A stretch of DNA of 64,000 nucleotides from Cirrosporium novae-zelandiae. Taxonomy: Eukaryota. The DNA is taken from contig JAPETS010000036.1 of assembly GCA_026023565.1 (NCBI GenBank), positions 62,001-126,000 of the forward strand, read 5' to 3'. Positions 1-64,000 of the stretch are shown here, in pieces. The notes beneath the pieces were generated by a model, which worked only from the letters and a program-made list of their open reading frames with translations, did not search any database and was not told the origin of the DNA. The translations under genes and the position numbers were made by a program. Within the stretch, counting starts at the first letter, position 1, and the number at the start of each line of letters is the position of its first letter.

Positions 1-102
1 TTCGGGGAACTGCAAGAGGTGAAGTTGGTACTGAGTTTGTGGGTTGAGAAAAACTGGATATTCGGCGATGACTGGATCATCATCGGAGTTATCTGAGGCC
101 AT
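1..102 (-). CDS. RPC37: RNA polymerase III subunit C37 (Rpc37/POLR3E, Sin-like), 5' end only; runs off the window
   Basis: ATG at 102 on the minus strand gives MASDNSDDDPVIAEYPVFLNPQTQYQLHLLQFPE, matching the DDPV..Y.V.L...L.LLQ[YF]P N-terminus of Rpc37. Only 34 codons are visible. Confidence 0.65.
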   Translation of the reverse strand, partial: MASDNSDDDPVIAEYPVFLNPQTQYQLHLLQFPE

Positions 103-1340
103 TTTGGTTTAATCTCGATAGCAGATAATTACTGAATAGTGAAGGCAACAGACGGGGTGAAAATAATAGATTGCAGTTTAAATAAAGACAAGAAGAGAGC
201 AACTACCCAATGTTCGCTGGAGAGAGAGCTCTTCCGCAGTACCTTACCAAGCAGGTAGCTAATTAGACGAAAGATCTAAGGTTAGATAAGATAACAACTT
301 CATCGTCATCAATTAAAAGACTCGGATCACTAAAAGGAACCAACTCTTCAGACTTTGATTGCTGTTGTTCCAGAGTTCCAGTAGGGGGGGCTTGGTGGCG
401 TGTACAAAACACAGACAAAGAAATTAACGAATCAAGACAATTCCAATTATCGAGGGTTTCCTAGACATCCCATGGCTTGGATAGCTTTGGATAACCCTTG
501 GACATGATAATTCTTTGTTGGTCCTCCGGAATTTGAATTAAATTCTCCCACCGGAAGGAGGAATTGTAAATACCTGGGTACTTTCAAAGTAATAATACTA
601 TTAATACATAAATACACTGTACTGGAGGGTAACAAAACTACCTCTCCCACCTCTCCCACCTTTTCTCTCCCACATCTCTTTCCATCGGTGAATGTCAAGG
701 GGGGAGGATGATCAATATCACTGAGATGGCTTTAATTTCCCTCCCCCAATCATTCCAGCCACAAGCCTTCAAAAAAAAAAGAGATACAAAATGACGTGGG
801 GCAAAACCAAATCAAATCAAGGGTCAGGGTCAGCGATCATGTAACGTCGCGATTACTTACATGCAAACAGGTGCAGGCACGCGGGTTACCCAACAGCAGC
901 AGCAGCAAGGTGTAGGTGGTTGAACTTTGGCCCTGCAGGGTACCAATGTTAAAAAAAATAAATAACTCTCAATGGTTATTCAATGTTGAATCAATTCTCC
1001 CTCATCCTTCCTCCTGTAACGTTGGTAGAATCTTTCGTAACCCTAAGGGAAAGAGCAACGTACCACCGGACAAAAAGACTCTTATGATACTTGTCGTGTC
1101 GTGTCGTGTACTGTGTAATTAACACGAGGCAAACGGGAGATGCTTCAATTTCAGGCTAATCATAAAGAGGCCTCTTTCTTCCAAACATTCTTAATCCATC
1201 CATCTCCCGCAGTGTCCACTCTTTTAAATTCAAACCGTTAGGACGCCATTACACCCTCATCAACAGAGGCGACGCGCAAACTCAAAACATTTTAAAGAAC
1301 TTATCGAACCTCCCCAACCATCTCCCCCAATCTCCCAAAC

Positions 1341-2704
<1,364 letters not shown>

Positions 2705-3234
2705 GGTGATCGTTGGGTTATGCGACAGCACGATTTTACAGTCCATGGTGCTTGATGATTTCATGAAAGCTGAGAATTTGTGGCCCTTAGGTCGATCAGC
2801 TACACAGCGGGTACCCTTTAGCATTACATGGTGTATTGTTTTGATGCGTTTCCATGGAGGCTAGAAGATGATTCAGGACAGGACAATGGGAGGAGCAAGG
2901 TACTATATCCAATGGGGTTATGTTTTCATTTCAAACCAAAAAGAGCATTAGATCAGGTGGCTGGAAGATCCATCTTAGGGGTGCAATGATAGAAATTTTT
3001 TCAATTAATCCAAAGCATGCTCGTGAGAGCTGTGCGATCTTTCAACTCATTATACAACTGCCATTCTCCAATTAATCGTCGTTGTCGTGTTCTCGGGTAT
3101 AATTCTCCAGTATCTTTCATTTGTAGGCTATATTCCAATAATATTGCATACCAAGACCAAGGCAAGAAATGGGTTTCTTGAGCCATCCAACTGCAGGTGT
3201 TCCTCCGTCTGCCACGCAATTCGGCACCCTTTAA

Positions 3235-3705
3235 TCATTTTTGAACCTTGTTATCTCCCCTAATAGCCTGGTCATAGCTTGGTGGCACTCCCTGACTTGG
3301 ACCCTCATTACTCTGATTTGCTACTTGATCGATACTGCCGTAATTTTGTTGTGGCATGGGTGGATGCTGTGGAGGTTGTTGTTCTTGGTGACTGGGTACT
3401 CGGTTCACGTAGTAGTACGTAACTCTGCCTTCCTCTGAATCTTGGGGAACAGTGTCGTAATCGTAATCACTTTCAGGATAACGAGCGATGATATACCACG
3501 AATGGATTAATCCAGGCAAAAAACCAAGGCAGCAGAGGGCGATATTAATGAGAGAGTCTGCACTGCATATGCCTCGTTTAACCCATACTGCGAAGTGGGA
3601 AGATGTTAGGTGGGTGTTTAGTCATGTGGAGGGATGTCAAGACGTACCTGCGATGGGAGGGAAGAGGATGGCAAGAAGACCAAGGAATATATCAGAGCCA
3701 CACAT
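3235..3705 (-). CDS. PMP3/UPF0057 family plasma-membrane proteolipid (Sna/Ric1-like) with a C-terminal PPSY motif
   Basis: MCGSDIFLGLLAILFPPIA, then intron 3588-3647, then VWVKRGICSADSLINIALCCLGFLPGLIHSWYII. The C-terminal PPSY is a PY motif. Confidence 0.88.
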
Positions 3706-5186
3706 TGTTAGGGAATAATAATAGTGAACTTGGTATGAAAGGTATCGATTCTTTTTATCCAAGATTGAAGAGGACCAAGAGTGAAATGGAGTAGTAAAGT
3801 ATGGAATGATTGCTGCTGCCTCAGCTCGTACTTTGAATGGCATATGACGAATTTAGATCCTGGGACAGTGATTGTGGCGCTGTGGCGCAGGGTACAATCA
3901 GATGGTAATTGGTGACTTTGATACTTGTATGGATACATTCCAAAACCTTAGGCACCTACGGCCCCCAACACGCCAGACAAATACCAACACGTGACCAGAC
4001 AAGAGGATCAAACCCCGACTTGCCGGCGGGTCCACCATCACTTTGTGGTTTGGCCTTTCCTTGTTCAACAAAACAAAGATATTCAACCCTCGAGAAATTC
4101 GAAGTAACCATGTTATCCTATCAGCTCCTGCATTCGGATACCATTTCTCTATAATTTTGTATACGTTCCTTCTTCCCCATTGTCACTTAGATAACGGGAA
4201 GCACCCAATGCCTCATTGTACTGTACCACTTACCACTTGTTTTCGCGACTACATCAAACAACAGTAATTTTATATCGAGAGTTCGAGTAACGTATACGAG
4301 GACCTTCGCGCGGCATGTGCGCATGGGGAAGACGATCCAATCAGTCTCGGTGACCTTTTATCACAATCAATTTCTTTTCAAAACGCGCATCCCATATTGG
4401 CAACTACGGAACAACTTTTTGTCGCGGGACCAACACAGAGCTTGCCAACTCACACGTTCGCTTCCTTAAACTAAGTTCATTTTTCACATTCGACGCGACT
4501 TGAAGCAGCTGGTTAAAGTTGAAAACATTACGGCATCTGAAGAATACTGAAATCATCGAATAAGACCAGGATCGCAAAACCCCAACATCGGTTATTAGTA
4601 CCACCAAAAATAAAAGCGGTGAATATTTAAGAGTCATTAGCAGTTTGGAGTTTGGGATCTTATCGGCTTATATCAAGAACTCGTTAATTCTAATTGCATA
4701 ATTACACCAAAAGACCTACCAAACTGGACTTCAAGATTGCAAAAGTTGCCGCGAAAAATAAATACTGTGATATTAAAGCGCTTGGTTGCGACAGAGACTG
4801 GCAGTGATATTGGAAGATTGGATACTGTTCATTGACTGTGGATTATTGCTGCACCATAAAGTTGTCGTCGACCAAGCGGGCGAGGGAGCATAACAGGAAA
4901 CCCAGGCACTCATTTTCAGAATTCCGGCTCTCTTCTCATAACTTTGGTCTGCATTGCTCTTTCAAGCTATCCGATCTCAAGCTTCAAGTCCTGGCGGTGG
5001 TATCACTTATCCCAAGATATCTTGTCGCCACTTATCTTCTTACCTCTAGTTATAATTTCCGTCCAAGTCCTGGTGATTGAGATGAAGTGGGCTTTATAAC
5101 CGCCACGTAGGTCAATTCATCTCTAACTATAACTATCAACAACTAACCCCCACCAAGATATCAATACTTTTGAAATTACCGCTGGG

Positions 5187-6767
5187 ATGCCTAGCATACC
5201 TACACCTTTGCGCCGCTCGGCGCGGCTCAGTCGCGGTTCCTCTCCTGTGTCTGTTGAATCCGATGACACTCATACCAGTCGAACAGGCAATCGTCGCCGT
5301 AGTCGATTGACCGAAAGCACGTCACTTCCAAATAAGCCGCAAGTTCCGGGTCGACTTTCTAATGCATACGGCGCGAAGGGTACCCCGGCGATGCCACCTC
5401 GGATGGTTGCTAATACGGGGCGTTCAGCAGCGGATGTTTTACAAGCAGGTATCAATCAGAGCAATCGGAATGTTCCTAGCGACCAGGGAGATGGTAAAGA
5501 TGAAGAGGAACTCCCAGATGTCCCAGAAATAGGCGACAATGACGACAACACAGGGTTTATGAATGACATGAACGAGGATAATGACACAGCTGGCCTATCC
5601 AAGAGCTTTGTCCACGAAAGTGGCCTTAATCATGATGCAAATATTGAGTTTGTTGGAGGCGATCAACGGGCTCCTAAAGAGTCAATTCTCCATATCCTAA
5701 TGCAAACAATTCTGGAGTTCTTCGATGCAGTTTTCAGCAGTATTAGCCATGGTCTAAGAGCCACTGGAAATAGCGTTGGAATCTTCCTAAAGACTTTAAT
5801 TTCTATGGCGCCAATATTGATATCTGTAGCCCTTGCCGTATGGGCAGTGGCTAGCGTGCAGTACTCTCTTCGTCAATCGACGACTAATCTACCATATAAC
5901 ATCTCCACAACTGTCATCACTTCCTCATTCAAGCAACCTTTCCGCATCATCGGCGATATGTTCCAACGTACTCCTACAAATACAACATCGTCAACCGAAC
6001 TGCGAACCATGCAAACCATGCAACGCCAAATGAGGCATCTTGCTGGTCGCATGGATTCGCTTGAATATGAAATAAAAAAGCGAGGCGTCGAAATACCCGA
6101 CGTTCCCTATCGTCGAGTCAACTTCTTTTCCACTGGCTTCGGCGCAGTAGTTGACCCACATTTAACCTCCTCTACAAAACGAAAACCATCGACGAAAGCA
6201 GACAAAGTCCTCAAGTGGTGGTACAGCAATCGAGAGGCAATGCCTCCTCTCGCTGCACTTGAAGAATGGGATGACATCGGCGACTGCTGGTGCTCCCCCG
6301 CCAAAGACGGAAAAGTCCAGATTGCCATTCTCCTCCCCCGTTTAATATACCCCGAAGAACTCATCTTCGAACACATGCCCAGCACCGCCACCCCAGATCC
6401 AGAAGCAGCACCCCAAGACATTGAGCTCTGGGCCGAGCTCCACAAACCCATCACGAAAAGAAACCCAGTCGAAGGCCTCCCCGATAGTTACGAGAAGCTA
6501 GGTGCCTGGAAATATGACATCCACAGCTCCAACAATATTCAATCCTTCCACATGGATATCCTGGACCTCAAGAATCATGACTCCCCCACAAACAAGGTCA
6601 TCGTCAGGGTGCCATCGAACTGGGGAAATCTGCACTTCACGTGTATTTACCGCATGAAGCTCTACGGCGAGCCCGCCGTGCCGCTCTCGGCCGTCGGGGA
6701 GATGGGTGGAATAGCTGAAGAGGGATACGAGCGGGAGAGATCTGCTGGGATAAGATACGGAGTTTAA
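5187..6767 (+). CDS. SUN-domain (Sad1/UNC-84) nuclear envelope protein
   Basis: 526-aa ORF with a disordered N-terminus, one hydrophobic TM segment (ILISVALAVWAVA), a short coiled coil, and a SUN domain (VNFFS.GFGAVVDP, GDCWC, IFEH, APQDIELW, NWGN..FTCIYR.KLYG). Confidence 0.85.
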   Translation: MPSIPTPLRRSARLSRGSSPVSVESDDTHTSRTGNRRRSRLTESTSLPNKPQVPGRLSNAYGAKGTPAMPPRMVANTGRSAADVLQAGINQSNRNVPSDQGDGKDEEELPDVPEIGDNDDNTGFMNDMNEDNDTAGLSKSFVHESGLNHDANIEFVGGDQRAPKESILHILMQTILEFFDAVFSSISHGLRATGNSVGIFLKTLISMAPILISVALAVWAVASVQYSLRQSTTNLPYNISTTVITSSFKQPFRIIGDMFQRTPTNTTSSTELRTMQTMQRQMRHLAGRMDSLEYEIKKRGVEIPDVPYRRVNFFSTGFGAVVDPHLTSSTKRKPSTKADKVLKWWYSNREAMPPLAALEEWDDIGDCWCSPAKDGKVQIAILLPRLIYPEELIFEHMPSTATPDPEAAPQDIELWAELHKPITKRNPVEGLPDSYEKLGAWKYDIHSSNNIQSFHMDILDLKNHDSPTNKVIVRVPSNWGNLHFTCIYRMKLYGEPAVPLSAVGEMGGIAEEGYERERSAGIRYGV

Positions 6768-7696
6768 GGATTATTTCCTAGGGCTTAACTACTTCTGGGA
6801 AGGGGGGGGGACACATTAGTGGGCGTTTTACAAAAGACAACGAATGGTATTTACCGTCTTGCTATTATTGGTCTTATTTTTTTTGTATGGTACATATATA
6901 TTTTTCATGAACGAATGAATAGCCTGATTTGAAATCAAAAACTTTTCTTGCTCTAGCTTATTGTTATGGCTTATACTGTAAGAGTACGAGTAGTTACTGG
7001 ATACTCTTAAGAAACACTATGATGATGTAATTACTGTAGTTGTGCTAAGCTGAAGATCGGGGTCGGTTATTCCGGCTTTACCTCGTCAGTGCATTCTACT
7101 TTTAAATACAATCCCCCAAATTATACAATCCTAGCTTTCACCCTCATGCTATCATGAAAAACACCCCTCGCCATTTGTCTTGTTCTCTATTTGGCCCACC
7201 ATTTCCAGGGTAGACGCACAATAATGCCCTCGTTGCGCTTACGAGCGAGAGCATTATTCCATTTTTCCTATTAGTGCTTCACCTCTAATAGTCCGGCCCC
7301 GTTCGGATTTTCATGGATATACAAAATTATCTCGAGATCTTAGCTTGCTGTAAGCAGAGGTCGGAACTGTTCTCTTTTCCTAAATTAATTGCTTCATCGC
7401 CAAATTGTTCAGTAATCCATCTTTTAGTCGAGTCCTTCGAGCAGCGCGAATTTTAATTGGATGTTTTACGAGCAATGCCGAGGGTAGAAGCAAGTTGCGC
7501 CCTGAATTCATCATAGAAAAATGTGATTGATGACCAAGTGACCACGTCTCTATGAATAATGTCTGGTATCCTGACCTTGGATTGGGTGTATATAAGATAG
7601 CAGGATGCCCTTGGTGCTTCACTATCTTTCTTTTTGAAGACCAGATTTTGAGATCACTTCAATACTCGTTTGTTAACCCTTCTTCCAAGCTTCAGT

Positions 7697-8805
7697 ATGA
7701 TGATGCTCCATTTTTGTCTTGCTCTCCTAGCCTTATGCTTCGTTACGTGCAATTGCACAGACCTCATCCCATTCGACAATTGGAAACATCTGAGGGTGCA
7801 GCTAGAAGATGTCAGCATTCATGTGCGTTATGCTGGATCTGGACCGCCTTTGCTGCTTGTTCATGGATGGCCTCAGCATTCGGTAAGACATTCATTTCAT
7901 ATAATATCCCACTTCCTGTCATGAAAGTCTGAGACCGCTTTATATACTAAGTTTTTGGGGACCCGGGCTTACTTTTCGTCTTGTCACAGCTTACTTGGCA
8001 TACTATTGGTCCCATTCTAGCCCAGAATTACACTGTCATTGCCGCTGACAATCGTGGATGCGGTGATTCTTCCATTCCAGCGAATAATGATTACACGGCA
8101 AGCACAGCTGCCGAGGATCTAAAAGGCGTTATCGATTTTCTCAATATCAACCAAACTTATGTTTTATCCCATGACAAGGGCGTGGGTGTAGCCGCTGCTT
8201 TCGCCACCAAATATTCATCCACAGTCAAACGTATCACATTCATCGAATATCCTCTCCCTGGATTCGGATATGAGTGGGTCCAAACACCAACGGCAGACTG
8301 GGATTTGTATTCAAACTGGCAACTCGCATTCTTCCAGGTCCCCGATGCCGCTGAATTTTTCATATCTGGCAAAGAAAAACAAATGCTCGCATGGTATTTT
8401 TTCCATTCCTCGTACTCTGGCAATGCCGCTATTTCCGAGGATCATCTCAATCAATATACTACCTCCATCTCGAAGCCTGGATTTCTCCGCAGTGGTCTCG
8501 GTTATTTTGGTGCTTCTTTCAAGGATGAAGCATTTTTCAACTCCACGATCAAGCAAACCCCCCTTAGTATGCCCGTGTTAGCCTTAGGAGGTGAAGCAAG
8601 TTTCTCTCCTCTTTCCTTGCTACGATCTACCTTTGCAGATGTTGGAACAAATGTTACTGCAGACCTTATTCCTAAAGCTGGACATTGGATTGGTGACGAG
8701 AATCCAAAATGGACAGCGCAGAGGGTAGCGAAATTCCTGGCACAGGATAGTGGCATCCCTATTGTGAGTTTGGACTATTTAGACGAGTTAGTCACGTTGG
8801 GGTAG
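7697..8805 (+). CDS. Alpha/beta-hydrolase of the epoxide hydrolase/haloacetate dehalogenase type, with a predicted signal peptide
   Basis: Exon 1 reads MMMLHFCLALLALCFVTCNC...GSGPPLLLVHGWPQHS. After intron 7883-7989 come DNRGCGDS, the nucleophile elbow SHDKG, and catalytic His in AGHW. Confidence 0.88.
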
Positions 8806-9846
8806 AAGAGAAAGGGGGGTTTGAGGCACGAGGATAAGAGAATGGAGCCAGTAAAGCTCCTAGTAAAAGGAAACGCAAGGAAAAGATGGGAGTGAAGTAT
8901 GGGATAAACTAAGCACTTCATTGTTTTGGAGACCACATACTGTACAACATCATAGAAAATTGCATAATTGTATATCTTCAACTCTACTATCTTTTACCAA
9001 ACTCTAAACTGGAGGTATGGTTCCATAATCAGACGTGGATTCAGCTAGTAGGTCCGTCCAGATCAAGGGTCTTCATCGTTATTGACAATATATTGCCTAG
9101 GAAAAGGGCTTGATATGGAAATGCCTAAGCGACAGCAGAACTATAAGAACTATAAGAACCAAGGCATGTGTGCTTCTCCACACATATAGAAGAATTCCAG
9201 ACCAGGCACGGAGCTATTAGAGGATAGAGATAGGATACTGGCATTATATGCCACATATTCCTATTCCCGTAAGCAGTGCCAGATAGACAATATATTCAGC
9301 TTAGGATTTAACATTTGAGACAATAAGGTAAAGCCTAGAGCGACATACTCATGTGGTTGGCGCGTACTGGGGTGTCTCATTCCTATCTTCCCAAACCGTT
9401 CAAATTTCGCAGATAGTGCCATTAATAATTGATCATACTCAGCAGCAGTCATCTTGGCACATCAGGAGCTCCAAGTAATCGCTAAAGTCAATTCTTTTTC
9501 CGGAAAGCCGAAAGATTGATATTGAACGTCCCATTACCTAGTCTTCGAGAGGACAGGCTTTATGCAGAAGTTCATGCCAAGCCCATTATTTCCCCATGTT
9601 CTGGACCAATTTTTAGATGGCAGTGCGGGAACGTTATCAAGACGATGTCTTGGGCCTTTGGGGTTGAATGGATGTAAGGATATTTTGAATCCACTGCTGT
9701 TCAATGACCATTTACCATTTTCAGTCAATCAGACCATAAGATTGCAAGGATTGGAGCGGCATGACACATATAGATCAAAAGGTGAAATACATAACAGTTT
9801 AGAACCAGGCCTTGGTTTAAGGTACCTCTTCACATCAAGAAAAACC

Positions 9847-12096
9847 ATGGGACCAATATCTCCAGAAACAAATCCGTGGGACTCCCCTATTGATTCATGT
9901 CGACCAATAAAGGTGATCTGTATCGGCGCTGGCATTTCTGGAATTTTGGCGGGAATCCGATTTCCTCAGAGAATAAAGAACCTTGACTTCACCATTTATG
10001 AAAAAAATATAGATGTTGGGGGAACTTGGTTCGAAAATCGGTGTGGAGCGTTTTCCTATCCCTCTTAGGTGAACTGTCTGTCAAGCCAGCACTAACGGGT
10101 AGAAAACATCCAGTTATCCCGGTCTTGGTCCCGACTTTTCCTGTCACGCCTATCAGTATACCTTTGCTAGCAATCCGAACTGGTCTCGGTTTTATCCTCC
10201 AGGCAAGGAAATCCAAGAGTATCTGCAAGGCGTGGCAAGAAAGTACAATGTTAAGAAATACATTCGATTTGCACATTTGTTCAAGAGTGCAGAATGGCTT
10301 GAAGAATCGGGGAAGTGGGAAATTACCCTTGAGCGACTGTGTGACAAAGAAGTCTGTCATCTCTCATCTATCTGTTCCATTTTATATGTTTCTATGGGCA
10401 AAGGCAATCGCTTAATGCTGTTCCGTTTTATTGCAGGTAATCAAAGACCATGCAGATGTGCTTTTAAAGGCAACCGGTCTCCTTAACACCTGGCACTGGC
10501 CTGACATCTCAGGTCTTCATGATTTCAAGGGGAAGCTTCTCCATTCAGCGGATTGGGATGAATCGTACAACCCGAACAATGGAACCGTAGCCGTGATTGG
10601 CTATGGACCTAGCGGCATGCAGATAATTCCCGCTCTTCAGCCCTTGGTCAAGTCGATGCAGTGCTATGTGCGAGGGAAATCATGGATCGCTCAATACGGT
10701 CCGGGGGCAGATGAACTCAAGGAAAGGGGAGGTGGGGACAATTGTGAGTGGCATTAGAACATTCATATCCTGGCATGAGATCCTAATAGCGCCGGGCAAT
10801 ATAGTCGAACACTCCATTGAAGAAATACGGCAGTTCAATGAAAATCCAGAGACATATCTTCAATTTAGACACAAGGTTGAAGGTGCTCTCAACAAAGCGC
10901 AGTTCGTAACATTCCGCGGAACGGAAGCGAACAAGGCTTTCTCAGAGGCCACCGACAAATGGATGAAAGATGCACTTGTGAAAAGGCCAGATATTTATGA
11001 AAGCTTAAAGCCAGACTATCCTGTCGCATGCCGTCGTCTTTTCCCTGGTTCTCGCTTCCTCGAGGCACTAATACGGGACAATGTGGAATTCATCCCCAAG
11101 GAAATCAAGCATATCACGACAACAGGAATTGAAGACGAAGATGGAGTATTCCGAAAAGCCGACACTATAATATGCGCAACAGGATTTGACCCGTTAGCTT
11201 CTCCATCCATCCACCCAAGCAAGCAAATACAGTCTGTATCCCCAATTAAAACGAATTCGCTAACTTTTATATCCCTCTTGAAAAAGGCCACTAAACGCCA
11301 ATGAAAGCCCTATAATCGGAAAAGGAGGAACCACTCTTAGCCAAATATGGGACCCATCACCCTCAGCCTATCTTTCCATGTGTCCCGAAAAGATGCCAAA
11401 TTTCTACATCTTCCTAGGACCGAACTCGGTTCCGAGCGCGGGCTCAACCATTTACATGATCGAATCCTACTGCGAGTACATGATAAAATGTGTCCAAAAG
11501 CTCCAGAGAGAACGGCTGAAATCCATGACAATTTCGTAAGTTTTTTTTTTTTTGATGTCGGAAAGAAAAGATCAAAAAAGAGAGAGAGAGAAGGGAAATA
11601 CTGAGACTAAGCCCTGCTTACGCACATATATATATATAGCGCCAAAGCAAACGCCGCTTGGATAAAACAAGTCGACCGTTATTTCTCCAGAACCGCCTTC
11701 ACATACGCAGTAGGCACCTCCCCCTTCCCCCACCCCAAATTTCCCTTCCCTTCCTTTCCCTCCTCAACCCCCCAACAAAAACTAAACAAACAGTGCAAAT
11801 CCTGGGCCAAATCCTACAGCCCCATGGGCCGCGTCATAGCAGTCTGGCCAGGCTCATCCGTCCACGCACGCTTCGCAATGGACTCGCCACGGTGGGAGGA
11901 TTTTGAATATGAATACCTGGATGCAGGGGCGGGTGGGAGGGAGGGGGAGGGGGAGGGGGATAGCTGCTTGTTGGCGTGGATGGGAAATGGAATGACGAGG
12001 GCGCAGGAATGTGGGGGGAGAACGACTGGGTATTTGGATTTGGATGAGGTGGATGTTCCGCTGCCGGTTATGGGGACAGGGCTAGAAATAGACTAG
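9847..12096 (+). CDS. FAD-dependent Baeyer-Villiger-type monooxygenase (StcW/MoxY-like)
   Basis: Splicing six introns by eye keeps the frame open. Motifs: GAGISG Rossmann, GGTWFENRYPGxxxD, BVMO fingerprint FKGKLLHSADW, second Rossmann GYGPSG, ATGF, and C-terminal CKSW..WPGS..PRWEDF. Confidence 0.9.
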
Positions 12097-12228
12097 ACCA
12101 AATAGACGGTCTGACGTAGACCGACCAGACCGACCAGGCCGACCAGAACGAGCCTCTCCGTCTGTAGACCGACCAGACAGAGGACCTTGGTCTAGTCGAT
12201 CTAATTAATTAGTCTATTCCCAACCCTA
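12077..12228. mobile_element. 152-bp non-autonomous hAT-like MITE
   Basis: The left end CAGGGCTAGAAATAGACTA matches the reverse complement of the right end, TAGGGTTGGGAATAGACTA, at 15/19 (all mismatches are transitions). Flanks TATGGGGA and TCTGGGGG match at 6/8. There are internal AGACCGACC repeats and an inner 11-bp inverted repeat (12091-12101 / 12187-12197). Confidence 0.65.
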
Positions 12229-13666
12229 TCTGGGGGAGGAGGAGAGGTGAGGAGGAGGTAAAGTGAAGTGAAGTAGAGTGAAGTAGAGTAAGGTCGAGAG
12301 GGGCTATGGCTAATAGCTATAGTTATAAGTGCTCTAGGGTCTAACCTAATAGGGAGCCGTAACAGAAATTCTTTCGTTTAAAAGATTTTTTTATATTTTT
12401 TTATATTTTTGTGGTCTGGGGTTTGTGGTTTTGACAGAGGAGGATCCTGGTTAGACTAATCTACTATCTCTTAAAAATAGACCATTATATTCTTGTTAGG
12501 TGCGGAGTTATAACTTCCAATAATTAGCCTATATCATATCAAATACAAATTAGACTCGGAAGTGTGATCGCTGATATTCACTCCCAAGAAGCTCAATCAA
12601 CGAATGCAAGCATCGCACAACAGTGGTTCTGCAAGCAGCCCAGGTAAATTCCGTGCGAGAGGTGCAACTTCAGTAAGGGCTTTTGACTGAGTAACAAAGC
12701 GTCCAAGGCAAAAAGGCTAAAGCAAGTTACTAAACAAACACCAAAACTTAAAAGAACCTCCACAAGATAGCTAACAATTATTCACTTGGTCAATTTCATG
12801 TAACCTACCCCATTAACTCTTCAGGCCGAACTTTAGGGAGCATAGCATAAAGGTCAAAACATTCCTTTTTGATGCTGATACCACAATAGCCGAACCTGAG
12901 GTTATGAATAGCTTGATAGAGATGTAGATTGCATGAAACTGACTGAGCAGATATTCCAATTCACTATACATAATTTCATTCAAGATTGTGCCGTCGCTCC
13001 TCTTCCCAACGTAGTCAAAAGAGATCTGACATCTCCAAAAAAAGCAAGTTGACTGATCAAGCTTCTGGCTACGTTGAAAAGGAAGGTGGCAGTGCCATCG
13101 TGAGTAAGACCATGTATAGTGGATTGGATGTTGTGAGAGTCGTTAAGAATGCCATGTCCACTTAACCTTCTCGTTGGTTGCGTGAATCATAAATTCCGGA
13201 TTACCGATAGACAATCCGTATACAGTTAAGCATCGAGAAGTGCTTGCCGTGCTATTCAATGAGGGGGCGTAGAAAGGGGGAGGGGGTTATGAACAGATCA
13301 GTGTAAGTTAGAGACATGCGAGGTATCTGCCAGTGTAGTTTGAGCCGTTTGCGATAAGGATATATGGCTATACTCCACTAAGAGGAGAGGGGGCTATTGC
13401 GTTCGTAGGTCCTAAATGCTAATATATCATTTTTTACCTTACCGTTAGCCGTAACAAAAACAATTCCTTCGAAGTCTTCGTTTTTTCGTGATTCGGTGTA
13501 ATATCGTTTGAATAGTACCAATAACGATCGTTTTTATTTTGGAGGTGTAATGCTTCCTTGACTCAGGTTTCTCGACTTCCTTTTTTCAATGTTGACGATT
13601 TTGCAGACAGGGTGTTGTCATCGAGTGAATAGAGAGCACATAGAGTCGGCCAGGATCATTGAACTC

Positions 13667-16600
13667 TCAGTAACCGATGTTTAGGGTGCTAAATTCGCGC
13701 TCCAGTTCTGCTGCATGAGTAACGCCAACCATGGCCTCATGATGTTGTCCTCCTACTCCAGCGCCACACTCGGGGCATCTAGATGTCTCCATGGGCATAC
13801 CGCATTCGCCCACAGTAAACGCATGGCCATTCTCACAATTGTACCAGTGTCCTGTACCTCTGAGCTCTGTTGCCATGGCAGCTAGTATGCTGCGTTTTTC
13901 ATCATTACTGACTACGCCGTAAAACGTTTCACCCCGTAACATTTTCCTAACAGCGTCCACATCTTCCATCATGCCTCGGGTTTGGGCTGGGTGGTCTTCA
14001 CACAGAGCCTTGGCATAGTCTACATGAGTTAAGGCATCCTCCCTGAGACCTCTTGCTACCTCCTCAGCAGCTGTTGAACTTTCGAGGGCTGAGTAGTGAG
14101 CAAAAAATATATGTCCCTCAACCTCTTGGAAGAGATGATTAGAACTTTTTGCTAGTTTGATCAACTTCAAGCAGTCCTTCCTGTTATAAGAGAGCTCGAT
14201 GGAAAACTGGACCAGATCTTTTGGGGCATTTTGAATCAAAGTCTTGACATCAGATAGCATGGCAAGATCACATCGGATCAATAAAGCGCTCGCAAGAAGG
14301 TAACCTCGCATCTGGATAACGTTGCTATCGTAAGTAAAATCGATTAGAGTTTTGTGACGCCTTTTGGCATTAATTACCATATCCCATACTCGCTTAAACG
14401 GTTGCTCTTCTTTGCGCATTCGTCCCATATGGGCTTTAATTTTCCCCCAAAGTCTGAGAATAGATTCATATCGTTTCGGGCCAGCCCAGTCGTATATCGT
14501 TTTTATTTGCTCGTTATGGTTACCCTCGATCCTTAACTCTTCTGGTTTGGCAAAGCCCTGGAAATCATACGCTGTTGTATCCACTGAGCCAACGAGCAAT
14601 TCATGGTCCACCTGGAGCTGTTTTGCAAGAGGAATATATTCTTTGTTAGCCCAAACAATGAACTTTTTGGTTGCTTCGTCAAGAAATGCCCCTCGGACGA
14701 TACGACCATATCTCGACAGATCCCTTAAGGAACCTCGACATGTCGCACAGACTTTCATTGCCTCCATGGAGAATAGATCGTATGTTTTCTTGATCTCGGT
14801 GATTATACCCTGCTCGGAAAACGTGTAATGCTTTGCCATGTCCATCTGGCCGTCCATACTATCCACTGTCAAGATATGACCACACTGCGGAACTATGCAA
14901 GGACTTTCATCAAGGTCAATGTCTCGATACGGTTGCATTAAAATAAAATCGACAGTGATGTCTTTAATATCTTCTGTAGCACATTTCTGACAGTATCTGG
15001 TTGAAGGGCATATTTCACCGCAGACTGAAGGGCCTTTAAGCTCTGTAAGTAGTTGTTGATTAATGAAACGATAGAATATACTCACATTGATGGCTACAGC
15101 TCAGCACCTTCGTGCAACGCTTCGAGCAAGGAAGCCAATCGCATGGAGCTGCACAAGGCATAGTACAACGGCTGTGAGGACACGCCGATGCACAGTTTTC
15201 TTCGGCGCAGGGCGTGCAAGGCTCATGGCATTTTTTATAACATCGCGAATGACTACAACAAACGGTGCAGGGTGCATCACAGGATGGACATGGGCTAGTT
15301 CCATGGCATGGGGTGATACATCTGTGGTTGCAGGTTGTGTAATTACGGCCACAGGGTTCCTGACAAGTTCCATGGTCTTCTTGTATAATCCTTTCGTTAT
15401 ATCTAATTCTGCAGTCCTTACAGGGTTTCTTGCATCGATGTCCACAGATTAGAAGAGAGCCGCATTCAGCCTTGCACTTAAACTCATTGCTCGTAACATT
15501 TATGCAGCAAGAGATATTAATTTTGTGACTGCACCCAGGTACGATCGATTGAACCTTCTCTGTACAGCGAACAGAAATTAGATGCTGAGCATTCCAACAA
15601 GGAAGATGGTCTTTCTTATGGCCACATGGTAGGATTAGATCCGTTCTGTAGACCTCAATGGGACACTTTGGATCGCATATATCACCACAAACACGGTTGC
15701 ATGGGTGTTCACAACCAATTCTAGGCCTTGGACATGGTTCTAAGCACTTGACGGCACTGTGAAGGACTTCCGAGTGACATTTATTAACACAAGCATGCCC
15801 ACACTTCAACCGTTTAGTGCACCGCTCGTCGCACCCGCCTTCGGGGGATAACCGTTGGAAGTCATCAGGAGTAGAAACCTCAATTAACTTGTCTAGATGT
15901 CGAGGACACTGGAGCTCAAAGCTGCCGCCGATGTTGCCAGATTGCTTCAAAATTGCAAGAACATCAGCCCACATAGCGACGTGACTAGAAGTGCGTGAGT
16001 TTCCGATAATGTACATTCCATGTTTAGCTCTGGAAAGCAATACGTTGATGCGGTTGCTAGTTCGCAGGAAGCCACATCTATTTCGCTCATTACTTCTAAC
16101 CAGGGATATTATCACGATCTTTGCTTCCTCGCCTTGAAAATTGTCTATTGTGGCGACTTTGAGGGCTTGTAAAAGTTTTATTTTGCTTACAGGCGAAGAA
16201 ATGGCATCTTCGTAAGACTCTATGCCATTTCTTTCCAAGTCCCGAAGGTCACGGTCGTTGACGACGACCTCGAAAGAGTCGCGTAACCTTCTACGGATCT
16301 TAAGCAGCTGACCTAGATATGGTGTAAGCACGGCGATATCTTCCGTTTCATAGACTCCCTGCCGAACTAAGTGAGAAACGAGAGAAGCGACCATATCAAG
16401 TTCAAAATCATTCCAATGTGAAGTTGGCATGGCATCCTGTGTGTCCGCATCTGCTTCTGGTTTTATGTGGTCAAACCAAAACAGCCTTTTCTTCATACCT
16501 GCGACTTTTGGATACCCTTCAACAGCCGGAGAATCTTTCAGCGCTGGATACAAGGTTGCTCTTATAAGTTGCGCTATCGAAGGATCCATTCTCCGTTGTG

Positions 16601-19600
16601 TCTCCAAGGTGCTAAAAGGAACACGTAAGCCGGAGGATACAGGTGGCTGAACCAGCCTTTCAAAAAGAGATACGTCCAGTGAATACTGCGCTCCACGAGC
16701 GTTTTCGCGCTGAAGCTCGTAATTTTGGATACGGGGCCGCAGCTGGAGGTGATCACCAATAAGAATAGCATGCTCTATTGAAGGAAGGAAGGCGGTCAGG
16801 AGATGTGCTTCAAGAACCTCGCCCGCCTCCTCGCACAGCATCACTTTTGATTGAAGTCTTTGGAGCAAGTCAATATTCTTGGCTAACCCGGAAGTTGTGA
16901 CTCCAATAACGTTGGCCTGTTGAAGACATCTCAAGTCAAGCTCATTACGAATCTGATCATGATCGGCCTTCACGCCTAGATAAGACATAAGAGCAGTCAT
17001 AATATTGTTGTAAATGTCATTTTTGATACTAGACAGCCAGTGGGCATGTATAGTCGCACGCTCTATTGATGACATCGCATAGAGACTCTCCTGAAGAAGT
17101 CTCGAGATCGGACGAACGCGGCTGAATCGCTTAGAAAAGAGGGGATTATTCTCGTAGAGCCAGTTATCAATTATATTCTCAGGGTGGTGATGCACTACTT
17201 CCCAGCCTTCTTCGGGTTGACCAAACAATTCATTGTGGTGTTCAGAATGGTGGACCTCAAGATAGTTCTTAATACTAGTCCATGAATCAAGCTTGTTGAG
17301 AGTTGAAAAAAAGTCGGATAGCGCATCTTCATCTTTTTCAAGGGCCTGAGCCAACTCCCATTTGCGACGTTTCTCAACTTTTGTTTGCTCCACTTTCTTC
17401 GCAACAAGGCGTAAATTTAGAGGCTGGAGTAGCTCTGACTTTGACCGGCCCCCAATGCGGATAACTTGGCTAATTCCGCTGTGAATAAGTTCCTCTAGCA
17501 ACTGGTCCAACGCATGGTTTGTATAGGTCACGCAAACAATAGGTCCAAGCTTTGCATGTTTTTTGTTGCTAAGTAAGACTTTAATAATTGCTACGCCGGT
17601 GAAGCTCTTACCTGTTCCAGGTGGTCCTTGTATAAGCGCCAGAGATCGACTGAGCGAGTCAATTAGAGCAGATGCTTGGGCATCGTCTAGGACCGACATC
17701 TCCTGAAAAGCTTTCAAGTCAAAGGGCTCTCCAGGTGAAAACGAAAGGTCGGTTTCATGCTTTAGAATACACCCTAAATTGAAGCGAAAGTTTTGTCGTA
17801 TAGTATAAGGAGGTGGTTCGATATTGACAAGGCCAGTAATCTTCGTGTCCGTAGGGGCAAGTATCTGTGCAAATGGAAGCTCAGCGGTAATGGCTAAACG
17901 CTGCAAGGCCAGCAGAGTAGGTTGAAAAGAGGGTAATAATACCCCAGGGAACTCAATAAGTGAGTCTTGCTGGATATTTTTACTCATTTTATACCGATCG
18001 AGAATTTGCTTAATACTAGACTCGTCATTTTTAACTAGACGAAGGGTTAGAAATGCTTTGTCGGGGTCCTCGGAGAGATTAAAGATCGTAGCACTTGATG
18101 CGTCAGATTGAGGCTCTTCAGTTTTTGAAGGGTCTGAGACTGAACAGAATATTGCAGAGCCATGAGAGCCGAGTAGACAGATTAATGCGAAAGGCTGTAG
18201 ACGCCTCGTGCCTTTCCACCATTCTTGACGGCTTTGAAGCGTCATATTGCGCAAATGTGGGAGCTGGTTAAAGCTAACTGAGAATTCAAAACCTCTCCAT
18301 TTCCCAAATGATATGTCCAACACTGCAACATTTAGATATGTGTAAATCCTAGTACCTTGCTGGTAATGTGGCCTGGTTACAACTCCTTCCTGCACATTAT
18401 GCCGTTGCTCCAGCTCTGCTCTAATGGCATCCCGGAGTTGACCCACCGTATCCTCACGCAGCAGGCGAAATTGTCGATCAAATAAACCCTCAACTCCCGG
18501 TAGATACGACTCCGAAGGATCATTAATAGGCAGATATTCACGACGAACACTTTCAATCTCTTCATAGGTCGGCATGATTTGAATCTCTCGAATATCAGCA
18601 TGGTCGTTATCATGACGAGGTCCTTCTACGGACAAATTCCCAGGTAGATCCTGATGTAACACAAAGGATACATTCGTAATAGGGACCTGATGCTTATTCT
18701 TTAATTCATTTAATGGCATATCACGACCGAGCCCAAGCCGACGGTGAATTTTCCCAAGGTATTTTCTTGCTTGGCATTCCGAAAGAGGCCCATTTCCCAG
18801 GTTAAGTTCATCAAGAAGGTCATCTAAAGCCTCCACAATAGGGTAAAGAGCTTCATTTAGGAGTGCTGCTCCATTCAAATCAATAACTTTTGCTAACACA
18901 GCGAGAGTAGTTTCGACCAATGAGGAAATATCATGATCCTCTATCGTTAGGGAGGAATATCCTTGGAAGGATAAAACATCGACGACGAGTGTAAATAGTT
19001 TAACTGTCCGCCGTCCACCCGGTCCATATATATATGTGTAAATTGTTGAGACAGGGTTCTCGAGAAGCGCTGACAAGACCACATCAGGATGAGACAAGGT
19101 CTGGAAGAATGGAATAATCTCTGTCATGACAACGACTATTTTCGCCTTATCGGCCATTGCTTCAAAGTTCCGCTCAATAAGTTCCTTGACTCGAGATAAG
19201 CCACCTTCAGAGGCCATCAGGGTGATAACCTCCTGCATAAAACCAATGTCACTGTTCACTAGTTTAAGACCTCCCTGAGCGAAATGACGAAGCTCTTCCC
19301 CGACCAAAGACCGCCCATAGCGTGGATTTTTTGGAACTAAAAATCTCCATGCTTGAAAGTCCGATTCTAGAGTTGGAATAGACAAGGTTCTGTTTGAGCC
19401 ATGTATTTGGGGTTCGTGCCGAGGTTCGGACAGCTGTGTGCCACCGTATTGCTCAAAGGGGGTACCATTATTTTCTCCTGAATGGGAAAAGTGGCAATTA
19501 TCACCCTTCAGACAACCTTGTGGAGTAAAGAAGAATCTACAGGGCCGCCGAGACTTCCAGTCGCCACTTGAGGTTGAGGGGCCGTGGTTATACCCGCGTG

Positions 19601-19647
19601 CTGAACTTCTCTTAGATTTTCTGGCAGAGAAATCAAAGCAAGGCTCC
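13667..19647 (-). CDS. ZNFX1-like protein: CCCH finger, UPF1-like SF1 RNA helicase, NF-X1 zinc fingers, RING-like segment and RZ finger; true 5' exon not resolved
   Basis: ORFs of 1441 aa and 472 aa are joined by intron 15034-15085 (..HQC|PSVCGE). Motifs: Walker A GPPGTGKS, TYTNHALD, CEEAGE, IGDHLQLRP, SLFERL, QRRM, TIDNFQGEE, NRINVLLSRAK, many CGH.C...C repeats, and C-terminal GHWYNCENGH..VGECG..CPECG..GG. The frame stays open upstream to an acceptor at 19648. Confidence 0.9.
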
Positions 19648-20842
19648 CTAATTAATAGTCAGTACATTTCAGTTTATTCGAATAAGAGCAAAACCATCCA
19701 AATCCACGGAGATGAAGTTGCAGGTGCAGTTTTTACAATTATTCACTCCGCATCAAACCATACTTCGCTCTAAGGAGAGCTGAAGAACTCGAGATGCTGA
19801 GAAGTAATCATGCAGCTGCAGCTGAAACTAGGTTTGAAATTGACTTGATTCAATTACAAAGGCTAGCTGGTGTTTCCATGACCAAAGCACACCTCGCAAT
19901 CCAAAGAGATGTTTGATTAAGGATATATTAGGTGGACCTACATCGGTCTATTTTCAGCAGTGTCGCTTTCCAATTCCGAGAAATATCAAGTTCGAGGGAT
20001 GTGACAATTTGAGTCAGTTTTCTGGTCTTTCAAAGAGAGGGGGTTTCAGCCAATTTTGTAGTAAATCGTAGTTTGCAAAATGCATTCACGTCATATGGCC
20101 CTCATCCTGTAAAGCATATTGTAATACTGTATACTGTACTTTCGAAAGTACATAACATAATAAAATAAGACGGTTCGCCTAGTTTCCAGCTCATGTTTTT
20201 GACTACCCGATTCTTGACATGTATTAATGATAGGCCGAATACCGTGGTATTGTCTCCAGAGAGTGTGGTAGGAAGATTTACGAGGTGACATGGCTGAGAT
20301 AGAGGACCAATGATGGTAGATAGATTATAGACAAGAAAACACATCGAGCGCATTTCTACCAAGTAGTCATCGAAAACTTAGAAGAGGCCAATCAACAATC
20401 TCCTCAAGTGCTTAGATTATCAATATGGTTTTTAGTCAAGAGAAGGGGAGAAGGAGAGAAAGCATATGTTCTTACAACGATAGCAGGTTAAGTGTCACAG
20501 CGTGTATACAAAGTCGCAAGGTATGTATTAGTACGACCCCAGGTAATATTACCTGAAGCTATACGGTTTCGATCGGTCCTCACGAACAATACTTGGATGC
20601 TCAGTAATGTGCGAGCTATCGTCAACTTCTATAAACTTCCGGAAGTATCGAATAATTCCAATGTTTTATTACCCAAGTCATGCAGGGTTCATCTCAAAGC
20701 TTCGGTGTTGTACCAGTTACGACGGGCCCGACCCGAAATGGCAGTTCTTCAACAAAATTACCGAACTCAATGAACCATCAACTCTCAAAGATGAAGATAA
20801 CCCTCGACAACACCACAATTTTTCCTCCAGATTAACTCAACA

Positions 20843-22299
20843 ATGACCCAGCATCCAGGATTCGACCTTCCAGTGGAGACACATGGTTCCAAGGACCAAC
20901 ATCCTGATGGCATTCGGAATAGTGAGGGTTGGGATGGCAAACTTCGCGTTGATCGAGGCATATTAGGAGACGGGGATGATACTCAGGAAGATGTAGCCTC
21001 AGAGCAAGAGATCTCGGACGGAGATGATACAGTAGTGACTGTTCCACCGGCAGAAGAAATTGCTGCAGATGAAGGTGTGCAGATCTGGCTATAGTTCCAA
21101 TGCGGGGTACGACTGATAAAGATGGAGGGGCTGATGTGCTTGAGGGTAGATCTCTTGGAAGATTATGAAGATGATACTGATGTACGTGCCTGTCCCTATA
21201 CGAAGCTATCCCTTTTCACCTAGGAGGCTAATATTATTGTACTAGGATATTGATCTCGTCCACTGTCGAATAACGTCCATTCCTGCCTTACGTCTTGATC
21301 GCTTCACAAAAGTCCAAGTGAGCTCCTGTTGTGCAGGTCTCCATCAGTCCGAGCGAACTGACTGTGAAATTTGATAGAAATTATGTCTACGTCAAAATCA
21401 CATATCTACTATTGAATTTCCTTCCAATCTTGGGCAAACCCTTGAAGACCTCGATCTCTACGATAATCTCATATCACATATCCGAGGTCTTGAGGAACTT
21501 GTACACCTGACAAGTCTCGACCTCAGCTTCAATAAGATCAAGCACATTAAAAATGTCAGTCATCTTACGGAACTCACGGATTTATTTTTCGTGCAGAATA
21601 GGATACATAAAATTGAGGGATTGGAAGGTTTGACCAAATTGAGGAACCTTGAATTAGCAGCCAACAAGATTAGAGTCAGTCTCTATATAATCACTATTTG
21701 GATTTGTGCTCTCTGCTAACACTCTACCTTGTTAATAGGAAATTGAAAATATCTCTCACCTTGGCTCCCTCGAGGAGCTTTGGCTCGGTCGCAATAAGCT
21801 GACTGATTTATCCCCGCTACCTCCACTCCCCGCCCTTCGCATTCTTTCCTTGCCTTCCAATCGCCTAACAACACTTTCTACCCTTCCTTCTCTTCCCGCA
21901 CTCGAGGAACTCTACCTCTCACACAATGCTCTTATGTCTATCCCGCCGGAAGCGTTAAGTAAAATCCCAAATCTACGTATCCTCGATATATCTTCAAACC
22001 GAATGTCCCACTTGGAGAATTTATCTCAACTGGAACACTTGGAAGAACTCTGGGCGAGCAGTAATGATTTTTCGAGTTTTGAGGAAGTAGAAAAGGAGTT
22101 GAAGGATAAAAAGGAACTGAAAACGGTGTATTTTGAAGGGAATCCGCTACAGACAAAGGCGCCGGCACTGTATCGGAATAAAGTCCGTCTGACGCTACCA
22201 CAGGTCGTGCAGATTGATGCAAGTGAGTAACCATTCTTGCTCCACAGAGTCTCCACGCTAATCGAGGTGCTTGATATAGCATATGTCAAAATTACGTGA
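20843..22299 (+). CDS. SDS22: Protein phosphatase 1 regulatory subunit Sds22 (leucine-rich repeat)
   Basis: N-terminal GWDGKLRV, IAADEDLL, DIDLVHCRI, LDLYDNLI, LDLSFNKI, and C-terminal TVYFEGNPLQ..YRNKVRL.LPQV.QIDAT. Five introns. Confidence 0.92.
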
Positions 22300-22710
22300 T
22301 GTATTCTCGGTAGAAGCGAGTAATATTTAGGGAACTGAGGCAGGGCCATTAATTCGGGACCAATCTTTCAGAATTCCCTTGAATTGGCCCGCTTCTAGAT
22401 GAACTATGTCAATAGACTATAGCCAAAAGATTTTATTTCCAAAACGATTGATGATCTCCACCTCTGAAAAACATCTTTGGAAGATTGCCGGAGAGGACAG
22501 TATGCTTTCCTCGTGTTGCAACTCGAGTGATACTTAGGATTCTTAAATATCTTCCAATGATATGTTGTATCCGTAGGTTTGATATATCACTGAAAGATTC
22601 ACAGCATGCATACCCCTATACTCCTAATGCCCAATGCAAAAATGTGAATCCACATAAGACCTCCCAGTCCCCAACCCAACGCCGGCAGAGTATTCAAGCC
22701 AAGTGGACGC

Positions 22711-23322
22711 TCATCTTTTCCCCCCAGATTCCTGCTGTTGGTATCGTTCCCCCACCCTGCCGGCCCCTTGTTCCGGTAAACCCCACCAGTCCCTGTGCAA
22801 CTTTTCTTGTACCTGTCTTTTCCGTTCTTTTGCCTCTTTCTCCAATTTCCTCTGCTCTCTCGTCGCAAACCACTCTTCCCTCGCTGCATCATGCTCGGCT
22901 TCCGTAGCATGCCGCACCATACACGCATTCATAGCCAGACGCTCCACACGGCAAGCCCAAGTCGCAGAAATAGTTCGATGAATGGCGCAGGCGGCAAAAT
23001 CTATAAGATGCCCCAAAACAAAATCCATAAATTAGTAACATAAGACTTCATCCCGAAAGAAGAGTGCGGAAACAGATGAACCCAATAGCTTTTTCTCCTG
23101 AGCTTGGGCTTAAAGACCAATTAAATAAATAACTAATCACCCACCTCTAATTTCATCCGCACATTTATTCCGCACCCTCTTGTGGTATATTTCGGTAACC
23201 TGCGCTTCCTGAGACGCCGACAGCGGTACAGGATTGCGTGTGGGCATGGGAAGACTCTTCGGTCTGGTATCTGGATTCACCTGCGGAGAAGGACCACCTT
23301 TGCTAGGAATTGATGCCATCAT
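22711..23322 (-). CDS. CMC1: Twin CX9C cytochrome c oxidase biogenesis protein, Cmc1-like
   Basis: PLSASQEAQV..YHKRVRNKCADEIR, then an intron of about 23002-23145, then DFAAC..RTISATWAC....MNAC..DAAREEWF. It has two CX9C pairs. Confidence 0.85.
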
Positions 23323-23727
23323 TATTGCAAAGAAGGTGGTAGGGATGAGTGAGGGGGGGGTAGGAAAGGCGGGATTCGTCAAGTCGTTCAAGCCTGGGGT
23401 AGTAATTTCGGGTTGTTTAACTAGTGAGCATTGGAGAGGGGAGATATTGTCACGGCAATTGGGTGTAGCTGGTTAGGAGAAAGTGTAGTTTGGTAACAAG
23501 CTCACTCACCCACTGCTCCCGGTCGTTGGTGTTGGGATGGGCAGGTAAATGGCATGGAACTTCGGAGGTCGGAGAATAGAGCTGGTGCTTCGTGCCTGAG
23601 GCATCGAGTATCGGGCATCGGGATTCGCTACCAATGACGCCGAGAATTTTTTATTTTTCCAACTTCCAAACATTATAACTCCCATCCTTAGCATCAGCTA
23701 GCAACAACTAGAGCAACCTCTTCAAAA

Positions 23728-24660
23728 ATGTCTTCCATGCGCAATGCGGTGCAACGCCGCAACCATCGCGAGCGAGCGCAACCTCAAGAGCGGGAGAAAT
23801 GGGGAATTCTCGAAAAACACAAAGTACATTTCCCAATCCTTCACTCTCATTTCCATATGTCCATTCAAGAATCCATGTATACACTTATCACATACCACAT
23901 ACCACATACTAACAATCCCCTCCCCCCCTTTTCTCTCATATAGGACTACTCCCTCCGCGCAGCAGACTACAAAGTAAAAAAAACCCGCCTCCGAATCCTA
24001 CGTCAAAAAGCCACCGACCGTAACCCAGATGAATTCCACTTCGGAATGATGAGCAGCAAGGGCCAGGGAGTGGGCGACCGGGGAAACAAACCCTTGAGCC
24101 ACGACGTGGTGAAGCTACTAAAAACGCAAGATGCGGGGTACTTGAGGACGATGGTGCAGAAGACGAGGAGGGAGCGGCAAGCGCTAGAGGGCGAGTGGGT
24201 TTTGAAGGGTGGGAAGGAGGCGGGTGTGCTTGCGGGCGGCGGAAACGGAAATGCGAAACATACCGTATTCGTACAGAACGAAGAGGATCAGGAAGCTTTT
24301 GACCCGGAACAGTTTTTCGGCACCGATGAGAAGGGGCTTGAAAGAAGTTTTAATCGGCCTAGAGTTGAAAATAAAACTGAGGCTTCCTCCGATGATGATG
24401 ATGATAATGATAATGACGACACCAACTCCCACCCCCACCCCTCCACCACCACAAAAAAACCCACCAACCAATCTACCAAAACCCAAAGACGAAGACTCCG
24501 CTCAGCGCAAACCACCAAGCTCGAAGCCCTGCGCCAGCGCGAACGCGAGCTCAGAACAGCCGAACAGGAACTTGAATTGCAGAGAGGGCGGATGGGGAAT
24601 TCGGTGGGGGGGATTAATCGGAATGGGGTTCGGTGGAAGGTTAGGGGGAGGAAACGGTAG
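23728..24660 (+). CDS. UTP11: U3 snoRNP/SSU processome protein Utp11
   Basis: MSSMRNAVQRRNHRERAQP..LEKHK, then intron 23824-23943, then DYSLRA..RNPDEFHFGMM, LLKTQDAGY, and C-terminal WK.RKR. Confidence 0.93.
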
Positions 24661-25382
24661 GGTGGGTGAGGGGAGAAGAGGAGGGGGATGGGGGGGGGGG
24701 TTGTATGATATGGATATGGATATTAATGCTTCGGTTCCTAAAACCAGAAATGAGAAGCTCTCTCTGATAAAAAAAAAACGAAAAGAAAGAAAGGGAAAAT
24801 ATATACTTACTTAAAAAAATCACTTCCCCCTTCCCCCTTCCTTCCTTCACCTCTTCTTCTCCCTCCCTCCCTCCGTCTCCTAACCTTTTTTTATATAGAG
24901 AGAGAGAGATAATAGTAAGGGTAAGAGTAACTACTACACAGTTTAAAAAAAAAAAACCTTATATTTTTTGATTATATTTATAACTTATAACTTATATATT
25001 TATTAACCTAGGTACCTACCTTACCCATCTTACCCAGTAATAACTAGCAGAAGCAAATCCTCTTCTCTCCTTCCCTCCCCTCCCCAAAATCAATTTAAAT
25101 ATTTATTTATTTCCCTAGATTGGGATAGGATAGGGGGATTCTGGGAACATGTTTTTTTTTTAAGGATCTTTCTCTCTCTCTGTGTGTATGTGTGTCCCTA
25201 AACGCCAAAGTTGGTGCATAGCGGATGTAAAGTAAGTAAGAGACCTAAATTGAATTTTTGATCGTGAGGTTTATTTATTTATTCATTCATTCATTGGCCA
25301 AATATGATTATATCAATATCCATATACCTAGAAAGAAAGATATCCCTTCCTCGTCCTCGTCCTCCTCCTGACACCCTCCCTA

Positions 25383-26186
25383 TCACGCATCAGCCATTTC
25401 ACTATCACCGCCACCACCACCAGCCCCACCCCCCTCCGAAACAAACGAAGTCCCAAAAACATCTTCCATGAGCTCATCACCCTCACCCTCCTCCTCAGCA
25501 TTCATATCCCCTGCATCCTCACCACCCATCTCGTCCCCATCCTCCCCACCATCATCCTCCCCTTCACTCTCCCATTCCTCCTTCAAATGAAACCCCACCC
25601 CCGTTAAACAGTACCTCTCCGGCGGCAACCTGACCCCATAATCCCTCTCCACCTTCGGCAGCATGACTCGATTTCTCTCCTGCGCTAGCTCTAGTAGGAA
25701 TTCTTTTGGTAGGCCTGCGGAGAATTGGTACTGGGTGCGCGAGAAGACTGCTAGGCGTAGGGCCTGCAGGTTTACGGAGCTTAGGTCTGCGAGGTTGATT
25801 TTGTTGGTGTTGCTGGATCCGCCGCCCGCGGCAGTGGTGGAGGAGGAGCCATCGCCTGTGCCTGCGCCGCCGGCGAGGCCTTCGGCGGATAGGTGTAGCG
25901 CATCGGTTAGGATTCCGCTGGTGTAGCGGTAGGCGAAGTCGAGGAGCTGGAGCGGGACGCGTTCTTGGTAGGCAGAGACCCCCAGGCTGGTGAGGATCAT
26001 ATGGATTATGCGGGCATCGCGTGGCCGTTTTGTGTGGCCGCTGTCTGTGAGTGAGGTTGGGGGGAGGGGCGTCGAGCTGGGGGGGGCTGTCGTGCTGATT
26101 AGATTTGGTTGTTGCGAGGGTGGCTGGGATTGGGAGGGTGGGGGGGAGGGGTGGGAGGCTGCTGCTGCTGCGCCGTTGGAGGCCAT
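25383..26186 (-). CDS. TAF9: TFIID/SAGA subunit Taf9
   Basis: Intronless ORF with histone fold RPRDARIIHMIL.SLGV.AYQERVPLQLLDFAYRYT, then LPKEFLLELAQERN and RLPPERYCLTG. Confidence 0.93.
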   Translation of the reverse strand: MASNGAAAAASHPSPPPSQSQPPSQQPNLISTTAPPSSTPLPPTSLTDSGHTKRPRDARIIHMILTSLGVSAYQERVPLQLLDFAYRYTSGILTDALHLSAEGLAGGAGTGDGSSSTTAAGGGSSNTNKINLADLSSVNLQALRLAVFSRTQYQFSAGLPKEFLLELAQERNRVMLPKVERDYGVRLPPERYCLTGVGFHLKEEWESEGEDDGGEDGDEMGGEDAGDMNAEEEGEGDELMEDVFGTSFVSEGGGAGGGGGDSEMADA

Positions 26187-27018
26187 GGGTGTTGAGGTGT
26201 TGAGTATGTATGTGTGTATGGGACCAGAAGGTCCCTCGTATTTTAAGGTGAAGTAATTGTAGTGGAAAGTTCAAGCTTTGTCTGTCTGGAGATCGTTGAA
26301 AACCAATTACTTCAGGTTTGACTTTTTGGGGTTAATTGTCACTTTTAGAAGAATGTTTCCTGTAGATTTTGATTGAAAGAGTTGATGTTGGTGAATGAGG
26401 GCGAGGGAAATATGTGTTGTGGATGTGTTTGTGGTAAGTGGTGAGCTTGATGGACTTGAAGCTTGAAAGCTTGGGGGATATTGGCCCGACTTGGAGCTAA
26501 GCCTAGTTGGGCGGTTTGCGACAGCTTGAGCTTGACTTCTTCTCCTTGGATAACTATGTCCTCAAGAGACTAGGTGCTGCATCTGTCTATGGATTCTTTA
26601 AATCCCCACCTCTACGTCAATACTACAAAGTACTTACATGTAGTAGCTTAGGACTAGAAAACCAAGATCATATCAAAAACATATTTTGAAATATAGCATG
26701 CTGCACAGCTACCTACCACCTTTAACAATATTCATATCAATTCCACACAGCTGCAAATATCTCGAAAATATGGTTTTTGTATTATTCGAAAATAAGTCTA
26801 AAATGATATGTGCTCATGTGTGGGATGCAATATCAACAAAAATATTGTTTCGCAGGACCTCCTTCATTATCCTAGCTTTCCATTAAAAATACCATACAAT
26901 CGTTGGGGGGCCTTCTTGGCCATTACCACAGATAAAACTGCATGATTGGGGTTCTTGAACTTAGTATCCTATGTATACGCCCGCTTTCCGGGTTGGTTCG
27001 GTTTGGTCATTTATTTCC

Positions 27019-28380
27019 TTAGGAGCAGGTGGATGGAAATTTCCTGTCCGTCAGGGGTTGTGGGAAAATTCCAGCATCAATCAGAGCAAGGAAATCCCAC
27101 TCAGCGACCTGTCTCTCGGTCTTGAAGTTCCAAAACACCCATCCGTCTGTTCCTTCCTCAAAGACATCCAACTGTGTCTCAATATACCTTCTGACATCAT
27201 CACCGTAGGTCGAGTTCCAGGAAGAAATAGAGTTGATGCCGCTGCAGGAGGCAACGTAGCTGCTGTCCGGATAGGTGCCGTCGTAGCGAGCCCCTATGCC
27301 ATAGCCGTTGAGATAGAGAGCACAGTCTGTCAACGCAGCTGACCATTCACCAACAACATGCCAGTGGTCTGAAGAGGTGTACGAGGAAGCAGCACTACAG
27401 ACATATTCCGCATGTTCATCTGCAGACATCGCGACCTCCTCGTCTGTGAAGACCTGGTATTCGTGGTGGTCAATAATTACTAGATTCAAGTTAGCGGCCG
27501 ATAATTACTCGCATTAGAACGGGGCTCTCTACCATGAGTTGCATCATTATCCGATGGCATCAAGAAGCCGGTCCAGTAATCTGCATCTTTGAAAGCATCA
27601 TGGAGCATTATGGGGGTATCGCTGACATCCCTGACAAGCTCATACCCACTGTCATAGAACCCCTTAAGAACATCTCCAGTATCGGCATCGGCCAGGCTCA
27701 CCAAAAGAGGTTCGTTCAGCAATTCAATGGCGACAACAACGTCCTGGTACTGAGCACTGGCATACTTGGTAGCGATTAATTCGATTACGGCCAAAGTTTC
27801 ATTAACACTGTCATCCCCTTCCCAGCCTGGTGTGTCCATCTTTTGGCCAGAATTATCAAATCCATTTTGGCTCAATGGGGCACCATGCAGATCGACCCAA
27901 GCCTTCAGGCCAGTTTGTCTGCACCATTCAAGCGCCTTGTCGAGAAATACCTGTGCACCCTGAATATAAGGATCGTTAAACTTCTGGAAAGCCCAATAAC
28001 CAATAGGTATCCGAACGGTATTTATCCCTGCGGCGGCGATCTTTTGGAAGTCTTCAAAGGTTGCAAATGTTTCCCAATGTTCAAGGAGAATGAGGGGGGC
28101 GGTGGGGACATTTTGGCAGAGGGTGTATTCATCAACGACAGATCCATCTTGGGCTTCAAAGATGGAAGGTGTAATCCATGGCTCGAGAACGAGCCAGCCT
28201 CCGATATTGACTCCCCGTACAGTCTCTTGGCCCCAGTTGAAAGCATCGCGTCTAATTAATGGAGACCTATCGAAGGATGTATAAGTATACCAAGGATCTG
28301 TGATGAGTATGGAGGATGGAAACATACCCGAAAGCAACGCCTGAAGCAAGGACGGCAGATATGAAAGTCTTGGAAAACAT
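27019..28380 (-). CDS. EXG1: Secreted exo-beta-1,3-glucanase, GH5 (Exg1-like)
   Basis: Signal peptide MFSKTFISAVLASGVAFG, an intron, then SPLIRR (Kex2-like site). Also VRGVNIGGWLVLEPWITPS, RIPIGYW, DLHGAP.SQNGFDNSG, catalytic NEP and GEWS. Second intron about 27480-27531. Confidence 0.92.
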
Positions 28381-31363
28381 TTTGGTGGTTTAAAGAGTGT
28401 AGGTTGTAATATAGGTTCAGAATAGAGACTTGATAATAACGACAAGAGTCGAGTAGACTCTGGGATTCGGTCTTCCTGGACGGCACTGGACCGGAGAGGC
28501 TCAATTAAGATAGCAAGAGAAAAGTATATCTAGAAAATATCAGACGAACGAAAAGGAACAAGAACGAGAGTTGTTTCGAACGAAGGATAGATAAGTAAAG
28601 ATGAAGAAAGACTTGCGAGAAACAAGAATTAATATTAACCAAGGAGGGAAAGTATACAGCACATGAAGAAGGGAAATTGAAGTGGAGATATTAGATAATG
28701 AGGCCTACTACCATCTGCAAGCTTGCAAGCTTGCTCATGGTGGGTCTATCCAATCCCGACTGAGATAATTGCAGCAGCAATCTTTCAAGGTTCGACTTAG
28801 AATCATTAATTACCGGGGGCTGTGTTGTCAGGTTTGTCAGGTTTAGCAGACGGGCAACCAGGAACAGGAAAAGAAACAAGCAAAGGACATGACATATCTG
28901 TACAGCTAGCTATACAGCGAACTGAGTTCTCGGAGGATTGAGTACAAGTGTAGATGTCTTGAAACAACCAAGAAGGAGTTAGAAGAGGATTTGGCCATTC
29001 GGGAGAGAAAGAAATCCCCCATCGCCACAGAGGCTATCTTGATAAACCTAGCAATCTCGCCAACCCCAACGGCTCCACGTTTAGTTGTTCTACTCAGCAA
29101 AAGTTGGAAGGATGACGAAGGAACCCCTGGCATTATTACCATTTGATGGACATTACTATTACATCCCGGGTTAGTAAACATTGCTCTTCTTTTTACCGGC
29201 AGAGCTTGGCAGGTCTTTGCAAACAAGAGGATCCCAACAACAGAAGCTACTTATTAGTAAACTATTTAGCATCGAAAGAGCTCATAGGGAGAAGGAAAGT
29301 AGTCTACTCAACTCAAGGATTAAGCTGGCCTGGTTGACACTTTATCAAACTTTAAGAAAACAACCAATCTCTTTTTGATACTCCTTCTTTGATTCATTCT
29401 TACTCCTTCTGCCAGCAACGTCGCTTTGGAATTGTTTTTCTCTTTCTGATTATCCATGAACAAAAATGGGCTGTCAAAATGTACGGTGTGACGACTATCA
29501 AGTTGGTAAACATGTTGGGATTGCTGGAAGCTGGCCAACCTGAGGTTGTTGGTTTCTCCAATGATCAACGATCGGCAAGTACATGAGGCTAGTGGACCCG
29601 CGATGATGGTGATGGTGATGGTGGTGGTGGGTGGTGGGTGGTGGTGGCAACCCAATGTCTAGGACGCCCAAGACGCCTTTTCACCGGTCTTGCAGGCCCG
29701 AGTGGGGGGATTCAAAGGCGGTACCCTTCCCGAATTCCCGAGTTTATACATGCAGAAAAAATAATGTCTACATATACCCAGGTAATCATCATACCATTCA
29801 TCCAGAGAGTGCGTTTACATTACATCCATCTACCTCTCCTTGGAAATATTCTACATGGGAGAAATTCTTGGAGCATTATTATGATTATTATGGCTATTAT
29901 CATTATCACAATTATCAACATACAACGGAGCAGAGCCATAATTTAACCATACATTGTAAATTAAAATACTAAAATACGTAAACACGCCGTTCCGCAAATC
30001 ATCGAACCTTGATGGACAAAATGGCTACGAACCCTCGTTTTATATTTAGAAACAAAGCCACCGTAATAATTAATTCATATTCTGATATACCACCTTAACC
30101 CTATCATCATCCCAACGTTATTCGCCATTGACGCAAACTACTTTTCTGCTGTGTACACCATCCAGATCTGCACATGTCGTGCATGTATATCTTTTTGAAT
30201 CATCCAGCCCAGACTGCGCTCCCCTGAAATATAATTAAAAAGTACATCCCTAGTCTTTTTTTAAGACATAAAGAGCGGGCCCTTTGGCCAAACTTGGAGT
30301 TCTTTTGCTCAAGGGGTTCAGAGGCTCATTCAATGTACAGCCGACAATAACTATAGGACCTGTCTGTGTACATGTGTATCCAAGCAGGAAATCGAGAAAT
30401 GTAATAACGGGAAAGATACGACCTCGTGTCTGACTGAGCTCGTAACCTTTTAGCTGTATGGATATTTCTCGTGTGGGATGACAAGGTACATTAGCATTTT
30501 AGGGTCTTCACCTCATTATTAGACCCAACTATCTAAATTCTAGATGGAGGATACTGATAATAGCAACCCAAAAACATTTCATCTCGGATCATATCTGTGA
30601 AGCTTGACAAGTGAAGCTTGATAGGTGAAGCTCCATCATATGATTCAGCTTCCATCCAGACCAGCCACCGGCCAAGGGAACACGAAAGTGATGAAGACAC
30701 AGCCTCTCATAGGTGCGTCTTCCGGTGCTTCTTCCAGTACTTTCGCCCTACACCTGCATACTGCCAATGTGAACATGATTGAGAGACATAGCTGGATATG
30801 AGTGGCCTTTCTTAGCTCCATCGCTGTAAACCCTTCGAATGGTGTGAGGACGTTGTAATCGCTTGCTATTCTTGAAATAGAGCGAGATACTTGCGTGGTC
30901 ATCGTATTGTTCACCGTCTTCACATGAATGTGGTCGTGGCGAGGGTGTGCATTCACGTTACAGGGCGAGTTAAATCATTAGAGACTTTGCTACATCTGAG
31001 CGTCTAAGATCAGCCCGCAAAATATAACTCGAACCGCCAAATCCAGGCCATATAAAATAATATCCCAGTCCAATATCATCGCCACATTAAAGTACCATGT
31101 ACCATCCATGGCACCAAATTTCTCATATCTCATATCTACTCCGAACATTGTGGAGTGGGTTATATCCATAGATCGCTGTAATTGTTATTTTTAACCGTGA
31201 AACATGATCTTGTTGATTCTGGGGTCCTGAATATTTTTAACATACCGGCCTTGAGCACCGGCACCTTTCATAATTAACTGAAGGACTAGTCCCGCCCATA
31301 GTGAGGACATTTGCAAATGCCAAATAGACACAAACCCATAATTACAAAGCTATTTCCGAGTCC

Positions 31364-34300
31364 TTAGTCCTCATCATCGCCATCATTGTCTTCAGTCTCA
31401 CTAGCCCTTTCAGCCATCTCATCGTTCTCCTTGTCTTTCCCTTTTTTATTCTTCCTATTAACCAGCCTATTCCATGACCTGCTTCCCCGGTTACTCCGAT
31501 CCACCGAATGCGCAGAACTTGCCACACTGTCAACACTCTTGCCTGCATCTCCATACAGCGAGGAACTAGCAGCTTGTTGTCCTTCTTCTGGAGTCTCCAC
31601 CTGCTCACCAACCTTTTTGTTGGCCTTAGACCAGGGCATATTAAACTTACTGTAACTAGACTTGCGGGTGAGCTTTTGGATGAAGGAATCTCTGTTGCTG
31701 TTGCTCGTATAGGATGCAGACAAGGGTGCTTCGAAGGACGGCGTGCCCGACGTTGTACGTTCAAGCGAGTTTCGCGACTGCTCGGAGGTCGAAGGGACAG
31801 TTACAAGTGAGCGACCGTCGTGAGAACGATGCGATTTGGGCGAAACCTCAAATTGTGCAAGCGTGTCATGCAAATCATCACCGTCCTGTGGAATGGGGTT
31901 GTGCGGTTCCTTGTTTGCGGTCTCTTTGGCTTCCTTGTCAGACCTTTTGCTTTCACGCTTGAATAAACTAAACGAAGGAGCCTTCGGATTCAATGTTCTC
32001 TGACGCGGGGTACCGATTGGCGGTTGCTCATGATGATAATGTCCCTCTTGGTCTTCAATAATATCATCATCTAGTGGCAAGTGAGTGGTAGATGAACCGT
32101 ATTGAATCGATTGCCGACGAGATTGACTGCGGGAGAACGCATCTGATGCCCAACCAAATGCAGAGCCCCCATGAGCACCCAAATGATCGCTTGGTGGCCA
32201 TCCGAAAGGCTGAGTCTCTGTAGATGCCCTGAGCACACTTTCCTGGGAGAGCGTTGAAGGGGGCCTTGGTGAAGGCGCTTTGCTATGTAATGGAGACCCT
32301 ATAGGCCCGAAAGAAGGTTCATATTTACTACCAAACAGGTTCAAAGGGCTTCTCCTAGAAAGTACCGAAGAACGGTCACCGATATTATGCCCTATTCCAG
32401 ATCCCCTAGACCAAAGGCTGGAAAGTGAATTTGTAAAGCCTCCGGCACTGCCTCTACGAGGACGGGTGTCTGCAAATGGAAAGTCTGGTTGCTCAAGATT
32501 CCGAGGAAATGATTGGCTTTGGCCACTTTTAAGCGAGCCGAGTATAGGCGGTTCTGCAGAAACAGTCTTTCCCCGTTGTCGATTAAACCCGAAGATATTG
32601 GCGAACCTCTTGGAATGACGAGTACTCTCAGCGTGATCTACCTCACCCAAAGCGTTGTTTGAGCGAATGGACAGCACATCACCTTGTACATTTCGATCTG
32701 GTCGAATTGGGAAAGATAATTTGCTTGTACTAGTCTGAGGACTGGCAATCCCACTGGCCGAAGGGCTGCTAGGAGAATCTGGGGACTGAGATGTCGAGTT
32801 GAAGTTCTCTGCTCCAGATAGGCCTGCAGCTGGTACCAGCCTGCTAATAAACGGTGATCTGCCAAGTGGTAGGGAGCTAGCTGTCGAGGGCCTTGGGCGT
32901 GAAAGAAAGAAGTCTTCGGTGGGACGTGATATTGGAAGATCCTCGTGTACTCGCGAAATTGGGGTTTCATCATCTCCATCATCGCCTGTATCGCCAAGTA
33001 GCCCGGATGGAAGGAGGGAATCTGCGGTTGGGCTCATTGGCATACCATCAAAAGAGGAGTCCTCATGGCTCTGAAATATCGGTCGATCCGCTGGCATAGG
33101 GATGGTAAAACTATTACTAATACTGTGGTTAAATCCATAATAGGAAGGGGTAGGGAATGTCGGCGAGATAGTCGATATATTATCTAGCCCATGAGAACTG
33201 GAGTAGGAGTCGTGGATCGGAAAGCTTCCCGGTTGAGATGACATCGTACTGGCTCGAGATCTTCTTTGTATATTTCGACGTACTCTTGCAGTCATGGCGG
33301 AAGGGTCAAAGTCCATGACAGGGCTAGCTGTAATATGATCTGGCTGACTGCTACGACGCTGGAGAAGCCATTGAAGAGCTTGCGAGGCTTGTTCACGCTC
33401 TTCAAGGGAGTGTTGTAATGCTTTATGCATCGAAACGTATTTACTTTGAAGATCCTTGAACCTAGCATCCCATTGAAAGTCCTTCTCTTTTACCATCTGA
33501 TCAATCTCGTAAGCTTCAGTGTCTTCTATGTTTTCACCAGTGTGCTTTTTCTGGTCTTCAAGTTCGTGAAGTTGAACGCCTTTTACGCGAATATCTTCTT
33601 CAAGACTCCTGATTGCTGATTGGTTGTCATCTAAGATCTTTTTTAGCGTCTCCAATTTGCTTGCTGTCTCTTGTTCCAACTTTGCTTTCTCTTCTTTTAG
33701 CCCCCGGGTCTGTTCCTTGATAATCTCGATCTCCTTTCCCCACCTAGCCAAGTCTTCTCTCATATTTTTTCTTTCATCCTCTTTCTGCTCTAGAACCTTT
33801 TCCGTGGCTGTCTTGTTGCTCTGCGCTGCTCGATTGATGCTGTTAAGATTTGCAAGCTCCTTCTTTAGTTTACTGCTTGCTTCCTCTTTATCTTTAAGAG
33901 CCTGTTTTAGGCTGCTACGCTGCTTTTGCAAAGCTTCCATTTCTTCCTGATAGTCTATTTCCTCTTTTGCTATCTGCTCCTCAATATCCTCTGTCTCTTG
34001 TTGCAAAGTTTTGAGTTTCGCAGTAAGCTCTTGAATGGAAATGCCAACTTCGTCAAGTCTAGCATCCGTTTCGGACTGTCTGCGACTGCCTGAATCAATA
34101 TTTACAGCAGCAGGCGAGTTCCTCCGTCCTAAAGACCGTCTCCCGCTACTCAAAGCATTCCCACCTTCTCGGATCACGGCGGACGTCGCGGCCGGCGTGA
34201 ATAACTCGACAGGAGGGGCCTGGGGTCGAACTCCAGGATAGCGGTCTTCTTGCGCGCCATGGTTTGAAATAGTGTGCGACTGTCTAGTACTGGATCCGGG

Positions 34301-34895
34301 ATTGTCACATGTTCGCGGAGGAGATGTTTGTAATCGAATCAATGAACCCGATGTTTGAAAGTCGGCAGAGTTGACAGAAATTACGCGAATATTATAGAGG
34401 TTACCTGGGTTCAAGCCATAGACGGTGATAGTAGTTTCGGACCTGGATGTCTCTCCCACTATAACAGGTCAAATTAGATGCTGTGGATACTTTGAATTGT
34501 TACTTGTCACGTACCATTGATACCATTCACCTGTATTATATGTTTGGCGGTAGAATTGTGTGCTTCCGGAGGCTTCCAAGTAAGATCGATTTCAGTGTCG
34601 CGAATTCCGGTCAATGATACATCAGGTGGCGGGGGAACGTCGAGCCCGAGAAGATCACCAAGTTCTGCAGCGGGTTTTTGGACAATTTGTAGACCACGAA
34701 ATAGAAGCCTAAATTGGCTTGCATTAACATTCTATTCAATGCACCAGGCATGATGAAGGAGTGATCTGATACAGACCAGAGAAAAGCGCAAGCGGCGGGG
34801 GAATATTTGATTAAACCCTCGGACCATTTTAGAAATTGGGGGATTTGGTAGGGTAGCCATTCAAGAAAGACATCGGGGCGCCAATCGAGATCCAT
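31364..34895 (-). CDS. Conserved fungal protein with an N-terminal hydrophobic anchor, fibronectin type III domain, long coiled coil and Ser-rich tail
   Basis: Two 5' exons (..CAFLW|LLFRG..LGLDVPPPPDVSL..W.PP..QVNG) join the 1031-aa ORF starting VGET..ITVYGLNPGNLYNIRVISVN (FN3-like). About 250 aa of heptad-rich sequence follows. Confidence 0.8.
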
Positions 34896-34973
34896 TGGCA
34901 CCAAATGTGTGCTATGGGCAAAGAGGGAAGAGGGTGGGAAAAGGTCGATAGTGGAGTGGAGTTGGGATTTGAA

Positions 34974-34998
34974 GTGTGTGTGTGTGTGTGTGTGTGTG
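34974..34998. repeat. (GT/CA)12 microsatellite just upstream of the FN3 gene
   Basis: Uninterrupted GTGT.. run in the sequence. Confidence 0.95.
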
Positions 34999-35997
34999 CA
35001 CTTTGCACTGTATGTAATGAATGTAATTAATGTATGCAGAACCATCAAACAAAGCAAAGTAAAGTTGACAGCGGCAAGAATGATTTAGAGCCTCAGGCAC
35101 TGAAAGTACTTGTTAAGTTACCGTACAACGTTGAAGCCTCAAAGTTCAGGCACCAACGAAATACTTACAGTAAGTAATTAGTAGCGTCATCTATTTCATC
35201 TAATTAACTATTCCTACAACAAACCCACACAAAGCAAAAAGACAAAAAAAAAAGGGAATTAAAAAGGTACACCGCAACTATTGTTGAATCTTGAATCTTG
35301 GAATAATTCTTCTATTTTTTTTATATTTTCTTCTAACTTTTTTACACTTTCCTAGAATTGTAGCTATCAGTCCGGTGGACCTATACCGCTCTCTTGTTAT
35401 ATATTGTACAAGATGCAGGTGACAGTAATAGACAGTAAACGTTTCCTTTGGCCGAGGTTTAATATCCGCTATTCCTCTTATAGGCTGATGATGACGGCGA
35501 TGTAGCTCAATCAACCCCGTCCATATCCCCAACCTCAACCAGCTGATGTCCACATTCCCCCTTCAACATTATTTCTTCCCACCAGAACGCGACGAATACG
35601 CCGTCTCTTGTGAGCTGTTGTCCTTTGTGAACACCCGAACCATCTCATCGCCATTGATGGACTCTCAACTTTTGTTAATTCACTAAAAGACCAGCATGTT
35701 CTGTTCTTGTTCGTTCGCTAAGTTGCTTGGAGTACAGAGGCGTGAGAGGCTATCACACAGCTCGTTGGCATGTGCTTGCCCTTAAGAAGTCACGACTAAA
35801 CCACTTCTTCTTACCCGCAGCCACCTAGCTGTTTGATCTATATCTAACCAACACACATCTTTCAATCGCTTCTTCTTACGCGTCTCAATAACATTCCAGT
35901 AATTAAAAGTACTGAAAAAATATCCTTCCCTTTGCGCCCCCCAAGGCGATTCCACGGATAGCTATCTACCTTTCTACCTTTCAACCTTCCCGACAAA

Positions 35998-38536
35998 ATG
36001 CAGTACGTCAGAAGCATAAGCGGTTCTGTCTCCAAGACATGGAACTCAATCAACCCAGCTAATCTCAGTGGAGCCATCGACGTGATAGTGGTGGAACAAG
36101 AAGATGGTTAGTCTTTCGCTTCTGACCTAGGGGGCCTAAGCTGATGTATCTCTATTGCTCAGGTTCTTTGGCATGTTCGCCATTTCATGTTCGCTTTGGC
36201 AAGCGGTCTGTGTTAAGACCCTTTGAGAAGAAGGCATGTTATTACGCTCGATCTTCTGAGAGATAAAGTTTAATTATTTCTAGGTTGAGTTCAAAGTCAA
36301 CGACATCAAACAGAATTACTCGATGAAACTTGGAGAAGGTGGCGAAGCTTTTTTCGTTTTCGAGACTTCGGAGGAGATTCCTGAAGGCCTTCAAACCTCC
36401 CCATTAATGTCACCAACGACCAGCCTTCAATCTAGCCCTCAGAGCCGTCCGTCCGAAGCAGGCCCTCAGAGTCTCCCTGATCCGGATTTCCTCGACATTT
36501 CTAATAGCAGAGGAAGGAAAAATACGGCCGAGAGCAAACTTCGTGAGGAGGTTGATATCGTTTTGTCGCCCCCAAATAGTCAGGCTCCTACCGATGTTGC
36601 CAACTTTACTTCAACCGCTGGCTCCACTGATGGCTACTCTGAGCGCCCGACTACGAGTGACTCTTCCACTACCGGTCGTCCTTTATCCTTGCTAGGGAGA
36701 TCCAATTCAGACAATATTATTCCTGAAACAGTCCGAAACCATATTGATCCTGTCCCTCCTATCCTTCTCTCAAAGGCCGATATCTTCATGATCAGTCGGA
36801 ACCCACCCGATATCAGAGCTAGGTCCCCATCTCCAGAACGTGCTCATAGTCCACCTCCACTGCCCCGCGCCGAGGCTTTCAATCGTGCCGTCTCACTATC
36901 GAAGAAGCTCTCCCATTCTAACATTCGTTCACATGTTACGGAGACTGGAGACTTGATGCTCGACATGACGGGGTATAAAACAAGTGAAGAGGAAGCTTTG
37001 CGGGCCGAAGCTATAGCTCGGAGGATACTGGCAGAGGAGCTGAAAGGGAATTATGACATTGGTGCATTAATAGATGCGGATGAAAATGGTAATCTTTGGA
37101 TTTATAGTAGTGAAGAGGCAAAGGAGGCGGCTATTCGGAAAACAACCTTCCGACACGATCCTGAACGGATCGGAGATGCTGCGTCGGATCCGGGGGCTCA
37201 TAGCGACTCGGAAGATTCTGAATCTCCGATTGGGCTTTCTGAACTTCGTCGCCCTGATCGAGCTGTAACGATGCCCCCGTCCGGAATGATGACACCTCCT
37301 AAGACACCTCCGGATGGGCCTTCGGCTGGCGATCCCAACCGCAACTATGCTAAAACCTTGCGATTGACTAGTGATCAGCTTAAGGCTATGGACTTGAAAC
37401 ATGGCCAAAATTCTCTAAGCTTCACTGTGAATGGGGTAACCTGTAATGCTAACATGTATTACTGGACGTACAATGTCCCCATTGTTATCTCTGATATTGA
37501 TGGGACTATTACTAAATCAGATACTCTTGGCCATGTGCTAACAATGATTGGCCGTGATTGGACCCATCCAGGTGTAGCAAGGCTCTATACTGATATTGTG
37601 GCTAATGGATATAACGTTCTTTATTTGACGAGTCGTTCTGTTGGGCAAGCCGATATGACGCGCAACTATCTCAACGGCATTAACCAAGAGGGCTACAAGC
37701 TTCCGGCTGGTCCGGTTATCCTGAGTCCCGATCGAACCTTCACTGCCCTTAAACGCGAAGTCATTCTTCGAAAACCCGAGGTTTTCAAGATGGCGTGCCT
37801 ACGAGACATTCGTTCACTTTTCCCTCTAAACCAAAACCCTTTCTATGCCGGTTTTGGCAACCGTCTCACGGACGCCCTCAGCTATCGCTCCGTTAATATC
37901 CCCTCTACACGCATTTTCACTATCAATTTCAACGCTGAGATATCTCTCGATCTTCTCAGTCTAAACAAATATAAAAGTAGCTATATTAATATTAGCGAGG
38001 TTGTCGACCAATTCTTCCCCCCTGTTACCCTGCTTGTACCTCCCGGCGACGAGGAGTTCACTGATTTCAACTACTGGCGTGATGCTCCTCTGGACGTGGA
38101 TGATTTCTCGGCGAGTGAAGACGAGGATGAGGATGGTACCGAAGATAAAGACGAAGAAGCTGATCGCAGAAGCATTGTAAGTGAAGATGAAGGAAGTGAA
38201 GAATCCGACCTGGATGAGCGAGTTGATGAAATGGGCGAGAGTTACTTTGAGCGCGAAGAAGGCGACGAAACGGATCCCCTGGTGGACTCCATCATGGAGA
38301 GCGTGGAGGGTGGGGATGAATACGAGGAGGGTCTTGATGAGGGCGAAGATGCATTGCTCGAAAGTACATTCTCCGAAAGCGGAGAGGTTGCTCGTCGGAG
38401 TCTCGAGAGCCAAACCCAAGGACTGAATGAGAACGACGAGTATGTTGATGCGGAGGGTGAGGATTTGGATGAGACAATAACAGAGGATACTATGGGTGAA
38501 CTCTCGTCACAGGCTGAGGCTTTGAAGGTCAGGTAG
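35998..38536 (+). CDS. PAH1: Lipin / phosphatidate phosphatase (Pah1/Ned1/Smp2)
   Basis: N-LIP: MQYVRS..WNSINPANLSGAIDVIVVEQEDG..CSPFHVRFGK..MKLGEGGEAFF. C-LIP/LNS2 with catalytic DIDGT and YAGFGNR. Acidic tail. Introns 36107-36162 and 36234-36283 (GC-AG). Confidence 0.95.
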
Positions 38537-39134
38537 AATCTCTAGGGGACAGGTTCTGAACGCTAGAGAATTGTACGATTAAAACGACCATTGATTGGAT
38601 AGCGTTGGCGATAGATGGAGAAGGGGTGCATTTGGGTTGGGGTGGGTGTCGGGGTTTAAAGATTGGAGTGCTGTTATATTTCGAGCTTGCATATGCATTT
38701 GCAGGCGTCTTGTATTACTTGACTGATTTGGGGGCTATGGCTGGGGCATACTAGAGGCGAAAGTATTTGTGGGGTGTACTACTAGGAGTTTTGGGGGATT
38801 ATTTGCAGGACTAGAGGTTCTAGATTTCTTGATCACTGCCGGCCTTCAACCCTGGTAGCAAATCACGCTATTAAATTCACTTCTCTATCTCTCCGAATAT
38901 AGCAACCCACACCTGTGCCCGTGACTGACTGTAACTATAGCATTTCACATAACACCCTACAATTATTCTGCTACGCCTTGACATGATACAATTCTTTGTT
39001 ATCAAGCAAGGCTTATTTATTGGCAGCACTTGGAAGGATGGCGCGAAAGCGACGCCGTGCATGATGTAACCCAATATTCTTCAGGACGACTAGAGCCCGA
39101 CCTAAACAACCATTAGCGACCATGTTCTAGTACT

Positions 39135-42100
39135 TCAACTTAGGATGCTTACCTCCGCAATGGACTGCCGTTCAATAATACTCTTCTGCCTATCACTCCT
39201 CGAAATCCGGTAGTAGGTGTCACAGAAATCCGCGCATTGCATCTCCTTCAAAAATTCCTCGTCATGCGTAATCACAATCAGCTGAAAGTTTGACTGCTGC
39301 TGCCGCTCGTGAATAATGTCATGCAAGGCTTTGGCCAAGGATCGGATGTTGTCGCGGTCGAGATTCGTTGTCGGTTCATCGAGTGCTATGAGTCCGCAGT
39401 TGACGCCGAAGCACTCGGCAAGGGCAAGACGGATGATGATACTCGCGAGAACTTTTTGGCCAGCTGAGCAGCGGCCACGCATGTCCATTTCTGCATCCTG
39501 TTTAACCATGCAGACACGGTAGTTATAGGAACGGTTCCCCTTTGCGTTTTCGTTGTCAGAGCGAATCATGATGGTGTCGACATCGGTGCCTTGATATGTC
39601 TTCTGCCAGAGCTCCTCGATAATGCGGTTGATTTCCTCCATCTTAATGCTGTGGTATTTCATGATGGCTTTGTCGAGAGCGCCAGCATATCGAGCAAGAT
39701 CATCGACAGCGGCTTTTGTCGTCTCGACCTTGATGTGGGATTCCTTGTATTTGTAATCGGCATCTTTGTAGTCAGTCTCCCAGTCGTTGATTAGATCTGC
39801 CAGTTGAATGTCTTTGGACTTCATTTCACCCGCATAGCCAGCTTGCTCGGCTGCAAGGACGGTATGTTTCTGTTCGCAGAGTTTGGCTTCTTTTGAGAGA
39901 CGGACGTAATCCGCTTCGGCATTACGACTTTCTAGGTCTTCAACTTCCCCCCGCAAAGTTTCCAGGTCACGGATGTCTCTTCGCAAACGAAGATTGTCAT
40001 GAATACTGCGTTTTGTCTCCTCAATGTTCTGCAGCTGTTGTTGAATCTTATTTATCTCAATGGTGACGATCCGTTGTTCCTCCAACAATCGGCTAATCTC
40101 ATCAGTGATGTTCTCCATTTCCCTCTGGCACCTTGCAAGTTGGTTTGGTCCGCCATTATCGACATAATCGGTGATATCCCGATCAGCTTTATCAAGCTGC
40201 CTCAAGCTTTCCTTGAGATTCATGGCTTCCTGCTGGAGTTCATTTTCTTTCTGAACCGATCGTTGTTGGAGATCATCGTATTGCATCTGGAACTTGGACA
40301 TTTCGGGATGTAAGTCTTGCAGGTCCTTGTCAGCTCGTCCCATAGATTCTCGTTGTTCCTGATTCAGGCCTTTCAATTGTTCAATCTGGGCAGACATATC
40401 GGCTTTCCTTTCGAGCTGGTAGGTAGAATCAGCTAACCTGCTCTTGATATCTCTTAGGTCTAGTTCTAGTTGGTTAATCCGAGCTCGGCCATTTTCCCTG
40501 TCAGCAGTTAATTTTGAAGCAGATTGACGCACAACGCGGGTTTTTTCATTCAAAGTTTTCAGTTCGTCTTGAATATCCTCGAGCGTCCTTGCGAGCCCGG
40601 TACTACCTGACTTTGCAGAAAGCTCTTGAATTTGGGCTTCAAGGGTTTCGATATCATGGTGATACTTAGAGATTGTTGTTACGCTCCTTGCCAAAGAGTC
40701 AATATCTTGTTTTGCCTCCTTCTTTTCAGAAACGAGGAAGTCCTGATTCTCAAGTTCTGCTACCAGGCTGTCTTTCCGACTTTCATACTGTTTCATCTCA
40801 GCCTCAAGAGCAGGCACCTCATGCTGTGACAGCCGTTGCCAGGTGTCATACTGCGTCCCTGCTTCTTGGGCCAACTGCAATCGTTCTTCAGCCTCCTGCT
40901 TCTCTTGTTCTGATATATCTGTGGCTTTCTCAACTTGCTTTTTGAGACGGTCTTTGAACCCTTCAAGGTCTCTCTCCACTTTGTATTGCCGTTGGCAGAG
41001 TCGGCAACACCCTTTCTTCTCGGCAAGTTGTAAGGCTTTTTCGAGGTATTCCCTCCAGTATGCACCTAGCTCAAAACTTTGCACTACCTGGTCACGGCTA
41101 TCTTGAATTTCAGATAACCTCTCTGGGTATTCAGCAACGTCTTGGTCATCAATGGCAGTAGAAACTTGTTGGGCACAGGTTTGGATTTCCGCTTTCTTCT
41201 GTTGAAGCTCTTTGCGAGCAGTAGCCAATTTGAATTCTGCCTGTTCAAGCTCTCGGCTAATACCATCTCTTTGTCGCTCGGTGTCCCTGAGTTCCTTGGT
41301 CTTCTGATCCGTCAAGATCTGATAGTCTTTCTCGAGAGATGAAGGTTGCCACTGAGATCCGAGATGTCCCTGAATTCTATCTCCATGGGCTCCAATCATT
41401 GTATCTAAACCACGCTTTCTATCCTTCAGTTCTTTCTTGATATGGTCTAGACGAGCCATTTCTCCCGCACGTTTAGTTCCCTGCACAAGTTCTTCGTTTA
41501 AATGAACGCCCTGATCTTCTAATGACCGAAGCTCTTTGTTGGCTTCCCCGATTTTGCTATCCCATGATGCGGTCTCGTAATCCCGTTTAGCCTTCTGCAA
41601 TCGACTTTCCACTTCTTCGGTAGTAGATTCGAGCGCAGCCTTTCCGCCCTCGTCAACGGCGATACGATCCATGTTAGCCTGGTATTTGGCCATATTATTA
41701 TCATTAGAAGCAATGCTCTCTCTTGCCAGCCTCTTGCTCTCCTGCAGAGCCGACCTCCGTTCCCTCAATTGGGATAATGTGTTCTGTGCCTTCTGTAGTT
41801 CTTCTTTGGTCTCTCTCTGTACTCTCTGGAGATGAAGGTCTTGGTCTTTGGTCATCTTCCGTAGTCTCTGCATAAACTCCTTGATCTGTTCATCATCCGG
41901 ACTAGAATTGAGCCCACGGATGTTGTGACGACGGGCATTCTCTTTAATCAAAGCATCTCGGTCCTGAAGTTGCTGTTCATACCGGCGTTTTTCAGCTTCA
42001 TATCGACCAAGTTCAGTTTGTTTTTGACCAAGTACTTGCCGATTGGACTCAATCAGCTGTCTAAGTTCCTCGTACCGCTCTCCTTGTGTGAGTTTATCTT

Positions 42101-43321
42101 GCTTCTGCTGAGCTACTCGTTCCTCGTACCGGTCTTGCATTGCTTCAAGCTCTTCGTCAGACTCTTTCATCTGCTTGATGTGCGGCCGAAGGTCATCGAT
42201 ATTCTCTTGTTTCGTTTTAGCAGTTCCACGTTTGGCTTCTAATTGGCCGAGAACCTTTGCATATCCTTCGGAATCCTGTAGCGCACGGTCTCTCCTTGCT
42301 GCGAGTTCGATCATTTCTCCCCTTAGATATGTACATTTATCCCGTAGCGCTTCAATCTCTTCTTGGAGTTCCATAGATCTTTGTTGATTTTTATCGGCCT
42401 TGGCTTTATCTTCCTTACAATGCTGTTCCATAATCTTGAATTTCCCCAAGTCTTCATTTTGTTTCTTGCGCAGAGCTTTCAAATTGTCAATTGCTTTAGT
42501 ATACTTGAGCGCTTCGAAAATTTCATCAAACTTCTTTTTCAGTACTGATGGCTCGCTCATTGGCCATAGACTCTCGTCTTGATGGCAGAATATCACGGCA
42601 TCAAGGACTGCCCTAGAAACCCCCAAGTACTGGGGCATAATCTGGTCCAATTCAGCGACTCGAGATGAAATAGCCGTACGTTCCCCTTCTTTTATCATTA
42701 GAAGCTGCCCCTCAAGGGTTTTTTGCTGACGAGTTGTTTTTTTGACAGTAAGTTGTAAGCTTCGCGTTACTACCATCTTAGCACCGGTGGTTCCTTTAAA
42801 GGATAACTTTACTTGTGCGAGAACCTCCCTCTCACCACATAGCTAAAAAGGCATCAACATGAGCGAAAGCTAAGTATGGAGGACTACCAACCTTCGGGTC
42901 ATGAATGAAAGCTCCGCCCTTGCTATTCGGGGGCAGGTCTCCTGTGGTAGCATATTTAAGGCATTCAATAATAGTCTATAGCCAGGTCAGAGCCCATCAG
43001 CAAAGCTGGAAGGTCTTCCAACCGTTTTCCCCGATCCATTGTGTCCAACAATTAAGGTAAGAGGCGTATGGAATTGAATGGTCTCGCTTCTCGTGTTATC
43101 GAAGGACCGGACGCTTGTAAAGGAATCAGCTTTGGAGGATGGAGTGGATAAGACATAAAACATACCCCAGTATTGAGAGTTTGTCGATCTTTGCTGCACC
43201 AGTTATGATAGAATAAGTATTGGTATTGGAACGGCTAAGCCGCAGACGCTTAAGAATAGACAACTTACACCTAAGCTAGTCAGCACCGATCGACATATTA
43301 TATAGGAGTGATTACTCACAT
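39135..43321 (-). CDS. RAD50: DNA repair protein Rad50 (MRN complex)
   Basis: Spliced N-terminus [15 protein letters not shown], Walker [17 protein letters not shown], zinc hook CRLC, signature RCSAGQK, Walker B/D-loop LDEPTTNLD, and ITH. Confidence 0.97.
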
Positions 43322-43728
43322 ATTTGCAATAGTGGTTAAATATTGCGAACTCTGTTAGCTAAATATATTGGCCAGTGAGATATCTAGTTAGTGGGCAGAA
43401 AGGCGGCCTACTTCAAAGAAGGCTGCACCTGACTGATTGTTAGGAAGTTTCCTTTGTGATGAGACTATTCTGTAGATAGATATAGAAAAGCTTCTGGGGG
43501 CAATAAGGATGAAATTATCATCGACCAAAGCATCCTCTTCTTTCCATGGCTGCCTCAACACGTTAGCTCTGGATAGGATAAAGTTGGAATAGAGAGAACG
43601 CGCCTATGCTCGAAGTCACGTGCATTACTCATCTAATATCCGAAGATGGGAGAACATCTAGATCGTTACAGGGATTATGCGTGCCACCTCTAAATGAAAG
43701 AGCTCCAAATCATATCCACACCTTCTCC

Positions 43729-45343
43729 ATGTCAATGTTCGGGAATGGAGGAGATCTCGGTACAGGACAGTCAGCAAACGTGAGCCGTATAAAATTTGAT
43801 TTACTCCAAAACAGTTCCAGGACGCTCATGAAAGGCCCAGATGGATACCCCCATGAACGATCTTCTTGGCACCCCCAACCCCGATATACTTAGCAATCTG
43901 GATGTTGATACGCTCCCGATGAACCTTGAGGTGAATCTCATTGACCCCGAATCCCGTCCTTATACTTCCATGGAAACTTCCCAGCCCGCCGCCGAAACAT
44001 CCAACCCAGTCAGCAGCACCTCCGCCACCAACACCAGCGGTGTCCTTACTCCTATCATGACCGGTGCTGGTGCGGGGCCTCTCCCACATGGATTTGGCGC
44101 CCAAGCCCCGACAAACAATGGAAGCACTCTTACCGAATTTACGAAGAGAAGAAATTGGTCACAACGAGTTCTGGAAGAGCTGAAAGATTTCCTTCATATA
44201 CTCACACCCGATGGGCGGATATTATATGTCTCACCGTCCACCAAGTATCTTACCGGCTGGACGCCCGATGACCTGCTCGGTAAATTCATTGGCGATTTTG
44301 TTCATAGCGATGACAGCACACTTTTTATGCGAGAGTTTAACGAGTCTATTGCGTCCGGTAAACCTTTACGGTTCTTTTATCGGTTTCGTAAAGAAGATGG
44401 TACATTTACCATCTTCGAAACTCATGGCCATCCTCATCTAACATCAGAAACCACCTACGGTCCGAGCGCTGCTGGGTTCTGCCGCGGCTTCTTCATGATG
44501 GCGCGGCCATATCCAACTAAGAATGCCAGCCTACTCGACTCCTTCCTCGAGCACAAGATAGAAAACGAGCGCTTAACACAGAGAATTGCAGCTCTCAAAA
44601 AAGAAGAGCAGGATGATCTAGAGGCACAACAAGCCCATTGGTCGAGAAAAGTCAATGGTTCTAACATGACGCCCTCTCAAACAACCAAATCAGATGCTCC
44701 CTCTCTTTCAATTACTTCCGGTTCCACTTATGATCATACGACCATGCCTCCACCTGCTAAGCCAGGCCTTACGGACGGCGCTCTTACCGAGTCAAACCTC
44801 GATGCGGCGAACATTCGTCCTGACAGTATTAATGACAAGATGGCTCGTTATGAGGGTGCCACGCACATCGAAACCATCGAGATGTTGACCGGGCTACGGT
44901 ACCGTGAGGGAGAACGATCTCAAGGTATTAGTACCGGCGATGCCAGTCCCGCTCTCATCAAGGGCGACGCAGGTATTGCAATCCCCATGGACAAGGAGGG
45001 CCGAGACGGTGGGGAGAAGAAGAAGAAATTAAAAGCTGCAGATGAGTACGTCTGCACCGATTGCGGTACACTGGACAGCCCCGAGTGGCGAAAGGGCCCG
45101 AATGGGCCCAAAAGCTTATGCAATGCTTGCGGACGTAAGTTTCTTTGCCTATCTGATCCAAACTCAACCCAAATAATTCTCCGAGCTAACACACGAACAG
45201 TGCGCTGGGCCAAACGTGAGAAAAAGGCGCGAACAGCAGGAAACCCGAATCCACAGGCAAACTCCCAAACGCCGACATCTCAGCCTCCTCCAGGCCAGCA
45301 GGTTGTAACCAGTAGCAACGAGCTTTCAAATCCCTCCACATAG
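43729..45343 (+). CDS. wc-2: White Collar-2 / LreB: PAS domain plus GATA zinc finger transcription factor
   Basis: [13 protein letters not shown] domain, [37 protein letters not shown], and GATA finger [30 protein letters not shown]. Introns 43780-43840 and 45135-45200. Confidence 0.95.
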
Positions 45344-47864
45344 GTATACCCCGAAAAATCTTATTCTCCACCCTATATATACATAAACACACACACATAC
45401 GCACACTCACACACGCACACGCACACACAAAAAATGCCAACTTAATGACCCCCATTTCATCTACATTTCCATTTCAAAAAAAAAAAACAATGGCAAGAAC
45501 TCCGAAAAGGATCGGAGGGAAGGAACCAAAGGTTCCAACTTACCATCCACATCATACATATAATACCAAAAATTTCACGAAGCAACAAAAATTCACGACG
45601 ACAAGCAACGAAAACAGTTTTAGGGTTTCTTTTTTTGGGATAGGGGCCGGCGGGGGTATGGAAACGGAAACGGAAACGGTCATCAGGTTCGGGTTCTGGG
45701 GGGAGATTATTTTCTTTATTTCTCCCTCCTATATTTTTATTTTTTCGATTTTTTCAAAAAAATCATTCTATCTATTATATATGTTTATTTTATATATATA
45801 TAGAAGGCGTTTTCGATAGATAGATAGATAGGTGGTAGTGGTGGGAATGGGGATGAAGATGGTGATGGATGGATTGGTTCAAGCGCCCGTTGTCACTTAC
45901 CTAGGTACTTTTTCAACTATGGCTATGTGAAAACAACTTACTAGCCGCCACGGAGAATAAGAGAAAGGGGGGTGGGGGATGCCAGGGGGCAGAGAGAATC
46001 AAAACTTTTGGGTTTTATTTTAGGAGGGGGGAGAGAGAGGGATGTTATTCTGATTCACATATATATATATCTTGGCTAATTTATTAGTTCAACTACCTTT
46101 CACCATCCATATATAAGGTCCCAAACAAACAAAGAACAAGATTTTTTTTTTGATTTCTCTGATTTTCTGATTTTAGAATGAACTTACTTAGACGTCTCTA
46201 TGTTAGACGGTAACAGTAATATGGGGGTCATACATGTATGAAAGTATCTCCATCTCCATCTCTCTATAAAAAAACAAAAAAAAAAATAGAGAGAACATCC
46301 ATCATGTTTCTGTGAGGTACCTAGGAATGCTGGGTGAGGATGAAGAATATAAATGATGGTTAGTAGTTGGTCATCGTCATGGCTCGATTTGCAGTACAAG
46401 AACGTTGTCCATGTACAGTACTTGGACATATCCACCATACAGTACTTTTGTACCTACTAACCAACCGAACCAAACCAACAAAATTCCCAAAAATATAGTC
46501 TAGCTGGCTTTGAAATTTATAAAAAATTATTATATCACTCCAACTAAAAAATATTTCCCTATAACCTAGATCCCCCTTTCTTTGATCTCCAGACAAGGCG
46601 ACGCTATAGAATAGGAGAAAAAAAAGAAAAAAGAAATCTCGCAGCCACTCACTCATATACCCAAACAAAACAAGTAAAAAAAGAAAAGAAGAAAAAAAAT
46701 ATACACACAAAAAAAAGGCCGTCCATCCCCGACTGACGAGAAAAGTTATCTGTGCCTGCCGTGTGCACGCTTAAGAACATTGGACACAACACAAGGCCAA
46801 ACCAATAAGGCAGGAAGGGGGTATCATATCATCCTTTTTTTTCTTACTGATCGCTTTCCACCCGACAGACGTTATAATGCTCAATCACAATTTCCCAACT
46901 TGCTTTGATAGACAAATGAATGGGTTAACAATACCGCAAATGGATAGGATGGGAACAAGAGTTGGCTTTATGAAGAAATTCCGACTGCCATCCCTTGCCG
47001 CTCCGTCGGGATTCGCTCCCTTCCCCCACGAGAATGAAGGGCAGGAGAAACAAGATATTGAGGTGTTGAGGGATACTTCGGGCAGTGAATGAAAAAAAGA
47101 AAAGAAAGAAAAGAAAGAAAAGAAAAACAAAAAACAATATGGAGAACCGAAAGATAACCAAAAAATGCACGAGTCCACCGCCTAGCCAAAGAAATCAGAC
47201 CCAAAGACACGGCCTCCGCACAACATCGGGGAATAACCCGAGTTTTGTGCAACGCTGAGCCGGAAACTCACAAAACATGTAGCTACTCGAGACCAGCCGT
47301 CGGGTTGTTGAGCACCCGTCTCCAATATGCAATTTTTTGGGGATTTTGCGCGTTGATTCGGTGTAGATGTAGGGATGTTAGAGCCCGTACAATCGTTAAT
47401 CTCACATGTAACCAAGATTTCAAATATTCTTTCCCCTATTAGGCTCCTTGTTGAGACAACATTCCTTGCCCATGTCGCAGCTTTCGCAATAAAGTAATGG
47501 GGGTTCGAGTAAAAGCGAGGGGAGGTATATGCACGCTTCCGAAGCCTGCATGTGCTAATTGGATGGCCACGTTGTTGACAGGAAGTCAACATTGGGATTT
47601 GTAAAACTATGGGTCCCCGCATCATAGATTGGACACTTCAAGCAGATGCAGAGAGAGTTGTTTATGTATGACTGGTATGGGTTTGTGATGGTGGAACATT
47701 GCTGGAATCGGGGTCAAATTCGGCGAGGGGCTTTTAGAAAATCTATCTTCTTCGTTATCCGTCCAGTCGTGTGTCGTGCTGCCGCTAGAATGGTGCTCGC
47801 AAACAATCGAAAATCCAATCGAGCCGCCAAGTGATATGTCAAAAAAATATGTTCCAAAAAGGGT

Positions 47865-49317
47865 TCACGAGGGCCTCCTTGCAGTCCAAATATGTCTATG
47901 ATTATGATGTGGTTAGTAAACATCTCCAGATCACTTAACCCTGCCATAGATAGTAATCATGGTGACACCAACGAGGGGACCGAATCTTGCGCAACTGGCC
48001 TGACTCGGGTGGCAGACTATTATCGTGCTGGGATATACGAATATTTGGCACCTACAAATTGTTGTATGCATGTATGCTTCTCCGACCCATCTGGTCCGTG
48101 ACCTCTTTCACTAGCCTGTGGACATCCGCAACAGGCCAGTTATAGACTCTGGTAAACGGCGCAAGGCTCAGGGCCTCCAGCCAGTGCGTCATCCCAAGAC
48201 AATACCATCTCCCAAGTATTCTTTGTTCTGGGTCGTTGATCACCCACTCATTGAGGGGTAGCCGAATGACAGTTTCTTCGATGTCGACAAAACCCTGAAG
48301 TTGCAACATTTCTCTTATATTTGGTGGATACGCAATCGGATGAAGGGCACGTTGGGTTGCATCATCCAACCACCCGTACCACCTCGATAGCATTAAATCA
48401 TCAGTGAGTGTGCCATCATCACAACGTGGTTGCAAATCGATTTCCACGTGCTCAAGAATGCCGCAACCGGGTTTGAGATGTCTACTGTCGCATAAGCTAG
48501 GTCTCCCGACCGTGTACAGCTACCTCCGACTCACCGAAAAGCGGTTTGATAAAGCGCAGCCCAATGTTGAACCCCGCCAAGAGCCATACGTATATGAATG
48601 AGATCAAACGAATCTTCACCCAGATACCAAGGGCTTTCATAATCCCTCGGAATCAGGAACCGAAGATTTGGAGGTATCCTATCTGTCATCAGAAATAGTT
48701 CGAAGCTCTGCAATTTATAGTCCTACTGTTCAGGTTGAATATTCACAATGTCCGTCCCAAGAACCTATTGTCGTATCATGAGTGAGATGAGTAGGGTCAC
48801 GATAACATCCGGTGGATCAAACCTCTGCGCCTGCCTCGCGATATTTACTATCATTAAATCAATCAGCATTTGTAGGACCCCACGTTTTGTTTGCCAACGT
48901 GGTGTTGGCCGACTTACTCTGCCATGTCAATAGCCCAAATTCCCGTTCCGGTTCCCAGATCCAAGATTCTTGGTTGAGGATTCGATGGACCGATCATCAA
49001 TGGCTTCTGATGGAGTCTTTGTTTGCGTGCGACAAGAAACATGGCATGAAATATGTCCATGCGATCCTTCTCTTCCTAGAAGTGGAGCTCAACCCGTCAG
49101 TCTAAAAGGTCGGCTCAATTGAATTGGACCAGTCCAAACGCACTTCGTCACAAGGATACATATAGATGCCTCTTCGATAGCCATGATACTGCCGTCCATT
49201 TTCATTATAATTAGGAGGAACGATGCTGTTGGGAAGGAAAAGGTTGGTGAGCCAAAGGTTCAGAGAGTAAGTATTGATTGCCGATTGGCTGTTGCGTGCT
49301 CACCCATTGGCCGCCAT
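47865..49317 (-). CDS. laeA: LaeA-type SAM-dependent methyltransferase (velvet complex, secondary metabolism regulator)
   Basis: Spliced protein reads MAANG|..[103 protein letters not shown]. These motifs fit LaeA orthologues rather than generic LaeA-like paralogues. The start codon is tentative. Confidence 0.85.
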
Positions 49318-52300
49318 TACGGCCCGTCCAAACACACCAGTGTCAAGTCTCGAAACAAACTTTTGATCAAGTAACGGATGAGCGATCGGATCGCATGCGG
49401 GCTGTTCAGCTTTTGGAGGGGGGGTGAATATTTAGGGCTCAGTTGTTTATTGAAAAAGGTGGAGCAAGCCAAATTGGCAGATGGGATGACTTGTGGCTCA
49501 AATTTTGAAGTTCGGACGAGCAGATGGGGTAAAATGGGTCAGTTAGGCTGGGATTGTGTACAACTGCAGCGGAAGCAGCAGCAACAGGACCAACTGGCAT
49601 TGACATGCAAATTGACAAATGGACCTCCTGGTTGAATGAAAAGGAAAGAGGGTTGTCAAGTTGTCAGCGAACAGTAAGTACAGTAAATCCAGTGAGTTTG
49701 AAATTGGTCAGACGTGGGCGGTTCCAGGTTTGGGCTGAAGCAGGGCAAGAGGTAGAAGGTAGTGTTTAGTGGTAGTAGTGGTAATAGTAGTAGTAGTACT
49801 AGTAGAAGTAGGAGGTAGAGGCAGAAGGCAGAGGTAGAAGACAAGAGGGAAGAGAAAAGCATCTGCATTACATAGTACAAAATATCCGTAACAGAGATGG
49901 TAGTTCTGGTAGATACATATCCGCAATTACAATCTCCGTGTGGTCGCGTACTCTGCCAGTAAATGCAGGCTGTCAGTACCAGGAAAGCAACCGACCCTAT
50001 TAGTCTCCATCCAGAGTGTCGGGTCCTTGATGTTTCTAGGGTCATCTTGTTTGATCAATACTATGCCATTGAATTAATTCAAGGATATGTGGGTGGGATG
50101 CATGTGGGGGTGTGGCTATATGCACGGATACCGTAATCCATCCATACATGTTTGTACCGGTATACAAAATTACAATATTATCCTTATTATACTTCCCAGA
50201 TGGTCATCGAAAAGGAACCTCTGACAACTTAACAAACCTTATAAATGCTTCATGTATCATGCTGTAATGTCATATAGATAATTGGTTTAGCCATATGAGT
50301 GTAGATAGCAAACAACGTGTTACATTTAAAACAATCCTGGCAAGGCTACCGAACTTGAAAGAAGGCAACAAAGACAAGACAAGGCGTAAAGAAAAAAAAA
50401 AGGGAAAAAAAAAGAAAAAGCGGAGCTGGGCCTTCTTTCAGTAGTCTCAGCACTAAACTAAAGAAAATGAGAAAAAAAAGAGAGAGAGAGAGAGAGGGAG
50501 AGGGAGAGTGTCTCTCTAAGTTCAAGTCGGTGTGACAATTCGCTGCGTCGGTTTCCATCAAATGGAATAGCCTTCGGGCGGTGTCCACTGGGATCCGGGA
50601 AACGGGGGGAGGAGAGCAAAAGCCTATGGACCTAATGGAAAGCCAAAACTAAGCCAAAATCAAAGCCAAAGCCACACTCTGCCACCCATGGATTGATACG
50701 CCCCCCCATGTCCCCCCTCATAGCTCATAGGTACTCCAATAATCTCAAAGTCTCAAAACTAAAAAGACTATGCGAACACAACAAGCATATGACCACTCAA
50801 GTCATCAACTCCCATCGCTAAACTTCACTTGGTTATTATTATTATTATTATCCATTTGTTGTTATTATGGTCTACTGATTGAACTGACACGCTGACTATT
50901 TTATGGAACCTTGGGGTGGGCTTCCATGTCTGGAACCAAGAATTTTAAACGGGCAGCATCGTCGGGTCTGCGGCGAGATACTCCATATGCTCACTTCATT
51001 CCATCTATGCCTCTACTTTCTTCCTTACACCATCTTCCTGATCCCAGAAGTGTGGACGATGTCGAGGCTTGGGGCCTTGGGGCCTTGAACTATTTCATAC
51101 CCTCCCACAGCTTTACCGGATTGGGCCATTTAGGTGTTCCTCCGTGAACAGCCGAGACGCTTCAACTGATAGTCGTGCAACCATTGATACCTCAAAGCAG
51201 GTCCAGGTTCTCATCTTGTGTCATTTCTGTACTGTCCACCTTCGCTACCGTGCTGGTGTCTCCCTGTTTCGCTACTTGCGGGGTTTAACCCCCGTATTGA
51301 GCATGAGGTTGTACAGTACTCCGCTCTGTGTGAACAGTACCACCATCCCAGCATAGTGGCTCCGAAGGATTCCAAGTTTGAAAAAAGTCTGGGAATTTGG
51401 GACTCCAAAGTAATAGCAACGATTGCATCAAACTCAGCTTTAACCCATTTGGAACCTGTGATAGGAGAGAATCAAATAAGTGAAAAGCGTCATCTCACTG
51501 GTACCCATGAAAATGAGAAAGTGTGAGAGAGCAGTGGGCAACCTGTAAAAATATCCAGTTTCCATCCTCTCATCTGATTTGGGAATATCCAATCCTGTAT
51601 TTATTTAGCATACCATCACCACTACGCCTTTCCGGCCGGATAAGCTTCCAATTTTAATGGATGACCTCGGTCCGCATGGAAAGGAGGTCGTGCGACATTC
51701 AATTCCATGTAATGCGCGCTGCGACGCACTTAACGAAAGGTAATGGGACGGAGGATCGTGATGGCCACTCGAATCGAAATGCCATTTGGTCTGTTTTTGT
51801 AAATCTTGTCTGACCTGAAAACTTAAGAAAAGTTATGAAGACAACAAGTACCATATCCTTGAAAGGTTGATTCGGTACTGCAGCAAGCCGAATCCGAACC
51901 ATATGGCCTTGGTCCCTTGGAAAAGGTATCAGGGGAGTTTTAGCTGGAATTCGTAGATGACCGCTAGATTAATGCGCAGATAGCATATACTCTTAAACTT
52001 TTCTTTCGTTGAGCTGGTCTAGTTAAGGTACTCAGATTATTAGTTGACTAGCAAACATTCAACTCATATATGCAGGATGTATGAGGGAGTAATGCACCAA
52101 GCATGGTCAGGTAGGCATATCCTCGTCCTAGCCCGGCATATATGGATCCGTAATACCAAAGCAATGCAGCGTCGTCTGAGATCGGGAGTAGTTTACCGTC
52201 CCTAGGTTTGAGTTTCCAATTATGCAGCAAGAAGTTTGTCCAGGTAAATTGTTTGGTTCTTTTTTTTTGTTTTTTGTTTTTTGTTTTTTGTTTTTTTTTT

Positions 52301-52336
52301 GTTCTTTTTTTTGAGGCCGAGTATAGGATTAAGGAG

Positions 52337-53338
52337 TGACTCAGGCGAGTCAGGGTTTTCTAAAGTTCTGGACAGACAAGGAACAAGGAGAATTCCGTTC
52401 AGTAGTCCGTATGCAACTCTGGAGTTGACAAACAGTTGGGTTTCATGATACCTGTTTTGTTTGATACAGAGTATTTATTGTTTTTGTTGTGTATTGTGGA
52501 GTATAGGAAGCATCTGGGGTGGAGTAGTAAAAAAGGACCTGTCCCACTTTGACTGACTCAGAAAAACTCAGGTCATCTACGATGAAAATCTATTAAATTT
52601 ATTTCATTCAAGTTTCAAGCCATTGAGATTCCAGATAACTAATTGCAAAAGATGCTGAACGCGCAAGGCCAATTTACCATTTTATTGGATTTATTTTATT
52701 TTATTAACTGATCCAATGCTCCAATGCTCCAATGCTCCCAAAAGAAAGTTTGGAGCGGATAAAGCATTACGGGCCGACGGGCGGAAAACTGTCCGAGGGG
52801 CCTTTCCCGAGCAACAAAGAGGTTCCCTCGGCCTCTCAGAGGTCTGAGAGTAAAAGAAAGAAAATATCATTAATTTGCCCACTTTTTAATCTTCGACTAC
52901 TCAATTATTACATGCATCTCATTAACTAAAAACCAACGTTAAGGGAAACCGACAGGCTAAGATCCTAGTCCTCGTAAACCTGAATTTGCTCTAATGGAAT
53001 TAGTTGATACGTGATGGTCATGATGCTAGATGATGATCCGGTGTAGCGGGTGAATCACCATATTTGAAAGTCCTAAATCAGATAAGTTAATAGCCTCTTT
53101 TTTTTTTCTGTAGCTAATGATGATAATAATGTCAGCTCTCAAGCATGACCAAAGGAGAGAAAAAAACGTTTTGATGCTAAAAGTGACCCGACGACCAGGT
53201 ATCACCGCCATTGACGTTCCCAGGCGTGGCAGGGGTGGAAGGGGCTCTTTTGGTGGGTCCTGTTGGTCGAAGTTAGGGTAAGCACGGTAAGCACGGTAGA
53301 CGGTACCCAGACATTACAAGTTTCTGTGGGCTGACTCA
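52337..53338. promoter_or_regulatory. Three TGACTCA (Gcn4/CpcA/AP-1-type bZIP) elements in the laeA / WD40 divergent intergenic region
   Basis: Exact TGACTCA at 52337-52343, 52554-52560 and 53332-53338, and a near match CGAGTCA at 52346-52352. Confidence 0.4.
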
Positions 53339-53730
53339 GATGGAACAGGAATTTCTGTGAGAAATTTCTTCAGATAATTAGATAATTAGCCAGATAAGTT
53401 AACTACCTAGGTGGGTAAATTATAGATAACTACCTCGGCACTAGGTACTTGACTACTCTCTGGTTATTGCCATCGGAAAATTAGTTTCATGCATTAATTA
53501 TTATTCTTGCTCCTCACTAGTTAATTAACTACTACTTGTGTTCGCCTTGAAGAAATTCCGATTAGGAACATTTCGGACTTGAAAAACCTCACCCCTTCCA
53601 TTTTGGGAATACATAACCCTACAACACCCTACGCTACCTGGGCACATACCCCGTCACAGTTTTATGGTTTTCTTGCCGATCATTCACCTTTTACAGTTGC
53701 TGGAATAGAAAAATAGAAAACAGAGGCATC

Positions 53731-55238
53731 ATGAATGACCTTACCCTTTTACAAACTTCTTCGCTAGCTCTTGCCCCTGGAAATTACATTTACTCCATTG
53801 TTACTTGTGCTGGGCAGCTCGCCTCTCTCTGCTCCGACGATAGTCTTCGGATATATAACAAGGAATCCCTAAAAGTGAGCCATGTCCATTCCAACATTCA
53901 TGCCGGCGTAACCTCCTTACTGTCTCACTCTCATCACGGCAGTCATGTTTTGACTACGGCCGGTCGAGATGGCCGTTTACTCGCTTGGGATCCACGTCAG
54001 ATGGGGACAAGAGCCGTGCTCGAATACCGCGGTAGAGTCATCCTAAGACTTTCTCAAACTCTGACCTCCGCCACTGATTCAGCTCCTTCGGTGGACAGGT
54101 TCAAATGCGCCAATTCTCTCTTTAGCATCATCATCGGAAACTTTTGCGGCAGGCACCGAGTTAACTAATGCACAAGCTTCTGTGGTTCTTTGGTAACGGC
54201 TTGGCTCACTCTCTAAGAGACAATCCAATACACTAATGTTTCAAGGGATTTTAGAAATCCAGATCGTCCTCTGACGCAATATGTGGAATGCCATAATGAC
54301 GATGTAACTATTTTGCACTATCATCCTCTCTCAAGTAAAACACTTTTATCCGGAAGTACCGATGGCCTTATCAACATTTACGATACGGCAGTTACTCCAC
54401 AGGCTGGAGATGAAGATGATGTCCTTCAAATGGTCTTTAACAATGAATCCTCTGTTCACCGTGCAGATTGGTTATCTGAAAGTAACTTTGCAGATGTCTA
54501 TGGTCTCAGTCATGATGAAGTATTCTCCATTTATCCAGTCGCAGATGAAGAAAAGGAAATAAAACATCCGTTCGGAGACCTACGTTCAAAATTAGATTGT
54601 GAATATATTGTTGATGCCATGAGGATATCTGGTCGATCATGTGTCCTGGCAGGAAATCATACGTATGTAGGAAAATCCACTCAAATGTCAGCAACAGGCT
54701 AATAACAGCCAACAATATAGGAAACAAAGACTGGACATTGTTCCATTGAAGTTCACATCATCATGGGACCTCGACTATAATGCTGCTCTTCGACTGCCAG
54801 GTGCCCATGGCGAAGAGGTTGTTCGGTCTCTATATTATGATGAAGAGGTAAAGTAGCTTTTACATATTTTTGTACCAAGTTATATCAAGCCAAGAATTTA
54901 TCGGTGCTGTTTGGAGCCCTTTGTGATACAATGGAGACCCGCATGCTGAAAGGTTCTGTGCAAAAGGGGTTCCCTAGCCCTCCCGAAAGCAAGCTCCATA
55001 GGCTCTCTTGCATCTGTCACTTGATCTTGCCATGGCATATTGCATTTAACTCTGTTACATGAGCTCGGTTAACATATGACAGGCTGAAACCGCATATACA
55101 GCAGGGGAGGATGGCCAAATCCGAGCCTGGAAAGCAGATCAAGCCCAAGGTGAAGGGGGTGGCAGGCAAACTGAAGATTTACATATAGGTAGAAAGGGCA
55201 AAGGTAGGTCTAAAGACGTTAGATATAAGCCCTACTAG
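53731..55238 (+). CDS. WD40-repeat protein, WDR89/YNL035C-like
   Basis: YIYSI..CSDDSLRIY, TAGRDG...WD, ECHNDDVT.L.YHP..LLSGSTDGLINIYD, LSHDE.FSIY, GAHGEEVVRS, TAGEDGQIRAW, and C-terminal RYKPY. Four introns. Confidence 0.85.
54901..55077 (+). ncRNA. Candidate intronic box H/ACA snoRNA
   Basis: Lies in a 235-nt intron. Order seen: hairpin 54901-54986, ANANNA at 54986-54991, second hairpin closed by AGCTC/GAGCT, ACA at 55072-55074. Folded by eye only. Confidence 0.3.
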
Positions 55239-55794
55239 TAGCTAGAGCTTTACAGATGGAACAAGGTCATTATTTTATGCCCTCTTTGTGCTATTGTGCG
55301 AAACTAGATAGTTTCTGGTCTTGGGGGCTCAAAATGCATTATTTACGAGCCACTGAGCTACAAGTGTTGGAACGAGCTGACACAATAAAAATTAAAACTC
55401 CTAAATAGTCTGATTCTGACACTCCATGTACTTTGTATATCCCAATTTGTATACGAAGTATAATCGATGAGATGATTGAAGGATGAACTTTTACATAATA
55501 CAGAGGTTCTACCTTTATCGCTAGCGATTGTAATTCATTCTTTTATATCGAATATTTTAGGGTTAGCGCCTTCCGTTCTTAGTTAGATGCCGGCGGAATT
55601 ATGTTAAGCCCGAAACCCCATTGACGTCGTCCCTAGTCCCCATAGCTTAAGACTATCTGGCCAGAATGATTTGAACGCCTGTCGCAAGACCATTGAGCAA
55701 GGAACCGCTACCATACCAACTAACCCTTTACTTTATTTGAGAGTGCTGCTTGCAATATGATAGCAGCAGCATCCAAACTGTTTGTGTTTCCGCG

Positions 55795-58520
55795 ATGACC
55801 AAAAAGCCTCTCCCTCGGCTTTGGCCTTTACTCTTCTGTACTTTTCCCCTCGCCATCCATGTCAGGTTACTCTAACGATTTCTATAGTACTCATCGGGCT
55901 TACCTCCTTCATTGTTCAAGCCCAAGACCCTTCTCAAGATGGACCCCGCCTGGCATCGACCAGTCCGGATATTCGAGATGTACAGCCAAGTCAGTATTTC
56001 AAGCACCAAGTTCGACGAATATACTGCACATTACTATCAAGATCTTACGGAGCGCTCGGGAGGATATTGCTAATATCATCGAATAGGAGCACCTGCAATT
56101 ACAGAAGCTTTAGGCATTCTCCATAGTATTGAGCGACCCAAAGCGAAATTCACACGTCATGGCAAACCATCAGGTCTAATATGGAAAATACTTTATTACG
56201 CAAAAGAGGTCTTCTATATTCTATTCATGAATGGCCCGCTAGAACATGACTATTCTGCCGAAGATGCTCAACCTAAGCTTAGCAAGCCGCTTTCTAAGGC
56301 TGTGCAGCTCCTCGAAGATGCAGCGAAAGTGAGCGATCCCGAGGCCATCTTTCTCTTGGCCGAAATGAGTTTCTATGGCAATTTTACCTATCCACGAAAC
56401 CTACGGCAAGCGTTCCGTCGATACTCAGAACTCGCTTCGTTAAACGGAAACACCACAGCGCAGAATATGGTTGGTTTCTTGTATGCTACAGGCATTGGCG
56501 GTGTTGTTGAACGAGACCAAGCCAAAGCTCTGCTGTATCATACATACGCAGCTTTGGCCGGGAATACCCGGTCAGAATTGACAGTAGCGTTCCGCCATCA
56601 CAGCGGCATCGGCACACCAAGAAATTGCGATGAAGCAGCATTTTTCTACAAACGGGTCGCAGATAAAGCCATAGCCTATCTGAATTCCGGGCCGCCTGGT
56701 GGTGAAACGATGCATAGAGACTCATATAGAATAGCAGATGACGAAGGAGGAATTTATGGTGAAGGAGCTAGTGTTTCTAGCTCTGGGATCAATGCGAACA
56801 AAGCTCCCCCAAATTCGGACACTCATGCAGATGTTGAGGATGTGGTTGAATACCTTGATTTGATGGCCAAGAAAGGGGAGCTAAAAGCTATGTATAGTCT
56901 CGGGAGGTTGTATTATGATCGCGCAAGAGAATTGCAACAAGATATTAAAAAAGCGAGAAAATATTTTATGGATATTGCCAAGAGGTATTGGGGAAGGGAT
57001 GGTCGAGTGATTATGGGTGGACCCCCTGGAATTGAATCTTTGGCATCTAAAGCTGCTGGTTATCTGGGGCGAATGTACCTCCGCGGTGAGGAGGTGGAGC
57101 AAAGCTTCGAAAGAGCCTTAGTGTGGTTCCGAAGAGGAATTGTTAACGGCGATCCGCTTTGCCAGTATGAGATGGGGTTGATGTACTTGGAAGGCTTGGG
57201 TCTCCCGGCAAATGCTAGTAAAGCTGCAGATTTTTTTAAGGCTGCTGCAGAACAAGATTTTGCGGCTGCCCAGGTACGACTTGGCGCACTCTTTCTGGAC
57301 CAGGGTGATCTACACACAGCTAATCGCCACTTTGAGATGGCCGCTCGTCATGGACAAATGGAAGCATTCTACTACCTTGCTGAAATTAATAACCAAAACA
57401 TTCAAGGTTGGAAAGAGAGATCATGTCCAACCGCAACAGCCTACTACAAAATTGTAGCAGAAAAAGCCGAAATCTTGCACTCCCCGTTTGCCGAAGCCAA
57501 CGAGGCCTATGACAATGGAGATTTAGACACTGCTGCGATTCTCTACATGATGACAGCCGAACATGGCTATGAAAAGGGTCAAGCCAACATTGCTTTCATA
57601 CTCGATGAACAGAAGTCTATATTCTCCATGGACAAATTACTGCCGTGGAAGAAGCCCCGAACTAGTCTATTAAGGGATCCAACCCTGGCATTAGTTTACT
57701 GGACCCGTGCTTCGAAGCAAGGAAATTATGATGCTACAGTGAAGATGGGTGACTACTATGTTGATGGCTTTGGTACCAAGATGGACCCCGAAAAGGCTGC
57801 AACCTGCTACCATAGTGCTGCTGAGTTCCAGCGAAGTGGACAAGCATTATGGGATCTGGGTTGGATGCACGAGAACGGTATTGGTGCTGAAAAGGACTAT
57901 CATATGGCCAAGCGATATTATGATTTGGCTCTAGAGTCTTGTCAGGAATCTTATTTGCCCGTTAAACTCGCTCTATTGCAGCTGAGAGCCAAAAGCTGGT
58001 GGAATTCTGTAACTCATGGGAAGGTGAAAGGTATCCAGGAGGAACCAGGTATGCTATTACTATTCAACATGTAAACCAAGCTAATCCCTCTATAGAAACT
58101 AAGAAGGACTGGTCATTTAGTGAATGGATAGCCCACTTCCTTGAGAATTTCGAGCAACAGCAAGAGTTCGCTGGATATGGCAATGATGGTGAGAATGATG
58201 AGCTAAACGATCCAATTCCAGGAAGTGAATATGATGACATGGATGATGGCGTGTTTGAAAGCCTTGCCATTTTTACTGTGACTGCAGCAATTGCATTCTG
58301 GATATACTATCGACAGCAGAGACAACTCAATCAGAGGATGCAGCAACAACACCAAGAACAGCAGCAGCAGCAGCAGCAACGACAGCAGCAGCAGCAGAAT
58401 GCTGGGAATGGAGCAGGGGAGCAAGGACAACAACCCCCGCCAGGTCAAGATAGAGGGCTATTTCCAAATCCAAACGACCCGGCATTCAACCAGTGGGTCG
58501 CCGGAGGGGTAGGGCATTAG
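55795..58520 (+). CDS. HRD3: Sel1-repeat ERAD component Hrd3/Sel1
   Basis: Signal peptide MTKKPLPRLWPLLF|LLIGLTSFIVQA, multiple SEL1 repeats (AQNMVGFLYATGIG, KMGDYY, LGWMHENGIG..D.HMAKRYYD), C-terminal TM, polyQ, and WVAGGVGH end. Confidence 0.93.
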
Positions 58521-58987
58521 CTGTCACATATATTTAATTGCCAATGATTATACCGGTTCACATGAAAAGTGGCGTATTGGGAGTATAGGAAGCTGAAAAA
58601 AAAAGGCTCAGCTTTGTTAGATACCTTACATCTTCCTAGTAGAAATACATATTGATATAAACATACCTTAGGCATATTAGCAAATCCTCAGGAAAGGTTG
58701 AGGGCATTGTCGCTAGCCAGAGCGCTAGCCCGTTCTTGTATTTTATTTCGTCTCAATAAAAATACATAGTAGATTAATCATGAGATTCTTACGAGTATTC
58801 TAACGAAGAGATATATCTATTGTTGTAAACTACTTTCACTTCCGGGAATAACAACGTTTGTTAATAACAATCACAAATACTCTTCCGGCAGTCTTCACTA
58901 AGCCTGCTCTCCTGGCCAACTATCGACCAAGCATTGTTCTACAGTTAGATTCGTTCTAGATAGTCAAACATTTAATTATTCGTGTTT

Positions 58988-59951
58988 ATGGCTTCGAACT
59001 TGCCCCCATTCAAACGCCGTCGCCTCAATGATGCTCTTCACAAGCCCTTTCGCTCTCCTCTCAAGACTACTGCTACACGAGCTAATCAACCGTCAGCAGA
59101 TGTCTCTACTAATCAATCCGAGGCTGGAACTGACGAGAAGCTTGGTAGCACGAGTACCACGGTATTGACGACTATCGCAAAAAATGAGATAGCTACTCAG
59201 GAGAAAAACGACTCCAAAACAAAAGAAAGATCAGAACTACAGCCTTCCAATACCCCTTCTCGAAAACCATCCCATCATCCCTTCACACCCCAGCCACATC
59301 GCCATACCCCTTCCCACCTCTTCACATCATCTCGCGACCCGACTCTCGCGCATCTCCAAAGCCGATCCCTTCACCTCTCCACCCGCCTCCGCTCCATCAA
59401 TGCCGACATCGACATGTTAAATCGGGCGCTTACAATCCAAAATCACCCAGAAAAGGAGGAAGAGCTAGAAACGTTAGTTCAAAAATGGAAAGTAAAGAGT
59501 CGCGAGGCTGCAGAGGAGGTATTTGGACAGGTGAAAGGACGAGTGGAAGGGCTCGAGGGTGGTTGGAAGAAGTGGGCTGGCGGAAATGGCAATAATAATG
59601 ATGGGGGGTTTGGGAATTGGGGCTGGGATGATGGGGGGAAGAAAGGAGAGGGTGGAGGTAGGGAGGATGATGAATATGCTGAAGAGAGGAGGCTACAAGA
59701 GAAGGTGCAGACGGATAATAATGGGGAGGATGAGGTAAGGCCTGATCGATCTGCTTTGTTTTATTTATTCTTGAATTGGCTATTTGTCTCGATTTTTGTT
59801 GTGCCTTTACTCGCAGTGGAGTGTTCTGAAATCCCTCGTGATTTTTCTAATGGTGATATAGCATTTCACTATGGGTTCGATGCTGGAAACCCTCCACATC
59901 GACCTCGCCGTCATCGGTTATGATAAAGTCAACCAACGATGGATTGACTGA
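58988..59951 (+). CDS. MEI5: Swi5-dependent recombination mediator Sfr1/Mei5 (Dds20-like)
   Basis: KRRRL..LHKPFRSPLK and ELETLVQKWK..SREAAEEVF. After intron 59734-59861 it reads FTMGSML..LHIDLAVIGYDK..QRWID*. Confidence 0.8.
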
Positions 59952-60934
59952 ATAATTTCCCTTCATCCCCTTCCCATGGCTTTGCTTCCTCAATGAGGAA
60001 CCCCAGTGTTCAATCACCCACCCTATATGGCGAGCTCGCTGGCTTTTAAGGCTTTTTTGACTTGCCCCTTCTACAACAACAAATCTGATAATACGGTAAG
60101 TTGATTTTCTAAATACTTATATAATCTATAAATTCATGCTCAACCACTAAGCAAAGAACTTAAAGAACTAGCGTACCCGTTCGAATTTAGAACAGCAAGG
60201 CTCATTAATTACACCCAATTAGGGAGATCCTCAAACGCTTATCCCAAGCCAACAAACAACGAGCAAAAAAAACGATTCGCTTTTAGAAGGTCGAAAGCTG
60301 GAGCAGACGGGCGGGTTTTGTTATTGATCAAACTGGTATCGATTTGAATTATTAAAACCAAAATGTGTACTGTACTATACATCATGCCATGCAAGGATGC
60401 TGTACTACCTATCTAACAAAACAAAGGATATTCCTTTCCATTTCTATTATTGTATCAAAGACTCCTTCCTCCTTCCCTCCCTCTATCTCATACTCAGTAC
60501 AACAACAACAACAGCAGCAGACGTTTCACCCTCATGCTCTCTTTTACCCCCTTCCTATCCACATCCACATCCACCACCACAAACTCTCATCTCTATCATT
60601 ACAGCAAAGCTTATGATTATTTTTTCAAAAAAGAAAAAGAAAAAAGAACTAAAGGGTTTGAAAAACTTAGGCTTGGATACCTATATATAGCATATTTATA
60701 GCATATTTATAGCATATAGCTTTAATAAACCTCCCCTCCCTCCCTTCTCTCCTCTCCTCTCCTCTCCTCACCATCTCATATTCTGCTTCTGCTTCTACTT
60801 ACGTAGATACATTTTTATATATGATTATGATTATGACGATATGATTATTAAAGGTAGTTGGGGGATGGTATTTATAGATACTGTATTGGATATTGGATCT
60901 TTTAGGGTGAGAGTTGAGGGTTTGGGGGATGTCT

Positions 60935-60994
60935 GGTTGGTTGGTTGGGCGGTTAGATGGGCGGTTAGATGGGCGGTTAGATGGGCGGTTGGAT

Positions 60995-61029
<35 letters not shown>
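60935..61029. repeat. Compound simple repeat: GGTT units, a 12-bp GGCGGTTAGATG tandem (~3.5 copies), and (GA)n
   Basis: Directly visible downstream of the GH1 gene. Confidence 0.9.
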
Positions 61030-61032
<3 letters not shown>

Positions 61033-61176
61033 TAGGTCCACTTGTCAATTCCTATTTTCTTAATTCTTGTCTGCCTGTCTTCGTTGATGAGTGAGTGGGT
61101 GGGTGGTTTTTTTTTATACATCCACATCCACATCCACCTCTTCGGTGATTCCAATCCCAACTCCCCCAGGGACAAA

Positions 61177-62804
<1,628 letters not shown>

Positions 62805-63527
62805 GATGCTAACATACAAGCTAGACTTTAGTTGCAGTCAAGACGGAAAAATCAATTGTCAATGAAAATGAAATAACTCAATCACCATGGGATTGAGAGG
62901 AGAGATATATATATGACAATATGATGGAAATATCTCCCGGCATGCCGACAAAAGAACAGGTTATACGAATTCCCATGAACGATTGCTGGCTAGGGCCCAT
63001 AGTATCTAGCGGTGCACACGGAGTAACAATCATTGGAGAAGGTGATGGTGGAGAGTCTGGGGATAAGCATATCATGGTTAAGCCAAAGGATTTTGGCGGG
63101 AAATTTATCGGCATATCGGGCCTTGGTCCGGTTTTCTTCCTGTGAGATCGAGGGGAAGATGGAAGATGGGAGACACAAGAATGCATAATGAAGTCATTTA
63201 CAGATATTGATATTTCTGTTTAACACAATGTACTCTAAGCATTTAACCGTATGTCTTATCTATCATCATGGGAAAATATTTGCACTGCGTTGATCGGCTG
63301 TTTTAAACCCATATCCATCAAAAGCCCATTTTGCATCATGCAATCGTAAAGCCATCCATGGATACCAACCCCCGCTCCCACATTAAATGGAAAGAACGCC
63401 TGAAATGCAGCCCGTGATGAGCACCCCACCCCCCCAATAGCACCTTAGAGTAAGTCCACCTTCTTCCATCTTACCCGCCAAAACGCCTTGCTAGAACGAG
63501 CCCATATCCATCAAGTTTTAAATCCAC

Positions 63528-64000
63528 CTAGTTGATATCCATACCCTCGTCTTCATCTCCATCTGCCTCTTCAGTATCATCCCCTCCCACTACCGTCCCT
63601 CCACTAATGCTTCCCAATCTTGTTCGTGCTCCTAGACCTCCGATGCCGCCGATCCCTAGCTTTCCACCACCTAAGCCTCCAACGTACTCGAGTTCCTCAC
63701 CTCCAACAACACGTCCTTCCACATCAACAACTTCACAGAGGTCCATCAGACTCTTCCTATCCATTCGGCGAAAGCCTTCCGTCCTCACAATGCGTCCCCA
63801 ATGTAGAAGACAGAATGAAGCAGCACGTTTTTTCAACCATTCTTCACCGGCAATTCCGGCTCGTTCCCAAACCACGGCTGCATTTTCCACGTCTAGTTCT
63901 CTAGTAAGACGATTGACGCACAATACTCGAAGTTTAGGCATATCGTAGCAATTTGAAAGGACCAGCATTCCAGCAACATCCGTCAGACTCTTGCAGTACT
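63528..64000 (-). CDS. Ral2/Mds3-like Kelch-BTB protein, 3' end only
   Basis: DVAGMLVLSNCYDMPKLR.LCVNRL.RELDVENAAVVWERA....E.WLK.RAA.FCL.HWGRIVRTEGF is a BTB/BACK-like C-terminus. The gene runs off the window. Confidence 0.7.
   Translation of the reverse strand, partial: YCKSLTDVAGMLVLSNCYDMPKLRVLCVNRLTRELDVENAAVVWERAGIAGEEWLKKRAASFCLLHWGRIVRTEGFRRMDRKSLMDLCEVVDVEGRVVGGEELEYVGGLGGGKLGIGGIGGLGARTRLGSISGGTVVGGDDTEEADGDEDEGMDIN

Follow-up and report, generated by a model that had tools for sequence, protein, structure and literature searches.

Introduction

Human ZNFX1, at once an RNA helicase and a ubiquitin ligase, protects human cells from viruses, and its deficiency leads to severe immunodeficiency. 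The C. elegans protein ZNFX-1 acts in small-RNA inheritance and is without an RZ finger, and the biological role of a family member is therefore not fixed by its membership. In earlier work, the zinc-finger domain is said to be absent in the fungal orthologues, that is, in Hrr1 and SAD-3. The accessible parts of recent reports describe human ZNFX1 as an RNA-activated E3 ligase (PMC13270118; PMC13710534; bioRxiv 2025.10.14.682297, 2025.09.05.674436), a mechanism worked out only in 2025-26, and in those parts we found no mention of fungi. The available portions of the literature treat Hrr1 (S. pombe), SAD-3 (N. crassa) and RnhA (Mucor) as homologous to the ZNFX1 helicase, with which they share an unusual insertion (bioRxiv 2025.10.14.682297, PMC5384783), and report them as silencing factors, not as E3 ligases.

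Here, we analysed a gene in a window of 64,000 nucleotides, whose source is named as a metagenome-assembled genome of the Pezizomycotina fungus Cirrosporium novae-zelandiae. The gene likely encodes a ZNFX1-family member of full architecture, for which we infer a mechanism from the human enzyme.

Results

A single large protein is predicted from two exons

The features of the locus are as follows, with positions given in the window:

19648..20291, minus strand, candidate 5' intron(s) and first exon (enumeration and mapping of the deposited model)
19660-19666, minus strand, TACTGAC branch site (read from the sequence)
19649-19648, minus strand, acceptor AG just ahead of the main exon (read from the sequence)
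15086..19647, minus strand, main exon, from a first-CCCH remnant and the CCCH finger through the conserved pre-helicase region and the helicase into the NF-X1-type fingers, most of which it encodes
19482..19541, minus strand, CCCH zinc finger (regular expression, exact C-x8-C-x5-C-x3-H spacing)
15996..17690, minus strand, SF1 Upf1-like helicase core, AAA_11 and AAA_12 (Pfam, alignment to 9q9z_A, regular expressions)
14981..15833, minus strand, Cys/His-rich NF-X1-type finger stalk, spanning the intron (composition, alignment to human ZNFX1)
15034-15085, minus strand, intron of 52 nt, GTGAGT...AAAG (GT-AG, inferred from the letters)
13667..15033, minus strand, last exon of 454 residues, covering the final NF-X1-type finger, RING-like domain, helical linker and RZ finger (collinear with homologues)
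14702..14953, minus strand, one-zinc RING/U-box-like domain (conservation, AlphaFold model, fold matches)
13907..14701, minus strand, helical linker from the RING-like domain to the RZ finger (predicted long helices)
13718..13906, minus strand, RZ finger and preceding helix (PF20173, RNF213 alignment, conservation)
13667-13669, minus strand, stop codon, inside the last exon

Two stop-to-stop ORFs on the minus strand (15060-19658 and 13667-15100) overlap at this locus by around 40 nt. Removal of the 52-nt intron restores a Cys codon (T-GC) and joins both ORFs into a frame of 1,975 codons with a terminal stop only (13667-19647, minus strand; the 5' end of the protein is predicted). The junction then reads ...SCSHQ-C-PSVCGE..., which matches the family consensus CGHQCPSxCGExCP, and the joined protein is collinear across it with nine of the 14 aligned homologues; the remaining five, with this gene's own deposited model among them, have gaps or another frame at this point. 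At the level of the predicted protein, this confirms the observation of one intact product of approximately 1,975 residues across both ORFs. In the deposited gene model, part of the finger region is read out of frame, an annotation lesson in that the finger region of such long genes can be scrambled by automatic gene models.

No in-frame ATG was found upstream of the CCCH finger, and the TACTGAC branch site and an acceptor at 19648 or 19644 imply one more exon on the 5' side. In one candidate, obtained by enumeration, the ATG lies at 19697-19695 and a 51-nt intron comes after it; the other takes its exon (20151-20291) from the deposited model and continues with a 503-nt intron. Homologues have short N-termini that show no resemblance to exon 1 of the deposited model.

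The helicase and its flanks align to human ZNFX1

From its N-terminal side, the predicted protein starts with a CCCH finger, after which come a Upf1-like helicase of SF1, a stalk of Cys-rich NF-X1 type, a RING-like domain with one zinc and lastly an RZ finger. Its closest solved protein is human ZNFX1 (chain 9q9z_A, E 2.8e-100), with Upf1/Nam7 as the runner-up (E 1.5e-30). The match to 9q9z_A consists of four collinear stretches, the pre-helicase region, helicase 1A, helicase 2A and the fingers, and extends outside the core to pre-helicase residues 351-496 and finger residues 1161-1354. Pfam recognised AAA_11 (E 1.3e-23) and AAA_12 (E 9e-39), both well clear of their Pfam cut-offs, and helicase motifs I, Ia, II, III, V and VI were all found by regular expressions and residue-level alignment to 9q9z_A, with a long insertion separating motifs Ia and II. 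The preliminary description of the locus, made from the letters alone, was right in proposing a single ZNFX1-like protein with an intact helicase. Human ZNFX1 also has an N-terminal armadillo dimerisation domain and an auto-inhibitory plug helix; in the fungal protein, residues 60-650 gave no Pfam match.

Pfam CCCH models score 13-19 bits on the CCCH finger, all under their curated cut-offs, and the homologues carry PF00642, PF18345 or PF18044 in precomputed domain lists. The stretch EPCFDF...NHG aligns to the first CCCH finger of some homologues, minus two Cys residues. The N-terminal CCCH finger is probably a further RNA contact.

The stalk contains 51 Cys and 16 His residues in 305 residues, and its beginning can be aligned with the human ZNFX1 fingers (stretch 4 of the 9q9z_A alignment), which upholds the run of NF-X1-type fingers suggested previously; the Pfam zf-NF-X1 model gave no match to the stalk, even at E up to 10. 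Among the Pfam families named beforehand as a check, AAA_11, AAA_12 and RZ were thus recovered, zf-NF-X1 was not, and CCCH stayed below cut-offs.

The C-terminal part combines a RING-like domain and an RZ finger

A degenerate RING-like segment had been noted at 14734-14899, and its coordinates hold. In last-exon numbering, the zinc ligands are C50-x-H52 and C95-x2-C98, followed by the linchpin Arg99, and Y35 is the aromatic residue. Conservation was counted in the best 150 representatives of the fungal family at 50% identity, with denominators that differ by site. All four ligands are invariant (C50 and H52 in 121/121, C95 and C98 in 138/138), R99 is kept in 132 of 140 and position 35 is aromatic in 118 of 121. 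The AlphaFold model of the 114-residue domain has a pLDDT of 79.8. A fold search with this model led to RING-type E3 domains, with a best Z of 6.0 that is weak against the tool's noise guide of about 8; the second match, also weak, was MYCBP2 (6t7f_A; Z 4.4, rmsd 3.7, 78 aligned residues), and Siz/PIAS chains were absent among the best 50 matches listed. Foldseek placed the RNF4 RING first (E 0.064), with no match at E <= 0.001. MYCBP2 (6t7f_A) was also the template used in the study of the human ZNFX1 domain. The Siz/PIAS SP-RING/Miz domains and the MYCBP2 RING have a cross-brace fold with the distal zinc site only, as described for the human domain in the available parts of two preprints (bioRxiv 2025.10.14.682297, 2025.09.05.674436), whereas they have no detectable sequence similarity to the fungal domain and the fold matches are weak. 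The human residues are given in one accessible source as C1591, H1593, C1619, C1622 and Q1623 (bioRxiv 2025.09.05.674436), the same pattern of C-x-H...C-x2-C followed by the linchpin residue as in the fungal protein. By published residue numbers and spacing, not by alignment, the predicted RING-like domain appears to correspond to the domain called 'Miz' or 'Z-RING' in human ZNFX1. The linker that follows is predicted to form long helices, many at pLDDT 80-98, and a PDB search with it gave no significant match.

The RZ finger was correctly located by the preliminary description at approximately 13738-13852 and matches PF20173 with 79.6 bits (E 1.3e-22; cut-off 27). Its zinc ligands, again in last-exon numbering, are C399 (129/129), H403 (127/128), C419 (124/124) and C422 (124/124), with the nucleophile C410 in 117 of 124 and the base H431 in 113 of 120 of the same best 150 representatives; the preceding helix is modelled with low confidence (pLDDT below 50). 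Alignment to the RZ finger of RNF213 (mysterin; E 1.6e-8) places GEC on GEC; the GEC cysteine, said earlier to be retained, is kept here and in most of the family. While the zinc ligands, the GEC nucleophile and the base His all recur in RNF213, that protein belongs to the dynein-like AAA type, has a canonical RING and is without an SF1 helicase or NF-X1 stalk. The RNF213 class was rejected, as only the 43-residue RZ finger aligns (query residues 417-459) and the ATPase of the fungal protein is an SF1 helicase. In human ZNFX1, the corresponding RZ residues are H1853, C1860 and H1881 in the accessible text of bioRxiv 2025.10.14.682297, and their spacings are identical to H403-C410 (+7) and C410-H431 (+21).

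The family is multi-copy and the neighbourhood is ordinary

The ZNFX1-type family is widespread and multi-copy in Pezizomycotina, with paralogues inside single species; it is large and already named in databases, and no functional, biochemical or expression study of fungal members was found in the literature searched. The gene sits amid ordinary housekeeping genes, coding among others for an epimerase, Sad1/UNC, Utp11, TAF9, lipin, a RAD50-like protein and a PAS+GATA factor, in a region of flat GC content (0.41-0.50), which does not support the 'accessory-looking block' assumed earlier. No silencing gene was found among the neighbours.

Discussion

The fungal protein follows the module order of human ZNFX1, in which the pre-helicase region precedes a Upf1-like helicase of SF1 with a long insertion, and the NF-X1-type stalk, the RING-like (Miz/Z-RING) domain and the RZ finger come after it. 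As far as the human domains are described in the available parts of the reports, it also shares the four RING-like zinc ligands and the RZ His, the Cys nucleophile at +7 and the His base at +21; it differs in its N-terminal CCCH finger and the remnant of another, not reported there for the human protein, in an Arg linchpin where the human one is a sub-optimal Gln, and in a RING-like loop (H52 to C95) that is 17 residues longer. A further difference is that the family is multi-copy in some fungi. Hrr1, SAD-3 and RnhA, in contrast, have about half the size of the fungal protein (999, 1,160 and 1,231 aa), and Hrr1 and SAD-3 are, in the accessible descriptions, without NF-X1 fingers or an RZ finger (PMC5384783, bioRxiv 220111). 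By these descriptions, a protein of approximately 1,975 aa with stalk, RING-like domain and RZ finger is set apart from the Hrr1/SAD-3 architecture of around 1,000-1,200 aa. With the intraspecies paralogues, this speaks against a single-copy SAD-3/Hrr1 orthologue, the grouping that the preliminary description had named as evidence against its reading.

The family comparison shows that the predicted helicase, stalk, RING-like domain, linker and RZ finger are conserved across the fungal family. By analogy with the human enzyme, we propose that the helicase would bind single-stranded RNA using ATP, by which the C-terminal E3 module would be released or stimulated. The RING-like domain would dock a charged Ubc4/5-type E2, and ubiquitin could be passed to the target either directly or via a thioester on the RZ cysteine (last-exon 410). 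The enzyme might modify itself in this way, and possibly also RNA or proteins bound to RNA, so that the bound RNA would be marked or sequestered. The RNA-activated E3 proposed previously agrees with the 2025-26 results on human ZNFX1, as far as these are accessible, and is therefore not new; its novelty was overstated. As to the role, our guess by analogy is that the protein may act in the surveillance of mycoviral, transposon or aberrant RNA. We tentatively speculate that filamentous ascomycetes might possess one or more complete ZNFX1 enzymes beside the shorter SAD-3/Hrr1 helicases, and that these complete enzymes would act as cell-autonomous sensors that ubiquitylate and sequester such RNA, a proposal that we regard as possible rather than probable.

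The protein could also be mainly a small-RNA pathway helicase, acting in RdRP-dependent siRNA amplification, quelling or meiotic silencing, with an E3 module that controls only its own turnover. The available parts of the literature describe Hrr1, SAD-3 and nematode ZNFX-1 as homologues that function in RNAi (bioRxiv 220111, PMC5384783), and RZ-made chains are described as driving the turnover of human ZNFX1 itself in cells (bioRxiv 2025.09.05.674436). We consider this rather unlikely, as SAD-3 and Hrr1 are described in the same portions without the finger and RZ modules, and no silencing gene adjoins the locus. In addition, N. crassa has both SAD-3 and NCU05861, the latter placed farther from the SAD-3/Hrr1 cluster in the accessible text of PMC5384783; that both are kept suggests separate jobs, with NCU05861 tied to the family by name only.

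A housekeeping function, either as a Upf1-like decay helicase in mRNA quality control or as an NFX1/FAP1-like DNA-binding transcription factor, is improbable. The neighbourhood is indeed housekeeping, the composition is native and the helicase core is Upf1-like, and a Magnaporthe table, in the available part of PMC11091397, puts MGG_11779 (named ZNFX1) under 'DNA-binding transcription factor activity'. This label, however, was transferred by annotation and has no experimental basis, the match to ZNFX1 is around 70 orders of magnitude better than that to Upf1, and multi-copy paralogy within species would be unusual for a core decay factor. Pfam at E 0.1 on both ORF translations returned helicase, CCCH-type and RZ models only, and E values up to 10 on three sub-regions added nothing credible, with no sign of the R3H domain or canonical RING of NFX1. 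The NFX1/FAP1 class, with a canonical RING, NF-X1 fingers, R3H and no helicase, was rejected, as a helicase is present here and Pfam finds neither R3H nor RING. That the absent start codon and the first-CCCH remnant with its two lost Cys residues are signs of a decaying or mis-assembled gene, for which the 5' end can be completed only with a weak donor or an intron of 503 nt, is highly improbable, since 1,975 codons are stop-free, all catalytic and structural residues are kept, the main exon has a clear branch site and acceptor on its 5' side, and a first exon with a single ATG, ahead of a 51-nt intron, is available.

Taken together, reading the gene as a complete ZNFX1-family member, the locus indicates that filamentous fungi carry a predicted full ZNFX1 enzyme, whose known catalytic residues, as judged from sequence, are all conserved throughout the family. 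If fungal ZNFX1 enzymes act as RNA sensors, ZNFX1-type 'RNA quarantine' immunity would be older than the animal/fungal split, and fungi would provide a genetically tractable system in which the RING-like domain, with its Arg linchpin, is more canonical and a CCCH finger for RNA binding is added. Due to the presence of a complete enzyme in filamentous fungi, simple genetic models such as Neurospora and Aspergillus could be used to ask for the ancestral job of ZNFX1, and they could also reveal whether a ubiquitin-based defence against RNA parasites exists beside RNAi.

A ZNFX1-type helicase encoded by two ORFs with a predicted splice

Two long stop-to-stop ORFs on the minus strand, 15060-19658 (1,532 codons) and 13667-15100 (477 codons), overlap by approximately 40 nt in different frames. 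The overlap contains a canonical short intron, predicted from sequence and homology:

15034-15085, minus strand, 52-nt intron (GTGAGT...AAAG)

Once it is removed, the T that ends the upstream exon meets GC to form a Cys codon, and a frame of 1,975 codons results, in which the sole stop is the terminal one. The joined protein is collinear with nine of 14 aligned homologues through the Cys-rich region and across the junction; the remaining five, among them the deposited model of the same gene (P0003, 1,967 aa), are gapped or out of frame at this point. Based on the sequence and these homologues, we infer that the two ORFs are joined by this splice. P0003 departs from the correct frame near position 15534 and regains it only near the RYCQKC motif (minus strand, 15034-15533), with about 150 residues of the Cys-rich fingers being swapped for an out-of-frame translation that contains almost no Cys.

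The Pfam matches above cut-off were AAA_11 (E 1.3e-23), AAA_12 (E 9e-39) and, with 79.6 bits against a cut-off of 27, the RZ-type finger PF20173 (E 1.3e-22). The other two finger types fared less well: the N-terminal CCCH finger has the exact C-x8-C-x5-C-x3-H spacing, yet scores below the Pfam cut-offs, and the zf-NF-X1 model gave no match up to E 10 when the finger region was searched alone. What supports the label 'NF-X1 fingers' is thus the abundance of Cys and His, 51 and 16 respectively among 305 residues, along with the way the region aligns to the human ZNFX1 fingers. The SF1 helicase is intact, as described before: each of its motifs I, Ia, II, III, V and VI can be matched residue by residue to human ZNFX1. 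The stop-free frame, the Pfam domains and the homologue alignment confirm that 13667-19647 encodes a ZNFX1-like helicase with an RZ finger.

Human ZNFX1 (9q9z_A) is the best match among solved structures (E 2.8e-100), with four collinear stretches that span the pre-helicase region, the two RecA-like halves and the initial fingers; Upf1/Nam7 structures follow at E ~1e-30. Judged by architecture, with SAD-3 and Hrr1 taken from published descriptions, the gene is probably not an orthologue of either. According to PMC5384783, Hrr1 has 999 aa and SAD-3 1,160 aa, and N. crassa NCU05861 and NCU09357 are further relatives outside the SAD-3/Hrr1 cluster. [quoted passage not shown]

Conserved residues of a putative E3 module

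Two preprints and a review present human ZNFX1 as an E3 ligase activated by RNA, in which two elements cooperate (bioRxiv 2025.10.14.682297, bioRxiv 2025.09.05.674436, PMC13270118). The first, a one-zinc RING/U-box-like domain named 'Miz' or 'Z-RING', binds E2 through F1575, coordinates zinc with C1591, H1593, C1619 and C1622, and carries Q1623 as linchpin. In the second, the RZ finger, H1853 is a zinc ligand, C1860 acts as the nucleophile and H1881 as the base (same sources). The segment previously described as a degenerate RING is this Miz/Z-RING domain. Residue equivalences with human ZNFX1 in this section are drawn from published residue numbers and spacing and not from an alignment. In the numbering of the 454-residue last exon (13667-15033), the fungal domain reads C50-x-H52 and C95-x2-C98, followed by R99, which occupies the position of the human linchpin Q1623. 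A conserved Y35 lies 15 residues before C50, whereas F1575 lies 16 before C1591. The RZ finger reproduces the human spacing exactly, with +7 from H403 to C410 and +21 from C410 to H431. It also aligns to that of RNF213, GEC on GEC (E 1.6e-8), so that the Cys of the GEC motif, C410, is retained as had been claimed.

The last exon was searched against 1.84 billion cluster representatives. At E <= 0.001 there were 2,360 matches, of which 987 reached <= 1e-10 and 340 reached <= 1e-30.

Conservation of E3 module residues in the best 150 representatives aligned to the query (denominators are those covering each position)
C50, RING-like zinc ligand, 121/121
H52, RING-like zinc ligand, 121/121
C95, RING-like zinc ligand, 138/138
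C98, RING-like zinc ligand, 138/138
R99, linchpin position, 132/140
Y35, upstream aromatic, aromatic in 118/121
C399, RZ zinc ligand, 129/129
H403, RZ zinc ligand, 127/128
C419, RZ zinc ligand, 124/124
C422, RZ zinc ligand, 124/124
C410, RZ nucleophile, 117/124
H431, RZ base, 113/120

C45, which had been included in the RING motif, is Cys in just 87 of 121 representatives (otherwise Val, Ile or Leu) and is therefore probably not a zinc ligand. Many of the proteins P0123-P0269 returned by this search are short (390-475 aa), with a first residue corresponding to query position 26-35 or 59-68, and seem to be exon-level fragments from fungal contigs rather than free-standing RING-RZ proteins.

A structure model of the whole last exon (mean pLDDT 75.5) shows an extended helical linker; its Foldseek matches in the PDB were nothing but helical-repeat noise (best E 0.079). 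A 114-residue piece covering the RING-like domain was modelled with a pLDDT of 79.8. In VIA-align, its top matches are, by title, RING, U-box or RBR-type E3 domains, with the APC/C chain 8a3t_U first (Z 6.0, which is under the noise guide of the tool; rmsd 3.0, 78 residues aligned) and the MYCBP2 RCR ligase 6t7f_A second (Z 4.4, rmsd 3.7, 78 aligned); the latter was the template in the human ZNFX1 study. Foldseek returned nothing at E <= 0.001 for this model, the best match being the RNF4 RING (E 0.064). The 50 VIA-align matches listed include no Siz/PIAS SP-RING or Ufd2 U-box chain, an absence that excludes nothing. Every single score is weak, and the argument is carried by the consistent class of the matches taken together with the ligand conservation.

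The 5' end of the gene

The main exon starts at an AG acceptor (19649-19648), with a TACTGAC branch site 12-18 nt upstream, a second AG at 19645-19644 and an in-frame stop four codons upstream of the exon. There is no in-frame ATG before the CCCH finger, and enumerating all ATG, donor and acceptor combinations for a 5' exon gave weak options and no compelling solution. Two candidates for the first exon are:

ATG 19697-19695, minus strand, directly followed by a 51-nt intron, giving M-PCFDF...
20151-20291, minus strand, 47-residue first exon of the deposited model, followed by a 503-nt intron

The deposited exon is non-conserved and absent from the homologues, which begin only a few residues before their own first CCCH finger. 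The main exon opens with 22 residues (EPCFDF...YNHG; 19580-19646, minus strand) that align to the first CCCH finger of some homologues, have lost two of the three Cys and look like a decayed second CCCH finger.

Genomic neighbourhood and distribution

Neighbouring ORFs with Pfam matches
NAD-dependent epimerase
Sad1/UNC
alpha/beta hydrolase
LRR protein
Utp11
TFIID 31-kDa subunit
GH5 glycosidase
lipin/Ned1
39138-42842, minus strand, RAD50/SMC-like ATPase
43832-45340, plus strand, PAS + GATA zinc finger
Sel1-repeat protein
GH1 glycosidase

The gene had been placed in an accessory-looking block. This was not borne out, as GC is 0.41-0.50 throughout the window and none of its Pfam-matched neighbouring ORFs looks accessory or mobile. 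The PAS + GATA ORF, which adjoins the RAD50/SMC-like ORF, has the architecture of a white-collar-type light regulator. The largest unexplained ORF of the window is a 1,034-codon open frame (31367-34468, minus strand) for which Pfam gave nothing at E <= 0.001.

When 8,000 candidates were scored against the helicase region, 5,342 reached E <= 0.001. The 100% match is a 1,967-aa 'hypothetical protein' from a Cirrosporium novae-zelandiae MAG, a species classed as Xylobotryomycetes, Pezizomycotina; it is the one Cirrosporium protein among the 120 matches listed, a list outside which more distant paralogues would fall. PF20173 is present in 84 of these 120. Each of the other 36 is shorter, at 896-1,664 aa, which makes truncated gene models and real RZ loss indistinguishable. 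The family is already recognised and named in databases. Protein Atlas gave Ascomycota RZ clusters and, as no more than a lead, a single Basidiomycota cluster at 0.88. In four pairs of family members (P0019/P0023, P0022/P0076, P0029/P0074 and P0024/P0039), both proteins come from one named species and are only 46-79% identical, which shows old paralogy in Pezizomycotina genomes:

Elaphomyces granulatus, 59% identity
Lasiodiplodia theobromae, 61% identity
Bathelium mastoideum, 46% identity
Diplodia seriata, 79% identity

In the literature searched, we found no functional study of members of the fungal clade; gene identifiers led to expression or dN/dS tables only. Fungi are unmentioned ('fung' 0 times) in the searched text of three ZNFX1 mechanism papers. 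Non-animal orthologues may already appear in supplementary figures of two of the preprints (bioRxiv 2025.10.14.682297, Fig. S3; bioRxiv 2025.09.05.674436, Supplementary Fig. 4J). The part in antiviral or transposon defence proposed in the preliminary description is at present hypothetical. The idea of an RNA-activated E3 is no longer novel for the ZNFX1 family. For the fungal protein, the same reading, put forward in the preliminary description, is a prediction for which homology and residue conservation give good support.
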